NCBI GenBank assembly: GCA_963805625.1
Contig: CAWDVE010000016.1
Location: 128,001-192,000, forward strand
Source: an uncultured Candidatus Rokubacteria bacterium
GTDB taxonomy: Bacteria; Methylomirabilota; Methylomirabilia; Rokubacteriales; DASRDR01
Reading direction: 5' to 3'
DNA length: 64,000 bases
Under the pieces are notes generated by a model that searched no databases, was not told where the DNA came from, and was given only the letters and a program-made list of their open reading frames with translations. Shown piece by piece: positions 1 through 64,000 of this stretch; the stretch's first letter is position 1, and the number at the start of each line of letters is the position of its first letter. Position numbers and translations under genes: made by a program.

Positions 1-395
1 CAGACCACCGCGGCGGCGACCGTGCTGGTGACCATCGGCGCGAAGTAGAGGGCCTTGAAGAGCTCGCGCAGCGGAAACCGCGTGTCGAAGACGACCGCGA
101 AGAGGAGACCGAGGGCCGCCGAGACCGGCACGATGACGAGCACGTAGACGAGGGTGTTCCAGGCCGCCCGGTGGAAGGTGGGATCGGCCAGGAGCTCCTG
201 GAAGTTCTCGAGCCCGATGAAGGTGAAGCGCCCCCGCAGGAGCTCCACCCGGTAGACGCTGTACAGGAGCGTCTGGAGCGAGGGGACGACCCGAAAGGCT
301 CCGAAGAGGAGGACGATCGGAGCGACGAACAGGTAGGCGTGCCACACGTGCCGGGCGTGGAGCCGGGCGATCAGCCGGCGAGTCGAGTGCACCAT
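1..395 (-). CDS. Carbohydrate ABC transporter permease (partial, runs off window start)
   Basis: Manual translation from ATG at 395: MVHSTRRLIARLHARHVWHAYLFVAPIVLLFGAFRVVPSLQTLLYSVYRV...FIGLENF, a typical MalF/UgpA-type N-terminus; lies downstream of the SBP gene. Confidence 0.85.
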   Translation of the reverse strand, partial: MVHSTRRLIARLHARHVWHAYLFVAPIVLLFGAFRVVPSLQTLLYSVYRVELLRGRFTFIGLENFQELLADPTFHRAAWNTLVYVLVIVPVSAALGLLFAVVFDTRFPLRELFKALYFAPMVTSTVAAAVV

Positions 396-444
396 GAGCT
401 GGGATCGAGAGAATCGGACCGGATCGTTCGCGAATCACCCGCGA

Positions 445-476
445 GGACCTGGAGCCGGCACGCCGGCTCCAGGTCC
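445..476. terminator. Perfect GC-rich stem-loop between SBP and permease genes (mRNA stabiliser or partial terminator)
   Basis: GGACCTGGAGCCGGC-AC-GCCGGCTCCAGGTCC, 15-bp inverted repeat; no U-tract. Confidence 0.6.
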
Positions 477-488
477 CGGGTGGAGGAT

Positions 489-1778
489 CTACTTGGCGGC
501 GTCGGCGATCGCCTTGTTGGCCGCCCGCTCGGCCTCGGCGAGGGCATCCTCCAGCTTGGCCTCGTGGTGCCAGGTCTTCTGGATGGCTCCGCCCATGGCG
601 TCCATCACGCCGTTGAGTCCGAGGTTCACCGGGAGCGGCTTGCCGTAGGGATAGATCTGCTTGAGCGCCTGATCGTAGGCGTTCGACTTGAACGGCTCCT
701 TGTCCCAGTTGGCCTTGTAGCGAGGGGTCGCCGCGTACTTTTTGCACATCTCGAAGTCCTGCTCGGGCGTGTTGATCCACTCGAGGAGCTGCCAGGCCGC
801 CTCGCGATTCTTCGCCATCTTCGGCACCGTGTAGAGCCAGCTGCCGAGCAACGTGATCGACTTGTCACCCGCCTTGCGGACCGGGGGTGTCGCCAGGCCC
901 CACTTGAGGTCGGGCGCTTCCTTCGGGGCCCGCTCGTGGATCGACACGGTCTCGCTGATCTGCATGGACGCGAGACCCTTGAGCAGCGCCGCGCGTGGAT
1001 CCGGGAAGTTCAGGCTGGTGGACTTGTCGACGTCCAGCATGTCGAGCACCAGCTTGAGGGCGGCCCGACCGCCGTCGTTGTTGAAGTTCACCTTGCCACC
1101 CCGCAGCGCGAGCGGATCGTCGACGAGAGACGCCCCGGCGCCGTAGATCGCCCAGAAGTGCTTGTGCACGACGCCGTGCGGGTGTCCGACGTGGCGGATC
1201 GCGTAGCCGACGCGCGTGATGTTGCCCTGCGCGTCGCGCTTGGTGAGCTTCTTCGCGTAGTCGCGGAACTCGTCCCAGGTTCGCGGCGGCTTCTCGGGAT
1301 CGAGACCGGCCTCCTTGAAGTGGTCCTTGTTCCAGGTCAGGCCGTAGATGTCGATCCCGTACTGCGGGTAGCCCCACATCTTGCCCTTGCCGTAGTCGGA
1401 CAGGGTACGGATCTCCGGCGAGACGGCGTCGAGCCACGCCTTGGCGCGGGCGTCGGGAACGGAGTCCAGCATCTCTTCCTTGAGGAAGCCCGGGACCCAG
1501 GAGCCGTCCACGAACAGGATGTCCCCGACGTTCTTGGCGGCGGCGGCCGCGAAGATCTTCTGCTGCATGGTGTCGTAGTCGAGGCCGACCGCCTCCACTT
1601 TCACGCCGGTCTTCGCCTCGAACGGAGCGAAGAAGCTCTTGTCGGTGAAGTGCGCGGCACCGGCCGTGATGTCTCCGGCCGGATACCAGAGCGTGACCGT
1701 CTTCGTTTGGCTCCACGCTCGCCGCGAAGCCAGGAGCGGGGCCGAGAGCGCCAGCTTGAGAATACTGCGCCTGTTCAC
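489..1778 (-). CDS. Sugar ABC transporter substrate-binding protein, Tat-like signal
   Basis: GTG start at 1778 with AGGAGG RBS; NRRSILK Tat-like motif; family 1 SBP motifs (WNKDHFKEAGLDPEKPPRTWDEF). Confidence 0.9.
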   Translation of the reverse strand: MNRRSILKLALSAPLLASRRAWSQTKTVTLWYPAGDITAGAAHFTDKSFFAPFEAKTGVKVEAVGLDYDTMQQKIFAAAAAKNVGDILFVDGSWVPGFLKEEMLDSVPDARAKAWLDAVSPEIRTLSDYGKGKMWGYPQYGIDIYGLTWNKDHFKEAGLDPEKPPRTWDEFRDYAKKLTKRDAQGNITRVGYAIRHVGHPHGVVHKHFWAIYGAGASLVDDPLALRGGKVNFNNDGGRAALKLVLDMLDVDKSTSLNFPDPRAALLKGLASMQISETVSIHERAPKEAPDLKWGLATPPVRKAGDKSITLLGSWLYTVPKMAKNREAAWQLLEWINTPEQDFEMCKKYAATPRYKANWDKEPFKSNAYDQALKQIYPYGKPLPVNLGLNGVMDAMGGAIQKTWHHEAKLEDALAEAERAANKAIADAAK

Positions 1779-2028
1779 GGGATACCTCCTCTTGGGCAAG
1801 TGGGAGAAGCCGGACAGATGCGGCCCGCGTATCCACCGCGAATCTTCCCGGGATGGTCCAGGAATGTCAAGTGGGACACCCGTCGAGTCCATCGGTGACA
1901 CCTCCGTTGCCCGAGGACCCCTCGCGGGCGCGGAGGCATGCGAGACTGGAGCCTCGCCGTGCTCCCCTCACGTTCGGGAAGAACGCGGTGAGGGCCCGGC
2001 GAATCGACGAACCTGAAGGAGAGCGAAG

Positions 2029-3117
2029 TTGACGAGCGTGAGAGTCGGCGTCGTTGGTGTCGGGGCCATGGGCCGCCAGTATGCCGACGCGATACGGTCC
2101 ATCGACGGACTGGAGCTTGCGGCCCTCTGCAACCGGACCCTCGCCAAGATCCAGGACCTGCCGGGGGAGAAGTTCTCGGACCACCGGGCCATGATCGCCT
2201 CGGGGCACGTGGATGCGGTTGTCATCGCCACGCCCCACTGGAGCCACCCCGCGGTGGCGATCGACGCCCTCAATCGCGGGCTGCACGTGCTGACCGACAA
2301 GCCCCTGGCCGTGCACGTGGCCGACGGCCACCGCATGCTCACCGCCCACAGGGACAAGACTCTCCGTTTCGGTGTCATCTTCAACGAGCGAACACGCCCC
2401 GTGAACGCCAGGATCCGATCCATGATCGAGGCGGGGGAGCTCGGGGAGATACGCCGGGTGATCTGGCTCGCCACCGGCCTCTTCCGCCCGCACGCCTACT
2501 ACGCGAGCGGCGGGTGGCGGGCGACCTGGGCCGGCGAGGGCGGGGGAGTTCTGATCAATCAGGCCTCCCACGACCTGGATCTTCTGCAATGGTTCGCCGG
2601 GCTCCCCGTTCGAGTCACCGCGAAACTAGCCTTCGGCAAGTACCATCCCATCGAGGTGGAGGACGACGTCAGCGCGCTGCTCGAGTATCCGGGTGGCGCC
2701 AGCGGGCTCTTCGCCGTGACGACCGGCGAGGCCCCGGGCACGAGCCGGGTGGAGATCGCCGGCGACAAGGGGAAGTTGGAGCTGGACACCGAGAGCGGCA
2801 AGCTCAGGTTCTTCCGAAACGAGGTACCGGCCTCGGAGTTCAGCCGGACCACGGAGGAGCGCTTCGCCCGGCCGTCATGCCGGGAGATCGATGTGTCCGT
2901 GGCGGACGACGGCAAAGAGAGCCACATCGTCATTCTCGAGAATTTCCGGGACGCCATCCTCGAGGGTACGCCGATCTTGGCCCCCGCGGCGGAGGCGATC
3001 CGGTCGTTGGAGATCGGCAACGCGATGCTCCTGTCCGGTCTCCTGGGGAGGACCGTCGAGCTGCCGATCGATGCCGAATTGATGGAGAGGGAGATCAAGC
3101 GGCTTGCGTCCAGGTAG
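2029..3117 (+). CDS. Gfo/Idh/MocA family oxidoreductase
   Basis: GVVGVGAMG Rossmann motif, IATPHWSH, LTDKPLA, GGGVLINQASHDLD. Confidence 0.92.
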   Translation: MTSVRVGVVGVGAMGRQYADAIRSIDGLELAALCNRTLAKIQDLPGEKFSDHRAMIASGHVDAVVIATPHWSHPAVAIDALNRGLHVLTDKPLAVHVADGHRMLTAHRDKTLRFGVIFNERTRPVNARIRSMIEAGELGEIRRVIWLATGLFRPHAYYASGGWRATWAGEGGGVLINQASHDLDLLQWFAGLPVRVTAKLAFGKYHPIEVEDDVSALLEYPGGASGLFAVTTGEAPGTSRVEIAGDKGKLELDTESGKLRFFRNEVPASEFSRTTEERFARPSCREIDVSVADDGKESHIVILENFRDAILEGTPILAPAAEAIRSLEIGNAMLLSGLLGRTVELPIDAELMEREIKRLASR

Positions 3118-3177
3118 CGAGCCCGAGCGCATCACCGGCCGCCTGATCCAGTTCCGCACCCGGATCGCTGGCCCGGG

Positions 3178-3965
3178 CTATCGCCTTGCCAGGCCCGCGA
3201 TTTCCGACTCTCCCAGCGCCCGATTGTAGAGGCGCAGATCGCTCATGAGCCCATCGAAGTAGTCGTTGACGCCGAGGCCGATCGTGAGCGGGCGGTCGTT
3301 GTTCAGGTTGTATTCGCGCGCGTGGAAGGAGGTCGACACGGCGACGGGCGCGCCGTCCACGTAGAGCCTGAGCACACCCCCGTCGCGCACGGCGACGACA
3401 TGGCGCCATCCGGCGGGGAAGACACGATCCCACGTCGCCATCTTTCCGGCTTCCATGGCATAGACGCGCCCGGAGGGGAGCGTGCCGGCGAAGAGCTTGC
3501 CCTGGAAGACGGCCATCGACCAGACTCGCCGCAGCGGCGCGGACGCGGTATCCAGAGTGCCCATGAAGGTGAACTGCTCGTCGTCCATCCGCCACACGTT
3601 GGCCATCGGCAAGGAGCCGACGTAAGCCTTGCCGTTGTAGAGGGCCATGCCCATGATCTCGCGCTCGTAGCCGACCCGTCCCAGCAAGGTCCACGTCTCG
3701 CCGCCGTCGTAGCGGTGGACCTCTCCCTCGGGCCACGTGCCGACGTAGAGCCGACCCTGGCTGGTCACCGCTCCGTAGGTCTGCGTCGACCCCGCGGGGC
3801 AGCCGGCGTAGACCCATTCCGATCCGCTCCCATCCCTGGCCTTGGACCGGATTCGCCCAGCTGAACACCATGGTTGCGAACTCTCAGACGGGCTCCCACG
3901 GGCTCGTGTGAGTCGGCGGTGAAGGGCCAGTGGGCGATGAGGCCGCTATCGGATCGTTCGCTCAA
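3178..3965 (-). pseudogene. LamG-like/beta-propeller protein, internally deleted and frame-broken
   Basis: N-terminal LIAHWPF segment joined out of frame near 3825 to propeller repeats (LYVGTWPEGEV, AYVGSLPMANV, LFAGTLPSGRV) and a LamG C-terminus (WRHVVAVRDGGVLRLYVDG...FDGLMSDLRLYNRAL). Confidence 0.7.
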
Positions 3966-4146
3966 GGTCGCGTCTCCTACGGGAAGTTGGTCCGGGCCCG
4001 CAGCCCGGCAGCAGCCGGATGGCGATGTGTGGGCCGTCCGCGATGAAGGTGGTCTGGGTGATGTGCGGGCCAGGAGGAACGGCTCTACGGATCTTGTCGC
4101 TGGACGTGGGTTGGCGTCGAGGGCAGGCGAGGCACCGCTCGGCCCG

Positions 4147-5295
4147 TCAGGGGCATGTACTCGTCCCGGAGTACTCGTAGGCCGCCCGGCCGGTCAGGGA
4201 GACCAGCACCTCCAGCGGGGACCGGCCTTGACGCGCCGCGACCTCGGCGAGGGACGGCCCCGCCGCGGGCTCGCTTGCAAGAAGACAGACCGGTGCTCCC
4301 GCCCGCGCGCTCTCGACCTCGCTCACGTCCACGACGGCGTGCTCCAGGGAGACCGAGAGCACCGGAGCGTCCCGGCCCTCCACGCGAACTCTCTGGCCCG
4401 CCTTCGGGACGAGGATGGAGTTCGAGTAGCCGATGGGCAGTGTGCCGAGCCGCGTCGGGCGGGTGGTCTCGTGGCCGCCGCTCGACCCGAAGCGCGCGCC
4501 GGGCGCGACGTCGCGCAGCGGGCCGAGCGTCGTCCGGACCTCCGTGAGCACGGGGTGCGTGCCGACGGGGGTCGGGAGCCACGCCGGCTCGATTCCGAAG
4601 AGGAGTTGCCCCGGGCAGACGGCGTTCGTCTCGGGCGCCTCCAGGCCGCACGCGATGCCCGCGCTCGCGAGCGCCTGCACCAGAAGCGGCCCCGCCGTGG
4701 CGGCGCGGATCTCGGCCACGACGCGCCCGAACTCCGCGAGCCGCTCTTCCACCCAGGCCGCCCCCTCGCGTCCGCCGAAGGGAAGGTGCGTGAAGACGCC
4801 CGCCAGCCTGATGCCCGGGAGCGCCGAACGGATGCGAGCCGCCAGGTGGGCGGCGTCCGCGAGTGGAACGCCGACACGCCCGAGCCCGCTGTCGACCTTC
4901 AGGAAGATCGACGGCGGGCGCGCGCCGGCCGCCCTGGCCAGCACCGTCGCCTCGGCGAAGGACTGGACGCCGACGGTGATGCCGGCCTCGAGCAGGGGGG
5001 CGGGATCGCCGCCCTCCCCGGTCGGGAAGAGCAGGATGTCGCAGGTGACGCCCCAGCAGCGGAGCGCGAGCGCCTCCGCGGGGCTCCCGAGCGACAGCCA
5101 GCGGACCCCCTCCCCCTCGAGACAGCCGGCCACCGCCCGGAGGCCGTGGCCGTACGCGTTCGCCTTGACGCACGCGATCAGCTCGGTGCCCGCCGGGAGC
5201 CTGCGCCGGACCAGGGCCAGGTTCTGTCGAAGCGTCGCGAGCGAGACGACGGCGCGCAGATGGGCGGCGGGGGCCAGCGTCTCGAGCGCGATCAC
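4147..5295 (-). CDS. Alanine racemase-family PLP enzyme with divergent active site
   Basis: CVKANAYGHG PLP-lysine motif, KVDSGLGRVG, GVFTHL, LPIGY; likely GTG start at 5295. Confidence 0.85.
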   Translation of the reverse strand: MIALETLAPAAHLRAVVSLATLRQNLALVRRRLPAGTELIACVKANAYGHGLRAVAGCLEGEGVRWLSLGSPAEALALRCWGVTCDILLFPTGEGGDPAPLLEAGITVGVQSFAEATVLARAAGARPPSIFLKVDSGLGRVGVPLADAAHLAARIRSALPGIRLAGVFTHLPFGGREGAAWVEERLAEFGRVVAEIRAATAGPLLVQALASAGIACGLEAPETNAVCPGQLLFGIEPAWLPTPVGTHPVLTEVRTTLGPLRDVAPGARFGSSGGHETTRPTRLGTLPIGYSNSILVPKAGQRVRVEGRDAPVLSVSLEHAVVDVSEVESARAGAPVCLLASEPAAGPSLAEVAARQGRSPLEVLVSLTGRAAYEYSGTSTCP

Positions 5296-5356
5296 TGTCT
5301 TCGGTCTCGTCGCCGATCGCTCGGCTGGTCCCGGCTCGGTTCCGCCGCCCCGACCG

Positions 5357-6154
5357 TCAGGTCGTGACGCCCGCGCGAGGGGACAGGAGGCAGTCGTCGG
5401 GAAGCGGCACGACGGGCGTGAAGTCCCGGTGGTGCTTGTAATCGGGGCGCGCGAAACGCGTCTGGGCGTTGGCGATCGGGTTGAGGATGAGCGAGAAGAT
5501 CGACCGATCCCAGGGCGACATGTTGGGTGGCGAGCCATGCACGAGGCAGTCACCGAAGATGAGCGCCGTTCCCGCCAGCCCCGTGGCCGTGACGAGCCCA
5601 CCCGCTCCCGCCAGCCGGGTCACGGTCTCGTTGTCCACGGTCCACAGCGCGTAGCTCGTGGTCTCGGTGTCGAGCGCGGTGCGGACGGGACCCTGCCGGT
5701 GCGAGCCGCGAATGAAGACCAGGGGCCCGTTGTGCTCGGACACGTCGTCCAGGAAGACGTGGAGATTCAGCGCGAGCGGCTCGGGCACGCCGTCCTCCGC
5801 GTGGTGCGTGGCGAAGTCGTAGTGCCACTGCCAGGCCTCCCCGGAGAATGCCACCTTGGCGTTGATCTTCGCCTGCTGGATGTAGAGCCGGTCGGTGTCG
5901 AGAATCTGCCGCGCCGGGTCGACGAACCGCGGATGCCGGCAGAGCCGGGCGAAGACTTCGTTCCGGAGGTGGAGGCCCATGACGGTCCGGACCTCGCCAC
6001 TCGCCTTCTCGCGAATGTTGGCCGGGGAATCCTCCGCGAACAGACGTGGGAGCTCCGCGCGCAGGACGTCGACCTCGGCCCTCGAGAAGAGCCCCGGCAG
6101 GACCAGGAAGCCCTGCGCGTGGAAGTGCGCCAGTTGAGCCGTCGTGAGCCGCAC
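5357..6154 (-). CDS. Phytanoyl-CoA dioxygenase family Fe(II)/2OG hydroxylase (EctD/proline hydroxylase-like)
   Basis: WQWHYDFATHHAEDGVP resembles the EctD signature; HxD...H triad (LVHGS); NGPLVFIRGSH. Confidence 0.88.
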   Translation of the reverse strand: MRLTTAQLAHFHAQGFLVLPGLFSRAEVDVLRAELPRLFAEDSPANIREKASGEVRTVMGLHLRNEVFARLCRHPRFVDPARQILDTDRLYIQQAKINAKVAFSGEAWQWHYDFATHHAEDGVPEPLALNLHVFLDDVSEHNGPLVFIRGSHRQGPVRTALDTETTSYALWTVDNETVTRLAGAGGLVTATGLAGTALIFGDCLVHGSPPNMSPWDRSIFSLILNPIANAQTRFARPDYKHHRDFTPVVPLPDDCLLSPRAGVTT

Positions 6155-6160
6155 GAGTCG

Positions 6161-6191
6161 AGGATAGTCGAGGCAGCGCCCGGGCTGTCAA
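6161..6191 (-). promoter_or_regulatory. sigma70-type promoter, leaderless for the dioxygenase gene
   Basis: TTGACA (6191-6186), 19-nt spacer, TATCCT (6166-6161); predicted TSS coincides with GTG at 6154. Confidence 0.55.
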
Positions 6192-6225
6192 GGTGACCGT
6201 CCTTGTCGGGTCCCGGGCTCGGGGA

Positions 6226-7035
6226 CTAACCCCCCGCGCTACGGAGCTGACGGGAGGGCTCGGAGTGGCCGGTCTGCGACGTGTGGCGGCCTGTGGGCTC
6301 GCGGACCAGGTCCGCGTGGCCGGCGGTCGTGTCGCCCGGCGGGATTCCTCGGGCCACCCGGAAGCCGTAGTCCGAGTAGCGAAGGTGGGGCGGCAGGCTC
6401 GAGCGGTGGGCCACCGGGCTCCACGGCTCCTGATGGCGCCAGGCGCCGCCGCGCGACACGCGGCGAGAGCCCTCCGGCGGACCCATCGGGGCGCGGACCG
6501 GCTCCGGGCCGTAGGCATCGGCGGCGTACCAATCCCGGCACCATTCGTGGACGACACCGGCGAGATCCGTCAGCCCGAAGCCGTTGGCCGGCCCCTGTCC
6601 GACGTGCGGCGGCGCGGGCAGGGGTCCCGGCCGATTCCCGAACCAGCGGGCGGGCGGCTCGTCGCCCCACGGGTAGCGGGCGCTCTCCCGGCCGCCCCGC
6701 GCGGCGCGCTCCCACTCCGCCTCGGTTGGCAGGCGGTGGGAGTGGCCACTCTCGCGTGTCAGCCACTCGCAGAAGAGAACGGCCTCGGCCCAGGTCACGC
6801 CCACGACCGGCTGCTCGGGATCCGAGAGCCGCGGATCGGCCCAGAAGGGCGGGGGCGGTGCACCGCTGGCCTGGAGGAATGTGCCGAACTCGGCATTGGT
6901 GACCGGCGTGCGACCCAGCCTGAAGCCGTCGACCCAGACGGGATGCGCGGGCCGGGCGTCGGGTAGGCCGGCGTCCCAGCCCATCTGGAACCACCCTGAC
7001 GGGATTTCCAGGAACTCCACGGGTTCGCCGGCCAT
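6226..7035 (-). CDS. SUMF1/EgtB/PvdO (FGE-sulfatase domain) protein lacking the FGE catalytic cysteines
   Basis: PVTNAEF, PVVGVTW, RLPTEAEWERAARGG, NGFGLTDLAGVVHEWC, RGGAW...GFR; start may be GTG at 7020. Confidence 0.88.
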   Translation of the reverse strand: MAGEPVEFLEIPSGWFQMGWDAGLPDARPAHPVWVDGFRLGRTPVTNAEFGTFLQASGAPPPPFWADPRLSDPEQPVVGVTWAEAVLFCEWLTRESGHSHRLPTEAEWERAARGGRESARYPWGDEPPARWFGNRPGPLPAPPHVGQGPANGFGLTDLAGVVHEWCRDWYAADAYGPEPVRAPMGPPEGSRRVSRGGAWRHQEPWSPVAHRSSLPPHLRYSDYGFRVARGIPPGDTTAGHADLVREPTGRHTSQTGHSEPSRQLRSAGG

Positions 7036-7069
7036 TCTACGTGGGCAAGCTGCCTGCTAACATGAGCGC

Positions 7070-8584
7070 GTGCGCGTCGAGCCGCCGCCGGCCGATCCGA
7101 TTCTGGTTGCGCTGGACGTGGGCTCGTCCTCCGTGCGGGCGCTCGCCTTCGACCGGCTCGGGCGGGGACTCGACCTCGGGGGCCAGCAGCCGTACGAGCC
7201 GACGACGACGCCCGACGGCGGCGTCGAGATCGACGCCGACCGGCTGTTCGCGCTGACCGCCGAGGCGCTCGACACTCTCATGGCCATCCTCGGCCTGCGT
7301 ACCGGCGGCGTGGCGGCGGTCGCTCTGAGCACCTTCTGGCACACAGTGCTCGGTCTCGGACCGGACGATCGCCCATCGACCCCAGTCTATTCCTGGGCGG
7401 ACACGCGGAGCGTCGGCGCGGTGGGGGCGCTCCGCGCGCGGGTCGACGAGAAGGCGTATCACGCGCGGGTCGGATGCCGGCTTCACACGTCCTATCTCCC
7501 GGCGCGGCTCTGGTGGCTCCGCGAGCGCGACCCTGCCGCGTTTCGCGGGGTGCGACGCTGGGTCTCGTTCGGGGAGTACGTGGGGCTTCGTCTCTTCGGC
7601 GAGCTCCGCACGAGCGTCTCGATGGCGTCAGGGACCGGCCTCTTCGACCAGTGGGCGCAGCGCTGGGACCCTGGGATCCTCGAGCTCCTCGGGCTCGGCG
7701 TCGAGCACCTCGGCCCCATCGTCGACCTCGGCCAGCCCTTCCGCGGGCTCCGGCCCGAGTTCGCGGGGCGCTGGCCCGCGCTGGCGCGCGTTCCATGGCT
7801 GCCGGCGCTGGGCGACGGGGCGTGCTCCAACGTCGGCGCCGGCTGCACGACGGCAGAGCGGGCGGCGCTCATGGTCGGGACGTCCGGCGCGATGCGGGTC
7901 TGCTTTTCCGCCGACGCGGTAGCCATCCCGGACGGTCTCTGGTGCTACCGCGTGGACGGCCGCCGCCTCCTCCTGGGCGGCTCCCTGTCGAATGGCGGGA
8001 GCCTCTACGCGTGGCTCACCGAGACCCTCGACCTGCCCCCGCTCGAGCGCGTGGAGGAGACGCTCCAGGCGATGGAGCCCGATGCCCACGGCCTAACGAT
8101 GCTCCCGTTCCTGGCCGGGGAGCGGAGCCTCGGCTGGGTCGCCGGCGCGCGGGCCGCCGTCGTGGGTCTCTCGCTGGCGACGCGGCCCGTCGACATCGTG
8201 CGCGCAGCGCTCGAGACCGTGGCGTACCGCTTCGCGATGATCCACGAGCGGCTGCGCGACGCCTGTCCCGGGCTCCGGACGGTGGTCGGCACCGGCGCCG
8301 CGCTCCTGGCCTCGCCCGCGTGGATCCGGATCATGGCCGACGCCCTCGGGGTGGCGGTCACGCCGTCGGCGGAGCCCGAGGGATCGAGCCGTGGCGCGGT
8401 CCTTCTCGCGAGTGAGGCGCTCGGGCTGATTCCCTCCCTCGAATCGGCCCCGGCCGGCACGCGGCCGGTGATCCCGACCGATCCCGCGCGGCGGGCCCGG
8501 TACCGGGTCGGCCTGGCCCGGCACCGGCAGCTCTACGACCTTCTGGTGCCGCACACGACCGCGGAGAGGAGAGCGGTTTCATGA
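7070..8584 (+). CDS. gntK: Gluconokinase, FGGY family carbohydrate kinase
   Basis: [49 protein letters not shown]. Confidence 0.85.
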
Positions 8585-10587
8585 CGGATCGGGATCTCGA
8601 CCAGCTCTGCATCAACACGATCCGGTTCCTGGCGGCCGACGCCGTCCAGCAGGCGAAGTCCGGCCATCCCGGCCTGCCGATGGGCGCGGCGGCGATGGCG
8701 TACGTTCTGTGGACGCGCTTCCTGCGCCATCACCCGGCCGATCCGGCGTGGCCCGATCGCGACCGCTTCGTCCTGTCCGCCGGCCACGGCTCGATGCTGC
8801 TCTACGCGCTGCTCCATCTCACGGGCTATGCCCTCCCGCTCGAGGAGATCAAGCGGTTCCGCCAGTGGGGATCGAAGACGCCGGGGCACCCGGAGTTCGG
8901 GGTCACCCCAGGGGTCGAGGCCACGACGGGCCCGCTCGGCCAGGGGCTCGCGAACGCCGTCGGCATGGTCATCGCCGAGCGCCACCTCGCCGCCCGGTTC
9001 AACCGGCCGGGTCACACCGTCGTCGACCACCACACGTATGTCCTCTGCTCGGACGGCGACCTCATGGAGGGCGTCGCTGCGGAGGCGGCGTCCCTCGCGG
9101 GGCACCTCGGGCTCGGCAAGCTGATCGCCCTCTACGACGACAACCAGGTGTCGCTCGCGGGGAAAGCGGCGCTGTCGTTCTCGGAGGACGTGCCTCGGCG
9201 GTTCGAGGGGCTCGGATGGGACACGCAGACCGTCCACGACGGCAACGATCTCGACGCGATCGACAAGGCCATCCGGGCCGCGCGGGCGGAGACGGCACGC
9301 CCGTCTCTCGTCGCCGTGCGGACGGTGATCGGCTTCGGGGCGCCGAAGAAGGCCGGAACCCACGAGGCCCACGGCGAGCCGCTGGGCGACGCGGAGCTCC
9401 GGGGCGCGAAGCAGGCCCTCGGCTGGCCGCTCGAGCCGTCATTCCTCCTTCCAGAGCCCGCGGTCCAACGCTTCCGCGAGGCCCTCGCCAGCGGGGCGCG
9501 CGCGGAGGCCGACTGGCGCGCGCGCCTTGATGCCTGGCGCAAGGCCTTTCCGGATCTCGCGGCCCAGTGGGCCCACGCCCAGGCGCGGGCGCTCACGCCG
9601 GGATGGGACCAGGATCTCCCGCGATTCCCGGCGGACGCGCCGGTGGCGACCCGCGACGCGAGCGGCGCCGTGCTCGCCGCCGTGTCGCCCCGCCTGCCCC
9701 ATCTGGTGGGCGGTGACGCCGACCTCGCCCCGTCGACCAAGACGCTCGTCAAGACGGCGGGGTCGTTCCTCCGCGGCACGCCCGAGGGGCGGCACCTCCA
9801 CTTCGGCGTCCGCGAGCACGCGATGGGGTCCATCGCCAACGGCATCACCTACCACGGCGGGCTGCTCGTGTTCTGCAGCACGTTCTTCGTCTTCTCCGAC
9901 TACATGCGCCCGGCGGTGCGGCTGGCCGCGCTCTCCGAGCTTCCCGTCGTGTATGTCTGGACGCACGACTCGATCGGGGTCGGGGAGGACGGGCCGACCC
10001 ACGAGCCCGTCGAGCACCTAGCGGCGCTCCGCGCGATGCCGAACCTGGTCGTCGTCCGTCCCGGCGACGCCGCCGAGACCGTGGTGGCCTGGCAGGTCGC
10101 GCTCGCGCGCCGCCACGGCCCGACCGCGCTCGTCCTCACGCGCCAGAAGGTGCCCGTGCTCGATCGGACGGTCTACGCGTCGGCCGAGGGTCTCCGGCGC
10201 GGCGCCTACGTTCTCGCGGAGGCGCCCGGCGGCACGCCCGACCTCGTCCTGATCGGGACGGGCTCGGAAGTCCAGCTCGTAGTCGCCGCGCAGGTCGCCC
10301 TCGCGAAGGACGGCATTCGCGCGCGAGTCGTCAGCATGCCCTCGTGGGAGCTGTTCGCTGCCGAGTCACTGGACTACCGCGAATCGGTGCTGCCCCGGGC
10401 CGTGCCGCGGCGGCTCGCGGTGGAAGCGGGCGCGACCTTCGGGTGGGACCGCTGGGTCGGGACCGCCGGAGCCGTCGTGGGGGTCGACCGCTTCGGCGCA
10501 TCGGCGCCGGGAGAGGTCGTCATGAAGGAGCTCGGGTTCACCGTGGAGCACGTCGTGACCCGGGCTCGCGCGCTCGTGGGCCGCTGA
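8581..10587 (+). CDS. tkt: Transketolase
   Basis: [60 protein letters not shown]. Confidence 0.98.
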
Positions 10588-10609
10588 TCCGGTTCGCGCC
10601 GCGATCAGC

Positions 10610-11788
10610 GTGCGGCGTCCGTTTGTCGTCCTCTGGCTCGCGACGCTCCTCTTCTATCTCGGGTTCCAGCTGCTGCTGCCGGTCATCCCGCTCTACGCCA
10701 CCGAGCTCGGGGCTCGGGAGGCGCACGTCGGTTTCATCATCGGGGTCTTTGCCCTCGCGGCAATGGTGCCGCGCCCGATCGCCGGCGACCTCGCCGACCG
10801 GATCGGCCGCCGGCCCCTTGTCCTTCTAGGTACCGCCATCTTCGCGCTGGCGCCGCTCGGCTACGCGGTTGTCGGGACGATTCCCGGACTGCTCGTCCTG
10901 CGGCTGTTCCACGGCACGGGCATGGGGTTCGGCCCGACGGCCGCTACCGTGATAGCCACGGATCTGACGTCCCCTGAGCGGCGTGGCGCCGCGATGGGCG
11001 TCTACGGTCTCGCTTCGGCGGTCGCACTCGCCGTCGGGCCGTACCTGGGAGGCGAACTGGTTCAACGCCTGGGCTTCACCTGGACGTTTCTCGTGGCCGC
11101 GGCGATCGAAGCAGGAGCCCTCGCCCTGGCGTGGACCCTGCCGGAGACGCGGCCCGCCGGCGGACTTGCCCGGGCTCCGGCCGAGCCGCCGGACGGGTTG
11201 GTGTCCGCCCGGGGGATGCTCGCGCGTTTCTGGCACCGCTGGTTCAGCACGGCCGCGGTCTACCCGTCGGGGCTCGTCCTGGCGCTCTACATCTCGTACG
11301 GCGGTCTCGCTGCGCTCCTGCCCCTCTTCGCCGAGCGCCGCCAGCTGGGGAACCCGGGGCTCTTCTTCACGGTCTTCGCCCTGGTCAGCCTCGCGGTCCG
11401 ATCCCCTGCGGGCCGGCTCTCGGATCGCGTGGGCCGGCGGGCTGTGATCGCACCGGCCCTGGCCATCTCCGGTGGGGGTCTTGTCCTGCTCGGGCTCGCG
11501 GCGTCGCAGGGGACATTCCTCGGCGCGGCGGGACTCTACGGCGTCGGCTTCGGAGCGGGACAGCCTGCGTTCCTCGCGATGACGGCCGACCGCGTCCCGC
11601 CGGGGGAGCGCGGGCGTGCGATGGGCACCCTCTACACCGCGTGGGAGCTCGGCATCTCGGGGGGCTCGATCGTGCTGGGGCTCTGCGCGACCCGGCTCGG
11701 ATACGCGGCGACATGGTGGATCGCCGCTGCGATCGTGGGGGTGGGGGCGATCGCGGCGCTCTACCCGGGTGGCCGGCCACGCGGGTGA
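10610..11788 (+). CDS. MFS transporter
   Basis: About 12 hydrophobic segments; motif A GDLADRIGRR and GRLSDRVGRR. Confidence 0.92.
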   Translation: MRRPFVVLWLATLLFYLGFQLLLPVIPLYATELGAREAHVGFIIGVFALAAMVPRPIAGDLADRIGRRPLVLLGTAIFALAPLGYAVVGTIPGLLVLRLFHGTGMGFGPTAATVIATDLTSPERRGAAMGVYGLASAVALAVGPYLGGELVQRLGFTWTFLVAAAIEAGALALAWTLPETRPAGGLARAPAEPPDGLVSARGMLARFWHRWFSTAAVYPSGLVLALYISYGGLAALLPLFAERRQLGNPGLFFTVFALVSLAVRSPAGRLSDRVGRRAVIAPALAISGGGLVLLGLAASQGTFLGAAGLYGVGFGAGQPAFLAMTADRVPPGERGRAMGTLYTAWELGISGGSIVLGLCATRLGYAATWWIAAAIVGVGAIAALYPGGRPRG

Positions 11789-11828
11789 GGAGGTTCCGAG
11801 CGCTCCGGTTCTGGCCGGGTCGGCAGCG

Positions 11829-12773
11829 TCAGCGCGCGGCGCCGCGCTCGCCGCTTGCGGGCCGCAGCACCCGCGGCGCCCGGGCGACGTCGGCAGTGCC
11901 ACCCGGCACGAGCTGAAACCCGAGCCGCGTCCACGTCTCGGGGGGCGAGCCCCGTCGCTCGGTGTGGCGGCGCTCGTGGCCGGTCGGGCGCCGCGCTCCC
12001 CGTCGCCGCTCGCTGCGACGACGGTCCCAGATCACAGCGAGACCGGGTCCCGCTGCCCCAACCTCGACGGCGCGGTAGAGGTCGCCCCGTCCCCGCTGGA
12101 CGACGACGAGCGCGTCGGCTGCCGCGCCGGACTCCTTGTTGCCCGCGGTCTCTATCTTGGCCGGCGAGGAACCTGGGACGAGCCGCTGCCGGAGCTGCTG
12201 GACGTAGCCTACGCGGAGGGCCGTAGCGGCTTCGTCCAGCGCCCGGGCGATCTGGTGCACCCCGTCCTGAGTGTCGGTGACGAGACCCCGGAGCATCCCG
12301 ACCTCGTGATCGAGTGCGACCATCCGGCGCCGGAGGCTGCGCAGCTCGCGCCAGAGCAAGACGCCTACCGCTGCCATCGCGGCGAGGGCCAGGAGGGCGA
12401 GGGCGGCGGCGGCGCTCACCAGCAGGCGGTCGAGCCACCCGGCGCCCGCCGCGCTCGCGGGGGTGAGGCTCAGGACGGTGAGGAGGCCGTGCGACTCGTC
12501 CGTGGCGCCGAGCGTGAAGCGGACCCGGTCCCCGGGGCGCACGCTCTGGACCACACCCTGGACCGGGAACTCCGACTGCGCCGCGGGGAGGAGCCCCGGG
12601 ATGCCGCTGTGCTCGATCGTCACGGTACTCCGTCCTGGATCGACCGCGATGATGCGGCCCTGTCCGTCGAAACTCGGAGCCGCCCCGGCCGGCCCCGCGG
12701 CCCAGAGGCCAAGGGCAAGACCGAGCGCGATTCTCAGGGCTGGACCGACGGGCCACCAGCGCCGACTATCCAT
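11829..12773 (-). CDS. Exported CusF-like OB-fold + TM + coiled coil + Arg-rich (DRR..ERR) membrane protein
   Basis: Signal peptide; GQGRIIAVDPGRSTVTIEHSGIPG...VRPGDRVRFTL; second hydrophobic helix; VIWDRRRSERRR...ERRHTERR. Confidence 0.7.
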   Translation of the reverse strand: MDSRRWWPVGPALRIALGLALGLWAAGPAGAAPSFDGQGRIIAVDPGRSTVTIEHSGIPGLLPAAQSEFPVQGVVQSVRPGDRVRFTLGATDESHGLLTVLSLTPASAAGAGWLDRLLVSAAAALALLALAAMAAVGVLLWRELRSLRRRMVALDHEVGMLRGLVTDTQDGVHQIARALDEAATALRVGYVQQLRQRLVPGSSPAKIETAGNKESGAAADALVVVQRGRGDLYRAVEVGAAGPGLAVIWDRRRSERRRGARRPTGHERRHTERRGSPPETWTRLGFQLVPGGTADVARAPRVLRPASGERGAAR

Positions 12774-12817
12774 CCGTCACCATCCGTGACCCCCTCCGAT
12801 CGAAGCCGGGTAGGCAG

Positions 12818-12846
12818 ACGGTAGGCGGCCAGCGGGGTGGCGTCAA
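12818..12846 (-). promoter_or_regulatory. sigma70 promoter of the CusF-like gene
   Basis: TTGACG, 17-nt spacer, TACCGT on the minus strand. Confidence 0.55.
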
Positions 12847-12880
12847 GGGCCTTCGGCCGTTGCGGGCCTTCGGCCGTTGC
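12847..12880. repeat. Perfect 17-bp tandem direct repeat (2 copies)
   Basis: GGGCCTTCGGCCGTTGC at 12847-12863 and 12864-12880. Confidence 0.9.
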
Positions 12881-12943
12881 CACCCCTGGCACGGGGCCCC
12901 CAGCGGGGACCCACGCTCTTCACGTGTTTGGGGGTCGACAGAC

Positions 12944-12973
12944 TTGCGATCCGGCGAGGCGCTGGGCTATCGT
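12944..12973 (+). promoter_or_regulatory. Possible sigma70 promoter for the coiled-coil gene
   Basis: TTGCGA, 18-nt spacer, TATCGT. Confidence 0.4.
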
Positions 12974-13014
12974 GAGTCTCCCCGTTCCTGTGACCTGGGG
13001 CAGGAGGACGTGCG

Positions 13015-13476
13015 ATGGGTGAGGTGAAGTTCGGAGAGTTGCGGTCGGTCGTGGAGGCGGTCCGGCAGATCGTCCTGGACTGGGACGGGTTCGTCTCCAA
13101 CGTCGAGGCCCTCGCCCGGGAGCACGACGAGTATCGCCAGAGCGCCGATCGTCTGGCCTGGGAGCTCGGCGAGCTACGCGCCGCGCACGAGCGCCTCGGT
13201 CACGAGCATGACGAGGCTCGTACGGCGCTGGCATCGCTCCGCGCGAGCCAGGACGCGTTGACGCGCGAGCACGGACGGCTTGGTCAGGAGCGCGAGGAAG
13301 CGCAGCGAGCCCTGACGGCGCTCCGCGCGAGCCACGACACGCTGGCCCAGGAACGTGAGCGTCTCCAGCGCGAGCTCGCCGACATGCAGGAGCGTCACGA
13401 GGCTGTGATGCGCGAGCGGCACCGCGCGGGCGAAGAGCTCGAGGCGATCCTCCGCCGGTTCCGCGCCTCCGCCTGA
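13015..13476 (+). CDS. Coiled-coil protein with heptad-multiple internal repeats
   Basis: AGGAGG RBS; repeats LxxLRA(A/S)(H/Q)(E/D)xL; 16-bp DNA repeat at 13235 and 13319. Confidence 0.75.
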   Translation: MGEVKFGELRSVVEAVRQIVLDWDGFVSNVEALAREHDEYRQSADRLAWELGELRAAHERLGHEHDEARTALASLRASQDALTREHGRLGQEREEAQRALTALRASHDTLAQERERLQRELADMQERHEAVMRERHRAGEELEAILRRFRASA

Positions 13477-13501
13477 CTCGCGGCCTCGCTCGTCGGCCGG
13501 C

Positions 13502-16027
13502 TCACCTCGCGTGGCCACCGGCCACTTCGCCGAAGACGAGGTCCTCCAGCCACTCGATGCGGATCCGGTCGGGCCCCAGGAGGCTTCCGCCGTAGCTCTC
13601 GCTGACCGATCGACGCGTCGTCCAGAGGATGACTTGCTTTCCCTGGGCCTGGAGCGTCTTGACGACCTCGTGAAAGTCTCCGTCCCCTGTCCCGATGACG
13701 TACACCGGGATCTCGGGATACTCCCGCAGGACGAAGTGGATCTTCTCCCGCAGCAAGTGATCGGAGGCGTTGGCCTTCTCGCGCCCGGCGATGTCCGTGG
13801 AGAAGCGCGCGTTCCGGACGGCCTTCTGATCGCCTTCGAAGAAGTCCCGGTCCCAGTCGGCGACGGCCCACCGCTGCCGGGGGAGACCGTGCCGCCAGGC
13901 CGCGTCGAGGAGCCGGGAGGCAAGCTCCACGCCCATGAGCCTCGCGCGCCCGACCTGCGCCCGGGGCTCCGGGAGATCGTCCAGGTGGCGAGCGAGGCTC
14001 ACCTTCACGTTCTCCCAGTCGAGCATCAAGGCGAGGGCCGCGCGGCGCGCGGCCGGATCTCCGGCCGACGGTCGGCTGCCTTCAGGCGTGTCACGCTCCG
14101 GCGTCACGGTCCCCGCCGGCTCGGCCCCGCTGCCCGGCGCCCCGCCGTCCTCGCCCGCCCCGCTTCCCCCGACGTCGGCGAGCGGCGCGCCGAGCCGCTC
14201 GGCCCACAGGCGCGCGTCGGCCTCCGAGAAGCTCGTCTCCGGCCAGCTCTGCCGGAGAACTCGGAGCGCGTCCTCGCGGAACCCGTGCCGCTGACCCCAG
14301 CCGAGGAGGGCGCGCAAGAGCTGGGCCTTCTTTCGGGGATCGACGTTGCGCCGGTGCTGGGTGACCCGCCAGCTGTGGAGCCGGCAGCGCCAGCTGGCGG
14401 CGAGGTCCCCGGCCTCCTCGTTGAGCGTGGCCGCGCAGTCCCAGTTCTTGAAGACTCCCGCCTCGGGGCCGGCCGCGACGCGCTGCCGGAACCACTCGAC
14501 ACCCGTGGCGACCAGCGAGGTCTCGATGAACTCACGCGTCAGCTGGTCCAGCTCCTCGAAGAGCAGGCGCTCCCGCGGGTCAGGGAAGATGCGATCCGGA
14601 TCCCGGAGGATGCGGTTGATCCGACGAAAGTGGTCGCGGAACCGCGCAGCCGCGCCTCCGCTGCCGGGCGCTTCTGCGTCCTGGAGCGCCGCGAGGAGGT
14701 GCGCCTCGTAATGGCGCGCGCGGAGGCAGAGCGCCGCGAGCACATCCAGGCGGCTCTGCTCGATGGCCCAGAGGAGGCACAGCTCGAAGGCCTCCGTCGG
14801 GTGGGCGTCCAGGTCGAGGACGGGTAGCAGGACGTCGAGCGCCTCGTCCGCGCGGGACGGCAGGCGGCGCAGCGCGCAGGCGAGGTTCCAACGCGCGGTC
14901 CATCCACGGTGCTCGTGGAAGCGGTCGGAGGCAATGGCGGCCTCGAGCAGCTCGATGACGTCGTGAATGTCCGTGCCCTGACCAAACAAGGTTAGCGCGT
15001 AGGCGTACCACTCCTTGGCGATGGTATTCGTGCTGCGGCGGTAGTGAAGGTCGGCGAACTCGTCGAGCGCCCGGGGATCCCGCCGGAGGAGGAGCTCGCG
15101 AGCCTGGTGAAAGGCGGGGTCGGGGGCGCCCACGACCCGCAGCTCCGAGACCGGCTCGCGGTGCTCGGGCTTCGCGTCGAGCCGGAGGCGTAGGTTTCCT
15201 TCCAGCTCGTCCCGCACGTCGGCCAGGGCTTGCGCGAGCGCCTCGGTATCGCCCCGCTCGACCGCGTGGCGGATCTCCCCCCAGATGATCGGTGTCACCA
15301 GGGTTGACAGCGGCTCGGGGCGCCGCGCGGCGCGCTGCGCACGCCGGACGGCGGCGGGGGCGATCCGCTCGCCGATGTCCGCCCAGTCCCGACGGATGCG
15401 CTCGAGCCGTGTCGGCACCTCGAGCTCGAGGACGGCCTCGATATTCTCCCGGATCAGGCGGTCGCGCGCCTCCGGGTCGCTTTCGGCCGCGAGCCGCGCG
15501 CGCTCGAGCTCGAGCAGGATCATCTCGTCGATGGCCAGCGCCACCTGGGTGGGCAGCGTGCCCCACGCCGAGCTGACGAACGCCGCCATGGCGGCCCGCA
15601 CGGCGCGCACGTCGGCGTCCCCCCGCCGGCACCGAGCGACCTGGTCGGTCACGAGGGCGCGCACCGCGTTCCCGAGGGCCTGGCGCATCGGACGGGTCGC
15701 GTGCATCAGCGGGCTGGCCCGCCGGAACAGCTCGTGCGCCGCCTGAAAGAGGCGGAGCGCCTCGCCGAGGTCGCCGTCCCGGGCTGCGCGGCGCCCGAGC
15801 ACGTCGAGCGCGAAGCCGAGCGTGGTGAGGTCCCGGCTCCGGGAGCCGTTCCGGACCTCCGCGGCGCCGGGGACGTCGCCCTTCAGGATTTCTACGGCGG
15901 TGCGATTCTTCTCGAGGTGCTCGGGGGGAAGATCCTGGAGGTGGATCTCAACCACAGCCACGAGCCCGGGAAGAGCATCGACGATCTGCTCGGCGGACCA
16001 AAGCGGCCACTCGACAACCTTGTCCAT
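13502..16027 (-). CDS. Large helical-repeat (TPR-like) protein with C-terminal NYN (PIN-like RNase) domain
   Basis: C-terminal LMLDWENV...AVADWD...KANASD...VIGTGDGDFHEVVKTLQAQGKQVILW; N-terminal helical repeats (WYAYAL, WNLACAL, WDCAATL). Confidence 0.8.
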   Translation of the reverse strand: MDKVVEWPLWSAEQIVDALPGLVAVVEIHLQDLPPEHLEKNRTAVEILKGDVPGAAEVRNGSRSRDLTTLGFALDVLGRRAARDGDLGEALRLFQAAHELFRRASPLMHATRPMRQALGNAVRALVTDQVARCRRGDADVRAVRAAMAAFVSSAWGTLPTQVALAIDEMILLELERARLAAESDPEARDRLIRENIEAVLELEVPTRLERIRRDWADIGERIAPAAVRRAQRAARRPEPLSTLVTPIIWGEIRHAVERGDTEALAQALADVRDELEGNLRLRLDAKPEHREPVSELRVVGAPDPAFHQARELLLRRDPRALDEFADLHYRRSTNTIAKEWYAYALTLFGQGTDIHDVIELLEAAIASDRFHEHRGWTARWNLACALRRLPSRADEALDVLLPVLDLDAHPTEAFELCLLWAIEQSRLDVLAALCLRARHYEAHLLAALQDAEAPGSGGAAARFRDHFRRINRILRDPDRIFPDPRERLLFEELDQLTREFIETSLVATGVEWFRQRVAAGPEAGVFKNWDCAATLNEEAGDLAASWRCRLHSWRVTQHRRNVDPRKKAQLLRALLGWGQRHGFREDALRVLRQSWPETSFSEADARLWAERLGAPLADVGGSGAGEDGGAPGSGAEPAGTVTPERDTPEGSRPSAGDPAARRAALALMLDWENVKVSLARHLDDLPEPRAQVGRARLMGVELASRLLDAAWRHGLPRQRWAVADWDRDFFEGDQKAVRNARFSTDIAGREKANASDHLLREKIHFVLREYPEIPVYVIGTGDGDFHEVVKTLQAQGKQVILWTTRRSVSESYGGSLLGPDRIRIEWLEDLVFGEVAGGHAR

Positions 16028-16124
16028 GCGGGATCACTCCAACTGAGCCTCAAGGATTGAAAGATTCGCCTCCGACCTGGAGCCGGAGGGAGAAGGAGGG
16101 CGTCGCGACCCAGGGGGGCGGCTC

Positions 16125-16577
16125 CTAGCGCCGCCGCCGTCCCGCGCTCTTCCGACCGACCTCGACCGGGTGGGACCGCCGCGGTGGAACCGAGCGCGGC
16201 ACGTGGCGGACCGGCACCGACTTGCGTGCCGCCGCCAGCTGGAGCCCTCGGTCCGGAGGAAGCACGGGACCGACTGGCCGATTGTCCTTTCCCGGCATTG
16301 GCTTGCGGGCCTTCGGGTCGTGGGAGACCGGGGTGAGGATGGTGCCCACAGGGTCCAGGAAATGACGGAGCGCGAAGCCGCAGACTTTGCACCGCTTGTA
16401 GGAAAAGCGCCGGCTTTGCTCATCGAGCCGAGGCCGGCCCAAGACCTCCATGCGGCCAGGACAACACTTGTTTGGCGATGGAGGAGAAATGATACGTCGC
16501 GGATAAAGATTCTGCGGCTTTAACTCACGGCTATAGACGATGATATTCTTCACGCTACCCAGCGCCTCACGGAGCAT
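16125..16577 (-). CDS. Putative small Cys-motif (Zn-ribbon-like) protein with basic tail; start uncertain
   Basis: KCCPGRME...YKRCKVCGF followed by an Arg/Pro-rich tail; atypical codon usage. Confidence 0.4.
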   Translation of the reverse strand: MLREALGSVKNIIVYSRELKPQNLYPRRIISPPSPNKCCPGRMEVLGRPRLDEQSRRFSYKRCKVCGFALRHFLDPVGTILTPVSHDPKARKPMPGKDNRPVGPVLPPDRGLQLAAARKSVPVRHVPRSVPPRRSHPVEVGRKSAGRRRR

Positions 16578-16629
16578 TTTCGCCACGAATGCAGGACTTT
16601 GCAAGCGGAAATCGCCGAGCGGCAATCTG

Positions 16630-17499
16630 TCAGCCGGCGGACTCCTTCCCGGCGAACTCCCGGGCACTGGGGAACCACCGCGCCAGGTCGTCGAGCGGGG
16701 TGGTCGCCAGGAATGGCTCGACCAGGCGGCGGGTGTACGCGCGACTCCCGGCAAAGCGAACCTCGGCGGTGGCCAGTAGCCCTCCGTCCGGACCGAGAAG
16801 GACGCCGCTCACCCGAGAGTAGCGGCCCCGAGGGTCGTCGTCGCTCGCGCCGGCGGCCCGGTCGCCCACCGCCAGGAGCGGCGCGAACGGCAACGACTCG
16901 AAGAGCGTGATCCGGACGTCCGTCGTCACCCCGCACTCCTTCTGGGCAAGCGCACCGAGCCACCAGCCAAGCTCGTCCAAGAGGATGAGCGCCAGCGCTG
17001 GATGCGCGCCCTCCCGCGTCTGGTAGGTCGGCGACGGCATGTGCTCGCCCCACAGGAAGCGATCGTTCGCGCGGAAGCGGATGCCGAGGCCGAGCGGGTT
17101 CGCCGAGCCGCACGCGAGGCAGGTCGCCGTGCCCGGCACCTCCTCGCGCGTGTCGTGGTCGGCGGCCCACCGGGTCCGCAGGGGGGCGACGTCCGGCTGA
17201 ACGAGCCCCTCGCGGTGAAGCGTTGCCTCTGCCAGGGGGCGCTCGCCCTGGGTCAACGCCAGTCGCGCAGTCGTGCCTGCGCTGCCCGTCCGGAGGCCGA
17301 GTGGCGTCCCGGTGGGAACGCCGCGAAGCAGCTCGACGCGGAGCGCGACGGGGGGGCGCGGCAGCGCGAGACGGTGGAAGACTGCGGCGATCGCCCCGCC
17401 GTGCGCAGTGCCGGGAAAACCGTGGAGATCGGCCGGAAATGTGACGACGCCGCGCGCCGCGTCGGCGACCGCCTCCCGGAGCGCCTCGCCGATCGTCAT
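16630..17499 (-). CDS. Double hotdog-fold (PaaI-like) thioesterase
   Basis: GFPGTAHGGAIAA; CLACGSANPLGLGIRF; LLDELGWW. Confidence 0.8.
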   Translation of the reverse strand: MTIGEALREAVADAARGVVTFPADLHGFPGTAHGGAIAAVFHRLALPRPPVALRVELLRGVPTGTPLGLRTGSAGTTARLALTQGERPLAEATLHREGLVQPDVAPLRTRWAADHDTREEVPGTATCLACGSANPLGLGIRFRANDRFLWGEHMPSPTYQTREGAHPALALILLDELGWWLGALAQKECGVTTDVRITLFESLPFAPLLAVGDRAAGASDDDPRGRYSRVSGVLLGPDGGLLATAEVRFAGSRAYTRRLVEPFLATTPLDDLARWFPSAREFAGKESAG

Positions 17500-17515
17500 G
17501 GCGAGCGCGCAGCGT

Positions 17516-17632
17516 TCAGGGATCCGAGCAGTCGCGCGTGTATCCGCAGTGCGGGCAGACGATCTTGCACTTGATCTCGCGCATGATCGCGCCGCAGACC
17601 CAGCAACTGTGCACGATCGCGTCGTGGGCCAT
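17516..17632 (-). CDS. 38-aa zinc-finger microprotein (HVO_2523-like), absent from ORF track
   Basis: MAHDAIVHSCWVCGAIMREIKCKIVCPHCGYTRDCSDP*; GC-rich third positions; upstream -10 box. Confidence 0.8.
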   Translation of the reverse strand: MAHDAIVHSCWVCGAIMREIKCKIVCPHCGYTRDCSDP

Positions 17633-17644
17633 GTCGAGTCGGGT

Positions 17645-17651
17645 TATAGTA
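17645..17651. promoter_or_regulatory. Overlapping bidirectional -10 elements
   Basis: TATAGT (+, 17645-17650) and TACTAT (-, 17651-17646) between divergent genes. Confidence 0.5.
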
Positions 17652-17657
17652 AGCGCG

Positions 17658-18245
17658 ATGTGCCGCCCGCTTCAACCTTTTGGAGGACGCGTGCCCCTCC
17701 TGCTCCTCCTGGCGGGCCTTCTCGGAAGCGGATGTGCTCGGGTCACGCTGGATGCCGTGCGTGCTGACGTTGCCGCGGGCCAGGGCCACCTCATCACCAC
17801 CGTGCCCTTCATCGCCCAGGACGCCTATCAGTGCGGCCCCGCGGCGCTCGCCATGGTCCTCCGCTACTGGGGGGTGGCCGCCGACGCAGAGGAGATCGGG
17901 CGTACTCTCTACCTGCCCTCCGCTCAGGGCGTCCTAAACCTCGAGCTCGAGTTCGAGGCCCGCCGGCGCGGGTTCCGCACCCAGGCCTTCGAGGGCTCCC
18001 TCGAGCGCGCCAAGACGGAGCTCCGCCGCGGCCGTCCAGTCATCGTGTTCCAGGACCTGGGGCGGGGGCCGGTATCCATCCCGCACTTCGCCGTGCTGCT
18101 GGGCTACGACGACCGGGCCGAAGTGGTCGTGCTTCACTCGGGAGCGACTCCTTACCAGGTCCTCTCGTACGCCGAGTTCCTCCGGACCTGGGCCGCCCGC
18201 CGGGGCTGGTCACTCCTGATCACGCCGCCCGGCGCCGCCACGTGA
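17658..18245 (+). CDS. Peptidase C39-like (PA2778 family) lipoprotein
   Basis: Lipobox LGSGC; QDAYQCGPAALAMVL (Cys), PHFAVLLGYD (His), LHSG; start ATG 17658 or GTG 17691 (GGAGG RBS). Confidence 0.85.
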   Translation: MCRPLQPFGGRVPLLLLLAGLLGSGCARVTLDAVRADVAAGQGHLITTVPFIAQDAYQCGPAALAMVLRYWGVAADAEEIGRTLYLPSAQGVLNLELEFEARRRGFRTQAFEGSLERAKTELRRGRPVIVFQDLGRGPVSIPHFAVLLGYDDRAEVVVLHSGATPYQVLSYAEFLRTWAARRGWSLLITPPGAAT

Positions 18246-18916
18246 GGGGGGCCGAGATCCGGGGCCGCCTCCTCGGAGTCGCGCTTGGCGCGGCCCCTGC
18301 CGCCCTGCTCGCCGTCGGCGGCGACGTGGTCAACGTCTACACGGGCGAGGTCGTTCGCTGGGACGTGGCCGTGGCCGATGGGCGCATCGCGGCGGTCGGC
18401 CCGGACCTCGCGTCCCTGGCGGGCCCGGCGACCGAGCGGCTCGACGTCCGCGGCAAGGTGCTCGTTCCGCTGGCGGCGGTCTGTGACCGGCGGAGCGGGC
18501 TCCGCCGCGGCCTCGGGGTCGTCCAGGGGTTCGGGCTCCGCGAGGGGGCCGTCGTCTCGACGCTGTCGTTCGACACCGCCGACCTGGTCCTCGTCGGCGC
18601 CTCGCGCGAGGCGCTGGCGGCCGCCGGGCAGCGGGCGGTGGCCCTCGGCGGCGGGTTCGTCGTCGTGGACGGCCGGGGCGCCGTGCGCGCGGAGCTGCCG
18701 CTCCCGCTGGGCGGCATCGCCGCGGCTGGCTCCGTGTCGGAGCTGGCCCACGGCCTCGAGACGGTGACCGGGGCGTTGCGCGACCTGGGCTCGCAGCTCG
18801 GCCGCCCGCTCCTGACGCTGCAGACCCTCACGTTCTCGGCCATTCCCGCGTTGCGCCTGACCACTCGCGGGCTTCTCGTCGTCAAGAGCCGCGAGCACGT
18901 GCCGGCCCTCCTCTGA
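18242..18916 (+). pseudogene. Adenine deaminase remnant: N- and C-terminal domains fused in frame, catalytic barrel absent
   Basis: VVNVYTGEV...DVAVADGRIAAVG...LDVRGKVLVP joined at about 18469 to ...VQGFGLREGAV...GGFVVV...ELPLPLGG...IPALRLTTRGL; no PGFIDxHxH. Confidence 0.75.
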
Positions 18917-18941
18917 GCGACGCACGCTCGCCAGGTCCACG

Positions 18942-20114
18942 ATGCCGTCCTCCACGATCCTCACCGCAGCGTTCCTGACCGCGGCGGTCGCGAACTTCCT
19001 CTTCTTCACGGGGCTTGCCGGCTTTGTCCTACTGCCGCTCCACCTCCGGCGGCTCGGCGCGACGGACGGCCAGCTCGGGCTGATCATGGCGTGCTACAGC
19101 GCGACGGCGATCGTCGTCCAGCCGGTCGTCGGCGCGTGGGTCGACCGTGGCGGCCGCCGCGCGTTCCTCGTGACCGGCGCGGTGCTCACCTCCGGCGTGG
19201 CCCTCCTGTTCGCGGCCGTGCCCGACGCGCTGGGGCTCTTCCCGCTGCTGCGCGCGCTCCAGGGCGTGGCCTTCTCCGTCTTCTTCATCGCGAATTTCAC
19301 GGTCGTGGTCGATCTAGTTCCACCGGACCGGCGCGGCCAGGCGCTCGGGATCTTCGGGATCTCGGGGCTTGTCTCCGGAGCCGTGGGTCCGGCGCTTGGC
19401 GAGCTCCTGGTGCAGGCGGCCGGCTTTCGTGGACTGTTCCTGGCCGCGGCGGTCCTCCCCCTCCTGGCCGCCGGGATCTCCGCACGGCTCCACCTCCCGC
19501 CGGAGCCGCGCCGGGTCGGCGCGGGCGAAGGCCTGCCGGGCCTGCTCCGCGGGATCCTCTCGGCCCCCCGGCTTCCAATGACGCTTGGCGCAGCCTTCGG
19601 TCTTGGCCAGGGCGTGATGTTCACGTTCTTCCCGACCTACGCCCTCGACCTCGGGGTTCGATGGGTAGGGCTCTTCGCGGTCACCTACTCGGGCGCGGCC
19701 CTCGGCGTGCGGGCCACGGCCAGCGGCCTCGCGGACACCATCGGGCGGCGGGCCGTCATCATCCCCGCGTTGGCACTCCAGGCCGCCGCCACCGTGCTCC
19801 TCTCGAGCCTCGGCCTTCTCGCGCGGAGCCTGGGCTTCCCGGCCGGACCATTCCTTGCTCTCGCCGGCCTTCTCGCGGGCGCCGCGCATGGACTCCTCTA
19901 CCCGGCGCTGACGGCGCTCGTCGTGGACGTGACCCCGCCGGAGCGCCGCGGTCGCATGGTTGGCGTGTTCATGGCCTTCATCCTTCTCGGTCAGGCTGGG
20001 GGGGCCGCGGGGTTCGGCCACCTGGCCCACGCGGTGGGCTACGGCCCAATGTTTGGCATCCTGAGCATCCTCCTCGCCGGCGCGTGCGTCCTCGCGTTCC
20101 GCCTGGAGCGCTGA
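18942..20114 (+). CDS. MFS transporter
   Basis: 12-TM pattern; GAWVDRGGRR, LADTIGRR, PPERRG. Confidence 0.9.
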   Translation: MPSSTILTAAFLTAAVANFLFFTGLAGFVLLPLHLRRLGATDGQLGLIMACYSATAIVVQPVVGAWVDRGGRRAFLVTGAVLTSGVALLFAAVPDALGLFPLLRALQGVAFSVFFIANFTVVVDLVPPDRRGQALGIFGISGLVSGAVGPALGELLVQAAGFRGLFLAAAVLPLLAAGISARLHLPPEPRRVGAGEGLPGLLRGILSAPRLPMTLGAAFGLGQGVMFTFFPTYALDLGVRWVGLFAVTYSGAALGVRATASGLADTIGRRAVIIPALALQAAATVLLSSLGLLARSLGFPAGPFLALAGLLAGAAHGLLYPALTALVVDVTPPERRGRMVGVFMAFILLGQAGGAAGFGHLAHAVGYGPMFGILSILLAGACVLAFRLER

Positions 20115-20158
20115 CTCGCGGGGTCCCCCGTGCCGCCGGGGGCCCGGGAGGGATGGGG

Positions 20159-20164
20159 TATACT
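20159..20164 (+). promoter_or_regulatory. -10 box upstream of the DUF151-AAA operon
   Basis: TATACT flanked by the inverted repeat CCGTGCCG / CGGCACGG. Confidence 0.45.
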
Positions 20165-20208
20165 TCGGCACGGCGCCGGCGGGGTGCCCTGTGAAGGAGG
20201 AGCGGACC

Positions 20209-20736
20209 ATGCGGGGAGCGCGGGCGTGGACGCTGGGCATGGTGATCCTGGTGGGGCTCATGAGCCTGGGCGCGACGGAGCCGCCGAAGGTGGGCGGCCC
20301 GGGGGCGAGCCCGCAGGAAGCCGAGGTGACGGGCGTCGTGGTGGACCCGAGCACGCGGCAGCCGATCGTTCTCCTCCAGGGCAAGCGGGACCGTCGGGCG
20401 CTCGCGATGACGATCGGCCGGTTCGAGGCCAACGGGATCGCCATCGCCCTCCAGGGGGTCACGCCCCCGCGCCCGCTCACGCACGACCTGTTCCTGAACG
20501 TCCTCGGCGACCTCCGCGCGTCCCTCAAGCGCATCGTGGTGACCGATCTCCGCGACGACGTCTTCTACGCGCAGTTGCACCTGGAGGCCGCGGGGTCGCG
20601 GCTCACCATCGATTCCCGGCCCTCGGACGCCATCGCACTGGCGCTCCGGGCGCGGGTGCCCATCCTGGTGGAGGACCGGGTCTTCGACAAGGCGGACCGG
20701 CTCCTGCCCAAGGGTGGGGGCCCGCCGACGCTCTGA
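20209..20736 (+). CDS. Bifunctional nuclease (DUF151) family protein with N-terminal signal/anchor peptide
   Basis: IGRFEANGIA, PPRPLTHDL, FYAQL, IDSRPSDAIALALR; AAGGAGG RBS before ATG 20209. Confidence 0.9.
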   Translation: MRGARAWTLGMVILVGLMSLGATEPPKVGGPGASPQEAEVTGVVVDPSTRQPIVLLQGKRDRRALAMTIGRFEANGIAIALQGVTPPRPLTHDLFLNVLGDLRASLKRIVVTDLRDDVFYAQLHLEAAGSRLTIDSRPSDAIALALRARVPILVEDRVFDKADRLLPKGGGPPTL

Positions 20737-20742
20737 CCGCTC

Positions 20743-21699
20743 GTGCGTGACGGACCCGGATCGAGCCGAGCTCTGCCCGCGGCCGAGTGGGCCGTCCAGC
20801 GCCGCCTGGATGACCTGATCGGCAAGCTGGAGCCGAAGTTCGGCGACCTTCGAGGCCGGGTCGAAGTTCTCCCGCGCCCGGGCGTGACCTTCGCGATGAT
20901 CGGCGGGGCGGACACGGCGAAGGCGGCGATCAGCGGCCTGTCTCACGCCCTCCGGATGCCCGATCTCTACCGGCGCTGGGGCATCACCCCGCCGCGCGGC
21001 GGGCTCCTCTACGGGCCACCCGGGAACGGCAAGACCTTGCTCGCGAAGGCCCTGGCCACCCTGTCGGAGGCGCTCTTCTACCACTTCCGCCTGGCGACCC
21101 TCACCTCCAAGGTGGGCCCGCTGGCGGCCGAGGTGATCAAGGAGGTGTTCCAGCTCGCGAGCTCGGAAGGCAAGGGCGTCCTCTTCTTCGAGGACGCCGA
21201 GGCGCTCTCCTTCGAGCACATCCTTCCGCCCGAGCGCGCCCGGGAGGCGGCGGCGCCGCTCCTCATCGGGATCTGCGAGCTGCTCGACGGGCTTCGCGCC
21301 TTTCCCTCGCTTCTCGTCGTTGCGTCCACCAGCCGTCCCGACGGGATCGGCTCGCTCCTCATCAGCCCCGGACGTCTGGACCACCTGATCGAGGTGCCGC
21401 TGCCCGACGGTCCCGCCCTGCAGGAGATCCTCGACATCCAGCGCAAGCGTGCGGAGGCCCTGGCCGAGCGGACGCTCTTCGAGCCGATCGACTCGGAAGT
21501 GCTCGTGTCCCGGCTGGCCGGGATGAGCGGTGGCGAGGTCGCGGAGGTGGTCCGCCGCGCGCTCGAGGAGAAGGTCCACCGGTCCGGGGACGGTCCGGAG
21601 GCCGGACTCGTCCGGACGGCCGATCTCCTCACCGCCGTGGACGAGTCGCGCCGCGTGCGGGACGTGGTCGTCAAGATCCGCTACGGCCAGTACCTCTGA
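20743..21699 (+). CDS. ARC/Mpa/CDC48-like AAA protein with degenerate catalytic motifs and C-terminal GQYL
   Basis: VTFAMIGG, PPRGGLLYGPPGNGKTLLAKALA, FFEDAE (Walker B position), ASTSRPD...SPGRLD, MSGGEV; ends KIRYGQYL*. Confidence 0.88.
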   Translation: MRDGPGSSRALPAAEWAVQRRLDDLIGKLEPKFGDLRGRVEVLPRPGVTFAMIGGADTAKAAISGLSHALRMPDLYRRWGITPPRGGLLYGPPGNGKTLLAKALATLSEALFYHFRLATLTSKVGPLAAEVIKEVFQLASSEGKGVLFFEDAEALSFEHILPPERAREAAAPLLIGICELLDGLRAFPSLLVVASTSRPDGIGSLLISPGRLDHLIEVPLPDGPALQEILDIQRKRAEALAERTLFEPIDSEVLVSRLAGMSGGEVAEVVRRALEEKVHRSGDGPEAGLVRTADLLTAVDESRRVRDVVVKIRYGQYL

Positions 21700-21798
21700 T
21701 GCCGAGCCCGGAATCGGAGACGCGCGCGGCGACAGGACCCGCGGCGGCGGACTCGCGCGGAACGTCGCGGGCGTAGCCCAACGAGCGCCAACGACACG

Positions 21799-22212
21799 AT
21801 GGTGTCCGAGACGACGATCCGGGTGCGGTACGCCGAGACCGACACCATGGGCGTCGTCTACTACGGCAACTACCTCACCTACTTCGAGGTCGGTCGCGTC
21901 GAATTTCTTCGCCAGCACGGCTTTCCCATGTCGGCGGTGAACCGGAAGGTCCACATGCCGGTCGTGGAGGCGTCGGTGCGGTACGTCAGGCCTGCGCGGC
22001 TCGACGACCTGCTCCGCGTCCGGTGCTGGATCAGCGAGCGGAAACGCGCGTCGTTCGTCTTCCGTTACGACATCCGCCACGCGGAGACGGGCGAGCCCGT
22101 CGCGACGGGAGAAACCCGGCACGCGTGCTGGAATCCGGAGACTCAGCGCATGATCGCCATCCCCGACTGGCTCGAGCCGCTCCTCACCCCGGAGACCGCG
22201 TCTGCGCTGTGA
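21799..22212 (+). CDS. Acyl-CoA thioesterase, YbgC/FadM family
   Basis: RVRYAETDTMGVVYYGNYLTYFEVGR. Confidence 0.93.
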   Translation: MVSETTIRVRYAETDTMGVVYYGNYLTYFEVGRVEFLRQHGFPMSAVNRKVHMPVVEASVRYVRPARLDDLLRVRCWISERKRASFVFRYDIRHAETGEPVATGETRHACWNPETQRMIAIPDWLEPLLTPETASAL

Positions 22213-22314
22213 CTGCTGTCTGCCCCGGCCGCCGGGCCTGACCCGGACGGCTCTCCCACTGCGTTTCAGCGCCTCCGCGCCGAGCCCGGGGCGCGTGCCT
22301 CGGAGGAGGTTACC

Positions 22315-23973
22315 GTGTCCAGCGTGACCCCTGGCCGCCCACGCCCGATCACGGAGGTCTCCGCCCGTGCCGGCCTCGCCGACGAGGAGCTCGTTCCCTA
22401 CGGTCGCGAGATTGCGAAGGTCTCGGTCCGGGCGCTCGGCGCCCGGCGTAACGCTCCGTCGGGCAAGCTCGTAGTCGTCTCGTCCATCACCCCCACCCCG
22501 CCGGGCGACGGGAAGACAACGGTCACGATCGGGCTGGGGCAGGCCTTGTGGCGGATCGGCCGCCGGGCCGTCATCGCGCTTCGCGAGCCGTCGATCGGGC
22601 CGTGCCTCGGCATCAAGGGGGGCGGGACGGGGGGCGGGCGCTCGCAGGTCGTTCCGGCAGACTCGATCAACCTCCACTTCACCGGCGACATCCACGCGGT
22701 GGAGACTGCCCACAATCTCCTGGCCGCGTGCCTGGACAACCACCTCTATCACGACAACGCGCTCCGCATCGATCCACGGCAGGTCCTCTTCCGCCGCGCC
22801 ATGGACATGAACGACCGCGCCCTGCGGGAGATCGTGCTCGGCCTGGGCGGCCGGTTCCAGGGTTACCCCCGCGAGGAGGGGTTTCTCATCACGGCCGCGT
22901 CCGAGGTGATGGCGCTCCTCTGCCTGTCTGAGGACCTGATGGACCTCAAGGCCCGTCTGGGGCGGATCCTCCTCGGGTTCACCTTCGACGGCCGTCCGGT
23001 GGTCGCCCAGGACCTCAAGGTCACCGGGGCCATGGCGGCGCTCCTCCGCGACGCGATCCATCCCAACCTGGTTCAGACGCTCGAGGGCACGCCGGCCCTG
23101 GTCCACGGGGGCCCATTCGCCAACATCGCTCACGGCTGCAACTCCGTCATTGCGACGAAGCTCGCACTCAAGCTCGGCGAGATCTGCATCACCGAGGCGG
23201 GATTCGGGTTCGACCTCGGCGCCGAGAAGTTCTTCGACATCAAGTGCGGCTACGCCGGGCTCCGGCCCGACGGGGTCGTGCTGGTCGCGACCGCGCGCGC
23301 GCTCAAGTACCACGGGGGCGTGCCGATGAGCGCCGTGGACCAGGAGGACCTGCCCGCCATCAAGCGGGGCATGGCGAACCTCGAGAAGCACGTCGAGGAC
23401 ATCCACCTCTTCGGCGTCCCGGTCGTCGTCGCGCTTAACCGCTTCCCATCCGACACCGACGCGGAACTGGTCGCGATCGTGGAGCACTGCGCCGAGCTCG
23501 GCGTTCCCGCCGTGCCCGCCAACGTGTTCGGCGAGGGCGGCGCGGGCGGCGAGAAGCTGGCGGCGACCCTGATGGACGTGCTCGCCCGGCATCCCTCACA
23601 GTTCCGGCCGCTCTACGACTGGGGCGCGCCCGTCAAGGCGAAGATCCACACGATCGCGACGCGGATGTACGGAGCGGAGCGGGTGGCCTACACGAAGCGG
23701 GCGGAGGGGCAGATCGCCCAGGCGGAGACGCTCGGATACGGCGGGCTCCCGATCTGCATGGCCAAGACGCAGCGCTCGCTCTCGGACGACCCCACCCTCC
23801 TCGGCCGGCCGCGGGATTTCACGGTCACGGTGAGCGAGGTGCGGATCTCGGCGGGCGCGGGCTTCCTGGTGCCGATCACCGGAGACATCCTGACGATGCC
23901 GGGGTTGCCTCGGGTCCCGAGCGCAGAGCGGATCGACGTGGGCGCCGACGGGCGCATCACGGGGCTCGTCTGA
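22315..23973 (+). CDS. fhs: Formate--tetrahydrofolate ligase
   Basis: TPTPPGDGKTT, LREPSIGP, NLHFTGDIHA, VHGGPFANIAHGCNS, TEAGFGFDLGAEKF, MPGLP. Confidence 0.98.
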   Translation: MSSVTPGRPRPITEVSARAGLADEELVPYGREIAKVSVRALGARRNAPSGKLVVVSSITPTPPGDGKTTVTIGLGQALWRIGRRAVIALREPSIGPCLGIKGGGTGGGRSQVVPADSINLHFTGDIHAVETAHNLLAACLDNHLYHDNALRIDPRQVLFRRAMDMNDRALREIVLGLGGRFQGYPREEGFLITAASEVMALLCLSEDLMDLKARLGRILLGFTFDGRPVVAQDLKVTGAMAALLRDAIHPNLVQTLEGTPALVHGGPFANIAHGCNSVIATKLALKLGEICITEAGFGFDLGAEKFFDIKCGYAGLRPDGVVLVATARALKYHGGVPMSAVDQEDLPAIKRGMANLEKHVEDIHLFGVPVVVALNRFPSDTDAELVAIVEHCAELGVPAVPANVFGEGGAGGEKLAATLMDVLARHPSQFRPLYDWGAPVKAKIHTIATRMYGAERVAYTKRAEGQIAQAETLGYGGLPICMAKTQRSLSDDPTLLGRPRDFTVTVSEVRISAGAGFLVPITGDILTMPGLPRVPSAERIDVGADGRITGLV

Positions 23974-23994
23974 GCCGGCTCGGCGCCTCCGGCT

Positions 23995-24027
23995 CCGCCA
24001 CGGCCGGCCGTGGCGGCGTGCTATACT
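23995..24027 (+). promoter_or_regulatory. 22-bp perfect palindrome immediately followed by an extended -10 (TGnTATACT)
   Basis: CCGCCACGGCCGGCCGTGGCGG (23995-24016); TGCTATACT (24019-24027). Confidence 0.55.
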
Positions 24028-24128
24028 TCGTGACTGATCGCAGCCCCGTCGTCCTGCAGGGCGCGACAGCGCGGAGATTCTTCAGCCGATGACCCAGCGT
24101 GCATCTCCACGGAGCGGAGCGATGAGCG

Positions 24129-25118
24129 ATGATCGAGGTTGATCGCCTCACGAAGCGGTACGGACCGGTCCCGGCCATCCAGGACGTCTCCTTCACCGTC
24201 GAGAAGGGCCAGATCGTCGGCTTCCTGGGCCCGAACGGTGCGGGCAAGACGACGACCATGCGGATCTTGTCCTGCTTCATGCCCGCCTCGAGCGGGACCG
24301 CCCGGGTCGCGGGCTACGACGTGTTCGAGCAGTCGCTCGAGGTCCGCCGCCGGATCGGCTACCTACCCGAGAATGTGCCGCTCTACGGCGACATGACGGT
24401 CGTCGCCTACCTGGACTTCGTCGCCAACATCAAGGGCCTCGGCCGCAGCGAGCGGCGGCGGCGCGTCGGCGAGGTGCTCGAGCGGTGCCAGATCCCCGAC
24501 GTGCGCGAGCGCTTGATCGGGCGGCTCTCGAAGGGGTACCGCCAGCGCGTCGGCCTCGCCCAGGCGCTCATCGCCGATCCGGACGTGCTAATCCTCGACG
24601 AGCCGACGATCGGGCTCGATCCCAAGCAGATCGTCGGCATCCGGCAGCTCATCAAGTCGCTGGCCGGTGCCCACACGGTCATCCTTTCGACACACATCCT
24701 GCCCGAGGTGTCGATGGTGTGCGAGGGTGTGATCATCATCAACCGTGGACGGGTCGTCGCCTCCGGCCCGCTCGACCGGCTCATGCAGGAGCTCTCACCC
24801 GTGGCGCGGGTCCAGGTCCAGATCGAGGGCCCGGCCGAGCTGGTCGCGCAGTCGCTCCGGGCCCTCCTCGGCGTCCAGCGCGTGGAGGCGCGGGGTGTCG
24901 TCGACGGAACCGGCACGTTCGTCCTCGAGGCCGACCGCACGCGGGACGTGCGGCGGGAGGTCGCCCAGCTGGCCGCACAGCAGCGCTGGGGTCTCCTCGA
25001 GCTCAAGGCCCTCGACCTGTCGCTGGAGGACGTGTTCATTCGCATCGTGGCCGGCGAGGAGCACGAGGAGGCGATGGTTGACGTCGTCCCCGGGGCGGCC
25101 GAGGAGGTGGCGTCGTGA
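24129..25118 (+). CDS. ABC transporter ATP-binding protein (GldA-like)
   Basis: GPNGAGKTT, LSKGYRQRVG, LILDEPTIGLDP, LSTH. Confidence 0.95.
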   Translation: MIEVDRLTKRYGPVPAIQDVSFTVEKGQIVGFLGPNGAGKTTTMRILSCFMPASSGTARVAGYDVFEQSLEVRRRIGYLPENVPLYGDMTVVAYLDFVANIKGLGRSERRRRVGEVLERCQIPDVRERLIGRLSKGYRQRVGLAQALIADPDVLILDEPTIGLDPKQIVGIRQLIKSLAGAHTVILSTHILPEVSMVCEGVIIINRGRVVASGPLDRLMQELSPVARVQVQIEGPAELVAQSLRALLGVQRVEARGVVDGTGTFVLEADRTRDVRREVAQLAAQQRWGLLELKALDLSLEDVFIRIVAGEEHEEAMVDVVPGAAEEVAS

Positions 25119-25882
25119 GGACCTGGGCGGTCTTCAAGAAGGAGCTCCGGGTCTACTTCAGCTCGCCGATCGCCTACGCGGTCCTGACGATCTTCTCGCT
25201 GATCAGCGGCTGGTTCTTCTACAACGTGTTCGGCTACTACGTGCTGGCGAGCATGCAGGCGGCGATGAACCCCATGATGGCGCGTGACCTCTCGGTCATC
25301 GAGGGGGTGCTCCGGCCCCTGTTCCAGAACATGAGCGTCATCATGCTGCTGATGATGCCAATCCTCACCATGCGCCTGTTCTCCGAGGAGAAGAAGAGCG
25401 GCACGATCGAGCTGCTCCTGACCTACCCCGTGCGAGACGGAGAGGTCCTCCTCGGGAAGTACCTGGCCGCGTTCGCAGTCTTCGCGGCGATGCTGACGCT
25501 GACGCTCGCCTATCCGCTCATCATGGCCTGGGTCACCCCGCTCGAGCTGGGACCGCTCGCGACCGGCTACCTCGGGCTCCTCCTCCAGGGCGCCGCGTTC
25601 ATCGCGATCGGGATCCTGATCTCGTCGCTGACCGAGAACCAGATCGTGGCGGCGGTGGCGACGTTCGGCACCCTCCTGATCTTCTGGGTGATCGCCTGGG
25701 CGTCCGACTCGGCCGGCGGGACCCTGGGGCGCGTGCTGTCGCACGTGTCGCTCACCGAGCACTTCGACTCGTTCGCCAAGGGCGTGATCGACACGAAGGA
25801 CCTCATTTACTACCTGGACCTCACCATCCTGGCCTTGTTCCTCACCCTGCGCTCGCTGGACTCGAAGCGGTGGAGAGGCTGA
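25115..25882 (+). CDS. ABC-2 permease (GldF-like)
   Basis: KKELRVYFSSPIAY, TMRLFSEEKKSGTIELLLTYP, SSLTENQIVAA. Confidence 0.93.
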   Translation: MRTWAVFKKELRVYFSSPIAYAVLTIFSLISGWFFYNVFGYYVLASMQAAMNPMMARDLSVIEGVLRPLFQNMSVIMLLMMPILTMRLFSEEKKSGTIELLLTYPVRDGEVLLGKYLAAFAVFAAMLTLTLAYPLIMAWVTPLELGPLATGYLGLLLQGAAFIAIGILISSLTENQIVAAVATFGTLLIFWVIAWASDSAGGTLGRVLSHVSLTEHFDSFAKGVIDTKDLIYYLDLTILALFLTLRSLDSKRWRG

Positions 25883-25887
25883 CCGCC

Positions 25888-27453
25888 ATGGACCGATTCG
25901 CAAGCCCGGCACTCTTCGTCGGCCTCGGTGGCGTCGTGGCCGGCTTCCTCCTGCAGACCTACCGGCCGTCATGGACCAAGGTCTGGCCGGCGCTCCTCAT
26001 CCTGGGCGGCCTGGTCCTCCTCTTCGGTCTGTACGCGAGCTTCGCGACCAACGTGCGCCGGGCGCTGGCGGGGCGCGCGACCCGGTACGGCCTCAACGCG
26101 GCGGTCCTGGTCGTCCTGATCCTCGGGGTCATCGTGCTCGTCGAGGCAGTGTCGTACCGGCACAGCTATCGTGTCGACCTGACCGAGAACAAGCGCTGGA
26201 GCCTGTCTCCCCAAACCGCGAAGGTGGTGAGCGAGCTTCCGGTGCCGATCAAGGCCGTGGCCTTCTTCCGGCCCGACCAGCCCGGTAAGCGGACCGCGGA
26301 GGATCTTCTCAAGCAGTACGCGGGGCGCTCGGACGGAAAGTTCACCTGGGAGGTCGTCGACGCGGACCGGACCCCCCTGCTGGCCCGGGAGTACGGCTTC
26401 GAGAGCTACGGGATGGTCGTCCTCGAGGCGGTCTTGAAGGACGGACAGAAGAAACAGGAGAAGCTCCTCGACCTGGACGAGGAGAAGCTCACCAACGCCC
26501 TGATCCGGGTCACGCGTCCGGGGAAGCGTGTCGTCTACTTCCTCAAGGGCCACGGGGAGAAGGACCCGGGCTCGAGCGATCGGACTGGCTACGGCCAGAT
26601 GAAGTCTGCGATCGAGAAGCTGAACTACGAGGTCAAGGATCTGGTCCTGGCGCGGGAGGTCAAGGTGCCGGACGACGCCACCATCGTGGTGGTGGCCGGG
26701 CCGCAGAGGGAGCTCCTGCCCAACGAGATTGACGCCATGGTGGGGTACGTGGCCCGGGCCGGGAAGGTCCTCTTCATGGTCGATCCGTTCCAGACCACCG
26801 GACTCGGACCGGTCCTCGAGCGCTGGGGGCTCGGCCTCGGCAACGACGTGATCATCGACATCAGCCCCACGGGCCGGCGCGCCGGCGCGGGGCCGGAGAT
26901 TCCCGTCGTCGCGGACTACCTCTCCCACCCGATCACCCGAGACTTCCGGTTCGCGACCTTCTTCCCGGTCGCACGCACCGTTTCGGTGAAGGAGAAGCCG
27001 CCCGAGGGCGTGAGCGCGCAAGGGCTCGCGCGGACGTCCGGCGAGAGCTGGGCGGAAACCAGCCAGGACCAGATCCGGACGGGCCAGGTCAAGCCGGACC
27101 CCGGCGAAGCCCGAGGCCCCCTCACGATCGCCGCGGTCGCGACCGTCGACGCCAAGGACGCGCCGGCCGACCGGAAGAGCGCGAAGGCGCGGATCGTCCT
27201 GGTCGGCGACTCGGATTTCGCGGCGAACGAGTTCGTCAATCTCTCCGGCAACCGCGACTTCTTCCTCAACACGCTCTCGTGGCTCGCCGAGGAGGAGAAC
27301 CTGATCGCGGTGCGGCCGAAGGAGTCGCGCACCGCCCCCGTTTTCCTGACCGGCGCCCAGGGACAGGTGATCTTCCTGGTGCCGGTGGTGTTGATCCCCC
27401 TGACCGTGATCGTGGCCGGCGCGGTGGCGGTCGCCCGCCGGCGCGGGCGGTAG
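25888..27453 (+). CDS. GldG family ABC-type uncharacterized transport auxiliary protein
   Basis: DLTENKRWSLSPQT, VYFLKGHGE, LVGDSDF, GNRDFFLNTLSWL; C-terminal TM. Confidence 0.9.
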   Translation: MDRFASPALFVGLGGVVAGFLLQTYRPSWTKVWPALLILGGLVLLFGLYASFATNVRRALAGRATRYGLNAAVLVVLILGVIVLVEAVSYRHSYRVDLTENKRWSLSPQTAKVVSELPVPIKAVAFFRPDQPGKRTAEDLLKQYAGRSDGKFTWEVVDADRTPLLAREYGFESYGMVVLEAVLKDGQKKQEKLLDLDEEKLTNALIRVTRPGKRVVYFLKGHGEKDPGSSDRTGYGQMKSAIEKLNYEVKDLVLAREVKVPDDATIVVVAGPQRELLPNEIDAMVGYVARAGKVLFMVDPFQTTGLGPVLERWGLGLGNDVIIDISPTGRRAGAGPEIPVVADYLSHPITRDFRFATFFPVARTVSVKEKPPEGVSAQGLARTSGESWAETSQDQIRTGQVKPDPGEARGPLTIAAVATVDAKDAPADRKSAKARIVLVGDSDFAANEFVNLSGNRDFFLNTLSWLAEEENLIAVRPKESRTAPVFLTGAQGQVIFLVPVVLIPLTVIVAGAVAVARRRGR

Positions 27454-27468
27454 TCCGGGAGCCGTCCG

Positions 27469-29250
27469 ATGCGCTGGCTCACAACAGCGGTGCTGGCGGT
27501 CCTGCTGGCCGGGCTCGCCAGCTTCTACTACGTCTACGAGATCCGTCAGGCGCCCGAACGCGAGAAGGCCGCTTCGGTCAAGGACCACCTCTGGAAGGAC
27601 CTCGAGGCGAAGGACGTCGAGGAGATCGTCGTCCGGAAGGGTGACGCCGAGACGCTCCGCCTGAAAAGGACTGGCGGGACCTGGAGCCTGGCCGCCCCCG
27701 TGTCGGCCTCGGCCGACTCGCGCGCAGCCGACGACCTGGCGACGTCCCTGGCGACGCTCCGCGTCGAGCGGGAGATCGAAGCCAACCCCCAGAAGCCCGC
27801 CGACTTCGGGCTGGCGCCGCCGGCCGCGGAGGTGACCTTCAAGGCCAAGGGGCAGGAGCGCACCGTCAAGCTGGGGGCGAAGAGCCCGAGCGGCGTCTGG
27901 GCTTACGCGCAGGAGGGAGGGAAGCCCGCGGTCCTCCTGGTGCCCGAGGGGCTCCTGAGGGACGCCCAGAAGCCACCGAGCGAGTTTCGTGACCGGACGC
28001 TCCTCGCATTCGAGCGGAAGGACGTCAAGACGGTGGAGGTGCGAGGCCCAGCGGGGCAGGTGGTGGCGGCCGCGGGCGTCAAGGGCGCGGACGAGTGGCA
28101 GCTCACCGCTCCCCTCACGACGCCCGCCGATCGGGAGGCGATCACCGGGCTGCTCGAGAAGCTCCGGGCGGCGAAGATCAAGGAGTTCGTGACCGACGCC
28201 CCCAAGAGTCCGGCCGAGTACGGGCTGGACCGGCCGACGCGGATCACGCTCGGCGTGGGCGAGGAGGCGTCGCGGACCGCGCGGACGCTCCGCTTCGGCA
28301 AGGCGGTGCCGGACAAGAAGGGCGTCTACGTCCAGCGGGAGGGCGACAGCACGGTCCTCCTCGTCGAGGAGGAGCTCTGGAAGGCGATCCCCGCGTCGGC
28401 GATGGCGCTCCGGGACAAGACGGTGTTCGTTTACGACCGGGGGAAGCTCGAGCGCGTTGAGCTCGAGAGCCCCAAGGGGAAGGTGGCGCTTGCCCTCCAG
28501 GATGGCAAGTGGCGCATCACCGCGCCCGTGGCGCTCCGGGCCGACGAGGGCGCGATGAGCCAGGTCCTCTTCAAGGCGCGGGACCTCCGGGCCCGGGATT
28601 TCGTGGCCGAGGACGCCAAGCGACTCGGTGCCTACGGCCTCGACAAGCCCCAGATCCGCATCAGCGTCTGGGAGAAGGAGGCCAAGGAGCCGAGGATCCT
28701 GCTCCTGGCTCCGGCCCGCGAGAAGGACCGCGCCTACGCGACCACCCTCGGCCAGGGCGCCGTCGGGGTGGCGGCGGTCGACGCGACGGTGCTGCAGGAC
28801 CTCGCGCGCGGCGTGACGGACCTCCGCGACCGGTCGCTGTCGGAGGCCTTCGACACGAGGGACGTCACCCGGGTCACGATCCAGCGCCCGAACGTGACCC
28901 TGTCGCTCGACCGGACCGGGGCGGGTGAGGAGGACTGGCAGCTCGCCGCCCCGAAGAAGGGGAAGACCCGCGGGAGCCGCGTGAGCGAGCTGCTCTGGAC
29001 CCTCCGCAACCTCAAGTGGAAGGACCTCGTCGCGGAACAGGGCTGGGACCCGGCCCGCTACGGCCTCGACGCCGCCGCCACGACGGTCACGCTTGCGGGC
29101 AAGGACGGCCAGTCGATCGCCGCGCTGGTCATCGGCAAGCAGGAGGCCGGTCTCACGTACGTCCGGATCCCCGGCCAGCCGGCACTGTATGCCATCGACT
29201 CGAAGACGCTGGGCGACCTGCCCGGTACGCCCGAGGAGCTGCTCCTCTAG
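27469..29250 (+). CDS. DUF4340 domain protein with four tandem repeats
   Basis: Repeated W-x-(L/I)-x-A-P...(F/Y)GL and RD(R/K)(T/S) motifs; N-terminal anchor. Confidence 0.85.
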   Translation: MRWLTTAVLAVLLAGLASFYYVYEIRQAPEREKAASVKDHLWKDLEAKDVEEIVVRKGDAETLRLKRTGGTWSLAAPVSASADSRAADDLATSLATLRVEREIEANPQKPADFGLAPPAAEVTFKAKGQERTVKLGAKSPSGVWAYAQEGGKPAVLLVPEGLLRDAQKPPSEFRDRTLLAFERKDVKTVEVRGPAGQVVAAAGVKGADEWQLTAPLTTPADREAITGLLEKLRAAKIKEFVTDAPKSPAEYGLDRPTRITLGVGEEASRTARTLRFGKAVPDKKGVYVQREGDSTVLLVEEELWKAIPASAMALRDKTVFVYDRGKLERVELESPKGKVALALQDGKWRITAPVALRADEGAMSQVLFKARDLRARDFVAEDAKRLGAYGLDKPQIRISVWEKEAKEPRILLLAPAREKDRAYATTLGQGAVGVAAVDATVLQDLARGVTDLRDRSLSEAFDTRDVTRVTIQRPNVTLSLDRTGAGEEDWQLAAPKKGKTRGSRVSELLWTLRNLKWKDLVAEQGWDPARYGLDAAATTVTLAGKDGQSIAALVIGKQEAGLTYVRIPGQPALYAIDSKTLGDLPGTPEELLL

Positions 29251-29319
29251 TGCGGCTCGCGCCGCGTCTCTCACCCGCGGCGAGGTGCCGAGCCGGCTCG
29301 GCAGATTTCTGAGCGAGCG

Positions 29320-30105
29320 ATGGCGGAGCAGATCCTCCTCGAGGTAGCGGACGGAGTCGCCATCCTCACGCTGAACCAGCCCGCGCGCCGCAACCCGATG
29401 AGCGAGCGCATGGGCCAGGAGCTGGCCGAGGCGCTCCGCGGCGTCGAGGCGCGCGAGGACGTGCGCGTCCTCATCCTGGCCGGGGCTGGGGAATCCTTCT
29501 GCGCCGGCGGTGACATGGCGCTCATCGAGGCGAACACGCGCCGGGACGTCGAGGCGCGCCGCCAGGTGATGCGCGCCTACTACGACCGCTATCTCACGCT
29601 GCTGCGCCTCCCGATTCCCACGATCGCCGCCGTCCACGGTCACGCGGTCGGCGGCGGGCTGGCCCTCGCGCTGGCCTGCGACCTCCGGTACGCGGCGGAG
29701 GACGCTCGACTCAGCGTCAACTTCGCGCGCCTGGGACTCCACCCGGGCATGGCGTCGACCCTGACGCTGCCGCGCGTGATCGGCGTGGCGCGGGCGCTCG
29801 AGCTCTTCTACACCGGCCGGGTCGTCACCGGGCGCGAGGCCGAGGCGATCGGTCTGGTGAACCGGGCGGTGCCGCGCGGCGAGCTGATGTCGGCGGTGCT
29901 CGAGACCGCCCGGTCGATCGCGGCCAGCGCGCCACTCGTCGTGCGGATGCTCAAGCGCGCCGTGTACCAGGGGCTCGAGAGCGCCGTCACGGCGGCGGTC
30001 GAGTACGAAGCCTTCTGCCAGGCCATCACCTTCGGGAGCGAGGACCTCCGGGAAGGGCTCGCCGCCGCGCGAGAGCGCCGAGCCCCGCGCTTCGTGGGCC
30101 GGTGA
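29320..30105 (+). CDS. Enoyl-CoA hydratase/isomerase family protein
   Basis: FCAGGDM, PTIAAVHGHAVGGG, CDLR, SEDLREG. Confidence 0.93.
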   Translation: MAEQILLEVADGVAILTLNQPARRNPMSERMGQELAEALRGVEAREDVRVLILAGAGESFCAGGDMALIEANTRRDVEARRQVMRAYYDRYLTLLRLPIPTIAAVHGHAVGGGLALALACDLRYAAEDARLSVNFARLGLHPGMASTLTLPRVIGVARALELFYTGRVVTGREAEAIGLVNRAVPRGELMSAVLETARSIAASAPLVVRMLKRAVYQGLESAVTAAVEYEAFCQAITFGSEDLREGLAAARERRAPRFVGR

Positions 30106-30818
30106 CGGGGTCGATGGGAGACGTCGGGTCGAGCGAGCTCTACCTCCGGCAGATGGAGCTCGGCCCCATGCAGAACTTCGCCTACCTCGTGGGAGACCGC
30201 GAGGCGGGCGAGTGCGTCGTGGTCGACCCGGCGTGGGAGATCGACACCATTGTCCGGACGGCCGAGGCCGACGGGCTCCGGATCACGGGCGCGCTCGTCA
30301 CGCACACGCACCAGGATCACGTGGGCGGGAGCCTGGCCGACTGGGGGATGCCCGGACGAATCCCTGGCGTCGAGGAGCTCCTCGGTCGGGTCCGGGCCAA
30401 GGTCTACGTCCACCGAGCCGAGCGCGAGTTCCTCCGCGGGTTCGGCTCCGACCTGGTCCAGGTGGAGAGCGCGATGGACCTCCCGGTCGGGCGGTTCACG
30501 ATCACGTTCGTCCACACCCCCGGCCACACTCCTGGCTCGCAGTGCTTTCTCGTCGCCGGGCGACTGGTCTCGGGCGACACGCTCTTCATCCAGGCGTGCG
30601 GCCGGACGGACCTGCCGGGCGGCGACCCGACCGAGATGCACCGAAGCCTCACCCAGCGGCTCGGGCGGCTCCCCGACGACACGATCCTCTTGCCCGGCCA
30701 CAACTATGGCGGCCCCCGGTCGACCCTCGGCGCCGAGAAGCGCGAGAACCCGTTCCTCCAGATGGGCCTCGGTGACTTCCTGCGCGCCATGGGCGGCGGC
30801 CGGATCGCCCTGCCCTAG
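30102..30818 (+). CDS. MBL-fold metallo-hydrolase (glyoxalase II/ETHE1-like)
   Basis: THTHQDHVGG, HTPGHTPGS, SGDTLF, CGRTDL, PGHNY. Confidence 0.92.
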   Translation: MTGSMGDVGSSELYLRQMELGPMQNFAYLVGDREAGECVVVDPAWEIDTIVRTAEADGLRITGALVTHTHQDHVGGSLADWGMPGRIPGVEELLGRVRAKVYVHRAEREFLRGFGSDLVQVESAMDLPVGRFTITFVHTPGHTPGSQCFLVAGRLVSGDTLFIQACGRTDLPGGDPTEMHRSLTQRLGRLPDDTILLPGHNYGGPRSTLGAEKRENPFLQMGLGDFLRAMGGGRIALP

Positions 30819-30993
30819 CCGATCCATGCCCGGGCGCGGCAACCAATGCGCGGGGCGTCGAGGCGGTGCCCTGTCGCCAGGCCGTGCGGGGAACTTCGGG
30901 TGTGGGCTATCCTGACGCGACCGGCATGCGATTCCCGGGGGCAATCTGGACACCGCGCTGATCGAGCTGATCAAGCGGCTCGGCGCCGGGGAT

Positions 30994-32604
30994 ATGAGCG
31001 CCCGGGCCGAGCTTCGCCAGCACCCGGGCGAGGTGGCGGGAGCTCTTGACCAGATCGTGGCCGAGCTTGAGCAGCGCACGACCCAGCTCGCAGAGGCGGA
31101 GTCCCAGTTCCACGCGCTGATCGAACAATCCCTGGTCGGCATCTACCTCACCACCTACGACCATTTCGTCTACCTCAACGAGGCCGCCCTGCAGATGCTC
31201 GGCTACCCGGCGGACGAGCTCTTGGGCCGGCGCGGTCCGCTCGACATCGTCCACCCCGGGGATCGCGCGGTCATGGAGCGGAATCTCCGGCGGCGCATCG
31301 CCGGCGACCTCGATGCCGTCCGGTATAGCGTCCGGGTGGTGCGAGCGGACGGAGCCATCGTCCACCTGGACGTGCACGGCCGACGGGTGCTCAGCGGCGG
31401 CCGGCCCGCTGTGCTCGGCGTGGCGGTCGACGTCACGGAGCGGCGTCGCAATCGCAAAGAGCTCCAGCACCAGCGGGAGACCTTGCTCCGCAGCGAGCGG
31501 CTCGCCACGATCGGCGAGCTCCTGGGAGGCGTGGCGCACGAGCTGAACAGCCCGCTCACCGTGATTCTCGGGCAGGCGAGTCTCCTGACTCAGATGGTCC
31601 CCGATGGGCCGATCGCCGAGCGCGCCCGGCGCATCCAGGACGCGGCCGAGCGGGCCGCGCGTATCGTGCAGACCTTCCTGGCCGTGGTGCGGGACACCCC
31701 GCTGGCGCGCGCGGAAGTGTCGCTGAACCGGGTCGCCCGAGAGGCACTCCAGCTGCTCGAGTACCAGCTGCGCGTGGCGACGATCGAGCCTGTGCTGGAT
31801 CTCTCGGACGCTCTTCCCGTCGTCTGGGGCGACCCGCATCAGCTCCACCAGGCCGTGGTCAACCTCCTCACGAACGCGTATCACGCGGTCCGCTCGAGCC
31901 CGCTCCCGCGGCGCATCCGGCTGAGCACCACGTTCGACATTGAGCGCGCTCGGGTCGCGCTCGAGGTGACGGACACTGGTCCGGGGATTCCTGAGGCGAT
32001 CCGGCCTCGGATCTTCGAGCCGTTCTTCACGACCAAGCCGATCGGCGTCGGGACGGGCCTCGGGCTTTCCGTTTGCCGGGACATTCTCCATGAGCATCAT
32101 GGGACGATCGCGCTGGTCGAGACGCCGGGACCCGGCGCGACGTTCCGCATCGAGCTGCCGCTTGGCGCTCCCTCCGCCACGGGGGTCGACCGCGACGCGG
32201 GCGCGAGCCAGCTGGCCGTCTCGGGCGCGAGCATCCTGCTCGTGGATGATGAACCGGAGATCCTGGGGACGTTGGCCGAGATCCTGACGTATGCCGGCCA
32301 CCGGGTGGAGACCGCCGCCGATGGGACCGCCGCGCTCGCGCGCCTGGACAGCCGATCCTTCGACGTCATCGTGAGCGACGTACGGATGCCCGGCCTCGAT
32401 GGTCCCGGGCTGTATGCGGAGATCGGGCGCCGATTCCCGTCACTTCGGGAGCGCATCGTGTTCCTGACTGGAGACACGCTAAACGCGGAGACGCGGGAGT
32501 TCCTGGAGCGGACGGGGGCCGTGAGTCTCGGCAAGCCGTTTCTCGTCGCCAAGGTGACGCAGGCGATTCAGCGGGCGCTTGGCGGTCGGCCGCCAGTCGA
32601 CTGA
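30994..32604 (+). CDS. PAS-domain hybrid sensor histidine kinase/response regulator
   Basis: PAS (IVHPGDR), H-box [35 protein letters not shown]; receiver LLVDDE, SDVRMP, KPF. Confidence 0.95.
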
Positions 32605-32661
32605 CGCGTAGCTGACTCGTAGCTCGTTGACCCCCCCGGGCGACAGCGCTACCCTCGCCAC

Positions 32662-34095
32662 GTGGCGCTCGACTTGGTGGTCCGCGGAGGCACCGTCGTC
32701 ACCCCCCAGGGGGTCGGTCCGTGGGACGTGGGCGTCCAGGGTGAGCGCATTGCCGTGCTGGCGCTGCCCGGGACCTTGCCGACGGACGGCGCCCGGGTTC
32801 TGGACGCCTCGGGACGGGTCGTCGCGCCGGGCGGTGTCGAGCCCCACACCCACCTCGCTCACGCGATCCGCACCCGCCCCGATGACCCCGGCCTGACCCT
32901 CGGCCCCGAGGAGGACACCCGCGGCATGGCGTGCGGCGGCACGACCACGCACATCGACTTCGCCTTCGTCCGGCCGGGGAGCGGCATCGCCGAGACCCTC
33001 GAGCAGCGGGCGGCCCGCTGGGCGGGGCGCTCCCACGTCGACTACAGCTTCCACGTCACCCTCTGCGGGGCGCTGCCGCTCGCCGTCTTCGCCGAGATGC
33101 GGGAGGCGATCGAAGCGGGCTTCCCGAGCTTCAAGGTGTTCACGACGGACGTCCTGCCGCCGCATCCGAAGCGGCCCTCGTTCCGGCTCGATTTCGGACG
33201 GATCGAGCTCGCGATGCGGGAGGCGGCCCGGCACGGCGGCCTCATGACGGTCCACGCGGAGGATGACGAGCTGGTGCAGACCGCCTACGAGCGCTTCCGC
33301 GCCGAGGGACGGCTGGACGGGACGAACATGCACCTCGTCCACACGAAGCTCTCGGAGCAGCTGGCCTTCGGGCGGGCGATCGGACTGGGGCGGGCGACGG
33401 GCGCCGGCATCTACTTCGTCCACACCTCCGCCCGGGAAGGGCTCGAGGCCGTCGAGGCGGCGCGGGCGGCGGGCGCTCCCGTCTATGCGGAGACCCTCCA
33501 CCAGTACGCTTGCTTCGACGCCGAGTACTACAAGACGCCCCGTGGCTTCTGCGCTCACACGTACCCGTCGCTCAAGCTGCCGGAGGACCGGGAGGCGCTC
33601 TGGCGCGGGCTGGTGGAGGGCGGCGTCTCGACCCTGGCGACGGACGAGTACCCCACCAGCCTCGCACTGAAGCTGCGCGGCCGCACGATCGAGGACGTGA
33701 CCGGCGGCAACCTCGGCGCGGAGGCGCGCATGGGCATCGCGTTCACGGAGGGGGTCGTCAAGCGTGGCATGTCGCTCGAGCGATTCGCCGCGGTCACCGC
33801 GACGAACGCCGCGCGGATTTTCGGGCTCCACCCGCGGAAAGGCATCATCGCGCCGGGCAGCGACGCCGACCTCGTCCTGATCGACCCGGCGATCCGGAAG
33901 ACCCTCACACGCGACGACTTTCACGTGAGCGACTACAGTCCGTGGGAGGGCTGGGCCGTGTCCGGCTGGCCGGTCACCACGCTCCTCCGCGGCAAGGTGA
34001 TCGCGGACCGCGGTCAGCTGCTCGGCGACGTCGGGGACGGCCGGCTCGTTCCCCGCCGGATCGATCCGGCGGTGCTCCGCCACCCCGTCTGCTGA
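32662..34095 (+). CDS. Dihydropyrimidinase/hydantoinase-like amidohydrolase
   Basis: PGGVEPHTH, GGTTT, SFKVF, HAED, KGIIAPGSDADLV, YSPWEG. Confidence 0.88.
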   Translation: MALDLVVRGGTVVTPQGVGPWDVGVQGERIAVLALPGTLPTDGARVLDASGRVVAPGGVEPHTHLAHAIRTRPDDPGLTLGPEEDTRGMACGGTTTHIDFAFVRPGSGIAETLEQRAARWAGRSHVDYSFHVTLCGALPLAVFAEMREAIEAGFPSFKVFTTDVLPPHPKRPSFRLDFGRIELAMREAARHGGLMTVHAEDDELVQTAYERFRAEGRLDGTNMHLVHTKLSEQLAFGRAIGLGRATGAGIYFVHTSAREGLEAVEAARAAGAPVYAETLHQYACFDAEYYKTPRGFCAHTYPSLKLPEDREALWRGLVEGGVSTLATDEYPTSLALKLRGRTIEDVTGGNLGAEARMGIAFTEGVVKRGMSLERFAAVTATNAARIFGLHPRKGIIAPGSDADLVLIDPAIRKTLTRDDFHVSDYSPWEGWAVSGWPVTTLLRGKVIADRGQLLGDVGDGRLVPRRIDPAVLRHPVC

Positions 34096-34110
34096 CCGGG
34101 AGCGACCCGC

Positions 34111-35343
34111 TCAGGCCGGTGTCGCCGGCAGACTCGCGCCTGTCCGCCACGGCCGGGTCGCCGCCAGGAGGAGAAGCAGGCCGAGGCCGAGGCTTCCGTT
34201 GAGCAGGAAGGCCGCGGAGACGCCGTAGCGCTCCGAGGTCGCGCCGACGAGGAAGGAGCCGAACGGGAACACGCCACCGTAGACCCACGTGTAGAGGCTC
34301 ATGACCCGCCCCCGGAGCTCGTCCGGCGACCCGAGCTGGATGGCCGTGTTGCACCCCGTCACGGTGATGATCCCCGCGAAGCCAATCACGAAGAGCATCG
34401 GAACGGCCGCCCAGACGTGGTGGACCGTCGAGAGCCCGAGGAGGCCGGTGCAGGCCACCGCCGCGGTGCCGAGGAGCAGGCCGAGGCCGGGCTCCGGGTT
34501 GGCCCGCGCGCCGAGGGCCAGGGCGCCCGCGACCGCCCCCACCCCGAGCGCGGCCATCAGGAACCCGAACCCCTCCGGCCCGAGCTGGAGGACCGTCCGC
34601 GCGAGAAGCGGGACGTAGACCGTGAAGTTGAAGACGCAGAGGCTCACGACGAAGAGGACACCCAGCACGGCGCGCATGCGAGGCGTCCGAGCCACGTGGC
34701 GCACGCCTTCCGCGATGTCGCGGCGGAGGGACGCGCCGCGCGCGGGCTGCGCAGCCTGGTCGTCGGACAGGCCGAGTAGCGTGGCCAGCACGACCGCGAA
34801 CCCGAGGCCATTGACGACGAAGGCGGGAACCACGCCGAGCCGCGCGATCAGGAGGCCCGCAACCGCCGGGCCCACGATACGCGCCGCGTTGAACGAGGCC
34901 GAGTTGAGCGCGACCGCGTTCACGAGGTCCTTCCGGCCGACCAGCCTCATCACGAAGGACTGCCGCACGGGAGCATCGAGCGTGTTGGCCAGGCCGGTGA
35001 CGAGCCCGAGCAGCGCGATCTGCCAGTAGCGGGTCCGTCCGGTCGCCACGAGCAGGGCCAGGGCCCACGCCTGGCACGCGAGCACCGCCTGGGTGGCGAT
35101 CAGCAGGCGCCGCTGCGGCCGGCGATCGGCGATCACCCCGGCAACCGGCGAGAGCAGGAGGATCGGCCCGAACTGGAGCGTCCCGAGGAGACCCAGCTTG
35201 AACGGCGAGTTCGTGAGCTGGAGGACGAGCCACGCCTGGGACACCGTCTGCATCCAGGTGCCCACGAGCGCGACGAGCTGCGCGAGGAAGAAGGTGCGGA
35301 ACGGCCGGTGGTTCAACGCGCGAAGCCCGTGGGGAAGCGCCAT
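34111..35343 (-). CDS. MFS transporter (MFS_3/DHA3-like)
   Basis: ALNHRPFRTFF...SQAWLVLQLT, NAVALNSASFNAARIVGPA, LRGRVMS; ATG at 35343. Confidence 0.92.
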   Translation of the reverse strand: MALPHGLRALNHRPFRTFFLAQLVALVGTWMQTVSQAWLVLQLTNSPFKLGLLGTLQFGPILLLSPVAGVIADRRPQRRLLIATQAVLACQAWALALLVATGRTRYWQIALLGLVTGLANTLDAPVRQSFVMRLVGRKDLVNAVALNSASFNAARIVGPAVAGLLIARLGVVPAFVVNGLGFAVVLATLLGLSDDQAAQPARGASLRRDIAEGVRHVARTPRMRAVLGVLFVVSLCVFNFTVYVPLLARTVLQLGPEGFGFLMAALGVGAVAGALALGARANPEPGLGLLLGTAAVACTGLLGLSTVHHVWAAVPMLFVIGFAGIITVTGCNTAIQLGSPDELRGRVMSLYTWVYGGVFPFGSFLVGATSERYGVSAAFLLNGSLGLGLLLLLAATRPWRTGASLPATPA

Positions 35344-35396
35344 GACCCGCGACAGTGTACCGCCGCTCGTCGTCCCGGACCGGGTGCGCAGGGCCC

Positions 35397-35402
35397 TATA
35401 AT
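35397..35402 (+). promoter_or_regulatory. -10 box of the thiolase gene
   Basis: Perfect TATAAT about 20 nt before ATG 35423. Confidence 0.55.
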
Positions 35403-35422
35403 GGCCGGTGGGAGGACCCACC

Positions 35423-36622
35423 ATGCCGGACGCCTTCATCTGCGACGCTGCCCGGACCCCCATCGGCCGCTACGGCGGCGCTCTCGCGCCCGTCCGGCCC
35501 GACGACCTCGCCGCGATCCCGATCCGGGCGCTCGTGGGGCGCCATCCGCGGGTCGACTGGGCGCGCGTCGACGACGTCATCCTCGGCTGCGCCAACCAGG
35601 CGGGTGAGGACAACCGGAACGTGGCGCGGATGGCGACGCTCCTCGCGGGCCTGCCGGTCGAGATCTCCGGGGCGACGATCAACCGCCTCTGCGGCTCCGG
35701 GCTCGACGCGGTGGCCACGGCGGCGCGGCTGGTTCGCGCGGGCGAGGCGGATCTCATCGTCGCCGGCGGTGTGGAGAGCATGTCACGGGCGCCCTTCGTC
35801 ATGGGCAAGGCCGACGCCCCCTTCGCGCGCGACACCCGCCTGTACGACACGACGATCGGCTGGCGGTTCGTCAATCCGCGGATGCAGGAGCTATTCGGCA
35901 CCGACGCGATGGGGGAGACCGCGGAGAACGTCGCCGAGGAGTGGAAGATCGAGCGCACCGACCAGGATGCCTTCGCCCTCCGGAGCCAGCACCGGGCGCG
36001 GGCCGCGCAGCGGAGCGGGCGCCTCGCGCAGGAGATCGTGCCCGTCGCCGTGCCCCGGGGCAAGGAGACCGTCCAGGTCGCCGAGGACGAGCATCCGCGC
36101 GACACCACGCTCGAGGCTCTCGCCCGTCTCAGGCCCGCCTTCCGGGCCGGAGGCACCGTGACGGCGGGCAATGCGTCCGGCGTGAACGACGGCGCCTGTG
36201 CGCTCCTCGTCGCCTCCGAGGGCGCCGCGGCCGCCTACGGCCTCACGCCCCGGGTGCGCGTCGTCGCGGGGGCCACGGCCGGTGTGCCCCCCCGTGTCAT
36301 GGGGATCGGCCCCGTGCCGGCGACGCGCAAGCTGCTGGCGCGCATCGGCGTCGACATCGCCCGGATCGACGTGGTCGAGCTGAACGAGGCGTTCGCGGCC
36401 CAGGCGCTGGCCGTGCTCCGCGACCTCGGGCTCCCCGACGACGCCGAGCACGTGAACCCGAACGGTGGTGCCATCGCACTCGGGCACCCGCTCGGGATGA
36501 GCGGCGCCCGCCTCGCGACGACGGCGACCTACGAGCTCCAGGCGCGGGGCGGCCGCTACGCCCTCTGCACGATGTGCATCGGCGTCGGCCAGGGCATCGC
36601 GGTCCTGCTGGAGCGGGTCTGA
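35423..36622 (+). CDS. pcaF: 3-oxoadipyl-CoA thiolase (PcaF/PaaJ)
   Basis: [57 protein letters not shown]. Confidence 0.93.
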
Positions 36623-36644
36623 GCGGGCGGGAGGATCCTAGGCC

Positions 36645-37019
36645 ATGACGACGGTCAACGTCCGCTACATGGTCGACGATGTCGATGCCGCCATCGCGTT
36701 CTACACTACCCACCTCGGCTTCAGCCTGCTCACCCGGATGGCGCCGGCCTTCGCCGACGTCGCCCGGGGCGACCTCCGGCTCCTCCTCAGCGCGCGGACC
36801 AGCTCGGCCGGGCGGGCCATGCCCGATGGCCGCCAGCCCGTCGCCGGGGGCTGGAACCGGATCCAGCTGGTCGTCGACGATATCGTCGCCGAGGTGAGTC
36901 GCTTGCGAGCCGCCGGGGTACCGTTTCGCAACGAGATCGTGCGGGGTCCGGGGGGTGCCCAGATCCTGATCGACGACCCGTCCGGCAATCCCATCGAGCT
37001 CTTCCAGCCCGCTCGCTGA
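36645..37019 (+). CDS. VOC/glyoxalase family protein
   Basis: VRYMVDDVDAAIAFY, GPGGAQILIDDPSGNPIELF. Confidence 0.92.
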   Translation: MTTVNVRYMVDDVDAAIAFYTTHLGFSLLTRMAPAFADVARGDLRLLLSARTSSAGRAMPDGRQPVAGGWNRIQLVVDDIVAEVSRLRAAGVPFRNEIVRGPGGAQILIDDPSGNPIELFQPAR

Positions 37020-37074
37020 CGGCGGTTCGGCACCGCGCGCGGGGGCTCGAGCGGGCCGTAGCCCGGGTTCGGGG

Positions 37075-37905
37075 CTATCCGCCGAGGAAGGTGCCGAGCC
37101 GGCGCGTGAAGTCCTCGCGCTCCTCGGTCTGAGGCGAGTGGCCGCTCGCCTCGAAGATCGTGAGCTCCGAGTGCGGGATCAGCCGGTGGATCTGCTCGGC
37201 CTGGTCGACGGGGCAGATCCAGTCGTGACGCCCCACCATGACGAGGGTGGGGCAGGTGATGCGCGGGAGCTCGGGCCGGCAATCGTAGGTCGGGTACTCG
37301 TGCTGGATGATGAACTGCCGCACGGCGATCCGGTACCGCGTGTCGGCGCGCGCCGCGTTCGCGGCCTCGGCCAGCGCCTTGTCGTGAAAGTAGAGCGGCC
37401 GGATCGTCTCGAAGGCGCGCCGGAAGCTCTGGTCGTCGGGGAGCGAGCCGTCCCAGAGCGAGCGGTACGCCGCCCATTGCTCGGGCGTTGCCTGGCGGCG
37501 CGCGTTGGCTTCCGCGCGCGGCATGAACTCGTGGCTCGCCGCTGCCCCGACGACGGCGAGCCGGCGAATCGAGCCGGGGTGACGCGCGGCGTACATGAGG
37601 GCGAGGTACCCGCCCCAGCTGATGCCGAGCACATCGACCGGGCCGAGGCCGAGCGCGAGCCGCACGCCCTCCGCGTCCGCCACCAGCTGGTCCTGTGTGC
37701 ACTGCTCGACGGGGACCCACTCGGAGCGCCCGTGGCCGCGGTGGTCCCAGAAGACCATGCGAAGGCCGAGCGGGCCCGCCAGCGGTCCGAGCGAGCGGAC
37801 GAGCCCCGCCGAGTCCGTGCCGGGGCCGCCGTGGGGGACGAGGCAGGGCGCCCCGTCCCCCACGTCCTCCGCGTGGAGGGTCGTTCCGTTGACGCGGAGC
37901 TCCAC
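37075..37905 (-). CDS. Alpha/beta hydrolase (proline iminopeptidase-like)
   Basis: HGGPG, DHRGHGRS, GISWGG, GRHD, SGH. Confidence 0.92.
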   Translation of the reverse strand: MELRVNGTTLHAEDVGDGAPCLVPHGGPGTDSAGLVRSLGPLAGPLGLRMVFWDHRGHGRSEWVPVEQCTQDQLVADAEGVRLALGLGPVDVLGISWGGYLALMYAARHPGSIRRLAVVGAAASHEFMPRAEANARRQATPEQWAAYRSLWDGSLPDDQSFRRAFETIRPLYFHDKALAEAANAARADTRYRIAVRQFIIQHEYPTYDCRPELPRITCPTLVMVGRHDWICPVDQAEQIHRLIPHSELTIFEASGHSPQTEEREDFTRRLGTFLGG

Positions 37906-37912
37906 GTCGTTC

Positions 37913-38963
37913 CTAGCGTCCCATCAGCTTCACGGCCTTCAGGGACTGGTAGATCCCGCCGTAGGCCGGGATGGGGACGAACCCGTCGTAGCTCTGGCGG
38001 GTGACGTAGACCTGCTGGGGGAAATCGAGGAAGACGTACGGCGCGTCCTCCATGAGGATCTTCGAGAACTCGGCGTAGTGCCGCTTCCGCTCCGCCTGAT
38101 CGCCGACCCGGCGAGCGGCCTCGAGCTCCGCATCGGCGCGCGGGTTCTTGTAGTGGGCGAAGTTGCGGGCCTTCCACTGGCCCGAGTGCCAGATCGAGTA
38201 GGCGAAGGGATCGGGATCGTGGAAGTTCGTCCAGCCCACGACGATCCCCTCGAAGTCCGACGCGAAGAGCTTCTTGACGAACGTCGGCCAGTCGAGTGGC
38301 TCGACGGTCGCCTCGACCCCGACCTCTTCAGGAACTCCTGGATGATGATCGCCGTGTCCTTGACGGTCTGATCCCCTGGTCGTGCCGCAGCGAGAAGGAC
38401 AGGCGCTTGCCGTCCTTCGTCAGGATCCCGTCCGCCCCGGGCTTCCACCCGGCCTCTGCGAGGAGGGCCTTGGCCCTGTTCGGATCGTAGGCGTAGGGCT
38501 TGACCGACGGGTCGAACGCCCAGCTGCCCGGTGGGAACTGCCCGTTCGAGATCGCCCCGTACCCCTGGAGCACCTCGCGAACGATGGCGGGGACGTCGAT
38601 GGCGTGATAGAAGGCGCGGCGGACGCGAAGGTCGTCGAACGGCGCGAGATCCTGGCGGAAACCGAAGTACGTGTAGGAAGTGTTGTCGGTCGCCAGCACC
38701 TTGAGCCCGGCGGTCTGCTTGAGGCGCCCCACCTCGGTCAGCGGGGGCCGATCGATGAAGTCGACGCCGCCGGCCCGGAGCTCCTGGAGCCGCTGGCGCA
38801 CCTGGGCCGCGACCTCCTGCGAGAACTCGCCGCTGATCAGGACCGCCTCCGGCCCGCCCGGCGCCAGGCGCATCAGCGTGAAGAGGACGACGGAGACGCC
38901 GGCGAGCATCAACCCGGCGAACCCGAGCCGCTTCGCGACGTAGCGCCCGAGACCTCGACTCAT
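37913..38963 (-). pseudogene. Peptide ABC transporter remnant: DppB permease N-terminus fused to C-half of a family 5 SBP, with two frameshifts
   Basis: RYVAKRL...LAPGGP...VRQRL joined at about 38790 to QELRAGGVD...DLRVRRAFYHAID...YDPNRAKALLAEAGW; frameshifts near 38372 and 38323. Confidence 0.85.
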
Positions 38964-39034
38964 CTCTCGCGGTGCAGCGAGGGTGACGCTAGCACCGGCG
39001 CGTGAAGACCGTCAATGGCGGTTCCGGGGCGGGC

Positions 39035-40234
39035 TCACGCCGACGCGCGGCGCCGGACGCGAACCAGGCGATGGCCTACGACCGCGGCCAGTCCGGCGGC
39101 CGCGATCGCGACGGCCATCGGGACCGGCGTGCCGTCGTAGAGACGGCCCACTGCCATGCCATAGGCCGCGGCAGCCGTCAGCTGGAGAAACCCGAGGACG
39201 GCCGACGCCAGACCGGCGGTGCGGGGGAAGGGTCCGATGGCGCCGGCGACGGCGGTCGGCAGCACGATCCCGACGCCGATCGCGAAGGCGTACATGGGCC
39301 CGATCACCGCGGGCACCGTCCAGACGCCGCCCCAGGCCAGCCCCGCCATGAGGCAGCCCGCGACCGCGCCGAGGCTGGTGCCTGCGGCGATCAGACGGTC
39401 GATCCCCGCGCGGGGGGTGAGGCGGGCAGCGAGGAAGCTCCCCGTCATCAAGCCGAACGCGACCAGGCCAAAGCAGAGCCCGTAGACGTCGGGCGGGACC
39501 CGCAGGACCTCGATCAGGACGAATGACGATCCCGAGATGAAGGCGAACTGTCCGCCGAACATGAGCGCCACGACCAGCACGTAGCCGAGGAATGACCGGT
39601 CGCCGAGGAGGTCCGCGACGTTTGTCGTGAGATGTCCGGGCCGGAGCGCGTCGGGGTCGCGCCGGCGGTTGGTCTCCGGCACGAGCAGGAGCGCGAGGCC
39701 GAGGAACGCGGCGCCGCACGCCGCGAGCGCGAGGTACACGGCGCGCCAGCCGAGCGCCACGTGGATGACGCCGCCGACGATCGGGGCGAGGATCGGCGTG
39801 AGCGCCATGGCCGTGCCCATGTAGCCGAGGACGCGGGCGGCCTGCGCGGGCTCGTAGAGGTCGCGGACCACCGCGCGACCGACCACCGGGCCGCTCCCCG
39901 CGCCGAGCGCCTGGAGGACGCGGCCGGCGACGAGGAGCCGGGCCGTCGGCGCCGCCCAGCAGGCGAGGCCGCCGATCACGTACACGACGAGCCCGCCCAG
40001 CAGCACGCGGCGCCGGCCGATGCGGTCGGAGAGCGGGCCGTGGATGAGCTGGGCCACGGCGAACCCCGCGAGGAACAGCGTCACCGTCAGCTGGACCGTT
40101 GCGGGCCGTGCCCCGAGCGCCTCGGCGGTGGCGGGAAGGGACGGCAGCGCCATGTCGATCGATAGCGAGCCGATCGCGACCACGGCCGTGAGCAGGACGG
40201 CGACCGGACCACGGAGGCGGCCGCCCGGGCCCAC
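39035..40234 (-). CDS. Bcr/CflA family multidrug efflux MFS transporter
   Basis: SIDMALPSLP, GPLSDRIGRR, RAVVRDLY, LVPETN, AGLASAVLG. Confidence 0.93.
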   Translation of the reverse strand: MGPGGRLRGPVAVLLTAVVAIGSLSIDMALPSLPATAEALGARPATVQLTVTLFLAGFAVAQLIHGPLSDRIGRRRVLLGGLVVYVIGGLACWAAPTARLLVAGRVLQALGAGSGPVVGRAVVRDLYEPAQAARVLGYMGTAMALTPILAPIVGGVIHVALGWRAVYLALAACGAAFLGLALLLVPETNRRRDPDALRPGHLTTNVADLLGDRSFLGYVLVVALMFGGQFAFISGSSFVLIEVLRVPPDVYGLCFGLVAFGLMTGSFLAARLTPRAGIDRLIAAGTSLGAVAGCLMAGLAWGGVWTVPAVIGPMYAFAIGVGIVLPTAVAGAIGPFPRTAGLASAVLGFLQLTAAAAYGMAVGRLYDGTPVPMAVAIAAAGLAAVVGHRLVRVRRRASA

Positions 40235-40278
40235 CGCCCCGCCGGACGGGGGGTCTGCGGAACGCGTGGATCCGGCCC

Positions 40279-41268
40279 CTACGGCTCTGCTGTCACGAGC
40301 CGCGCGAAGGTCGCCGCGTCGATGTTGGTTCCGCAGACGATGATGCCGACCCGGCGGCCGCGGAGCCGCTCCCGCAGGGGGCCGAGGAGCGCCGCCGTGG
40401 CTGCCGCGCCCGCCGGCTCGACGGCGAGCTTGACGCCCCGGAACAGGAGCCCCATGGCGCGCTTGAGCTCATCGTCGCTCACGATCACGAGATCGTCGAG
40501 GGCGCGGCGGCACAGCTCGAAGCTGTAGGGCGCGGCGTGCGGCGCGCCGAGGCTGTCGGCGATCGTCCGCACCGCCTCGATCGACTGCGGCTTGCCCGCC
40601 GCGAGGCTTCGCCGCATCGAGTCCGCGCCCTCCGGCTCGACCCCGAAGACCTGGCAGCGGGGCAGGGCCAGCTTGACGGCGGTCGCGACGCCGGCGCAGA
40701 GACCGCCCCCCCCGATCGGGATGATGACGGCGTCGAGGTCCGGCACCTGCCCGCAGAGCTCGAGCCCGAGCGTGGCGGTGCCGAGGGCCGTGAGCGGGCC
40801 TTCGAAGGGGTGGACGAAGGTTCGGCCCTCCGTGGCCTCGATCTCGCGCACGCGCTCGAACGCCCGGTGCACGTCCTCGACCAGATCGACCTCGGCACCC
40901 CACCACCGGCAGGCGGCCACGCGGGCGGGGTTGGCCGTCCGCGGCATCACGACCTTTGCGGTCGTGCCGAGGACCCGGGCCGCGTAGCCAACGGCGATGG
41001 CGTGGTTGCCCGCGCTCACCGCGGTGACGCCGCGGGCGAGCGTGGCGCGGTCGAGCGCCAGCATGACGGTCAGCGCGCCCCTTGGCTTGAACGTCCCCGT
41101 GTGCTGGAAGAGCTCGAGCTTGAGGATGGCCCGGGTGCTCGCGTCCAGATGGTCGGTGATCTCGCGGCTGCGCCACCACCACACGGGCGTCTCGACGACC
41201 CGGTCGCCGAGCCGCACCCGGGCGGCGCGAATCTCGGGGAGCGTCGGTGCGGACACGTCCGTCCTCAT
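40279..41268 (-). CDS. Threonine/serine dehydratase (PLP, fold type II)
   Basis: KLELFQHTGTFKPRGA, SAGNHA, PIGGGGL, VEPAGAAA; ATG overlaps upstream stop. Confidence 0.92.
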   Translation of the reverse strand: MRTDVSAPTLPEIRAARVRLGDRVVETPVWWWRSREITDHLDASTRAILKLELFQHTGTFKPRGALTVMLALDRATLARGVTAVSAGNHAIAVGYAARVLGTTAKVVMPRTANPARVAACRWWGAEVDLVEDVHRAFERVREIEATEGRTFVHPFEGPLTALGTATLGLELCGQVPDLDAVIIPIGGGGLCAGVATAVKLALPRCQVFGVEPEGADSMRRSLAAGKPQSIEAVRTIADSLGAPHAAPYSFELCRRALDDLVIVSDDELKRAMGLLFRGVKLAVEPAGAAATAALLGPLRERLRGRRVGIIVCGTNIDAATFARLVTAEP

Positions 41269-42113
41269 CTGGCCGTGGGGGTCGAGGCCGTCGGCAGCGG
41301 CATCCCGTGGTTGCCCCGGTAGTCGGCCGGCTCGGGCGACCGCCAGCCTGCGAGGAGCCCGGTCTCCGGCTGCCAGATCTCGACGCCGAGCGGCCGGCAG
41401 ACCTCGATCGGGTCGCGGGCCCCCGGGCCCCACAGCGGGATGGAGAGGTCGCCGCCGGGGCAGGTCGAGATCGCGCAGAGGAGGTCGATCTCGGCGAAGA
41501 TCTCGAAGAAGTCACCCTTCTTCGCCGGACTGGCCTTCATGAAGTAGCGGTCGTCCTGAAGTCCGGTCACCTGGAAGATGTTGAGCACGTCGTGGACGTC
41601 CAGCTCGGTGAGCCGCCACGGCGCGATCGCCCGGACCAGGTTCGAGTGGCAGCAGAAGTCGAACTCCTGCCCCGTCAGGAGCTTGGTGACGTAGGGATCA
41701 CAGCGCGTCCCGAGGAGGTCGTGGCAGCGGCCGCCGTCGGCATCGATCCCGTACTGGAGCGTGTCGTTCGTGATCGTCGCCATCGGACGCAGATAGGGGA
41801 GCGTCGACCAGAGGCGATCGTGGGTCGTGACGTGAGCCCGATGAAGCTGCTTCGTCCGCGATGCCCAGAAGCGCTCGCGCGGGTTGTGGAGGTGCCAGGC
41901 GTTGAAGTCCGCCACCTGGGGACCCTCGACGGTGACGATCCGGCACAGCTGGCCGGCGCGGACGGGCCACGCGCGTCCCGACCGGATCGGTACCACGAAA
42001 CGGTCAACGAGGGTCCGCGTGGTGGTCTCCCGGGCGAGGCGGTCGTAGAAGGCGCGGTCCACCACGAGGGGGCCGCTCGGGGTCGAGGGGAGATAGGTCC
42101 AGGGTCGCGACAT
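41265..42113 (-). CDS. DUF1989 (urea carboxylase-associated) family protein
   Basis: EGPQVADFN, CHDLLGTRCDPY, CCHSNL, VHDVLNIF, AEIDLLCAISTCP. Confidence 0.9.
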   Translation of the reverse strand: MSRPWTYLPSTPSGPLVVDRAFYDRLARETTTRTLVDRFVVPIRSGRAWPVRAGQLCRIVTVEGPQVADFNAWHLHNPRERFWASRTKQLHRAHVTTHDRLWSTLPYLRPMATITNDTLQYGIDADGGRCHDLLGTRCDPYVTKLLTGQEFDFCCHSNLVRAIAPWRLTELDVHDVLNIFQVTGLQDDRYFMKASPAKKGDFFEIFAEIDLLCAISTCPGGDLSIPLWGPGARDPIEVCRPLGVEIWQPETGLLAGWRSPEPADYRGNHGMPLPTASTPTAR

Positions 42114-42209
42114 CGTCGGCCTCCGGTCAGAGTGTGCGGGCGCCACTCTAGCACGGGCGCCCGAGGGGAGTCCGCCACGCTCGGGACTCGCGGCGATGCG
42201 GATTCGTCC

Positions 42210-43244
42210 TCAGGCGAAACGCCAGCCGTCGAGTGCGGCCGGGTCGTCGGGCCGGATGCGGAGCGGGAGATCGTGCGGGGCGAGGATCCCAGCGTCGATC
42301 AGGGGCTCGAGCCCCGCCGCCAGGGCGAGCGGCCGCGAGAGGCGCGGCATCAGGGGGAGACGGTCGGCCCAGGGGCTTGCCCTGGCCGGCAGCTGCGGCC
42401 CTTCGCCGTCAGGCGTCCACACGCGAAGGTCGGGCTCGCGGCCGACCCGGCGAGCGAGGATCGGCACCTGCGTCCAGAGCGTGCGCGGGCGCGCCGGCGG
42501 GATCGGCTCGGCGAATCCTGACACCACGTCCCACCAGAGCAGCTCCGCCAGCGGGTGCGGGCGGCGCGCGGAGCGCGCGGCCGGCCGCGCGGCTCGCTTC
42601 CATGTGAGCGTGACGGCCAGCGACCGGCGTCGGCACACGACCGCGTGCGGTGTCCGGGCGGGCAGGTGGAACAGCGTGCCGGCCTCGAGGTCGAAGGTGC
42701 GCCATCCCGGCTGACGGCCGCTCCTGGGCGGCCGGTCCTCGAGCTCTTCGGGGGTGCCTGGCGGCACCCGGGGCCCGATGGTCACCGTCCTTCGCCCCTC
42801 GAGCTGGAGCCAGAACGCATCGACCTCCCCGTCGTGGTGGAGCCCCATGCCCGCCCGCCCCGCCCCCTCGACGACGAACAGGAACGAGCACTCCTCCCGG
42901 GCGTCGCCCGCTGCCGGCGTGAAGAAGGCGTTCCGGAGGCTGACCATGAGCCGCATCAGGCGCGGCAGTACCTGGTGCACCTGCGGGAGATAGGCCGTCT
43001 GCCCGGACGCCAGGGCGGCCGCGAGACGCCGCGGGTCCCCCGACCGGTCGACCTGGCGCTCCGCCGCGATCTGGAATGGAAGCCCGCTGCCGGCCATCCT
43101 GACGCACGCGGCAAAGTCGGGAGCGATGGCGCGCCAGGCCTGATCGCGCGGCGGGAGGACGACCGGCACGCGACCAAGGGCTCGCCGGTGGAACGCTGCC
43201 AGTGCGCGGTCGCCGGGAAACCAGCTTCCCAGCGGCGACACCAC
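42210..43244 (-). CDS. JmjC/cupin-like Fe(II)/2OG oxygenase
   Basis: MGLHHDGEVDAFWLQLEGRRTV (HxD), LEAGTLFHLPARTPHAV; start uncertain. Confidence 0.75.
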   Translation of the reverse strand: MVSPLGSWFPGDRALAAFHRRALGRVPVVLPPRDQAWRAIAPDFAACVRMAGSGLPFQIAAERQVDRSGDPRRLAAALASGQTAYLPQVHQVLPRLMRLMVSLRNAFFTPAAGDAREECSFLFVVEGAGRAGMGLHHDGEVDAFWLQLEGRRTVTIGPRVPPGTPEELEDRPPRSGRQPGWRTFDLEAGTLFHLPARTPHAVVCRRRSLAVTLTWKRAARPAARSARRPHPLAELLWWDVVSGFAEPIPPARPRTLWTQVPILARRVGREPDLRVWTPDGEGPQLPARASPWADRLPLMPRLSRPLALAAGLEPLIDAGILAPHDLPLRIRPDDPAALDGWRFA

Positions 43245-43482
43245 CGCGCGTCGAGGATCGAGCCGGCCAGGAGTCACGCGAGTCGGTGCCCGGATCGAGC
43301 CATCATGCCGCAGGATAGGGGAGACACGTGCCGCGAACAACCCGCGGGGCCTGTCGCGGCTTCCCGGGCGTCTGGCCCCGATCGGCGGGGTGGACGCGGG
43401 GCGGCGACCGCGGTAGAGAGGAAGGGCTATTCGTGCCGGCATCCCGTCGGCTTCCCGTCACCCTCCATCCCGCGGAGGTCCA

Positions 43483-43995
43483 ATGATCGTCGAAGGCAAG
43501 CTCGCCAGCCTGGGGCTCCCACTCCCCGACCTCGAGGCCGACTACCGCAAGAATCGATCAGGCGCGCGGTTCGTCTCGCACCGCGCCGTGGGCTCGCTCC
43601 TGTACCTGTCCGGCACCGTGCCGATCCGCGACGAGGAGCCGTATCTCCCGGGCCTGCTCGGCGGCGGGCTCACGATCCAGGAAGGGTACGAGGCGGCGCG
43701 CTGGGCGCTGGTCCAGGCGCTGTCGGCCGTGAAGTACGCGCTCGGTGACCTGGACCGATTCGATACCGCGATCCACCTGACCGGCTACGTGAACTCGGCG
43801 CCGGGCTTCGCCGACCAGCCGCGGGTCATCAACGGAGCGACCGACCTGCTCGTCGAGCTCTACGGGGAGCGGGGCAAGCCCACTCGGGCGGCGATCGGGT
43901 GCCACGGCCTGGCCCTGAACTCCTCGGTCGAGCTCGTGCTCGTCCTCAGCTTCACGGGCGCCGACGTGCGCCCGCCGCTCGGCCGGGACCGCTGA
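43483..43995 (+). CDS. RidA/YjgF family protein
   Basis: LYLSGTVP, GYVNSAPGFADQPRVINGATDLL, PTRAAIG. Confidence 0.9.
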   Translation: MIVEGKLASLGLPLPDLEADYRKNRSGARFVSHRAVGSLLYLSGTVPIRDEEPYLPGLLGGGLTIQEGYEAARWALVQALSAVKYALGDLDRFDTAIHLTGYVNSAPGFADQPRVINGATDLLVELYGERGKPTRAAIGCHGLALNSSVELVLVLSFTGADVRPPLGRDR

Positions 43996-43997
43996 GC

Positions 43998-44025
43998 CCG
44001 CTGACCGGCCGGCGCCGGTCAGCGG
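43998..44025 (+). terminator. 12-bp stem-loop after the RidA gene
   Basis: CCGCTGACCGGC-CGGC-GCCGGTCAGCGG; no U-tract. Confidence 0.5.
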
Positions 44026-44258
44026 AGGAGCCCCTAGCCGGGTCACCGCCTGCTCGCCCGCGTGAGGAAGACTCCCGTCCGCCAGGAGCCCCGCCATCGG
44101 TCAGGAGCGAGGCCCCGCGGACCAGGCGGCGGGCCGGCGCCGGGGCCGGGCTGCCGGTAAGGGCTGCCGTCACCCGCTCCCGGCACCAGACAGGCGCACC
44201 CGGGCGGCGCGGCCCGAACACGCCAGGTATAATGCGGAGATTCGGCGGGAGGCGACGC

Positions 44259-44891
44259 GTGCCAGGGCAGATCCAGTCGTGGTTCAAGGTCCGGTTCTTC
44301 ACCGGTGTTTTTGTCACGTTGCCGGTGGTGCTGACCGCCTGGGTCTTCTGGCTCTTCTACTCGTCGGTCGACGACTTCATGGCCCCCCTCTACGAGCACC
44401 TCCTCGGGCGGCACCTGCCCGGGCTCGGCTTCCTTACTGCGGTCCTCATCATCTTCTGCGTCGGTGTGTTCGCCACCAACGTCGTCGGGCGGCGGATCCT
44501 GCAGTGGGCGGAGCGCGTGATCCGCTACATCCCGCTCGTCCGTCGCGTCTATCCGACGGTCAAGGACTTCGTGGACGCGTTCTCACCGAATCGCCGGTCC
44601 GGCTTCCGCGAGTTCGTCGTCGTCGAGCATCCGCGTGACGGAGCGTACTCGTACGGGTTCCTGACCGGCGACGTGCGCATCGAGGGGACGAAGCCCGACG
44701 CGCTCGCGTCGGTCTACGTGCCGACGAACCACCTCTACCTGGGCGACATCGTCCTCGTGCCACGGGACGCGGTCGTGTCGACGGGACTGTCCGTCGAGGA
44801 CGGCATCCGAATCATTCTCTCGGCCGGCACGGCGGCGCCGCGCCGGATCCCCCTCGAGGGAGACGGTGGGCTCGGCGCCGCCGCAACGTGA
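44259..44891 (+). CDS. DUF502 domain membrane protein
   Basis: FFTGVFVTLPVVLT, IPLVRRVYPTVKD, VYVPTN; TATAAT at 44228 and GGAGG before GTG 44259. Confidence 0.9.
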   Translation: MPGQIQSWFKVRFFTGVFVTLPVVLTAWVFWLFYSSVDDFMAPLYEHLLGRHLPGLGFLTAVLIIFCVGVFATNVVGRRILQWAERVIRYIPLVRRVYPTVKDFVDAFSPNRRSGFREFVVVEHPRDGAYSYGFLTGDVRIEGTKPDALASVYVPTNHLYLGDIVLVPRDAVVSTGLSVEDGIRIILSAGTAAPRRIPLEGDGGLGAAAT

Positions 44892-44913
44892 CGCTTCCAA
44901 GGAGACCAGCGCC

Positions 44914-45450
44914 ATGAAGTTTCTCTGCATCGCGTGCGACCAGGCCATGCGGCTCTCGGGAACGGGGGGGCCGGACGCGGGCTCGCTCACCGTCACCTTC
45001 ACCTGCCCAGCCTGCGGTCACCGGGTGGCCATGCTGACGAATCCCTGGGAGACGCAGATGGTCCGCACGCTGGGTGTGAAGGTCGGCGGCGCCCCCGCCG
45101 AGTCGCCCGCTCCGTTCGCCGCCGTTCGGGCCGGTCTAGCGCACCAGCGGGAAGGGGGGCTCGTCGCCGAGGCGCCTGATCCCGGGAGCGGGTCCCTGGC
45201 CACCGCGGCGGCAGGCGTTCCCGCGACGGACGGGCCCGGCTGTCCCTTCGCGGCGATGATTGGCGGGACCGGGGCAACCGCGGCAGCCACCGTCGCCTGG
45301 ACTGTCGACGCTGCGGGGCGCCTCGAGCGCATCCCGGCCTTCATCCGCCCGATGGCCCGACAGGCGATCGAGCGGTTCGCGCAGGAACGGGGCTATTCGA
45401 CGGTGACCGACGAGGTCATGGACCAGGCGCGCGACTTCATGGGGATGTAG
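44914..45450 (+). CDS. Zn-ribbon + PCP_red (BchB/ChlB C-terminal-like) domain protein
   Basis: MKFLCIACD...FTCPACG; GCPF; WTVDAAGRLERIPAFIRPMARQAIERFAQERG...VT. Confidence 0.85.
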   Translation: MKFLCIACDQAMRLSGTGGPDAGSLTVTFTCPACGHRVAMLTNPWETQMVRTLGVKVGGAPAESPAPFAAVRAGLAHQREGGLVAEAPDPGSGSLATAAAGVPATDGPGCPFAAMIGGTGATAAATVAWTVDAAGRLERIPAFIRPMARQAIERFAQERGYSTVTDEVMDQARDFMGM

Positions 45451-46366
45451 ACGGGGGCTCCGCCTCCTCGGGCTCGAGATCCAGGACGTCCACCGGGAGC
45501 AGGTGGAAGCGCTCGCTGGCCCAGGCGGGGGGCCGACCGGCCAGCAGGATCTGCCGGAACGCAGCCAGAGTCGCATTCTGCGGAATCTCGGGGTGGCCGT
45601 CGAGCGCGGCCCAGAACTCCTCCGGCTCGTCGTGCGCCCACCGTGAGACCCGGGCCACCGTCGCGAAGAATCGGCGCACCTTCCGCTCGACGGCGCGCTC
45701 GACGGTGGGCCGGGCGAGCGTGGTGGCGAGCTGGGCGACCGCACCCATGAGGGGCGTGTCGAGCCGCATGTGCCCGGTGACGCTCGCCTCTACGCGGGTG
45801 CCCCCCGCCGGGTCGTCCTCGTGCTGGAACTCGATCATCACGAGCATCCGTCCCTGGATCGTGGGGAGCCCGCGCGTCTCGTACATCCCGTCCAGGTGGT
45901 AGAGACGCCGGCCCTCGTCCGCATAGAGCACCCGGATCATGCCGCGGGCGCCCCGGCTGTCGTCGCCCCAGAAGCCGTCGTCCCGCGCCTCCACCTGGTA
46001 TTTCCCGAGCCGGAGGGCGCGGGCGACGGCGGCGGCGAAGTCCGGGTGGTCGAGCAGGAAGCGGAAGACCGGCTCGCGGCTCCGGCTGCGGAGCCCGGTG
46101 ACCCGCTGGGAGAACAGGCTCGTTCCGAGCACGGCCTCGGCGAGCCCGCGAGCCTCGTCATCGAGGCGGGCGAGCGGGACACCGAGCGGTAGCGCGTCGA
46201 GCGTCACGATCGGACCCGTCGGATCGCGAGGCGACTCGACAGGCTCCGCGCCGACGCCGCGCGCGCTTACGGCCAGTGCCGCGACGGCCAGGAGCACGAG
46301 GCCGAGCCGGATTCGGCCGGGCGCTGGCGGGCGATACCGGACCGGGGGTGGGGGGCTGACGGGCAT
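45437..46366 (-). CDS. Exported hypothetical protein (possibly START/SRPBCC-like)
   Basis: Signal peptide LGLVLLAVAALAVSARG; FLLDHPDFAAAVARAL; coding-like codon bias. Confidence 0.65.
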   Translation of the reverse strand: MPVSPPPPVRYRPPAPGRIRLGLVLLAVAALAVSARGVGAEPVESPRDPTGPIVTLDALPLGVPLARLDDEARGLAEAVLGTSLFSQRVTGLRSRSREPVFRFLLDHPDFAAAVARALRLGKYQVEARDDGFWGDDSRGARGMIRVLYADEGRRLYHLDGMYETRGLPTIQGRMLVMIEFQHEDDPAGGTRVEASVTGHMRLDTPLMGAVAQLATTLARPTVERAVERKVRRFFATVARVSRWAHDEPEEFWAALDGHPEIPQNATLAAFRQILLAGRPPAWASERFHLLPVDVLDLEPEEAEPPSTSP

Positions 46367-46474
46367 GACAAGCGCTCCCACGGCTACCCTACCACGGCGC
46401 CGGGGGGCCCGGTCCCGGGCCGTCGCCATTTCGTACGGGGTCGGGCCCCCCCCGCTGTTACAATGACGCCTCAT

Positions 46475-47398
46475 ATGGCTCTTCGAAACGGTTTCGCGGT
46501 TCGCGGGCTCGGTTTTGTGGTCGCGCTCGGGCTTGCCCTGGCGATGTTGCAGCCGGCGGCGGCCTCGACCGCGAGCACCCCCGGCGGGGCTCCGGTGGGC
46601 AACGTGCCGGTCTCGGCCGAGGCGGTCGTGCTCCTCGACCTCGAGACGGGCAAGGTGCTCTTCGAGAAGAACGCCGAGGAGGACCGCGCACCGGCGAGCC
46701 TCGTGAAGATGATGACCCTCTACATCGCCTACGACGAGCTCCGCGCGGGGCAGGTGAAGCGGGGCGAGCCGGTGACGATCGGCCCGAACGTGATGCGGAC
46801 GCCGCGATTCCGGATCGGGCTCGCCACCGGCCAGATCGTGCCGTTCGAGACGCTGCTCGCGGCCGTCGCCATCGCGTCCGCGAACGACGCCGCGACCGCC
46901 GTCGCGGAGCGTCTGGCGATGAACGAGGAGAGGTTCGTCGAGCGCATGAACGTCGAGGCGGAGCGCCTGGGGCTCACCCACACCGTGTTCGCCAACCCGC
47001 ACGGGCTGCCGGACGCCCGTCAGCGGACGACGGCGCGGGACATGGCCGCCCTGGCGGAGCATCTCCTCCGGGATTTCCCCGAGAGCCGCGTCCTCCTCGG
47101 TGACTCGGACTTCGTGTGGCGAGGGCGAATCTTCCGGCGTCGGATCCCGCTCTTCCGGGATCCGGGGGGCGTGACGGCGCTCAAGACCGGGTTCACGCTG
47201 GAGGCGGGCTACAACATCGCCGTGGCCGCCGGGCGTGCGGGCCAGCGGCTGCTCTGCGTGGTGCTGGGGGCCGAGACGCGGGGCCTGTCGTTCCTCGACG
47301 CCGGCCGGCTCCTCAAGTTCGGGTTCGGCGAGCCGCTCGGCAACTCGGGGCGCACCGGCCGCCACTGGCGGGTGCGCGGTCGCGCAGTCCCCCACTAG
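46475..47398 (+). CDS. D-alanyl-D-alanine carboxypeptidase (peptidase S11)
   Basis: PASLVKM (SxxK), SAND (SxN), NPHGL, KTG; extended -10 TGTTACAAT at 46456-46464. Confidence 0.95.
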   Translation: MALRNGFAVRGLGFVVALGLALAMLQPAAASTASTPGGAPVGNVPVSAEAVVLLDLETGKVLFEKNAEEDRAPASLVKMMTLYIAYDELRAGQVKRGEPVTIGPNVMRTPRFRIGLATGQIVPFETLLAAVAIASANDAATAVAERLAMNEERFVERMNVEAERLGLTHTVFANPHGLPDARQRTTARDMAALAEHLLRDFPESRVLLGDSDFVWRGRIFRRRIPLFRDPGGVTALKTGFTLEAGYNIAVAAGRAGQRLLCVVLGAETRGLSFLDAGRLLKFGFGEPLGNSGRTGRHWRVRGRAVPH

Positions 47399-47425
47399 CC
47401 TCCGGCGTCGTGCTGCCGGCGGGGC

Positions 47426-47884
47426 CTACTCGGGCTCGACGGCCCGCCGGACGATGCGACCCTCCCCGTCCACGTAGAGGAGGACCAGCTCGTACTGGTT
47501 GAGGCGGTCGCCTCGATCCTCACCGTAGTAGCGGTTCGGATTCACATCGACGACCACGGCGCGCCGGTAGACCAGCACCGGGCCGACATCCGATGAGCGG
47601 ACCTCATGGGGGGGGCCGAATCGCTGGACCGCCTCGTCACGCGTGTTCACCGCGGCGAGGTCATCCCCGGGGGTGAGCGGCGGCTGCCGGAGCGGCGCCA
47701 GCTGGGCGCACGCACCCAGGGCGAGGCCCATCGCCAGGAGCCCCAGGCGGCGCAGGGACTTCGCGCGCGGTAATGCTCCACCCTGGACATCGCGGGCTCC
47801 CGGGTCGCGAGGATGCGGCTCTGCCCCCCGGGGGGTCCCTCCCGCGCGATTCCGATGACCCCGGTGTTTGACGGTCGGCGACAT
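47426..47884 (-). CDS. Hypothetical lipoprotein
   Basis: Lipobox LALGAC; TRDEAVQRFGPP (SmpA/BamE-like pattern); TACAAT just upstream. Confidence 0.6.
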   Translation of the reverse strand: MSPTVKHRGHRNRAGGTPRGAEPHPRDPGARDVQGGALPRAKSLRRLGLLAMGLALGACAQLAPLRQPPLTPGDDLAAVNTRDEAVQRFGPPHEVRSSDVGPVLVYRRAVVVDVNPNRYYGEDRGDRLNQYELVLLYVDGEGRIVRRAVEPE

Positions 47885-48000
47885 GGCACCTCATTGTACG
47901 GGCTTGGGTCGGAGGCCGGCAAGGCTGCGGCCGCGGCGGGATGGGTCGGCTCGACGGGCCGTCCGGCGCGTCCGCGAGACGGGACGTGGAGGAGGGGGGC

Positions 48001-48644
48001 ATGCAGGTGCCTTCTGTTCGACGCGTACGGCACCCTGTTCGATGTCCACTCGGTCGTGGAGGCCGGGCGGGCCGTCACGAGTGATCCCCAGGCGCTGTCC
48101 GTGCTCTGGCGGCAGAAGCAGCTCGAGTACACATGGCTCCGGAGCCTCATGGGGCGCTACGAGGACTTCTGGGCCATGACGGAGTTGGCGCTCACCTTCG
48201 CGTGCCGGCGCCTGGGGTTCGAGGTGAGCGCAGCCGAGCGGCGGCGTCTGATGGACGCCTACCTCGCGTTCGATGCCGAGGTGCGCGAGGCGCTCGTCCG
48301 GCTACGGGACCTGCCGTCATTCTCTCGAACGGCGCGCCGCGCATGCTCGAGGCGGTCGTCGCCCACAGCGGCCTCGGCGAGCACCTCCGCGCGGTCATCA
48401 GCGTCGACCAGGTGCGAACCTACAAGCCCCTTCCGGCCGTCTACGCTCTCGGTCCCGCCCGGCTCGGGCTCACCCGCGACACCATCGGCTTCGTGTCGCC
48501 GAACGCCTGGGATGTCGCCGGGGCCAAGGCGTTCGGCTTCCGGGTCGGGTCAACCGTCTGGCGGCGCCGCTCGACGAGCTCGGCGTGAGCCCGGACCTCG
48601 AGGTGCGCGACCTCACGGAGCTGGCCGAAGCGCTCGGGCGCTGA
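48001..48644 (+). pseudogene. Haloacid dehalogenase type II, multiply frameshifted
   Basis: FDAYGTLFDV and WRQKQLEYTW in one frame; ILSNG, YKP and NAWDVAGAKAFG in a second; VNR...PDLEV in a third. Confidence 0.88.
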
Positions 48645-48658
48645 GGATCGGCGGCGCG

Positions 48659-49276
48659 CTACTCACGAGCCTTGCGGGCGCGGGCGGCCTGCATCGTCTC
48701 GCGAGGCCACCTGCCGAAGCGCTCCTCGAGCCACGGATTCCCGCGCATGTGGTAGCCGTGGCCCTCCCAGAATCCGGGGCGATCCTGGTCCATCAGCTCG
48801 AACCCGGTGACCCACTTCGCGCTCTTCCAGAAGTAGAGGCGCGGGACGACCAGGCGCACCGGGCCGCCGTGCTCGGCCGGCAGGGGGCTGCCGTCGTGGT
48901 GCGTGGCGAGCACGACGTCGTCCTCGAGGAGGGCCTCGAGCGGCAGGTTGGTCGTGTAGTCGGGCTCGGCGTGGACCACGACGTAGCGGGCTCCCGGGCG
49001 GGGCCGCACCTCGGCCAGGAGGTCGCGAGGCCGGACTCCGCGCCACCGGTTGTCGAGGCGACTCCAGCGAGTCACGCAGTGGACGTCCGATTGGCTCTCC
49101 ACCGGGGGCAGGGCCGAGAACTGCATCCACGTCCATTCGCGCGGGATCTCGACGGCGCCGAAGATCCGGAATCGCCACCGGGCTGTGTCGACGCGCGGAG
49201 TGTCCCCGTACGTGAGCACCGGCCACTTGACCGTGAGGGTCTGACCGGGCGGCAGGCGCTCGTGCGGGGCGGTCAT
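48659..49276 (-). CDS. Sulfite oxidase-like molybdopterin oxidoreductase (cytoplasmic)
   Basis: RLPPGQ, DVHCVTRWS, YTTNLPL, EHGGPVRL, YFWKSAKW, GFWE..GYH. Confidence 0.93.
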   Translation of the reverse strand: MTAPHERLPPGQTLTVKWPVLTYGDTPRVDTARWRFRIFGAVEIPREWTWMQFSALPPVESQSDVHCVTRWSRLDNRWRGVRPRDLLAEVRPRPGARYVVVHAEPDYTTNLPLEALLEDDVVLATHHDGSPLPAEHGGPVRLVVPRLYFWKSAKWVTGFELMDQDRPGFWEGHGYHMRGNPWLEERFGRWPRETMQAARARKARE

Positions 49277-49295
49277 GGGTTCGGCTCGCCGCGTT

Positions 49296-50876
49296 TCAGG
49301 CCCCGCCCGGGCGAAGCGGCTCGAGGGCGGGCGGAGCCACCGGGAGAGCCCGTGGCGCCTGGCGGCGCGCGGCCGGGCCGAGCGCCGTGACGAAGATCGC
49401 CTCCTTGCCCGCTGCGTCCGGCTCGAAGAATTGCACGACCTCGTCGTCGTAGAAGGTCAGCCCCGTGGCCCCGAGCCCGAACCCGTACGCGCCGAGGTAC
49501 AGCCGGCCACCGAGGAACCCGGCGGCCAGGTTGACGGCCCGGTAGCCGCGGCTCCCCCAGCGCGCCAGAACTGGGTCGAGGTCGGAGAGGAAGAACGCGA
49601 CGGCGCTGGCGTCCGCCCCGAGCGGTTGCTCCAGGCAGAGCTCGCCGCCCTCCTGCCGGAACTCACCAGGCTTCAGGAACTGGAGGGCCCGCGCCTCCGG
49701 ATCCCACACATAGGCGCCCGAGGCGAGGTCCTCGACGGCGTGGATCAGAAGGTAGGTCTCGACGAGGGCGTCGGTCTGGCCGAGGTCGAGCGGGAGCGGG
49801 CGCAGGGCCGCGTCCAGGATCGCCTTGAGCCGGGTGCCCGCGATCAGGTCCCGCCGGAACTCCCGGGTCGATCCCCGCCGGAGGATCGTCTCGCCGAGCG
49901 CCAGGGACGGCTCGCGCACCGGGGCGCCGGGGCCGGAGGCCGCTTCCTCGGCGTGGGCGAGCCAAGCCCGCGCCGCCGCCCCGTCCGGAAGGCTCGAGGC
50001 CTCGTAGGCTGCGCGAACCAGCGGGTAGTCGTCCTCGTGCGGCGAGAGAGGCAGCGAGGGGAGCGCAAGCGGCGGGGCCGCGGGGCTCGGTGGGGCAGGC
50101 CCGGCCCCACGGCCGAGCGGCACCAGGGTGAGACTGCCCTCCTGGGCCGCGTCGAAGCCGAGGAGGGCGTTCACCAGGGGATCCGCGAACCCGAGCAGCA
50201 CCCGGGCCGGGACGTCAATGGCCACTGCGGTCGCGAGGAGGTTCGCCAGCAAGGTGCCGGCGTCCCAGAAGAAATGCCGGAACGCCCGCGACCGGTACTT
50301 CCAGGTGTTCCGCCAGTGAATCGCCGTGAGGATCGCAGTGGCCGGCGCGTCCGCGACGAGGTCTCCCCGGCCCGTCGCCTCCGCGAGCGCCGCGCGGTGA
50401 TCGCCCGCGCGGAGGCGACGCAGCATGAAGTCCCCGGGACAGAAGTGGTAGACGCCCGGTTCGAGCCCCGCGACGGTCCCGGCCACGACGTAGACCTCGG
50501 TCTGATAGAGAGCGCCGGTCGACGCCGCCGCGCGGAAGTGGATGGTCTCGCCGCCAGGGTAGACCTTCCGTTTGGTGAGCCCCGCCGAGAAGAAGAGGAG
50601 CTGCGCCAGGGCGATGATGTCGATGACCGCCTGCCCGGTCGACACGGCCCCGCGCGCGACCGCCTCGAGAGCAGGGAGCGTGGGCGGCGGCACCTCTCGG
50701 GGCAGCGGCACCGCCGGCGCGTCGGGGTATACCTTGAAGAGGAAGGGCTTGTTCGCCCAGTCGAGCGCGTGGCGATCGCTCCGGACGCTCGCTCGCGAGT
50801 GCTTCGTCGCCCGATGATAGGCGCGGGCGTCGCCAGGGCTCTCCGGGATCCGGCCCGTCGGGGCCGGGTGGGTCAC
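49296..50876 (-). CDS. SagB/ThcOx-family double nitroreductase
   Basis: YHRATKHS, RAAASTGALY, WKYRSRAFR, RRGSTREF, LGATGLTFYDDEV; GTG overlaps upstream stop. Confidence 0.9.
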   Translation of the reverse strand: MTHPAPTGRIPESPGDARAYHRATKHSRASVRSDRHALDWANKPFLFKVYPDAPAVPLPREVPPPTLPALEAVARGAVSTGQAVIDIIALAQLLFFSAGLTKRKVYPGGETIHFRAAASTGALYQTEVYVVAGTVAGLEPGVYHFCPGDFMLRRLRAGDHRAALAEATGRGDLVADAPATAILTAIHWRNTWKYRSRAFRHFFWDAGTLLANLLATAVAIDVPARVLLGFADPLVNALLGFDAAQEGSLTLVPLGRGAGPAPPSPAAPPLALPSLPLSPHEDDYPLVRAAYEASSLPDGAAARAWLAHAEEAASGPGAPVREPSLALGETILRRGSTREFRRDLIAGTRLKAILDAALRPLPLDLGQTDALVETYLLIHAVEDLASGAYVWDPEARALQFLKPGEFRQEGGELCLEQPLGADASAVAFFLSDLDPVLARWGSRGYRAVNLAAGFLGGRLYLGAYGFGLGATGLTFYDDEVVQFFEPDAAGKEAIFVTALGPAARRQAPRALPVAPPALEPLRPGGA

Positions 50877-51139
50877 CCGCGGAGTCGCGGCCGTGGCGCC
50901 GGCCCTGCGCCCGGGGAACGCGGCTTGACTGCGGCCGCGGCCGCGCGGGACGTCTCTCGGAACGCGGTAGGATCGCGGTCTACCTTCCCCCCGACCGGCG
51001 TGCCGCACTGCTGGCACACGTAGTCGTACTTGTTGCCGGTCGGCAAGACCAGGAGGAGCTTCTTGCGGACCGGCACTGCGCGGCGGCAAGTGGCGCAGAA
51101 CAGGCTCTCGGCCTCGAACTCGCGGTAGGCGTCGGTCAT
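50873..51139 (-). CDS. Small Zn-ribbon protein
   Basis: LFCATCRRAVPVRKKLLLVLP...YVCQQCG; TACAAT box 7 nt before ATG (leaderless). Confidence 0.85.
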   Translation of the reverse strand: MTDAYREFEAESLFCATCRRAVPVRKKLLLVLPTGNKYDYVCQQCGTPVGGKVDRDPTAFRETSRAAAAAVKPRSPGAGPAPRPRLRG

Positions 51140-51211
51140 GAGTTCATTGTAGCCCGGTCGCGCGCGCTCCGCCGCCGGCCGCTACCGGATGCCTCCCGTG
51201 GCCCGCGCTCC

Positions 51212-51685
51212 TCAGCTCTGGCGTGGGGTCAGGGCGAGCATCCGGAGCGGCGACCCCGAGGCTCCGCGGATGCGAAGGGGCGGGACCACGAGGCAGAAGA
51301 GGTGGACGCGGGCCGTGCCGAGCTCCTCCAGGTTTGCGTTCTCCACGAGGTAGATGCCGTTGTCCGCGATCATGAGCATGTGGACGGGGAAGAGCTCCTT
51401 GCCGTTGACGGCGGGCCGCACCTCGTAGGTCGCGGTGTCCGTGCCGGTGAGCCGCGCGCCCTGGGCGACCAGCCACCGCCCCGCATCCACGCCTGGCCCG
51501 GGGGCCCGGGTGACTTCTCGCCTAGATAGCGGGCGTTGTCCTAGGAATGTCCGGCGAGAGACGTCTCCCCCCGGGCCATCGGGCTCCACGCCGGGGCCCT
51601 GGGGACGGCCGTCAGCCTGCAGGCTCCCCGGGTCGTGTCGTTCCGCGCTGGGACTACCTGAGCTGCGCCCGGTCTCTGTGCTCAT
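51212..51685 (-). pseudogene. Cyclase/kynurenine formamidase remnant: Tat-like leader fused to C-terminal half
   Basis: SRRTFL joined to PGPGVDAGRWL, GTDT, PVH, GIYLVEN, PLRIRGASGSP; HxGTHxD motif absent. Confidence 0.75.
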
Positions 51686-51732
51686 GTCGTCCCCCTCCGA
51701 GATCGGCCGGCGCCGGAGCTGGCCTGGACGGT

Positions 51733-52287
51733 TCAGAACCCTCGGCCCCCGATCAGGCGCACCACCACCAGGCCGAAGACGAGGAGCCCCACGGCAGCGG
51801 CGACGAGCGTGCGCCAGTCGCCCAGACCCACCAGGCGCTTCTCCTGTGCCTTCGACCGCGCCCGCGCGGGCAGGAGCATCTGGGCCGTCGTCGCGGGAGC
51901 GAGGCGGAGCAGCGGCGGCGCGACCCCGAGCCCGTGGATGCCCTGGCGCGCGACTTCCGCCTCATCCGCCGTGAGCGCTAGGAAGGTGACGAACGTGCCG
52001 TGCTCGAGATCCTCCTGGACCTCAGTCAGGCCGTGAGCGGGCGCTCGCTCGACGACCCACCGGGCGACGCGGTAGCGGAGCCTCTCATCGACCAGCGGGC
52101 TGAAGGACAGCGCGTAGGCCTGCTTGGTGCCCGGCGGGGCTGCGTCAGGCGTGGCGGCGGCCGGCACTGGCGCCGCGCCCGCGCCATTGCCGTCGCGGGG
52201 AGTGAGGCTCGGGGTGACCCGCGCCCCGCACGCCATGCAGAAGACGCTCTGGTCCGGGACTGCCGTCCGGCACTTCGGGCACGTCAC
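51733..52287 (-). CDS. Zinc-ribbon domain membrane protein
   Basis: CPKC...FCMACG N-terminus; C-terminal TM helix. Confidence 0.8.
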   Translation of the reverse strand: MTCPKCRTAVPDQSVFCMACGARVTPSLTPRDGNGAGAAPVPAAATPDAAPPGTKQAYALSFSPLVDERLRYRVARWVVERAPAHGLTEVQEDLEHGTFVTFLALTADEAEVARQGIHGLGVAPPLLRLAPATTAQMLLPARARSKAQEKRLVGLGDWRTLVAAAVGLLVFGLVVVRLIGGRGF

Positions 52288-52306
52288 GGCCGGTTCGCCG
52301 AGCCGG

Positions 52307-53653
<1,347 letters not shown>

Positions 53654-53707
53654 GGTCGCCTCCCGGAGGTCAAGGCCTCGCTGCGTCGTGTGGCCGCGGT
53701 CAGGGTA

Positions 53708-53929
53708 TCACGCCCCGGCGGCGTGGATGAGGTTCGGCAGGCCCTCGAGCCACTCGGCGAGCGGCACATCGGCGTCGAGGACGATCTCGAGCTTGCCGCT
53801 CGGCAGGCGGCGCACCCGCCCTGGCCGCCCGGGCGAGAGCGGGATGACGAGCGCCTCGCGAGAGATGCCGAGGGCGTCGGTCACGGCGAAGACCGCCTGG
53901 ATCTCGGCCAGGGCAACCCGCTCGAGCAT
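53708..53929 (-). CDS. Small hypothetical protein
   Basis: 73-aa ORF with coding-like codon bias, co-oriented with neighbours. Confidence 0.65.
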   Translation of the reverse strand: MLERVALAEIQAVFAVTDALGISREALVIPLSPGRPGRVRRLPSGKLEIVLDADVPLAEWLEGLPNLIHAAGA

Positions 53930-53954
53930 GGCAACTGCTTCCTGCCGTCCCGTC

Positions 53955-54716
53955 TCAGGGCCGCCGGCGGAGGGCGGCGGTGGCTCCGCCGGGGATCGCC
54001 GGCAGCATCGCCTGGAACCAGATGTCCGCCATCACCCGGTAACCCTGCTCGTTCGGGTGGAGCGGATCGCGATCCGGGCTGATGCCGAACAGCGAGCGGT
54101 CGTTCATGCCATCGTAGATCTCGGCGAGGGCGATGTTCTCGGCCGAGGCGAAAGCGCGGACATTGGAGCTGATCTGGCTCGCCGCGTTCTGAGCGCACGG
54201 ATCGTGCCGGAAGTTCGGCGTGATCGTCCCAATGATCGGGATTACCTTGCTCGCCTTCGCGATCTGGACCATCTGACGGAGGTTGTTGGCGACGACGGTC
54301 GCGTCGAAGCAGTTGGTGGCGTCGTTGGCCCCCTCCATGATGAGGACGAAGCCCGACTTGTCGATCGCCAGTACTGACTGCAGGCGGCTAAGGCCCTGCG
54401 CTGTCTCCTCCCCGCCCACGCCGCGGTTGACGACGGTCCACGCCGGGTCCAGGCCGCGCAGGCGCGCCTGGAGCTGGCTCGGGTAGTTGTTGCCGGTGGT
54501 GAGGCGAAGGCCCCGGCGCTTCAGCTCGAGGACGCCCTGCGTGATGCTGTCCCCGAACGCCGTCACCTTCTTGGAATTGTTGATCCCGAAGTCGATGTCG
54601 GACGCCGTCTGCGACGAGGAGGTTGTCGAGCTGCTCTTGCCCCCCCCGCAGCCGGCGGCGGCGAGGAGGGCGATTCCAAGACAGACGTTGCGGACGAGAC
54701 GCGAGCGGCGGGTCAT
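53955..54716 (-). CDS. SGNH/GDSL hydrolase lipoprotein
   Basis: Lipobox AAAGC; FGDSIT, NRGVGG, EGAND, DPLHPN. Confidence 0.92.
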   Translation of the reverse strand: MTRRSRLVRNVCLGIALLAAAGCGGGKSSSTTSSSQTASDIDFGINNSKKVTAFGDSITQGVLELKRRGLRLTTGNNYPSQLQARLRGLDPAWTVVNRGVGGEETAQGLSRLQSVLAIDKSGFVLIMEGANDATNCFDATVVANNLRQMVQIAKASKVIPIIGTITPNFRHDPCAQNAASQISSNVRAFASAENIALAEIYDGMNDRSLFGISPDRDPLHPNEQGYRVMADIWFQAMLPAIPGGATAALRRRP

Positions 54717-55720
54717 GAGGTGCCTCCAGAGATGATCTCGCGAACAGTGTACACAGGCTTTCGCTGGGACTCGTGGTAGGTGCGGACCAGCATCTCGCCC
54801 AGGAGCCCGATCGACACGAACTGGAAGCCGACGAGGACGAGAAGCACGGCGAGCAGGAGGAGCGGGCGATTGGCCAGGCCCACCCCGTGGAAGATCTTCT
54901 GGTACGAGAGCACCGCGCCGACCCCGATGCCGAGCCCTCCCAGCACTAGGCCGAGGAGCCCGAAGATCTGGATCGGACGAGTCCAGTAGCTCATCAGAAA
55001 CTTGACCGTGAGGAGGTCTAGCAAGACACGTACCATCCGTCCCAGTCCGTACTTTGACACCCCGCGACGCCGTGGCCAGTGGCCGACTGGCAGCTCGCCG
55101 ACGGTGGCGCCCACCCAGCGGCAGAGAGCGGGCAAAAAGCGGTGCATCTCACCATACAGGGCCACGTCCTGGAGGATCTCGCGGCGGTACACCTTGAGGG
55201 CGCACCCGTAGTCGTGGAGGCGAACGCCCGTAATCCACGAGATCAAGGCGTTGGCGAACCGTGAGGGGAGTCGGCGCGACCAGAAGGGGTCCTGCCGGTC
55301 GTGGCGCCAGCCGCTCACGACGTCATACCCCTCCTTGAGCTTGTCGACCAGCCTTGGGATGTCCGCCGGGTCATTCTGACCGTCGCCGTCGAGAGTGATG
55401 ATGAACGCACCGCGGGCCAGGTCGAAGCCGGCGGCCAGCGCGGCTGTCTGGCCAAAGTTCGTCCGGAGCTGCACGACGCGGAGCGCTGGCAGCTCGACCG
55501 TGAGCTCGCGAAGGCGCGGGCGCGTTGCGTCCGTCGATCCGTCGTCGACGACGATCACCTCGTAGGGCTGCCCTAGGCTCTCCATGACATCCCGCAGGCT
55601 CACAAGCAGCGGGCGGACGTTGTCTTCCTCGTTGTAGACCGGGATGACGACGGAGAACGCGATCCCCATCAGACGGCCTTGATCGGGCGGCCGCTGGCCA
55701 GTGGCCGCCTGGAGGCTCAT
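54713..55720 (-). CDS. Glycosyltransferase family 2 (ArnC/polyprenyl-phosphate glycosyltransferase-like)
   Basis: SVVIPVYNEE, VDDGSTD, NFGQTAA, LDGDGQNDP, HRFLP; two C-terminal TMs; start 55720 or 55669. Confidence 0.93.
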   Translation of the reverse strand: MSLQAATGQRPPDQGRLMGIAFSVVIPVYNEEDNVRPLLVSLRDVMESLGQPYEVIVVDDGSTDATRPRLRELTVELPALRVVQLRTNFGQTAALAAGFDLARGAFIITLDGDGQNDPADIPRLVDKLKEGYDVVSGWRHDRQDPFWSRRLPSRFANALISWITGVRLHDYGCALKVYRREILQDVALYGEMHRFLPALCRWVGATVGELPVGHWPRRRGVSKYGLGRMVRVLLDLLTVKFLMSYWTRPIQIFGLLGLVLGGLGIGVGAVLSYQKIFHGVGLANRPLLLLAVLLVLVGFQFVSIGLLGEMLVRTYHESQRKPVYTVREIISGGTS

Positions 55721-56691
55721 GCGCTCTTGCCCCCGGCCGTTCGGAGCTCGCCCAGGGTGAGATTGAGGGCGCTCAGGTACGCGAGACCCACGAGGGTGAT
55801 CGGGATGTAATTCGCCAGGTGGTAGACGATCGACAGCGAGAGCGCGGTCTCGCGGGCGACGCCGACCAGGGCCAGACCCTGGACGGTACCCGCCTGGAAG
55901 GGGCCGATGTAGCCCGGCGCCGACGGCAGCACGAGGGCGACCGCAATCACCCCGAGCAGGAGGAAGGAGGCGTAGGGAGGCAAGTCGAGCGTGAAGGCGC
56001 GGAAGGTAGCCTCGACGCCTGCGGCGTTGACAACCCAGATCACGATCGACAGAACCGCTGTGAGCACGAGGGCCCGGGTGTCGCTCAGGACGTCGAGCCC
56101 GGCCCGGAATGACTCGAGAAGATGCTGTGCCGGGCCGGCCAGACGGTGGGGAAGCCAGGCGAGCGCCGCGGTCAGGAGTCCCATTCCGCGTTCCGTGCGG
56201 AGCAGCACCAGGCCGACGAGGATCCCCAGGTACAGGACGCACATCAGGGCAGCCGCCCAGAAGAGGGTCCGGCTCGGCCGGAGGAATGACAGCCCACCCA
56301 CCAGGAACAAGAGGAGCGTGAAGCCGTCGAAGATCCGCTCGATCACGATCGTCGCGAACGGCAGGGACGGCGGGAGCGCCTCCGATCGGCCGAGGGCGTA
56401 CGCGCGCACGAACTCACCCAGCCGGGCCGGGAGGACGTTGTTGGCCATGAAGCCGATCATCGTGATGGCGAACAGGCGGTGGACGCCCACCCGCTTCACC
56501 GGCCGGAGGAGCACTTGCCAGCGGAGGGCGGTCAGCCAGAACCGGAGGAAGATCGACACGATCACCGGGACCAGCCAGCCGGGGCGCACCTGGCGGAGCT
56601 GCTGGAGGACCTCGTCCAGGCTGACCCCCCGGACGGCCACCCAAAGGAGCACCGCACTGACAGCCACGCCGAGCCAGACCTTGCCACGCAT
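55717..56691 (-). CDS. Lysylphosphatidylglycerol synthase TM / UPF0104 flippase-like protein
   Basis: RWQVLL, GFMANNVLPARLGE, ERIFD, PSAPGYIGP. Confidence 0.92.
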   Translation of the reverse strand: MRGKVWLGVAVSAVLLWVAVRGVSLDEVLQQLRQVRPGWLVPVIVSIFLRFWLTALRWQVLLRPVKRVGVHRLFAITMIGFMANNVLPARLGEFVRAYALGRSEALPPSLPFATIVIERIFDGFTLLLFLVGGLSFLRPSRTLFWAAALMCVLYLGILVGLVLLRTERGMGLLTAALAWLPHRLAGPAQHLLESFRAGLDVLSDTRALVLTAVLSIVIWVVNAAGVEATFRAFTLDLPPYASFLLLGVIAVALVLPSAPGYIGPFQAGTVQGLALVGVARETALSLSIVYHLANYIPITLVGLAYLSALNLTLGELRTAGGKSA

Positions 56692-56792
56692 CGCTCACCG
56701 CGCGGGGCGCAGGTAGACCTTCATCCCGGGACGCCCCCGGGGAGGCGCCGGCGCGAGCCCCCTCTGTGCCTGGGCGTCCGAGCGCGTCACAG

Positions 56793-56812
56793 CCGGGGGA
56801 GTATACCCCCGG
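56793..56812 (-). promoter_or_regulatory. Inverted repeat centred on a TATACT -10 box
   Basis: CCGGGGG-AGTATA-CCCCCGG. Confidence 0.45.
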
Positions 56813-56868
56813 TTCACAGGGCCGGCAACTGACGGCCCCCGAGGCCTCAGCCCGCCCCCGGGCCGGGC

Positions 56869-58311
56869 TCAGACCCGGCGGGCCACCGCGACGAGGGACA
56901 GCCCGAATGGCAAGGGAAGGGCCGCCTCGGCCCGAAGGAGCGGAACCAGGAGGTTCTGGAGGTGGAGCTGGAAGCCCGGGACCTGGGTCCGTCGCAGGAT
57001 CACGCTGTTCAGGTACCAGCCGAGGACGCCCATGCGGTTGAAGAATTGCATCGACTCGACGTGGAAGCCGGCTTCCTCGAGCTTCGCGGCGAGCCCGGGC
57101 CGCTCGTACCGGCGGTGGTGATCGATCGCGCGGTCGATCGTCCCGTAGAGCCGCTGGTGGGCCGGGACCAGGAGCAGCAGGCATCCTCCCGGCGTCAGCG
57201 ACGCGTGCAGGCGGCGGAGCGCTTCGCGATCGTTCTCGACGTGCTCGAGGACGTTGAGGCAGAGGATCGTGTCCAGATTCCGCGCGGCGAGGGGGGCCGG
57301 ATCGAAGTCCGTGAGGTCGAGCGGCATCACCTCCACGCGCGTGTGCCGCTCGAAGGTATTTCCGAGAATGCGCAGATAGCGCGGATTGAGGTCGGTCGCC
57401 ACGATGAGGTCGCGCCCCACCAGGTAGCGCGTGAAATTCCCGATCCCGGAGCCGACCTCGAGGACACGCCGCCCCAGCCAGGGGGCCAGCTGCTGGAGCA
57501 TCCATCGGTTGTACCGCTCGGCCCTGGCCAGACGCAGGAGGGTCTTGTAGCCGGGATCCGCGTTTTCCTGGTCGTCGACGAACGCGTAGCGAAGGATCGT
57601 CCAGAGAGCCACGACCCCGTCCGTCCAGCGGATCTTCTTGCCTTCCCAGTAGGCCCGCCCGGCGTACGAGATCGGCACCTCGTAGATCCGGGCGTGCACC
57701 TTGGCAAGCTTGGCGGTGAGCTCTGGTTCCACGCCGAAGCGGCTCGACCGGATGGGGATACTCTTGATGATGTCGGCGCGGAAGACCTTGTAGCCCGTCT
57801 CCATGTCCGTGAGGTTCAGGTTCGTGACCATGTTGGAGAAGAGGGTGAGGAGCTTGTTCGCTACGTGATGCCAGAAGTACAGGACGCGGCGGGGGGTGCC
57901 CGTGAAGCGCGACCCGTAGACGACGTCCGCCTTGCCCTCGAGGATCGGCGCCAAGAGCTTCGGATAGTCGCGGGGGTCGTACTCGAGATCCGCGTCCTGG
58001 ACCAGCACGATGTCCCCGGTCGCCTCCGCGAAGCCGCGCCGGAGGGCGGCGCCCTTCCCCTGGTTGGGCTCCTGGTAGTAGATCCGGATCTCGTTCTTTT
58101 CGTCGGCGGTCCCGAGGCGCCGCGTCTCCGCGAGCTCGGCCTCGAGCCGGCGGAGGTAGTCCCGCGTGCCGTCCGTGGAGCAATCGTCGACGATGACGAT
58201 CTCCTTGGGGATGGTGACCGTCTGGACGCGCTCCAGGATCTCGGGGAGCGTGAGACGCTCGTTGTAGACGGGGACGACGACGGACAGGCGCGTGGAGGGG
58301 TTGTGTCCCAC
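56869..58311 (-). CDS. GT2 glycosyltransferase fused to class I SAM-dependent methyltransferase
   Basis: [33 protein letters not shown]; [21 protein letters not shown]. Confidence 0.93.
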
Positions 58312-58319
58312 CGCCGGGC

Positions 58320-58328
58320 ATTATAGCA
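58320..58328 (-). promoter_or_regulatory. Extended -10 promoter, near-leaderless
   Basis: TGCTATAAT ending 9 nt before GTG 58311. Confidence 0.65.
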
Positions 58329-58476
58329 GGCGACGTGTCGCGTTGACGTTGCGGCGACCCGTTCTATAGGGGCCGCATGATTCGGAGCGGTCGGCGTCCG
58401 GATCCGGCCGGCCGCCCCCGCGCCCACCTGGGCGATCGCTGAGATCACCGCCTTCGAGTGAGCGGCGCCCGCCGGA

Positions 58477-61182
58477 TCACGCAGAGGGAGAGGCCAGGCG
58501 CCCGCGCCGCCGTGCCAGCACCCCCGTGACGCCGAGGGCGGCGAGGGTGGCGATCGTGACCCCCAGTCCGACGAAGACGCTCGGCTGACGATAGCGGAAC
58601 TCCACCCGGTGGCGGCCCGCCGTGAGGAACACGGCGCGGAGCGCGTGGTCCGCGCGCGTGATCGACACGGGCTGACCGTTGTCCCATGCCCGCCACCGGC
58701 GGTCGAACGTATCGCTCAGGACGAGGACGGCCGGCTCCGGCGCCTCGGTCTCCAGGAGGACGTGCTCGGGCGCATACGTAACGACGCGGACGGGCGGCAA
58801 GGGCGCCCCGCCAGTGTGCGGAGCCGGCGTGAAACCGGGCGGCGGGGGGTCTGCCGTCAGCACCTCCTCCACGGGGTCGAGATCGCCGAGTTGGTCGAGG
58901 ACCTGGGCGGCCGGCACCTGCCGCGCGCGTCGCACGAGAAAGGCGCGGGGAAGCGCGCGCAAATTCTCGTAGAGCCCTGCGGTGACCTGACGGAACCGCT
59001 CGGGCTCCGGCCCGGGCGGCCATGCCAGGGTGCTCTCCACGGCAAAGCGTTCCAGCACGAGCACGGCCGGCCCCGGGCCTCCCTCCAACAGGATCTGCGA
59101 GGGCCGGAATCCCCTGGGAAGGTCCACCGTCGCGCGGTACGTGTGGCCCTGGTACCCCTCGGGAACGGACCACGAGCGCACCACCGCGGGCCTACCGTGC
59201 CCGGCCTGCGCCCCCGGGCGGTCGAGCGACCACTCGCCGGTCTCGATGCCGGCGCGGATCGGGATCGTGGCCACCGAGCCGTCCGCGGCGATCACGCGGG
59301 CCGTGGCGACGATCTGACCTTGGCGGGCCGCGAGCCCATGGACGAGATGGGACTGGATCTCGACCTGCCGAGCTGCGTCGCCGGGTGGGAGCGAGAATCG
59401 GCGAAGGGCGCCGGGCCAGACGCGCAGGGGCCCGGCGGGCTTCGCGGGTGCCGGCGGCGGCCCGACCCCGGCCGGGAGCACGTACCGGACGTTGAGCAGA
59501 TCCTGGAGCCTCGGGTGCCCGCGGCCGAGCGCGTACAGGTCGAGGAAGGCCGGGGGCGCGAAGGTGCTCTCGCCGTCGACGACGCCCCACCCGTACCGAT
59601 AGATCGTCTGCGGATGGATGTGGTCGCCCCGGTGGAGCCGCAGGGGCTCGGTGGTTCGGCTGATCGCCTCCACCCACTCGCGCTCCCGCGGCGGACGGAC
59701 GTCCGGGTTCCGGGAGGTGTCCGTCACGGGATAGGAGCCGAAGAGGAGGTCGGCCAGCAGGACGACGAGCGCGGCGGCGCGCAACGCGAGCGGGTTTGCC
59801 CGTCCCGGCCACGACACGACGAGCGCCGCCCCGGCCAGCAGGAGCACGAGCATCAGGTACTGGCTTGCGAAATTCTGGAAGTCGTCGGCATTCGACCGAG
59901 CCTGGGCCCACACGAGGACCAGCATGAGGGGGACGACACCAGCTCCGGCGACCACCGCCAGCCGGCTGACTCCTCGAGCAAGGGCGTTCGGTCGGGGACC
60001 CGTGACGAGCGCTTGTGCCCCGAGGCCGGCAAGGATCGCGACAGCGAAGCCCGCGAGGCCGACGAATCGCGCCGGGATCCGGAAGAGGGTGAGGCCGGGC
60101 AGCAGATCGTACGTGGGCCGGTAGAGGCCGTAGTGGTCACCGAAGGCCAGCAGGATGGCCACAAGACCCAGCACCGCGTGAAAGCCCACGCGCCAGTCCC
60201 ATCGCCGCATGAGAGCGTGAACGGCGAGGATCAGGGGGAGCACGCCGGGGTAGAGGTAGTACTCGGAACCGCTGGTTCGCCAGCCGCCGACGGTGAACAG
60301 CCCCCAGGGCAGGATCGCCTGGGCCAGGTAGGCGGGGAGGAGCGAGCCCGTCGTCTTCCAGTCATAGCCAAGCCCGGCTCGGTGTGACGCGACCGCCATC
60401 TCCCAGGATGGGACGAGCTGAACGGCCGAGACCCCCAGCGCGACAGCCGGGACGAGTAAGAGGATCGCCGCGAGCCTCCGCCAGGGTTCCGCGGTGGCCG
60501 CGCGCCGCGCGACCAGTGTCAGACCGAGTGCCACGGTCGCCAGGACTACGTGATAGAAAAGCTGTGGATGTCCGGCGAGAAACGCCACCCCGAGCGCCAA
60601 ACCGCCGAGCGCGCCCCAGCGGGGACGCAGGGTCGAGTCCGCGCGGACGAGGCAGGCGAGGATCGCGGGGAGCCACGCCATCGTGTCGATCATCGTCCAG
60701 TGGGGGATGTGAGCGAGCATGAAGCCCGAGAACATGAACGCGATGCCGCTCAGGCTCGCGGCGAATCGTCCGAGACCGAGCTGCCGCGCGAACAGGTACG
60801 TGAAGCCGCCCGTCATTGCGTAGTGCAGGAGATGGTGATACTGCAGGACGACGTGAGGGATATGCTGCCCGCGCTCCAGAAGGCCCAGCACCAGCAGATT
60901 CAGCGGATAGAACAAGTGCAGGTGGGCCTGCAAGAACATCGGGTGGTGCGTACCACCGCCGAGGAACGGCGAGCCCGTCCCGAGCGTCGGGTCCCAGAGC
61001 GCCAGGATCCCGCGCTTGAGCTGATGGTAGAAGTAGGGCTCCACCGCGAGGCCGAAGTCGCCGCCGAGGTGAAGCCGCGATCCCGCGAACGGCGTGACGA
61101 TCGCCCAGAGCTTGACGGCCGCCAGCGCGGCGAGGCCCGCGATCGGCAGAGCCTCACGCACCCACAGACGGTGCCCGCGCAT
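58477..61182 (-). CDS. YfhO family GT-C membrane glycosyltransferase
   Basis: LWDP...GSPF, FYPLN, LAGHPQ, FRIPARF, ENLRALPRAF, LVLSD, GRHRVEFRYRQPS; multi-TM. Confidence 0.88.
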   Translation of the reverse strand: MRGHRLWVREALPIAGLAALAAVKLWAIVTPFAGSRLHLGGDFGLAVEPYFYHQLKRGILALWDPTLGTGSPFLGGGTHHPMFLQAHLHLFYPLNLLVLGLLERGQHIPHVVLQYHHLLHYAMTGGFTYLFARQLGLGRFAASLSGIAFMFSGFMLAHIPHWTMIDTMAWLPAILACLVRADSTLRPRWGALGGLALGVAFLAGHPQLFYHVVLATVALGLTLVARRAATAEPWRRLAAILLLVPAVALGVSAVQLVPSWEMAVASHRAGLGYDWKTTGSLLPAYLAQAILPWGLFTVGGWRTSGSEYYLYPGVLPLILAVHALMRRWDWRVGFHAVLGLVAILLAFGDHYGLYRPTYDLLPGLTLFRIPARFVGLAGFAVAILAGLGAQALVTGPRPNALARGVSRLAVVAGAGVVPLMLVLVWAQARSNADDFQNFASQYLMLVLLLAGAALVVSWPGRANPLALRAAALVVLLADLLFGSYPVTDTSRNPDVRPPREREWVEAISRTTEPLRLHRGDHIHPQTIYRYGWGVVDGESTFAPPAFLDLYALGRGHPRLQDLLNVRYVLPAGVGPPPAPAKPAGPLRVWPGALRRFSLPPGDAARQVEIQSHLVHGLAARQGQIVATARVIAADGSVATIPIRAGIETGEWSLDRPGAQAGHGRPAVVRSWSVPEGYQGHTYRATVDLPRGFRPSQILLEGGPGPAVLVLERFAVESTLAWPPGPEPERFRQVTAGLYENLRALPRAFLVRRARQVPAAQVLDQLGDLDPVEEVLTADPPPPGFTPAPHTGGAPLPPVRVVTYAPEHVLLETEAPEPAVLVLSDTFDRRWRAWDNGQPVSITRADHALRAVFLTAGRHRVEFRYRQPSVFVGLGVTIATLAALGVTGVLARRRGRLASPSA

Positions 61183-61234
61183 AGTGATCGTGCCGTGCTC
61201 TCCGAATCGGCCCGGGTAGCCTAGCAGAAAGACC

Positions 61235-62026
61235 ATGGAGCCTCAACAGAACGACGGAGGCGGCAGCGATGGGTCGGGGCTCTCGATCGTCGTGCCGGCC
61301 TACAACGAGGCCCGCCGTCTGCCGGGCACGTTGCCGCGGGTGATCGAGTACGCCAGCCGTCTCGATGAGTCCGTGGAGATTATCGTCGTGGACGACGGGA
61401 GCACCGACGGCACCGGCGACGTCGCGGCCTCGGTCGGGCAGGCGAGTGGCCTGGTAACGGTCCTCCGGAGCGACCGGAACCGCGGCAAGGGTGCGGCGGT
61501 GCGACGCGGCATGCTGGCCGCGCGCCTCGGTCACGTGCTCTTCACGGACGTGGACCTGTCGACGCCCATCGAGGAGGCGAGCAAGCTTCGCGCGGCGCTG
61601 GCCCGCGGGGCGGACGTGGCGATCGGGTCTCGGCGTCTCCCCGAGTCCGACGTCCAGGTCCACCAGCCCTGGCTGCGAGAGCTGGCGGGTCGCACCTTCA
61701 GCGGACTCGTCTCGCTCCTGCTGCTCCCGGGGATCCACGACAGCCAGTGCGGATTCAAGGCCTTCCGGCGGTCCGCCGCGCGTGAGCTCTTCGGCCAGCA
61801 GCGCCTCGAGGGATTCGGCTTCGACGCCGAGGTGCTGTGGCTCGCGCGACGGCTCGGATACCGGGTCGCCGAGGTTCCCATCGTCTGGCGCGACGATCAC
61901 CGCAGCAACGTGCGGCTTGTCCGTGATTCGGGCGGAATGCTGGTCGACCTGGGCCGCATCCGCCTCAACGGCTGGGCGGGGCGCTACGCGCTGAGGCGGC
62001 CCCACTCGTCGCCATCTCCGCGGTAG
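61235..62026 (+). CDS. Dolichyl/polyprenyl-phosphate beta-glucosyltransferase-like GT2
   Basis: SIVVPAYNE, NRGKGAAVRRG, FTDVDLSTP, DSQCGFKAF, FGFDAE. Confidence 0.92.
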   Translation: MEPQQNDGGGSDGSGLSIVVPAYNEARRLPGTLPRVIEYASRLDESVEIIVVDDGSTDGTGDVAASVGQASGLVTVLRSDRNRGKGAAVRRGMLAARLGHVLFTDVDLSTPIEEASKLRAALARGADVAIGSRRLPESDVQVHQPWLRELAGRTFSGLVSLLLLPGIHDSQCGFKAFRRSAARELFGQQRLEGFGFDAEVLWLARRLGYRVAEVPIVWRDDHRSNVRLVRDSGGMLVDLGRIRLNGWAGRYALRRPHSSPSPR

Positions 62027-62031
62027 GGGCC

Positions 62032-64000
62032 GTGAGCCGCCTGGACCGGCTGGGCGGCGCGAATCCCCCGGCCGCGCCCGAGTCCGGGGGGGCGTCCCGA
62101 GGGCTGCTGATCGCGCTGGGAGTTGGGGTGATCGTCCGGCTCCTGCTGCTCCGGCTGCCGCGTCTCTGGTACGACGAGGCGACGTCGGGTCTGCTTGGCC
62201 TGTCGGTGCTCAGGGGCGAGCTGCCCGTCTACTTCTTCGGTCAGCCGTTCATGGGCGCGCTGGACGGCTACCTCGCCGCGCCGCTCTTCTGGCTGCTGGG
62301 TGTGTCCGCCCGGACCCTCGAGCTGGTCCCCGTGCTCCTCGCGCTGGCTAGCGTCGGCTTGACCGTCCGCCTGGCGCACGATGCGTTCGGGCCGAGGGCG
62401 GCGCTGTTCACCGCGGTCCTGCTGGCGGTCCCGCCGGACTTCCTGCTGTTCTGGTCTCACGAGGCCCGCAACCACTATCCGCTCACGGTCCTCCTCGGGA
62501 CCCTCGCGCTCGTCCTCGCCCTGCGGGCGCCCGCCGCGCGGGGCGGTCGGGCGACCGTCCTGTGCGCCCTGCTGGGCGGGATCCTCGGGCTCGCCTTCTG
62601 GACCAACTTCCTCTCCCTCGTCTATTTCCCGGCGATTGCGCTGTTGCTTCTGCGCCGGGGAGTCCGCCCGCTCGTCCCCGGCGTCCTTGCGGCGCTGCCC
62701 GCGTTCGTGCTCGGCAGCCTGCCGCACTGGTTGTACGGCGTGCCTCACGGAACGGCGATGCCACCGCCCGGCCGGCCGGTGGGACTCGAGACCGTCCTAG
62801 CCCATCTCCGCTTCTTCGGAAGAACGGCCTGGCCCATCGTGGTCGGCGTGCCGCAGAACCTCCGGGACGCCACCCTGGGCGTCGGGCTCGCCCTCGTGCT
62901 GGGCGCGCTGTACCTGGTCGCCGCGCTCGCGGCCCTCCGCGCCGTCCGCCGCGCCGCCGCGCCCGCGGGCGCGGCGGGTCTGGCCCTCGTCGCCCTCGCG
63001 TGCACCAACGTGGGCATCGCGGTGGTGACGCAGTACGGACGCGGCCTCGACGACAACGATCCGCACTACCTCCTGCCGCTCTACACGGCGCTGCCGCCGC
63101 TCCTCGGGTGGTTCCTGGCCGGACTGTCGGATCGACGGTGCGCGCGCGTCCTGACGGCGGCACTCGTCCTGCTCAACGCGGCCAGTGCCCTCGACGGAAG
63201 CTTCGGGAACTTCCGTCCGGCCATCGCGGCGGCCGAGCGAGCCGGGCTCGCGGCGCAGCTCGCGACCCTCGAGAGTCTCGAGCGCGCCGGGCTTCACCGG
63301 CTCTACGATTCCGATGCCACGGGACGGGTGTTCACGGTCCTGTCGGCGGGCCGGACAATCGTCTCGAATCCCTACGAGGAGATTCGACCTGGCTTCGCGC
63401 GCGCCGTCGATGGCGCTCCGGTAGTGGCTTGGTGGATGCCGCGGCGCGCGCCGGTGCTCGAAGCGCACTTCGCCGCGCTGGGCCTCCGCTTCGCGTTCCG
63501 CCGCGTGAGCCCGCTCGGCGGCGTGTACGAGGGGTTCGCGCTGGTCGCCCCGCCGGTCCGCGAGGTGGCAGCGCGGGCGCTCCGGGTCACCGCCAGCGAC
63601 GGGTCCGGTGACACCGGCCGCATGACGGATCGCATCGGCTCGACGCTCTGGAGCACTGGCCATCCCCAGCGGGGCGGCGAGTGGATCCAGGTGGACCTGG
63701 GCGCCGTCGTGCCCGTCGCGCTCGTCCGCTGGCTGCCGGGCACGTACCAGGAAGTGCCCCGCGGCCTCCGGCTCGAGGGATCCCTGGACGGGTCCGCCTG
63801 GCGCCCGCTGGTGGATCTGCCCGAGTACGGCGGACCGCTCTACGCGTCGGCGGGGCGGCCCATCCAGCGCGTCCGAAGCGGCCGGGTGGAGCTTCGGGTA
63901 GAGCCGGCTCCGGCTCGCCATCTCCGCATCACGCAGACGGGGCGCGGCACGTTCTGGGCGTGGACGATCCGGGAGCTGTACGTGTACGCGTCGACCGGAG
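62032..64000 (+). CDS. GT-C (ArnT/PMT-like) glycosyltransferase with F5/8 (discoidin) domain; partial, absent from ORF track
   Basis: Open frame from GTG 62032 to window end: LWYDEATSGL...PVYFFGQPFMGALDGY, multi-TM, then WSTGHPQRGGEWIQVDLG...GSLDGSAW...WTIREL. Confidence 0.85.
   Translation, partial: MSRLDRLGGANPPAAPESGGASRGLLIALGVGVIVRLLLLRLPRLWYDEATSGLLGLSVLRGELPVYFFGQPFMGALDGYLAAPLFWLLGVSARTLELVPVLLALASVGLTVRLAHDAFGPRAALFTAVLLAVPPDFLLFWSHEARNHYPLTVLLGTLALVLALRAPAARGGRATVLCALLGGILGLAFWTNFLSLVYFPAIALLLLRRGVRPLVPGVLAALPAFVLGSLPHWLYGVPHGTAMPPPGRPVGLETVLAHLRFFGRTAWPIVVGVPQNLRDATLGVGLALVLGALYLVAALAALRAVRRAAAPAGAAGLALVALACTNVGIAVVTQYGRGLDDNDPHYLLPLYTALPPLLGWFLAGLSDRRCARVLTAALVLLNAASALDGSFGNFRPAIAAAERAGLAAQLATLESLERAGLHRLYDSDATGRVFTVLSAGRTIVSNPYEEIRPGFARAVDGAPVVAWWMPRRAPVLEAHFAALGLRFAFRRVSPLGGVYEGFALVAPPVREVAARALRVTASDGSGDTGRMTDRIGSTLWSTGHPQRGGEWIQVDLGAVVPVALVRWLPGTYQEVPRGLRLEGSLDGSAWRPLVDLPEYGGPLYASAGRPIQRVRSGRVELRVEPAPARHLRITQTGRGTFWAWTIRELYVYASTG

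Follow-up and report, generated by a model that had tools for sequence, protein, structure and literature searches.

Does a small AAA protein of an uncultured Candidatus Rokubacteria bacterium, ending in the same four residues as the organism's own proteasomal ATPase, act on the 20S proteasome, and what could it do there with the motifs for ATP hydrolysis altered? Nearly all that is known of bacterial proteasomes comes from Actinobacteria and from two activators with a C-terminal GQYL, Mpa and Bpa, and recent reviews place bacterial 20S genes mainly in Actinomycetales and Nitrospirales (PMC13022661). The GQYL tail is described as needed by both Mpa and PafE/Bpa for opening the mycobacterial proteasome (PMC12288473, PMC6017811). 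This set of regulators would grow if a third protein with the tail were added from a major soil phylum in which it is abundant and the Pup-proteasome system is complete. Here, we analysed the gene in its window, a stretch of 64,000 nucleotides, and compared it with the rest of the host genome and with related genomes. Since the protein carries the tail of the host's proteasome ATPase and misses the residues for hydrolysis, it may well be a cap or regulator that docks on the host 20S via this tail and opens or occupies the gate without unfolding, a reading to which we assign a probability of about one half. No description of the family was found in the literature searched.

The gene (P0001) occupies positions 20743-21699 on the forward strand and starts with GTG; its product of 318 residues ends in KIRYGQYL, and the codons GGC CAG TAC CTC with the stop TGA lie at 21685-21699. 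A Pfam scan detects a single AAA domain (PF00004, E 8.9e-18, residues 88-220; 65.4 bits against a Pfam gathering score of 21.2) and beside it a weak match to an AAA lid. The scan gives no match to an OB or coiled-coil domain, to the BPA domain PF10759, or to the Mpa/ARC N-terminal domains PF17758 and PF16450, both of which it finds in the true ARC of L037. The AF2 model (pLDDT 89.7, pTM 0.85) has as its closest fold match the AAA domain of PAN (3h4m_A, E 4.9e-19, TM 0.89 on the target). The sole element before the AAA core is an N-terminal helix, residues 13-33 in the model (20779-20841, forward strand), in which 37 homologs agree fully at R20, R21 and D24 and almost fully over E15-L22, and the last lid helix (residues 292-313) is followed by five residues only. 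The original prediction, made from the sequence alone, had described exactly such a protein: a single AAA module of 318 residues with an intact Walker A, no N-terminal coiled-coil or OB domains and a terminal GQYL. Four RNA libraries, each from a different study, contain contigs that overlap the gene; these contigs are strandless, DNA carry-over being possible, and the best of them matches 21056-21403 over 348 nt with one mismatch, the uncovered parts carrying no meaning.

The tail (KIRYGQYL and stop, 21673-21699, forward strand), presumed to be a 20S-docking motif, is the best-conserved part of the protein. All 32 genomic orthologs, with overall identities of 43-100%, end in GQYL, and 31 of them in KIRYGQYL, the other having KTRYGQYL; this stretch is encoded by 24 distinct sequences, and 7 of its 8 codons vary synonymously. 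GQYL is likewise the terminus of 120 of 121 close homologs, and in the branch with canonical ATPase motifs it ends 119 of 120 proteins (GHYL in the other), KIRYGQYL being found in 118. Conservation of the tail in orthologs, on which the original prediction had staked its case, is thus close to complete. The 7.27-Mb host genome has 48,301 stop-to-stop open reading frames of 80 aa or more, of which two end in GQYL, those of the AAA protein and of the canonical Mpa, with no third, against 0.02 expected by chance from position-specific residue frequencies. The Mpa tail reads ...TTGQYL and shares GQYL, but not K-I-R-Y, with the AAA protein. The invariant stretch of the latter runs to 8-9 residues (EKIRYGQYL) and exceeds the GQYL common with Mpa; because K-I-R-Y is invariant but absent from Mpa, the tail may recognise more than, or something other than, the alpha-ring pocket.

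A proteasome for the tail to dock on is encoded in the host. The genes mpa, dop, prcB, prcA and pafA are clustered at C16:534.8-541.2 kb, about 390 kb from the AAA gene, and pup is found on contig C13, with no Pup ORF inside the cluster, so that the search for proteasome genes proposed at the outset (prcA, prcB, mpa, dop, pafA and pup) returned all of them in the host lineage. A third PF00227 match in the host, considered as a possible second 20S, was rejected; it is HslV, beside HslU and xerC. The 99.9%-complete host genome yielded no match to Bpa (PF10759), which leaves the role of gate opener open, although the control genomes yielded none either.

Across 201 sampled Methylomirabilota/Rokubacteria genomes, the AAA family is single-copy and present in 158, PrcA was detected in 157 and Pup ligase in 172; the family was not found in 301 Actinomycetota genomes. 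AAA protein and PrcA occur together in 126 of the 201 genomes, the former alone in 32, the latter alone in 31 and neither in 12, which amounts to no association. The 158 carriers comprise, besides the 126 with PrcA, 10 more with Pup ligase and 22 with neither. In all four of these 22 that were examined, those of best quality (G017, G013, G115 and G106), the first 120-210 codons of mpa stand at a contig end, and the gene adjoining mpa lies within about 1 kb of that end; G014 and G071 also have fragments of the proteasome cluster at contig ends. As their contigs end inside mpa, the examined genomes with the AAA protein and no proteasome are assembly artefacts, and carriers of this kind were rejected as counter-evidence to docking, as was genus g10, in which both genomes (2/2) are devoid of any proteasome marker. 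The cluster often breaks inside mpa in these MAGs, so presence/absence calls made from them understate the proteasome. Among the four of 22 examined, there is no verified case of the AAA protein without a proteasome system. Many proteasome-bearing lineages do without the AAA protein, for example f6 (2 of 18 genomes, against 16 of 18 with PrcA) and f7 (4 of 15, against 11 of 15), and the protein is hence dispensable for the proteasome system.

The surroundings of the gene have no evident bearing on proteolysis. Seven nucleotides upstream ends the gene for a BFN-domain protein (20191-20736, forward strand; PF02577, E 1e-36), the N-terminus of which, judged by eye from the translation, resembles a signal peptide. 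This gene directly precedes the AAA gene in 22 of 23 order-level loci and in none of 9 class-level loci, and in 22 of the 23 order-level loci the AAA gene stands between it and a thioesterase gene, neighbours unrelated to proteolysis. The synteny of BFN and AAA genes is conserved; a functional tie between them is only putative. A position unlinked to the proteasome cluster, inside a conserved block of unrelated genes, is what would be expected if the tail served a partner other than the 20S, be it a different protease or a contact in cis or within the ring, and the protein had no role in proteasomal degradation. The excess length of the invariant EKIRYGQYL over the GQYL common with Mpa and the missing within-phylum association with PrcA point in the same direction. 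We nevertheless consider this alternative, the most serious one, to be improbable, given a four-residue match to the host Mpa tail at an expected count of 0.02 per genome, a fold that is that of a proteasomal ATPase module, and no confirmed genome with the AAA protein but without a proteasome, the four of four examined being assembly breaks.

As to its origin, the module had been assigned to an ARC/Mpa/CDC48 type, of which the kinship with Cdc48 stands and that with ARC/Mpa falls. The Mpa/ARC profile TIGR03689 gives 69.4 bits against a cut-off of 504.75, the host's true Mpa scoring 749.5, and a canonical ortholog shares 28% identity with the host Mpa versus 38-44% with archaeal Cdc48 D2 and PAN. 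In a quick IQ-TREE tree (SH-aLRT support only; outgroups were ordinary PAN, Cdc48 and FtsH loci from named genomes) the family forms its own clade, separate from both Mpa and PAN. These comparisons place it nearer to PAN/Cdc48 than to Mpa. The PAN profiles TIGR01242 and NF003069 score 125.6 and 133.1 bits, respectively, against 500, the match spanning the AAA part alone (profile positions 102-355) with no N-domain; the canonical ortholog reaches 197 bits with NF003069. A search of a large collection with the canonical ortholog retrieved relatives at least 80% identical only, and no relatives of the divergent clusters P0436, which carries the source label 'Deltaproteobacteria bacterium', and P0385 were seen in two metagenome scans. 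A search for fused or longer forms showed none, which is weak evidence, as it gave only multi-domain AAA proteins of 33-46% identity, and those named by the source were CDC48 family ATPases.

With Mpa/ARC the protein nonetheless has much in common, namely the identical GQYL C-terminus by which Mpa/ARC is also recognised, the organism, membership of the classical AAA clade and presumably the target ring; it differs in lacking the Pup-binding coiled coil, the OB domains and the beta-grasp domain, the last of which is described as preceding the tail in Mpa/ARC (PMC12288473). The common tail could mean that the AAA protein acts on the Mpa pathway, either as a negative regulator or placeholder that competes for the alpha-ring pockets, or by entering mixed rings with Mpa. 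The 2025 minireview reports nothing known on how the association of activators with the 20S is regulated (PMC12288473), and in one genome, G124 (L037), the ARC/Mpa gene and the ortholog are neighbours in tail-to-tail orientation. This adjacency, however, is not conserved even within the genus (L040), and with just 28% identity between AAA modules that belong to separate clades, mixed rings would be unlikely; as a whole, action on the Mpa pathway ranks second among the alternatives and is one we doubt.

What the AAA protein could do on the 20S depends on its ATPase motifs, which we read from a residue-by-residue alignment to p97/Cdc48 and compared among the 32 genomic orthologs, 12 from the host's family (f1), 11 from the sister family (f2) and 9 at class level. 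All the deviations listed in the original prediction, in Walker B, pore loop, sensor 1 and the first arginine of the second region of homology (SRH), are visible in this alignment; the positions that follow are all on the forward strand. Walker A (GPPGNGKT, residues 91-98, 21013-21036) is intact by sequence; GPPGNGKT is found in 115 of 121 homologs with K97 and T98 at least 90% conserved, and the Thr/Ser is lost in 3 of 11 f2 orthologs. Pore loop 1 (SKVGP, residues 122-126, 21106-21120) has lost its aromatic, reading LTSKVGP against IMSKLAG and LTMWFGE in p97 D1 and D2, and the orthologs have K/R-V/I-G in the host's family, K-F-G in the sister family (11/11) and K-W at class level (8/9). In Walker B (VLFFEDAE, residues 146-153, 21178-21201) ED takes the place of DE in the VLFFDELD of p97 D2. 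Among the 121 close homologs, the eight commonest variants listed cover 93 sequences, each of them with ED or DD, and DE is found in 0 of 12 f1 and 9 of 9 class-level orthologs, the 11 of f2 being divided into 6 DE, 3 DQ and 2 EE. The sensor-1 region (ASTSRPD, residues 194-200, 21322-21342) has Ser for the Asn of GATNRPD; all 12 f1 orthologs have Ser, 8 of the 9 at class level have Asn, and ASTNRPD is seen in 109 of 120 canonical-branch proteins. The SRH (LLISPGRLD, residues 205-213, 21355-21381; compare AILRPGRLD) has lost the first Arg, present in 5/9 class-level, 0/11 f2 and 0/12 f1 orthologs, and keeps the second, R211, which is invariant. The catalytic set of classical AAA proteins (hhhhDE, sensor-1 Asn and the SRH arginines) is replaced by ED, Ser and Ser-x-x-Arg in the host and likewise in all 12 f1 orthologs. 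With the AAA fold present and the catalytic set missing, the host protein is a predicted pseudo-enzyme that would lack the residues needed for ATP hydrolysis and retain Walker A.

Deep-branching orthologs of the phylum retain the canonical DE, KW pore loop and Asn, and the pseudo-ATPase state is therefore derived and graded. Orthologs with a canonical DE had been named as a sign that this copy is decaying; they exist in the deep branches, yet the host state is derived and extends over a whole subclade. The proposed coupling of GQYL with ED holds within the host's family and breaks down deeper, where GQYL occurs together with DE, KW and Asn. The argument against simple decay fares better, as ED or DD, Ser and the lost Arg are family-wide in the host's taxonomic family, with a dN/dS of 0.17 over 66 pairs. 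The degenerate motifs are a derived state of one subclade, stably maintained rather than a decay of the host copy, and Walker A is kept under selection despite the loss of hydrolysis residues. Ancestrally, the family probably served the 20S core as a minimal unfoldase of the PAN type.

It is conceivable that the host protein is itself still a working, slow ATPase and unfoldase that feeds the 20S like a minimal PAN, the Glu-Asp Walker B and the remaining Arg being sufficient. Such an enzyme would fit the intact Walker A, the acidic residues at both Walker B positions, the purifying selection on the whole protein and the fully competent appearance of the deep orthologs (DE 9/9, K-W 8/9), but every one of the 12 f1 orthologs combines changes at four separate functional elements (catalytic Glu, sensor-1 Asn, first Arg and pore aromatic), and the f2 variants, with DQ in 3/11, EE in 2/11 and the Walker A Thr/Ser lost in 3/11, form the pattern expected once hydrolysis is no longer selected. 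We regard continued activity as quite unlikely.

In eukaryotes, Pba1-Pba2 are HbYX-bearing chaperones and offer an analogy for a further role. A 20S assembly chaperone acting at the alpha-ring pockets during core-particle assembly might, by this analogy, combine an HbYX-type tail with apparently no mechanical work, but it is the least probable alternative and very unlikely, since nothing specific supports it, the complete AAA ring-forming fold is retained, and assembly of the bacterial 20S proceeds with no such factors in the systems covered by the reviews (PMC12288473, PMC13022661).

Under the preferred reading of a 20S cap or regulator, the AAA protein, with its substituted hydrolysis, arginine-finger and pore-loop residues, is predicted to form a ring that would bind nucleotide without hydrolysing it. 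Its tails would enter the inter-subunit pockets of the 20S alpha-ring, docking on PrcA, and the docked ring would open or occupy the gate, with substrates not being unfolded. HbYX docking is described as following ATP binding, and HbYX peptides alone as able to open the gate (PMC5476697), so a non-hydrolysing ring would be mechanistically sufficient. Complex prediction with two PrcA copies and residues 222-318 gave a median score of 0.38, versus 0.35 in a control with PrcA replaced, values that weigh on neither side of the docking question. In Rokubacteriales, a minimal PAN-like unfoldase would thereby have turned into a cap that only binds, closer in function to the ATP-independent activator Bpa/PafE. 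The family offers, through its own evolution, a natural series leading from motor to pseudo-ATPase, as well as a minimal AAA ring for the study of tail-driven gate opening.

More tentatively, the Rokubacteriales proteins could constitute a regulator class of their own, in which the minimal PAN-like GQYL unfoldase turned into an ATP-binding, non-hydrolysing gate opener in the role of the missing Bpa; we see this as possible rather than probable. If true, the Walker-B 'trap' variants (DE, DQ, EE and ED) would record the passage from motor to passive cap. The original prediction spoke of a third type of bacterial proteasome regulator, a number that has to be corrected, as Cpa is already counted as the third bacterial proteasome interactor in the 2025 minireview (PMC12288473) and the AAA family would thus be the fourth.

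Among the known systems, PAN is the closest structural and NCBIfam match and likewise has one AAA module and a tail that follows immediately on the last lid helix and has Tyr as its penultimate residue. The AAA protein is unlike PAN in being bacterial, in a separate clade and far below the cut-off of 500, in having no coiled coil or OB ring and an N-terminal helix of 20 residues only, and, in the host form, in the loss of the catalytic Glu, sensor-1 Asn, first Arg and pore aromatic. With Bpa/PafE it shares the GQYL tail and, for the host form, the likely action, gate opening without ATP hydrolysis; the Bpa fold is unrelated, Bpa being described as a dodecamer and not an AAA protein (PMC12288473). 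Cpa, the Cdc48-like protein of actinobacteria, resembles it as an AAA protein proposed as an added proteasome interactor and in a module of the Cdc48/PAN kind, but is described as having an N domain, two AAA modules and no HbYX/GQYL tail (PMC6017811). The host's own Cdc48-like gene lies at a different locus from the AAA gene and is frameshifted.

The gene at window positions 20743-21699 (+) is an intact open reading frame with a GTG start, encoding a 318-aa AAA protein that ends in KIRYGQYL directly before a TGA stop. A Pfam scan assigned it a single PF00004 domain (E 8.9e-18) and a weak AAA lid, with no other Pfam match. Aligned to p97/Cdc48 chains, the protein has an intact Walker A (GPPGNGKT), VLFFEDAE opposite VLFFDELD at Walker B, a pore loop (LTSKVGP) without the aromatic residue, ASTSRPD opposite GATNRPD at sensor-1 and ISPGRLD opposite LRPGRLD in the SRH, which bears out each motif reading of the original prediction. 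The AlphaFold2 model, based on 37 homologs, is confident (pLDDT 89.7, pTM 0.85) and features an N-terminal helix (residues 13-33), an alpha/beta core and a four-helix lid, the last helix of which (292-313) is predicted to lead directly into the five-residue end YGQYL. Its closest structural match is the archaeal PAN AAA domain (3h4m_A, E 4.9e-19, TM 0.89 on the target).

The GQYL tail is genuine and far from random. The host genome has 48,301 stop-to-stop ORFs of at least 80 aa, of which two end in GQYL versus 0.02 expected from position-specific residue frequencies, and these two are the AAA protein and the canonical Mpa (...TTGQYL). Conservation of the tail, as had been predicted, was evident in both homolog sets. 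In a set comprising the query and its 120 best listed homologs (65-93% identical, a few labelled Candidatus Rokubacteria or Rokuibacteriota by NCBI), 120 of 121 sequences end in GQYL and 119 in RYGQYL. All 32 genomic orthologs, at 43-100% identity, end in GQYL, and 31 of them in the longer KIRYGQYL; the exception reads KTRYGQYL. The tails of these orthologs are encoded in 24 different ways, with synonymous variation at seven of the eight codons, and the conservation therefore acts at the protein level.

The main new result is the polarity of motif loss across the family, for which the 32 orthologs were divided into nine class-level sequences, 11 from the sister family f2 and 12 from the host's own family f1. 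Walker B is DE in all nine class-level orthologs, DE in six of the f2 sequences, and ED (11) or DD (1) in f1. The pore loop changes from K-W (8/9) to K-F-G (11/11) and K/R-V-G (12/12), sensor-1 Asn is present in 8/9 class-level and 2/11 f2 orthologs and replaced by Ser in 12/12 of f1, and the first SRH arginine is present in 5/9, 0/11 and 0/12, respectively. Of the 11 f2 orthologs (L026-L031, L041-L045), those remaining carry DQ (3/11), the classic E-to-Q 'trap' substitution, or EE (2/11) at Walker B, and three of the 11 have lost the Walker A Thr/Ser (GKA/GKG) in proteins that are otherwise well conserved. Among the 121 close homologs, the eight commonest Walker B variants (93 sequences) read ED or DD, sensor-1 is mostly Ser, and the variants shown have Ala, Thr or Ser in place of the first SRH arginine. 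Of 120 metagenomic proteins from the canonical branch, which keeps the DE Walker B, KW pore loop and sensor-1 Asn, 118 end in KIRYGQYL and 109 have ASTNRPD, and an LDEID-type Walker B was found in 80 of the 82 matched by pattern.

A quick maximum-likelihood tree of AAA modules places the family in one clade (SH-aLRT 100) apart from Mpa, PAN, Cdc48 D1, Cdc48 D2 and FtsH, within which the f1 and f2 sequences constitute one derived subclade (support 100). Median dN/dS (Nei-Gojobori) was 0.17 for f1 (66 pairs), 0.32 for f2 (55) and 0.24 for class-level orthologs (36). According to the original prediction, orthologs whose DE and pore loop are canonical would mark the host copy as decaying. Such orthologs do exist at the class level, and the host copy is nevertheless not decaying, as the altered motifs are shared by all 12 f1 sequences and their dN/dS is low. 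The predicted pseudo-ATPase state is maintained and lineage-wide, and it is derived, not ancestral, which amends the original prediction of a pseudo-ATPase regulator.

The original prediction assigned the module to an ARC/Mpa/CDC48 type; the family is PAN/Cdc48-like, not Mpa-like. The host protein scores 69 bits against the Mpa/ARC model TIGR03689 (cut-off 505), and it also falls far short of the cut-offs of its top NCBIfam models, PAN (133 bits) and CDC48 (123 bits). A canonical ortholog shows 28% identity to the host Mpa and 38-44% to archaeal Cdc48 D2 and PAN modules, with NCBIfam scores of 197 bits for PAN versus 105 bits for Mpa; therefore, the tail does not stem from truncation of an Mpa. 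A search for longer relatives turned up no longer or fused forms of the family. Four single-module proteins of ~310 aa ending in GQYL are among the 150 top hits from 1.84 billion cluster representatives. Two of these are Methylomirabilota-type, one (P0436, ...RIRTGQYL) holds NCBI MAG proteins labelled 'Deltaproteobacteria bacterium', and the fourth (P0385) carries no name; P0436 and P0385 share 44-50% identity with orthologs from the five class-level genomes compared. Searches of 301 sampled Actinomycetota genomes, and of 151 sampled genomes from the phylum of a Cystobacterineae MAG, yielded no family member at E 1e-70 or better, and ordinary paralogs in these samples reached at most 165 bits.

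The host genome (7.27 Mb, 69% GC, 28 contigs, the window being C16:128001-192000) encodes the full set of prcA, prcB, mpa, dop, pafA and pup, as anticipated. The cluster of mpa (TIGR03689, 749 bits), dop, prcB, prcA and pafA, with dop and pafA being Pup-ligase-family genes, lies at C16:534.8-541.2 kb, ~390 kb from the AAA protein gene, whose contig it shares. The gene for Pup (PF05639, 76.8 bits) lies apart from this cluster, at C13:478521-478712 (-), and the 295-nt dop-prcB gap contains no Pup-like ORF. A third PF00227 match was rejected as a proteasome subunit, being HslV adjoining HslU, and Bpa (PF10759) was not found in a host genome search run without a positive control. A Cdc48-like gene with CDC48_N, CDC48_2 and two AAA modules (C10:~105915-108335; L007:167-892 and 916-2589) has no HbYX tail and is interrupted within the D1 Walker A by what looks like a 1-base frameshift, the sign of a pseudogene or of an error in assembly.

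Across the phylum, 158 of 201 sampled genomes carry the AAA family, in single copy, including 13/15 in f1, 118/126 in f2, 11/15 in f10, 3/3 in f9, 2/18 in f6 and 4/15 in f7. PrcA (TIGR03691) was found in 157 and Pup ligase in 172 of the 201; all three tallies take in four or five genomes flagged as unpublished (G029, G047, G058, G101, G152), whose sequences did not enter the analysis, and dropping them alters no conclusion. Both AAA protein and PrcA occur in 126 genomes, only the former in 32, only the latter in 31 and neither in 12, and there is thus no association of the two within the phylum. Proteasomes without the AAA protein are common in f6 and f7. Pup ligase is present in 10 of the 32 genomes with AAA protein only, leaving 22, several of them near-complete and including genus g10, where all markers are absent in 2/2 genomes. 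These 22 suggested a tail kept without a proteasome, an explanation that was rejected because the start of mpa was found at contig ends in 4/4 genomes examined (G017:C212, G013:C78, G115:C15 and G106:C25; L050-L053). In these four, both conserved mpa-flanking genes are present, the contig breaks off inside mpa no more than about 1 kb from them, and the first 120-210 Mpa residues encoded there are 71-90% identical to a relative's Mpa. Two further genomes, G014 and G071, have proteasome-cluster fragments at contig ends. With four of the 22 examined, there is no verified AAA-protein carrier without a proteasome system. Assemblies seem to break systematically at this cluster, and MAG-based absence calls for the Pup-proteasome system are therefore unreliable.

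Published work states that Mpa and PafE/Bpa need GQYL for gate opening of the mycobacterial 20S (PMC12288473, PMC6017811), that ATP binding brings HbYX tails into the inter-alpha pockets, and that HbYX peptides suffice to open the gate (PMC5476697). Based on this literature and the protein anatomy, we propose a non-hydrolysing docking ring: the host AAA protein would form a ring that binds nucleotide through its retained Walker A without hydrolysis or translocation, its six GQYL tails would dock on the PrcA ring, and the docked ring would open or occupy the 20S gate. In the deep branches, the same architecture with its motifs intact would be a minimal unfoldase. This proteasome-regulator reading is plausible and internally consistent, its basis being a four-residue motif and its context. 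The original prediction counted a third bacterial type; next to Mpa, Bpa and Cpa, the AAA protein would be the fourth proteasome interactor. In searches mostly outside subscription journals, GQYL mentions among the full-text papers listed concerned Mpa, Bpa, Cpa or unrelated matters, and nothing on the family came up in the literature retrieved on Rokubacteria/Methylomirabilota proteasomes or pupylation or in that joining HbYX, AAA, bacterial proteasome and Nitrospir. The family was also absent from the term-searched text of a survey of new proteasome homologs (PMC8665760).

At the order level, the gene resides in a block of an unnamed ORF, an MFS transporter, a BFN-domain protein, the AAA gene and a 4HBT thioesterase, followed by formate-tetrahydrofolate ligase and/or an ABC transporter. 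The BFN-domain gene (PF02577; 20191-20736, +), its product with a signal-peptide-like N-terminus by eye, lies 7 nt 5' of the AAA gene and is directly upstream in 22 of 23 order-level loci; the thioesterase gene is downstream in 22 of 23. These conserved neighbours give no pointer to proteolysis. Contigs from four RNA libraries of four studies overlap the AAA gene (best 348 nt, one mismatch), though this cover is weak because DNA carry-over is possible, and one of the contigs (X7, 20514-20801) crosses the BFN-AAA junction, without proving that the two genes share a transcript. Also in the window, and unrelated to the AAA protein, are a peptidase C39-like protein (17538-18245, +) and a three-gene ABC transporter block of ATPase, permease and large accessory protein with order-wide synteny (24129-27453, +).

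Class-level orthologs are located elsewhere, with the order-level block in 0/9. At locus L037 of genome G124, a canonical-motif ortholog is tail-to-tail with a true ARC/Mpa gene ending in GHYL (3175-4875, +, and 4986-6002, -), an adjacency that is absent in a congener (L040); PrcA of G124 is on another contig. At locus L032 of G014, a ThiF/E1-like gene, P0124 and a 572-aa AAA gene (P0123) adjoin the ortholog (5449-8520, -), a group not seen beside orthologs at the other loci compared. P0124 has a JAB/MPN-like HxH...S..D motif with no Pfam match, and the group resembles a ubiquitin-like conjugation module or one of defence type.
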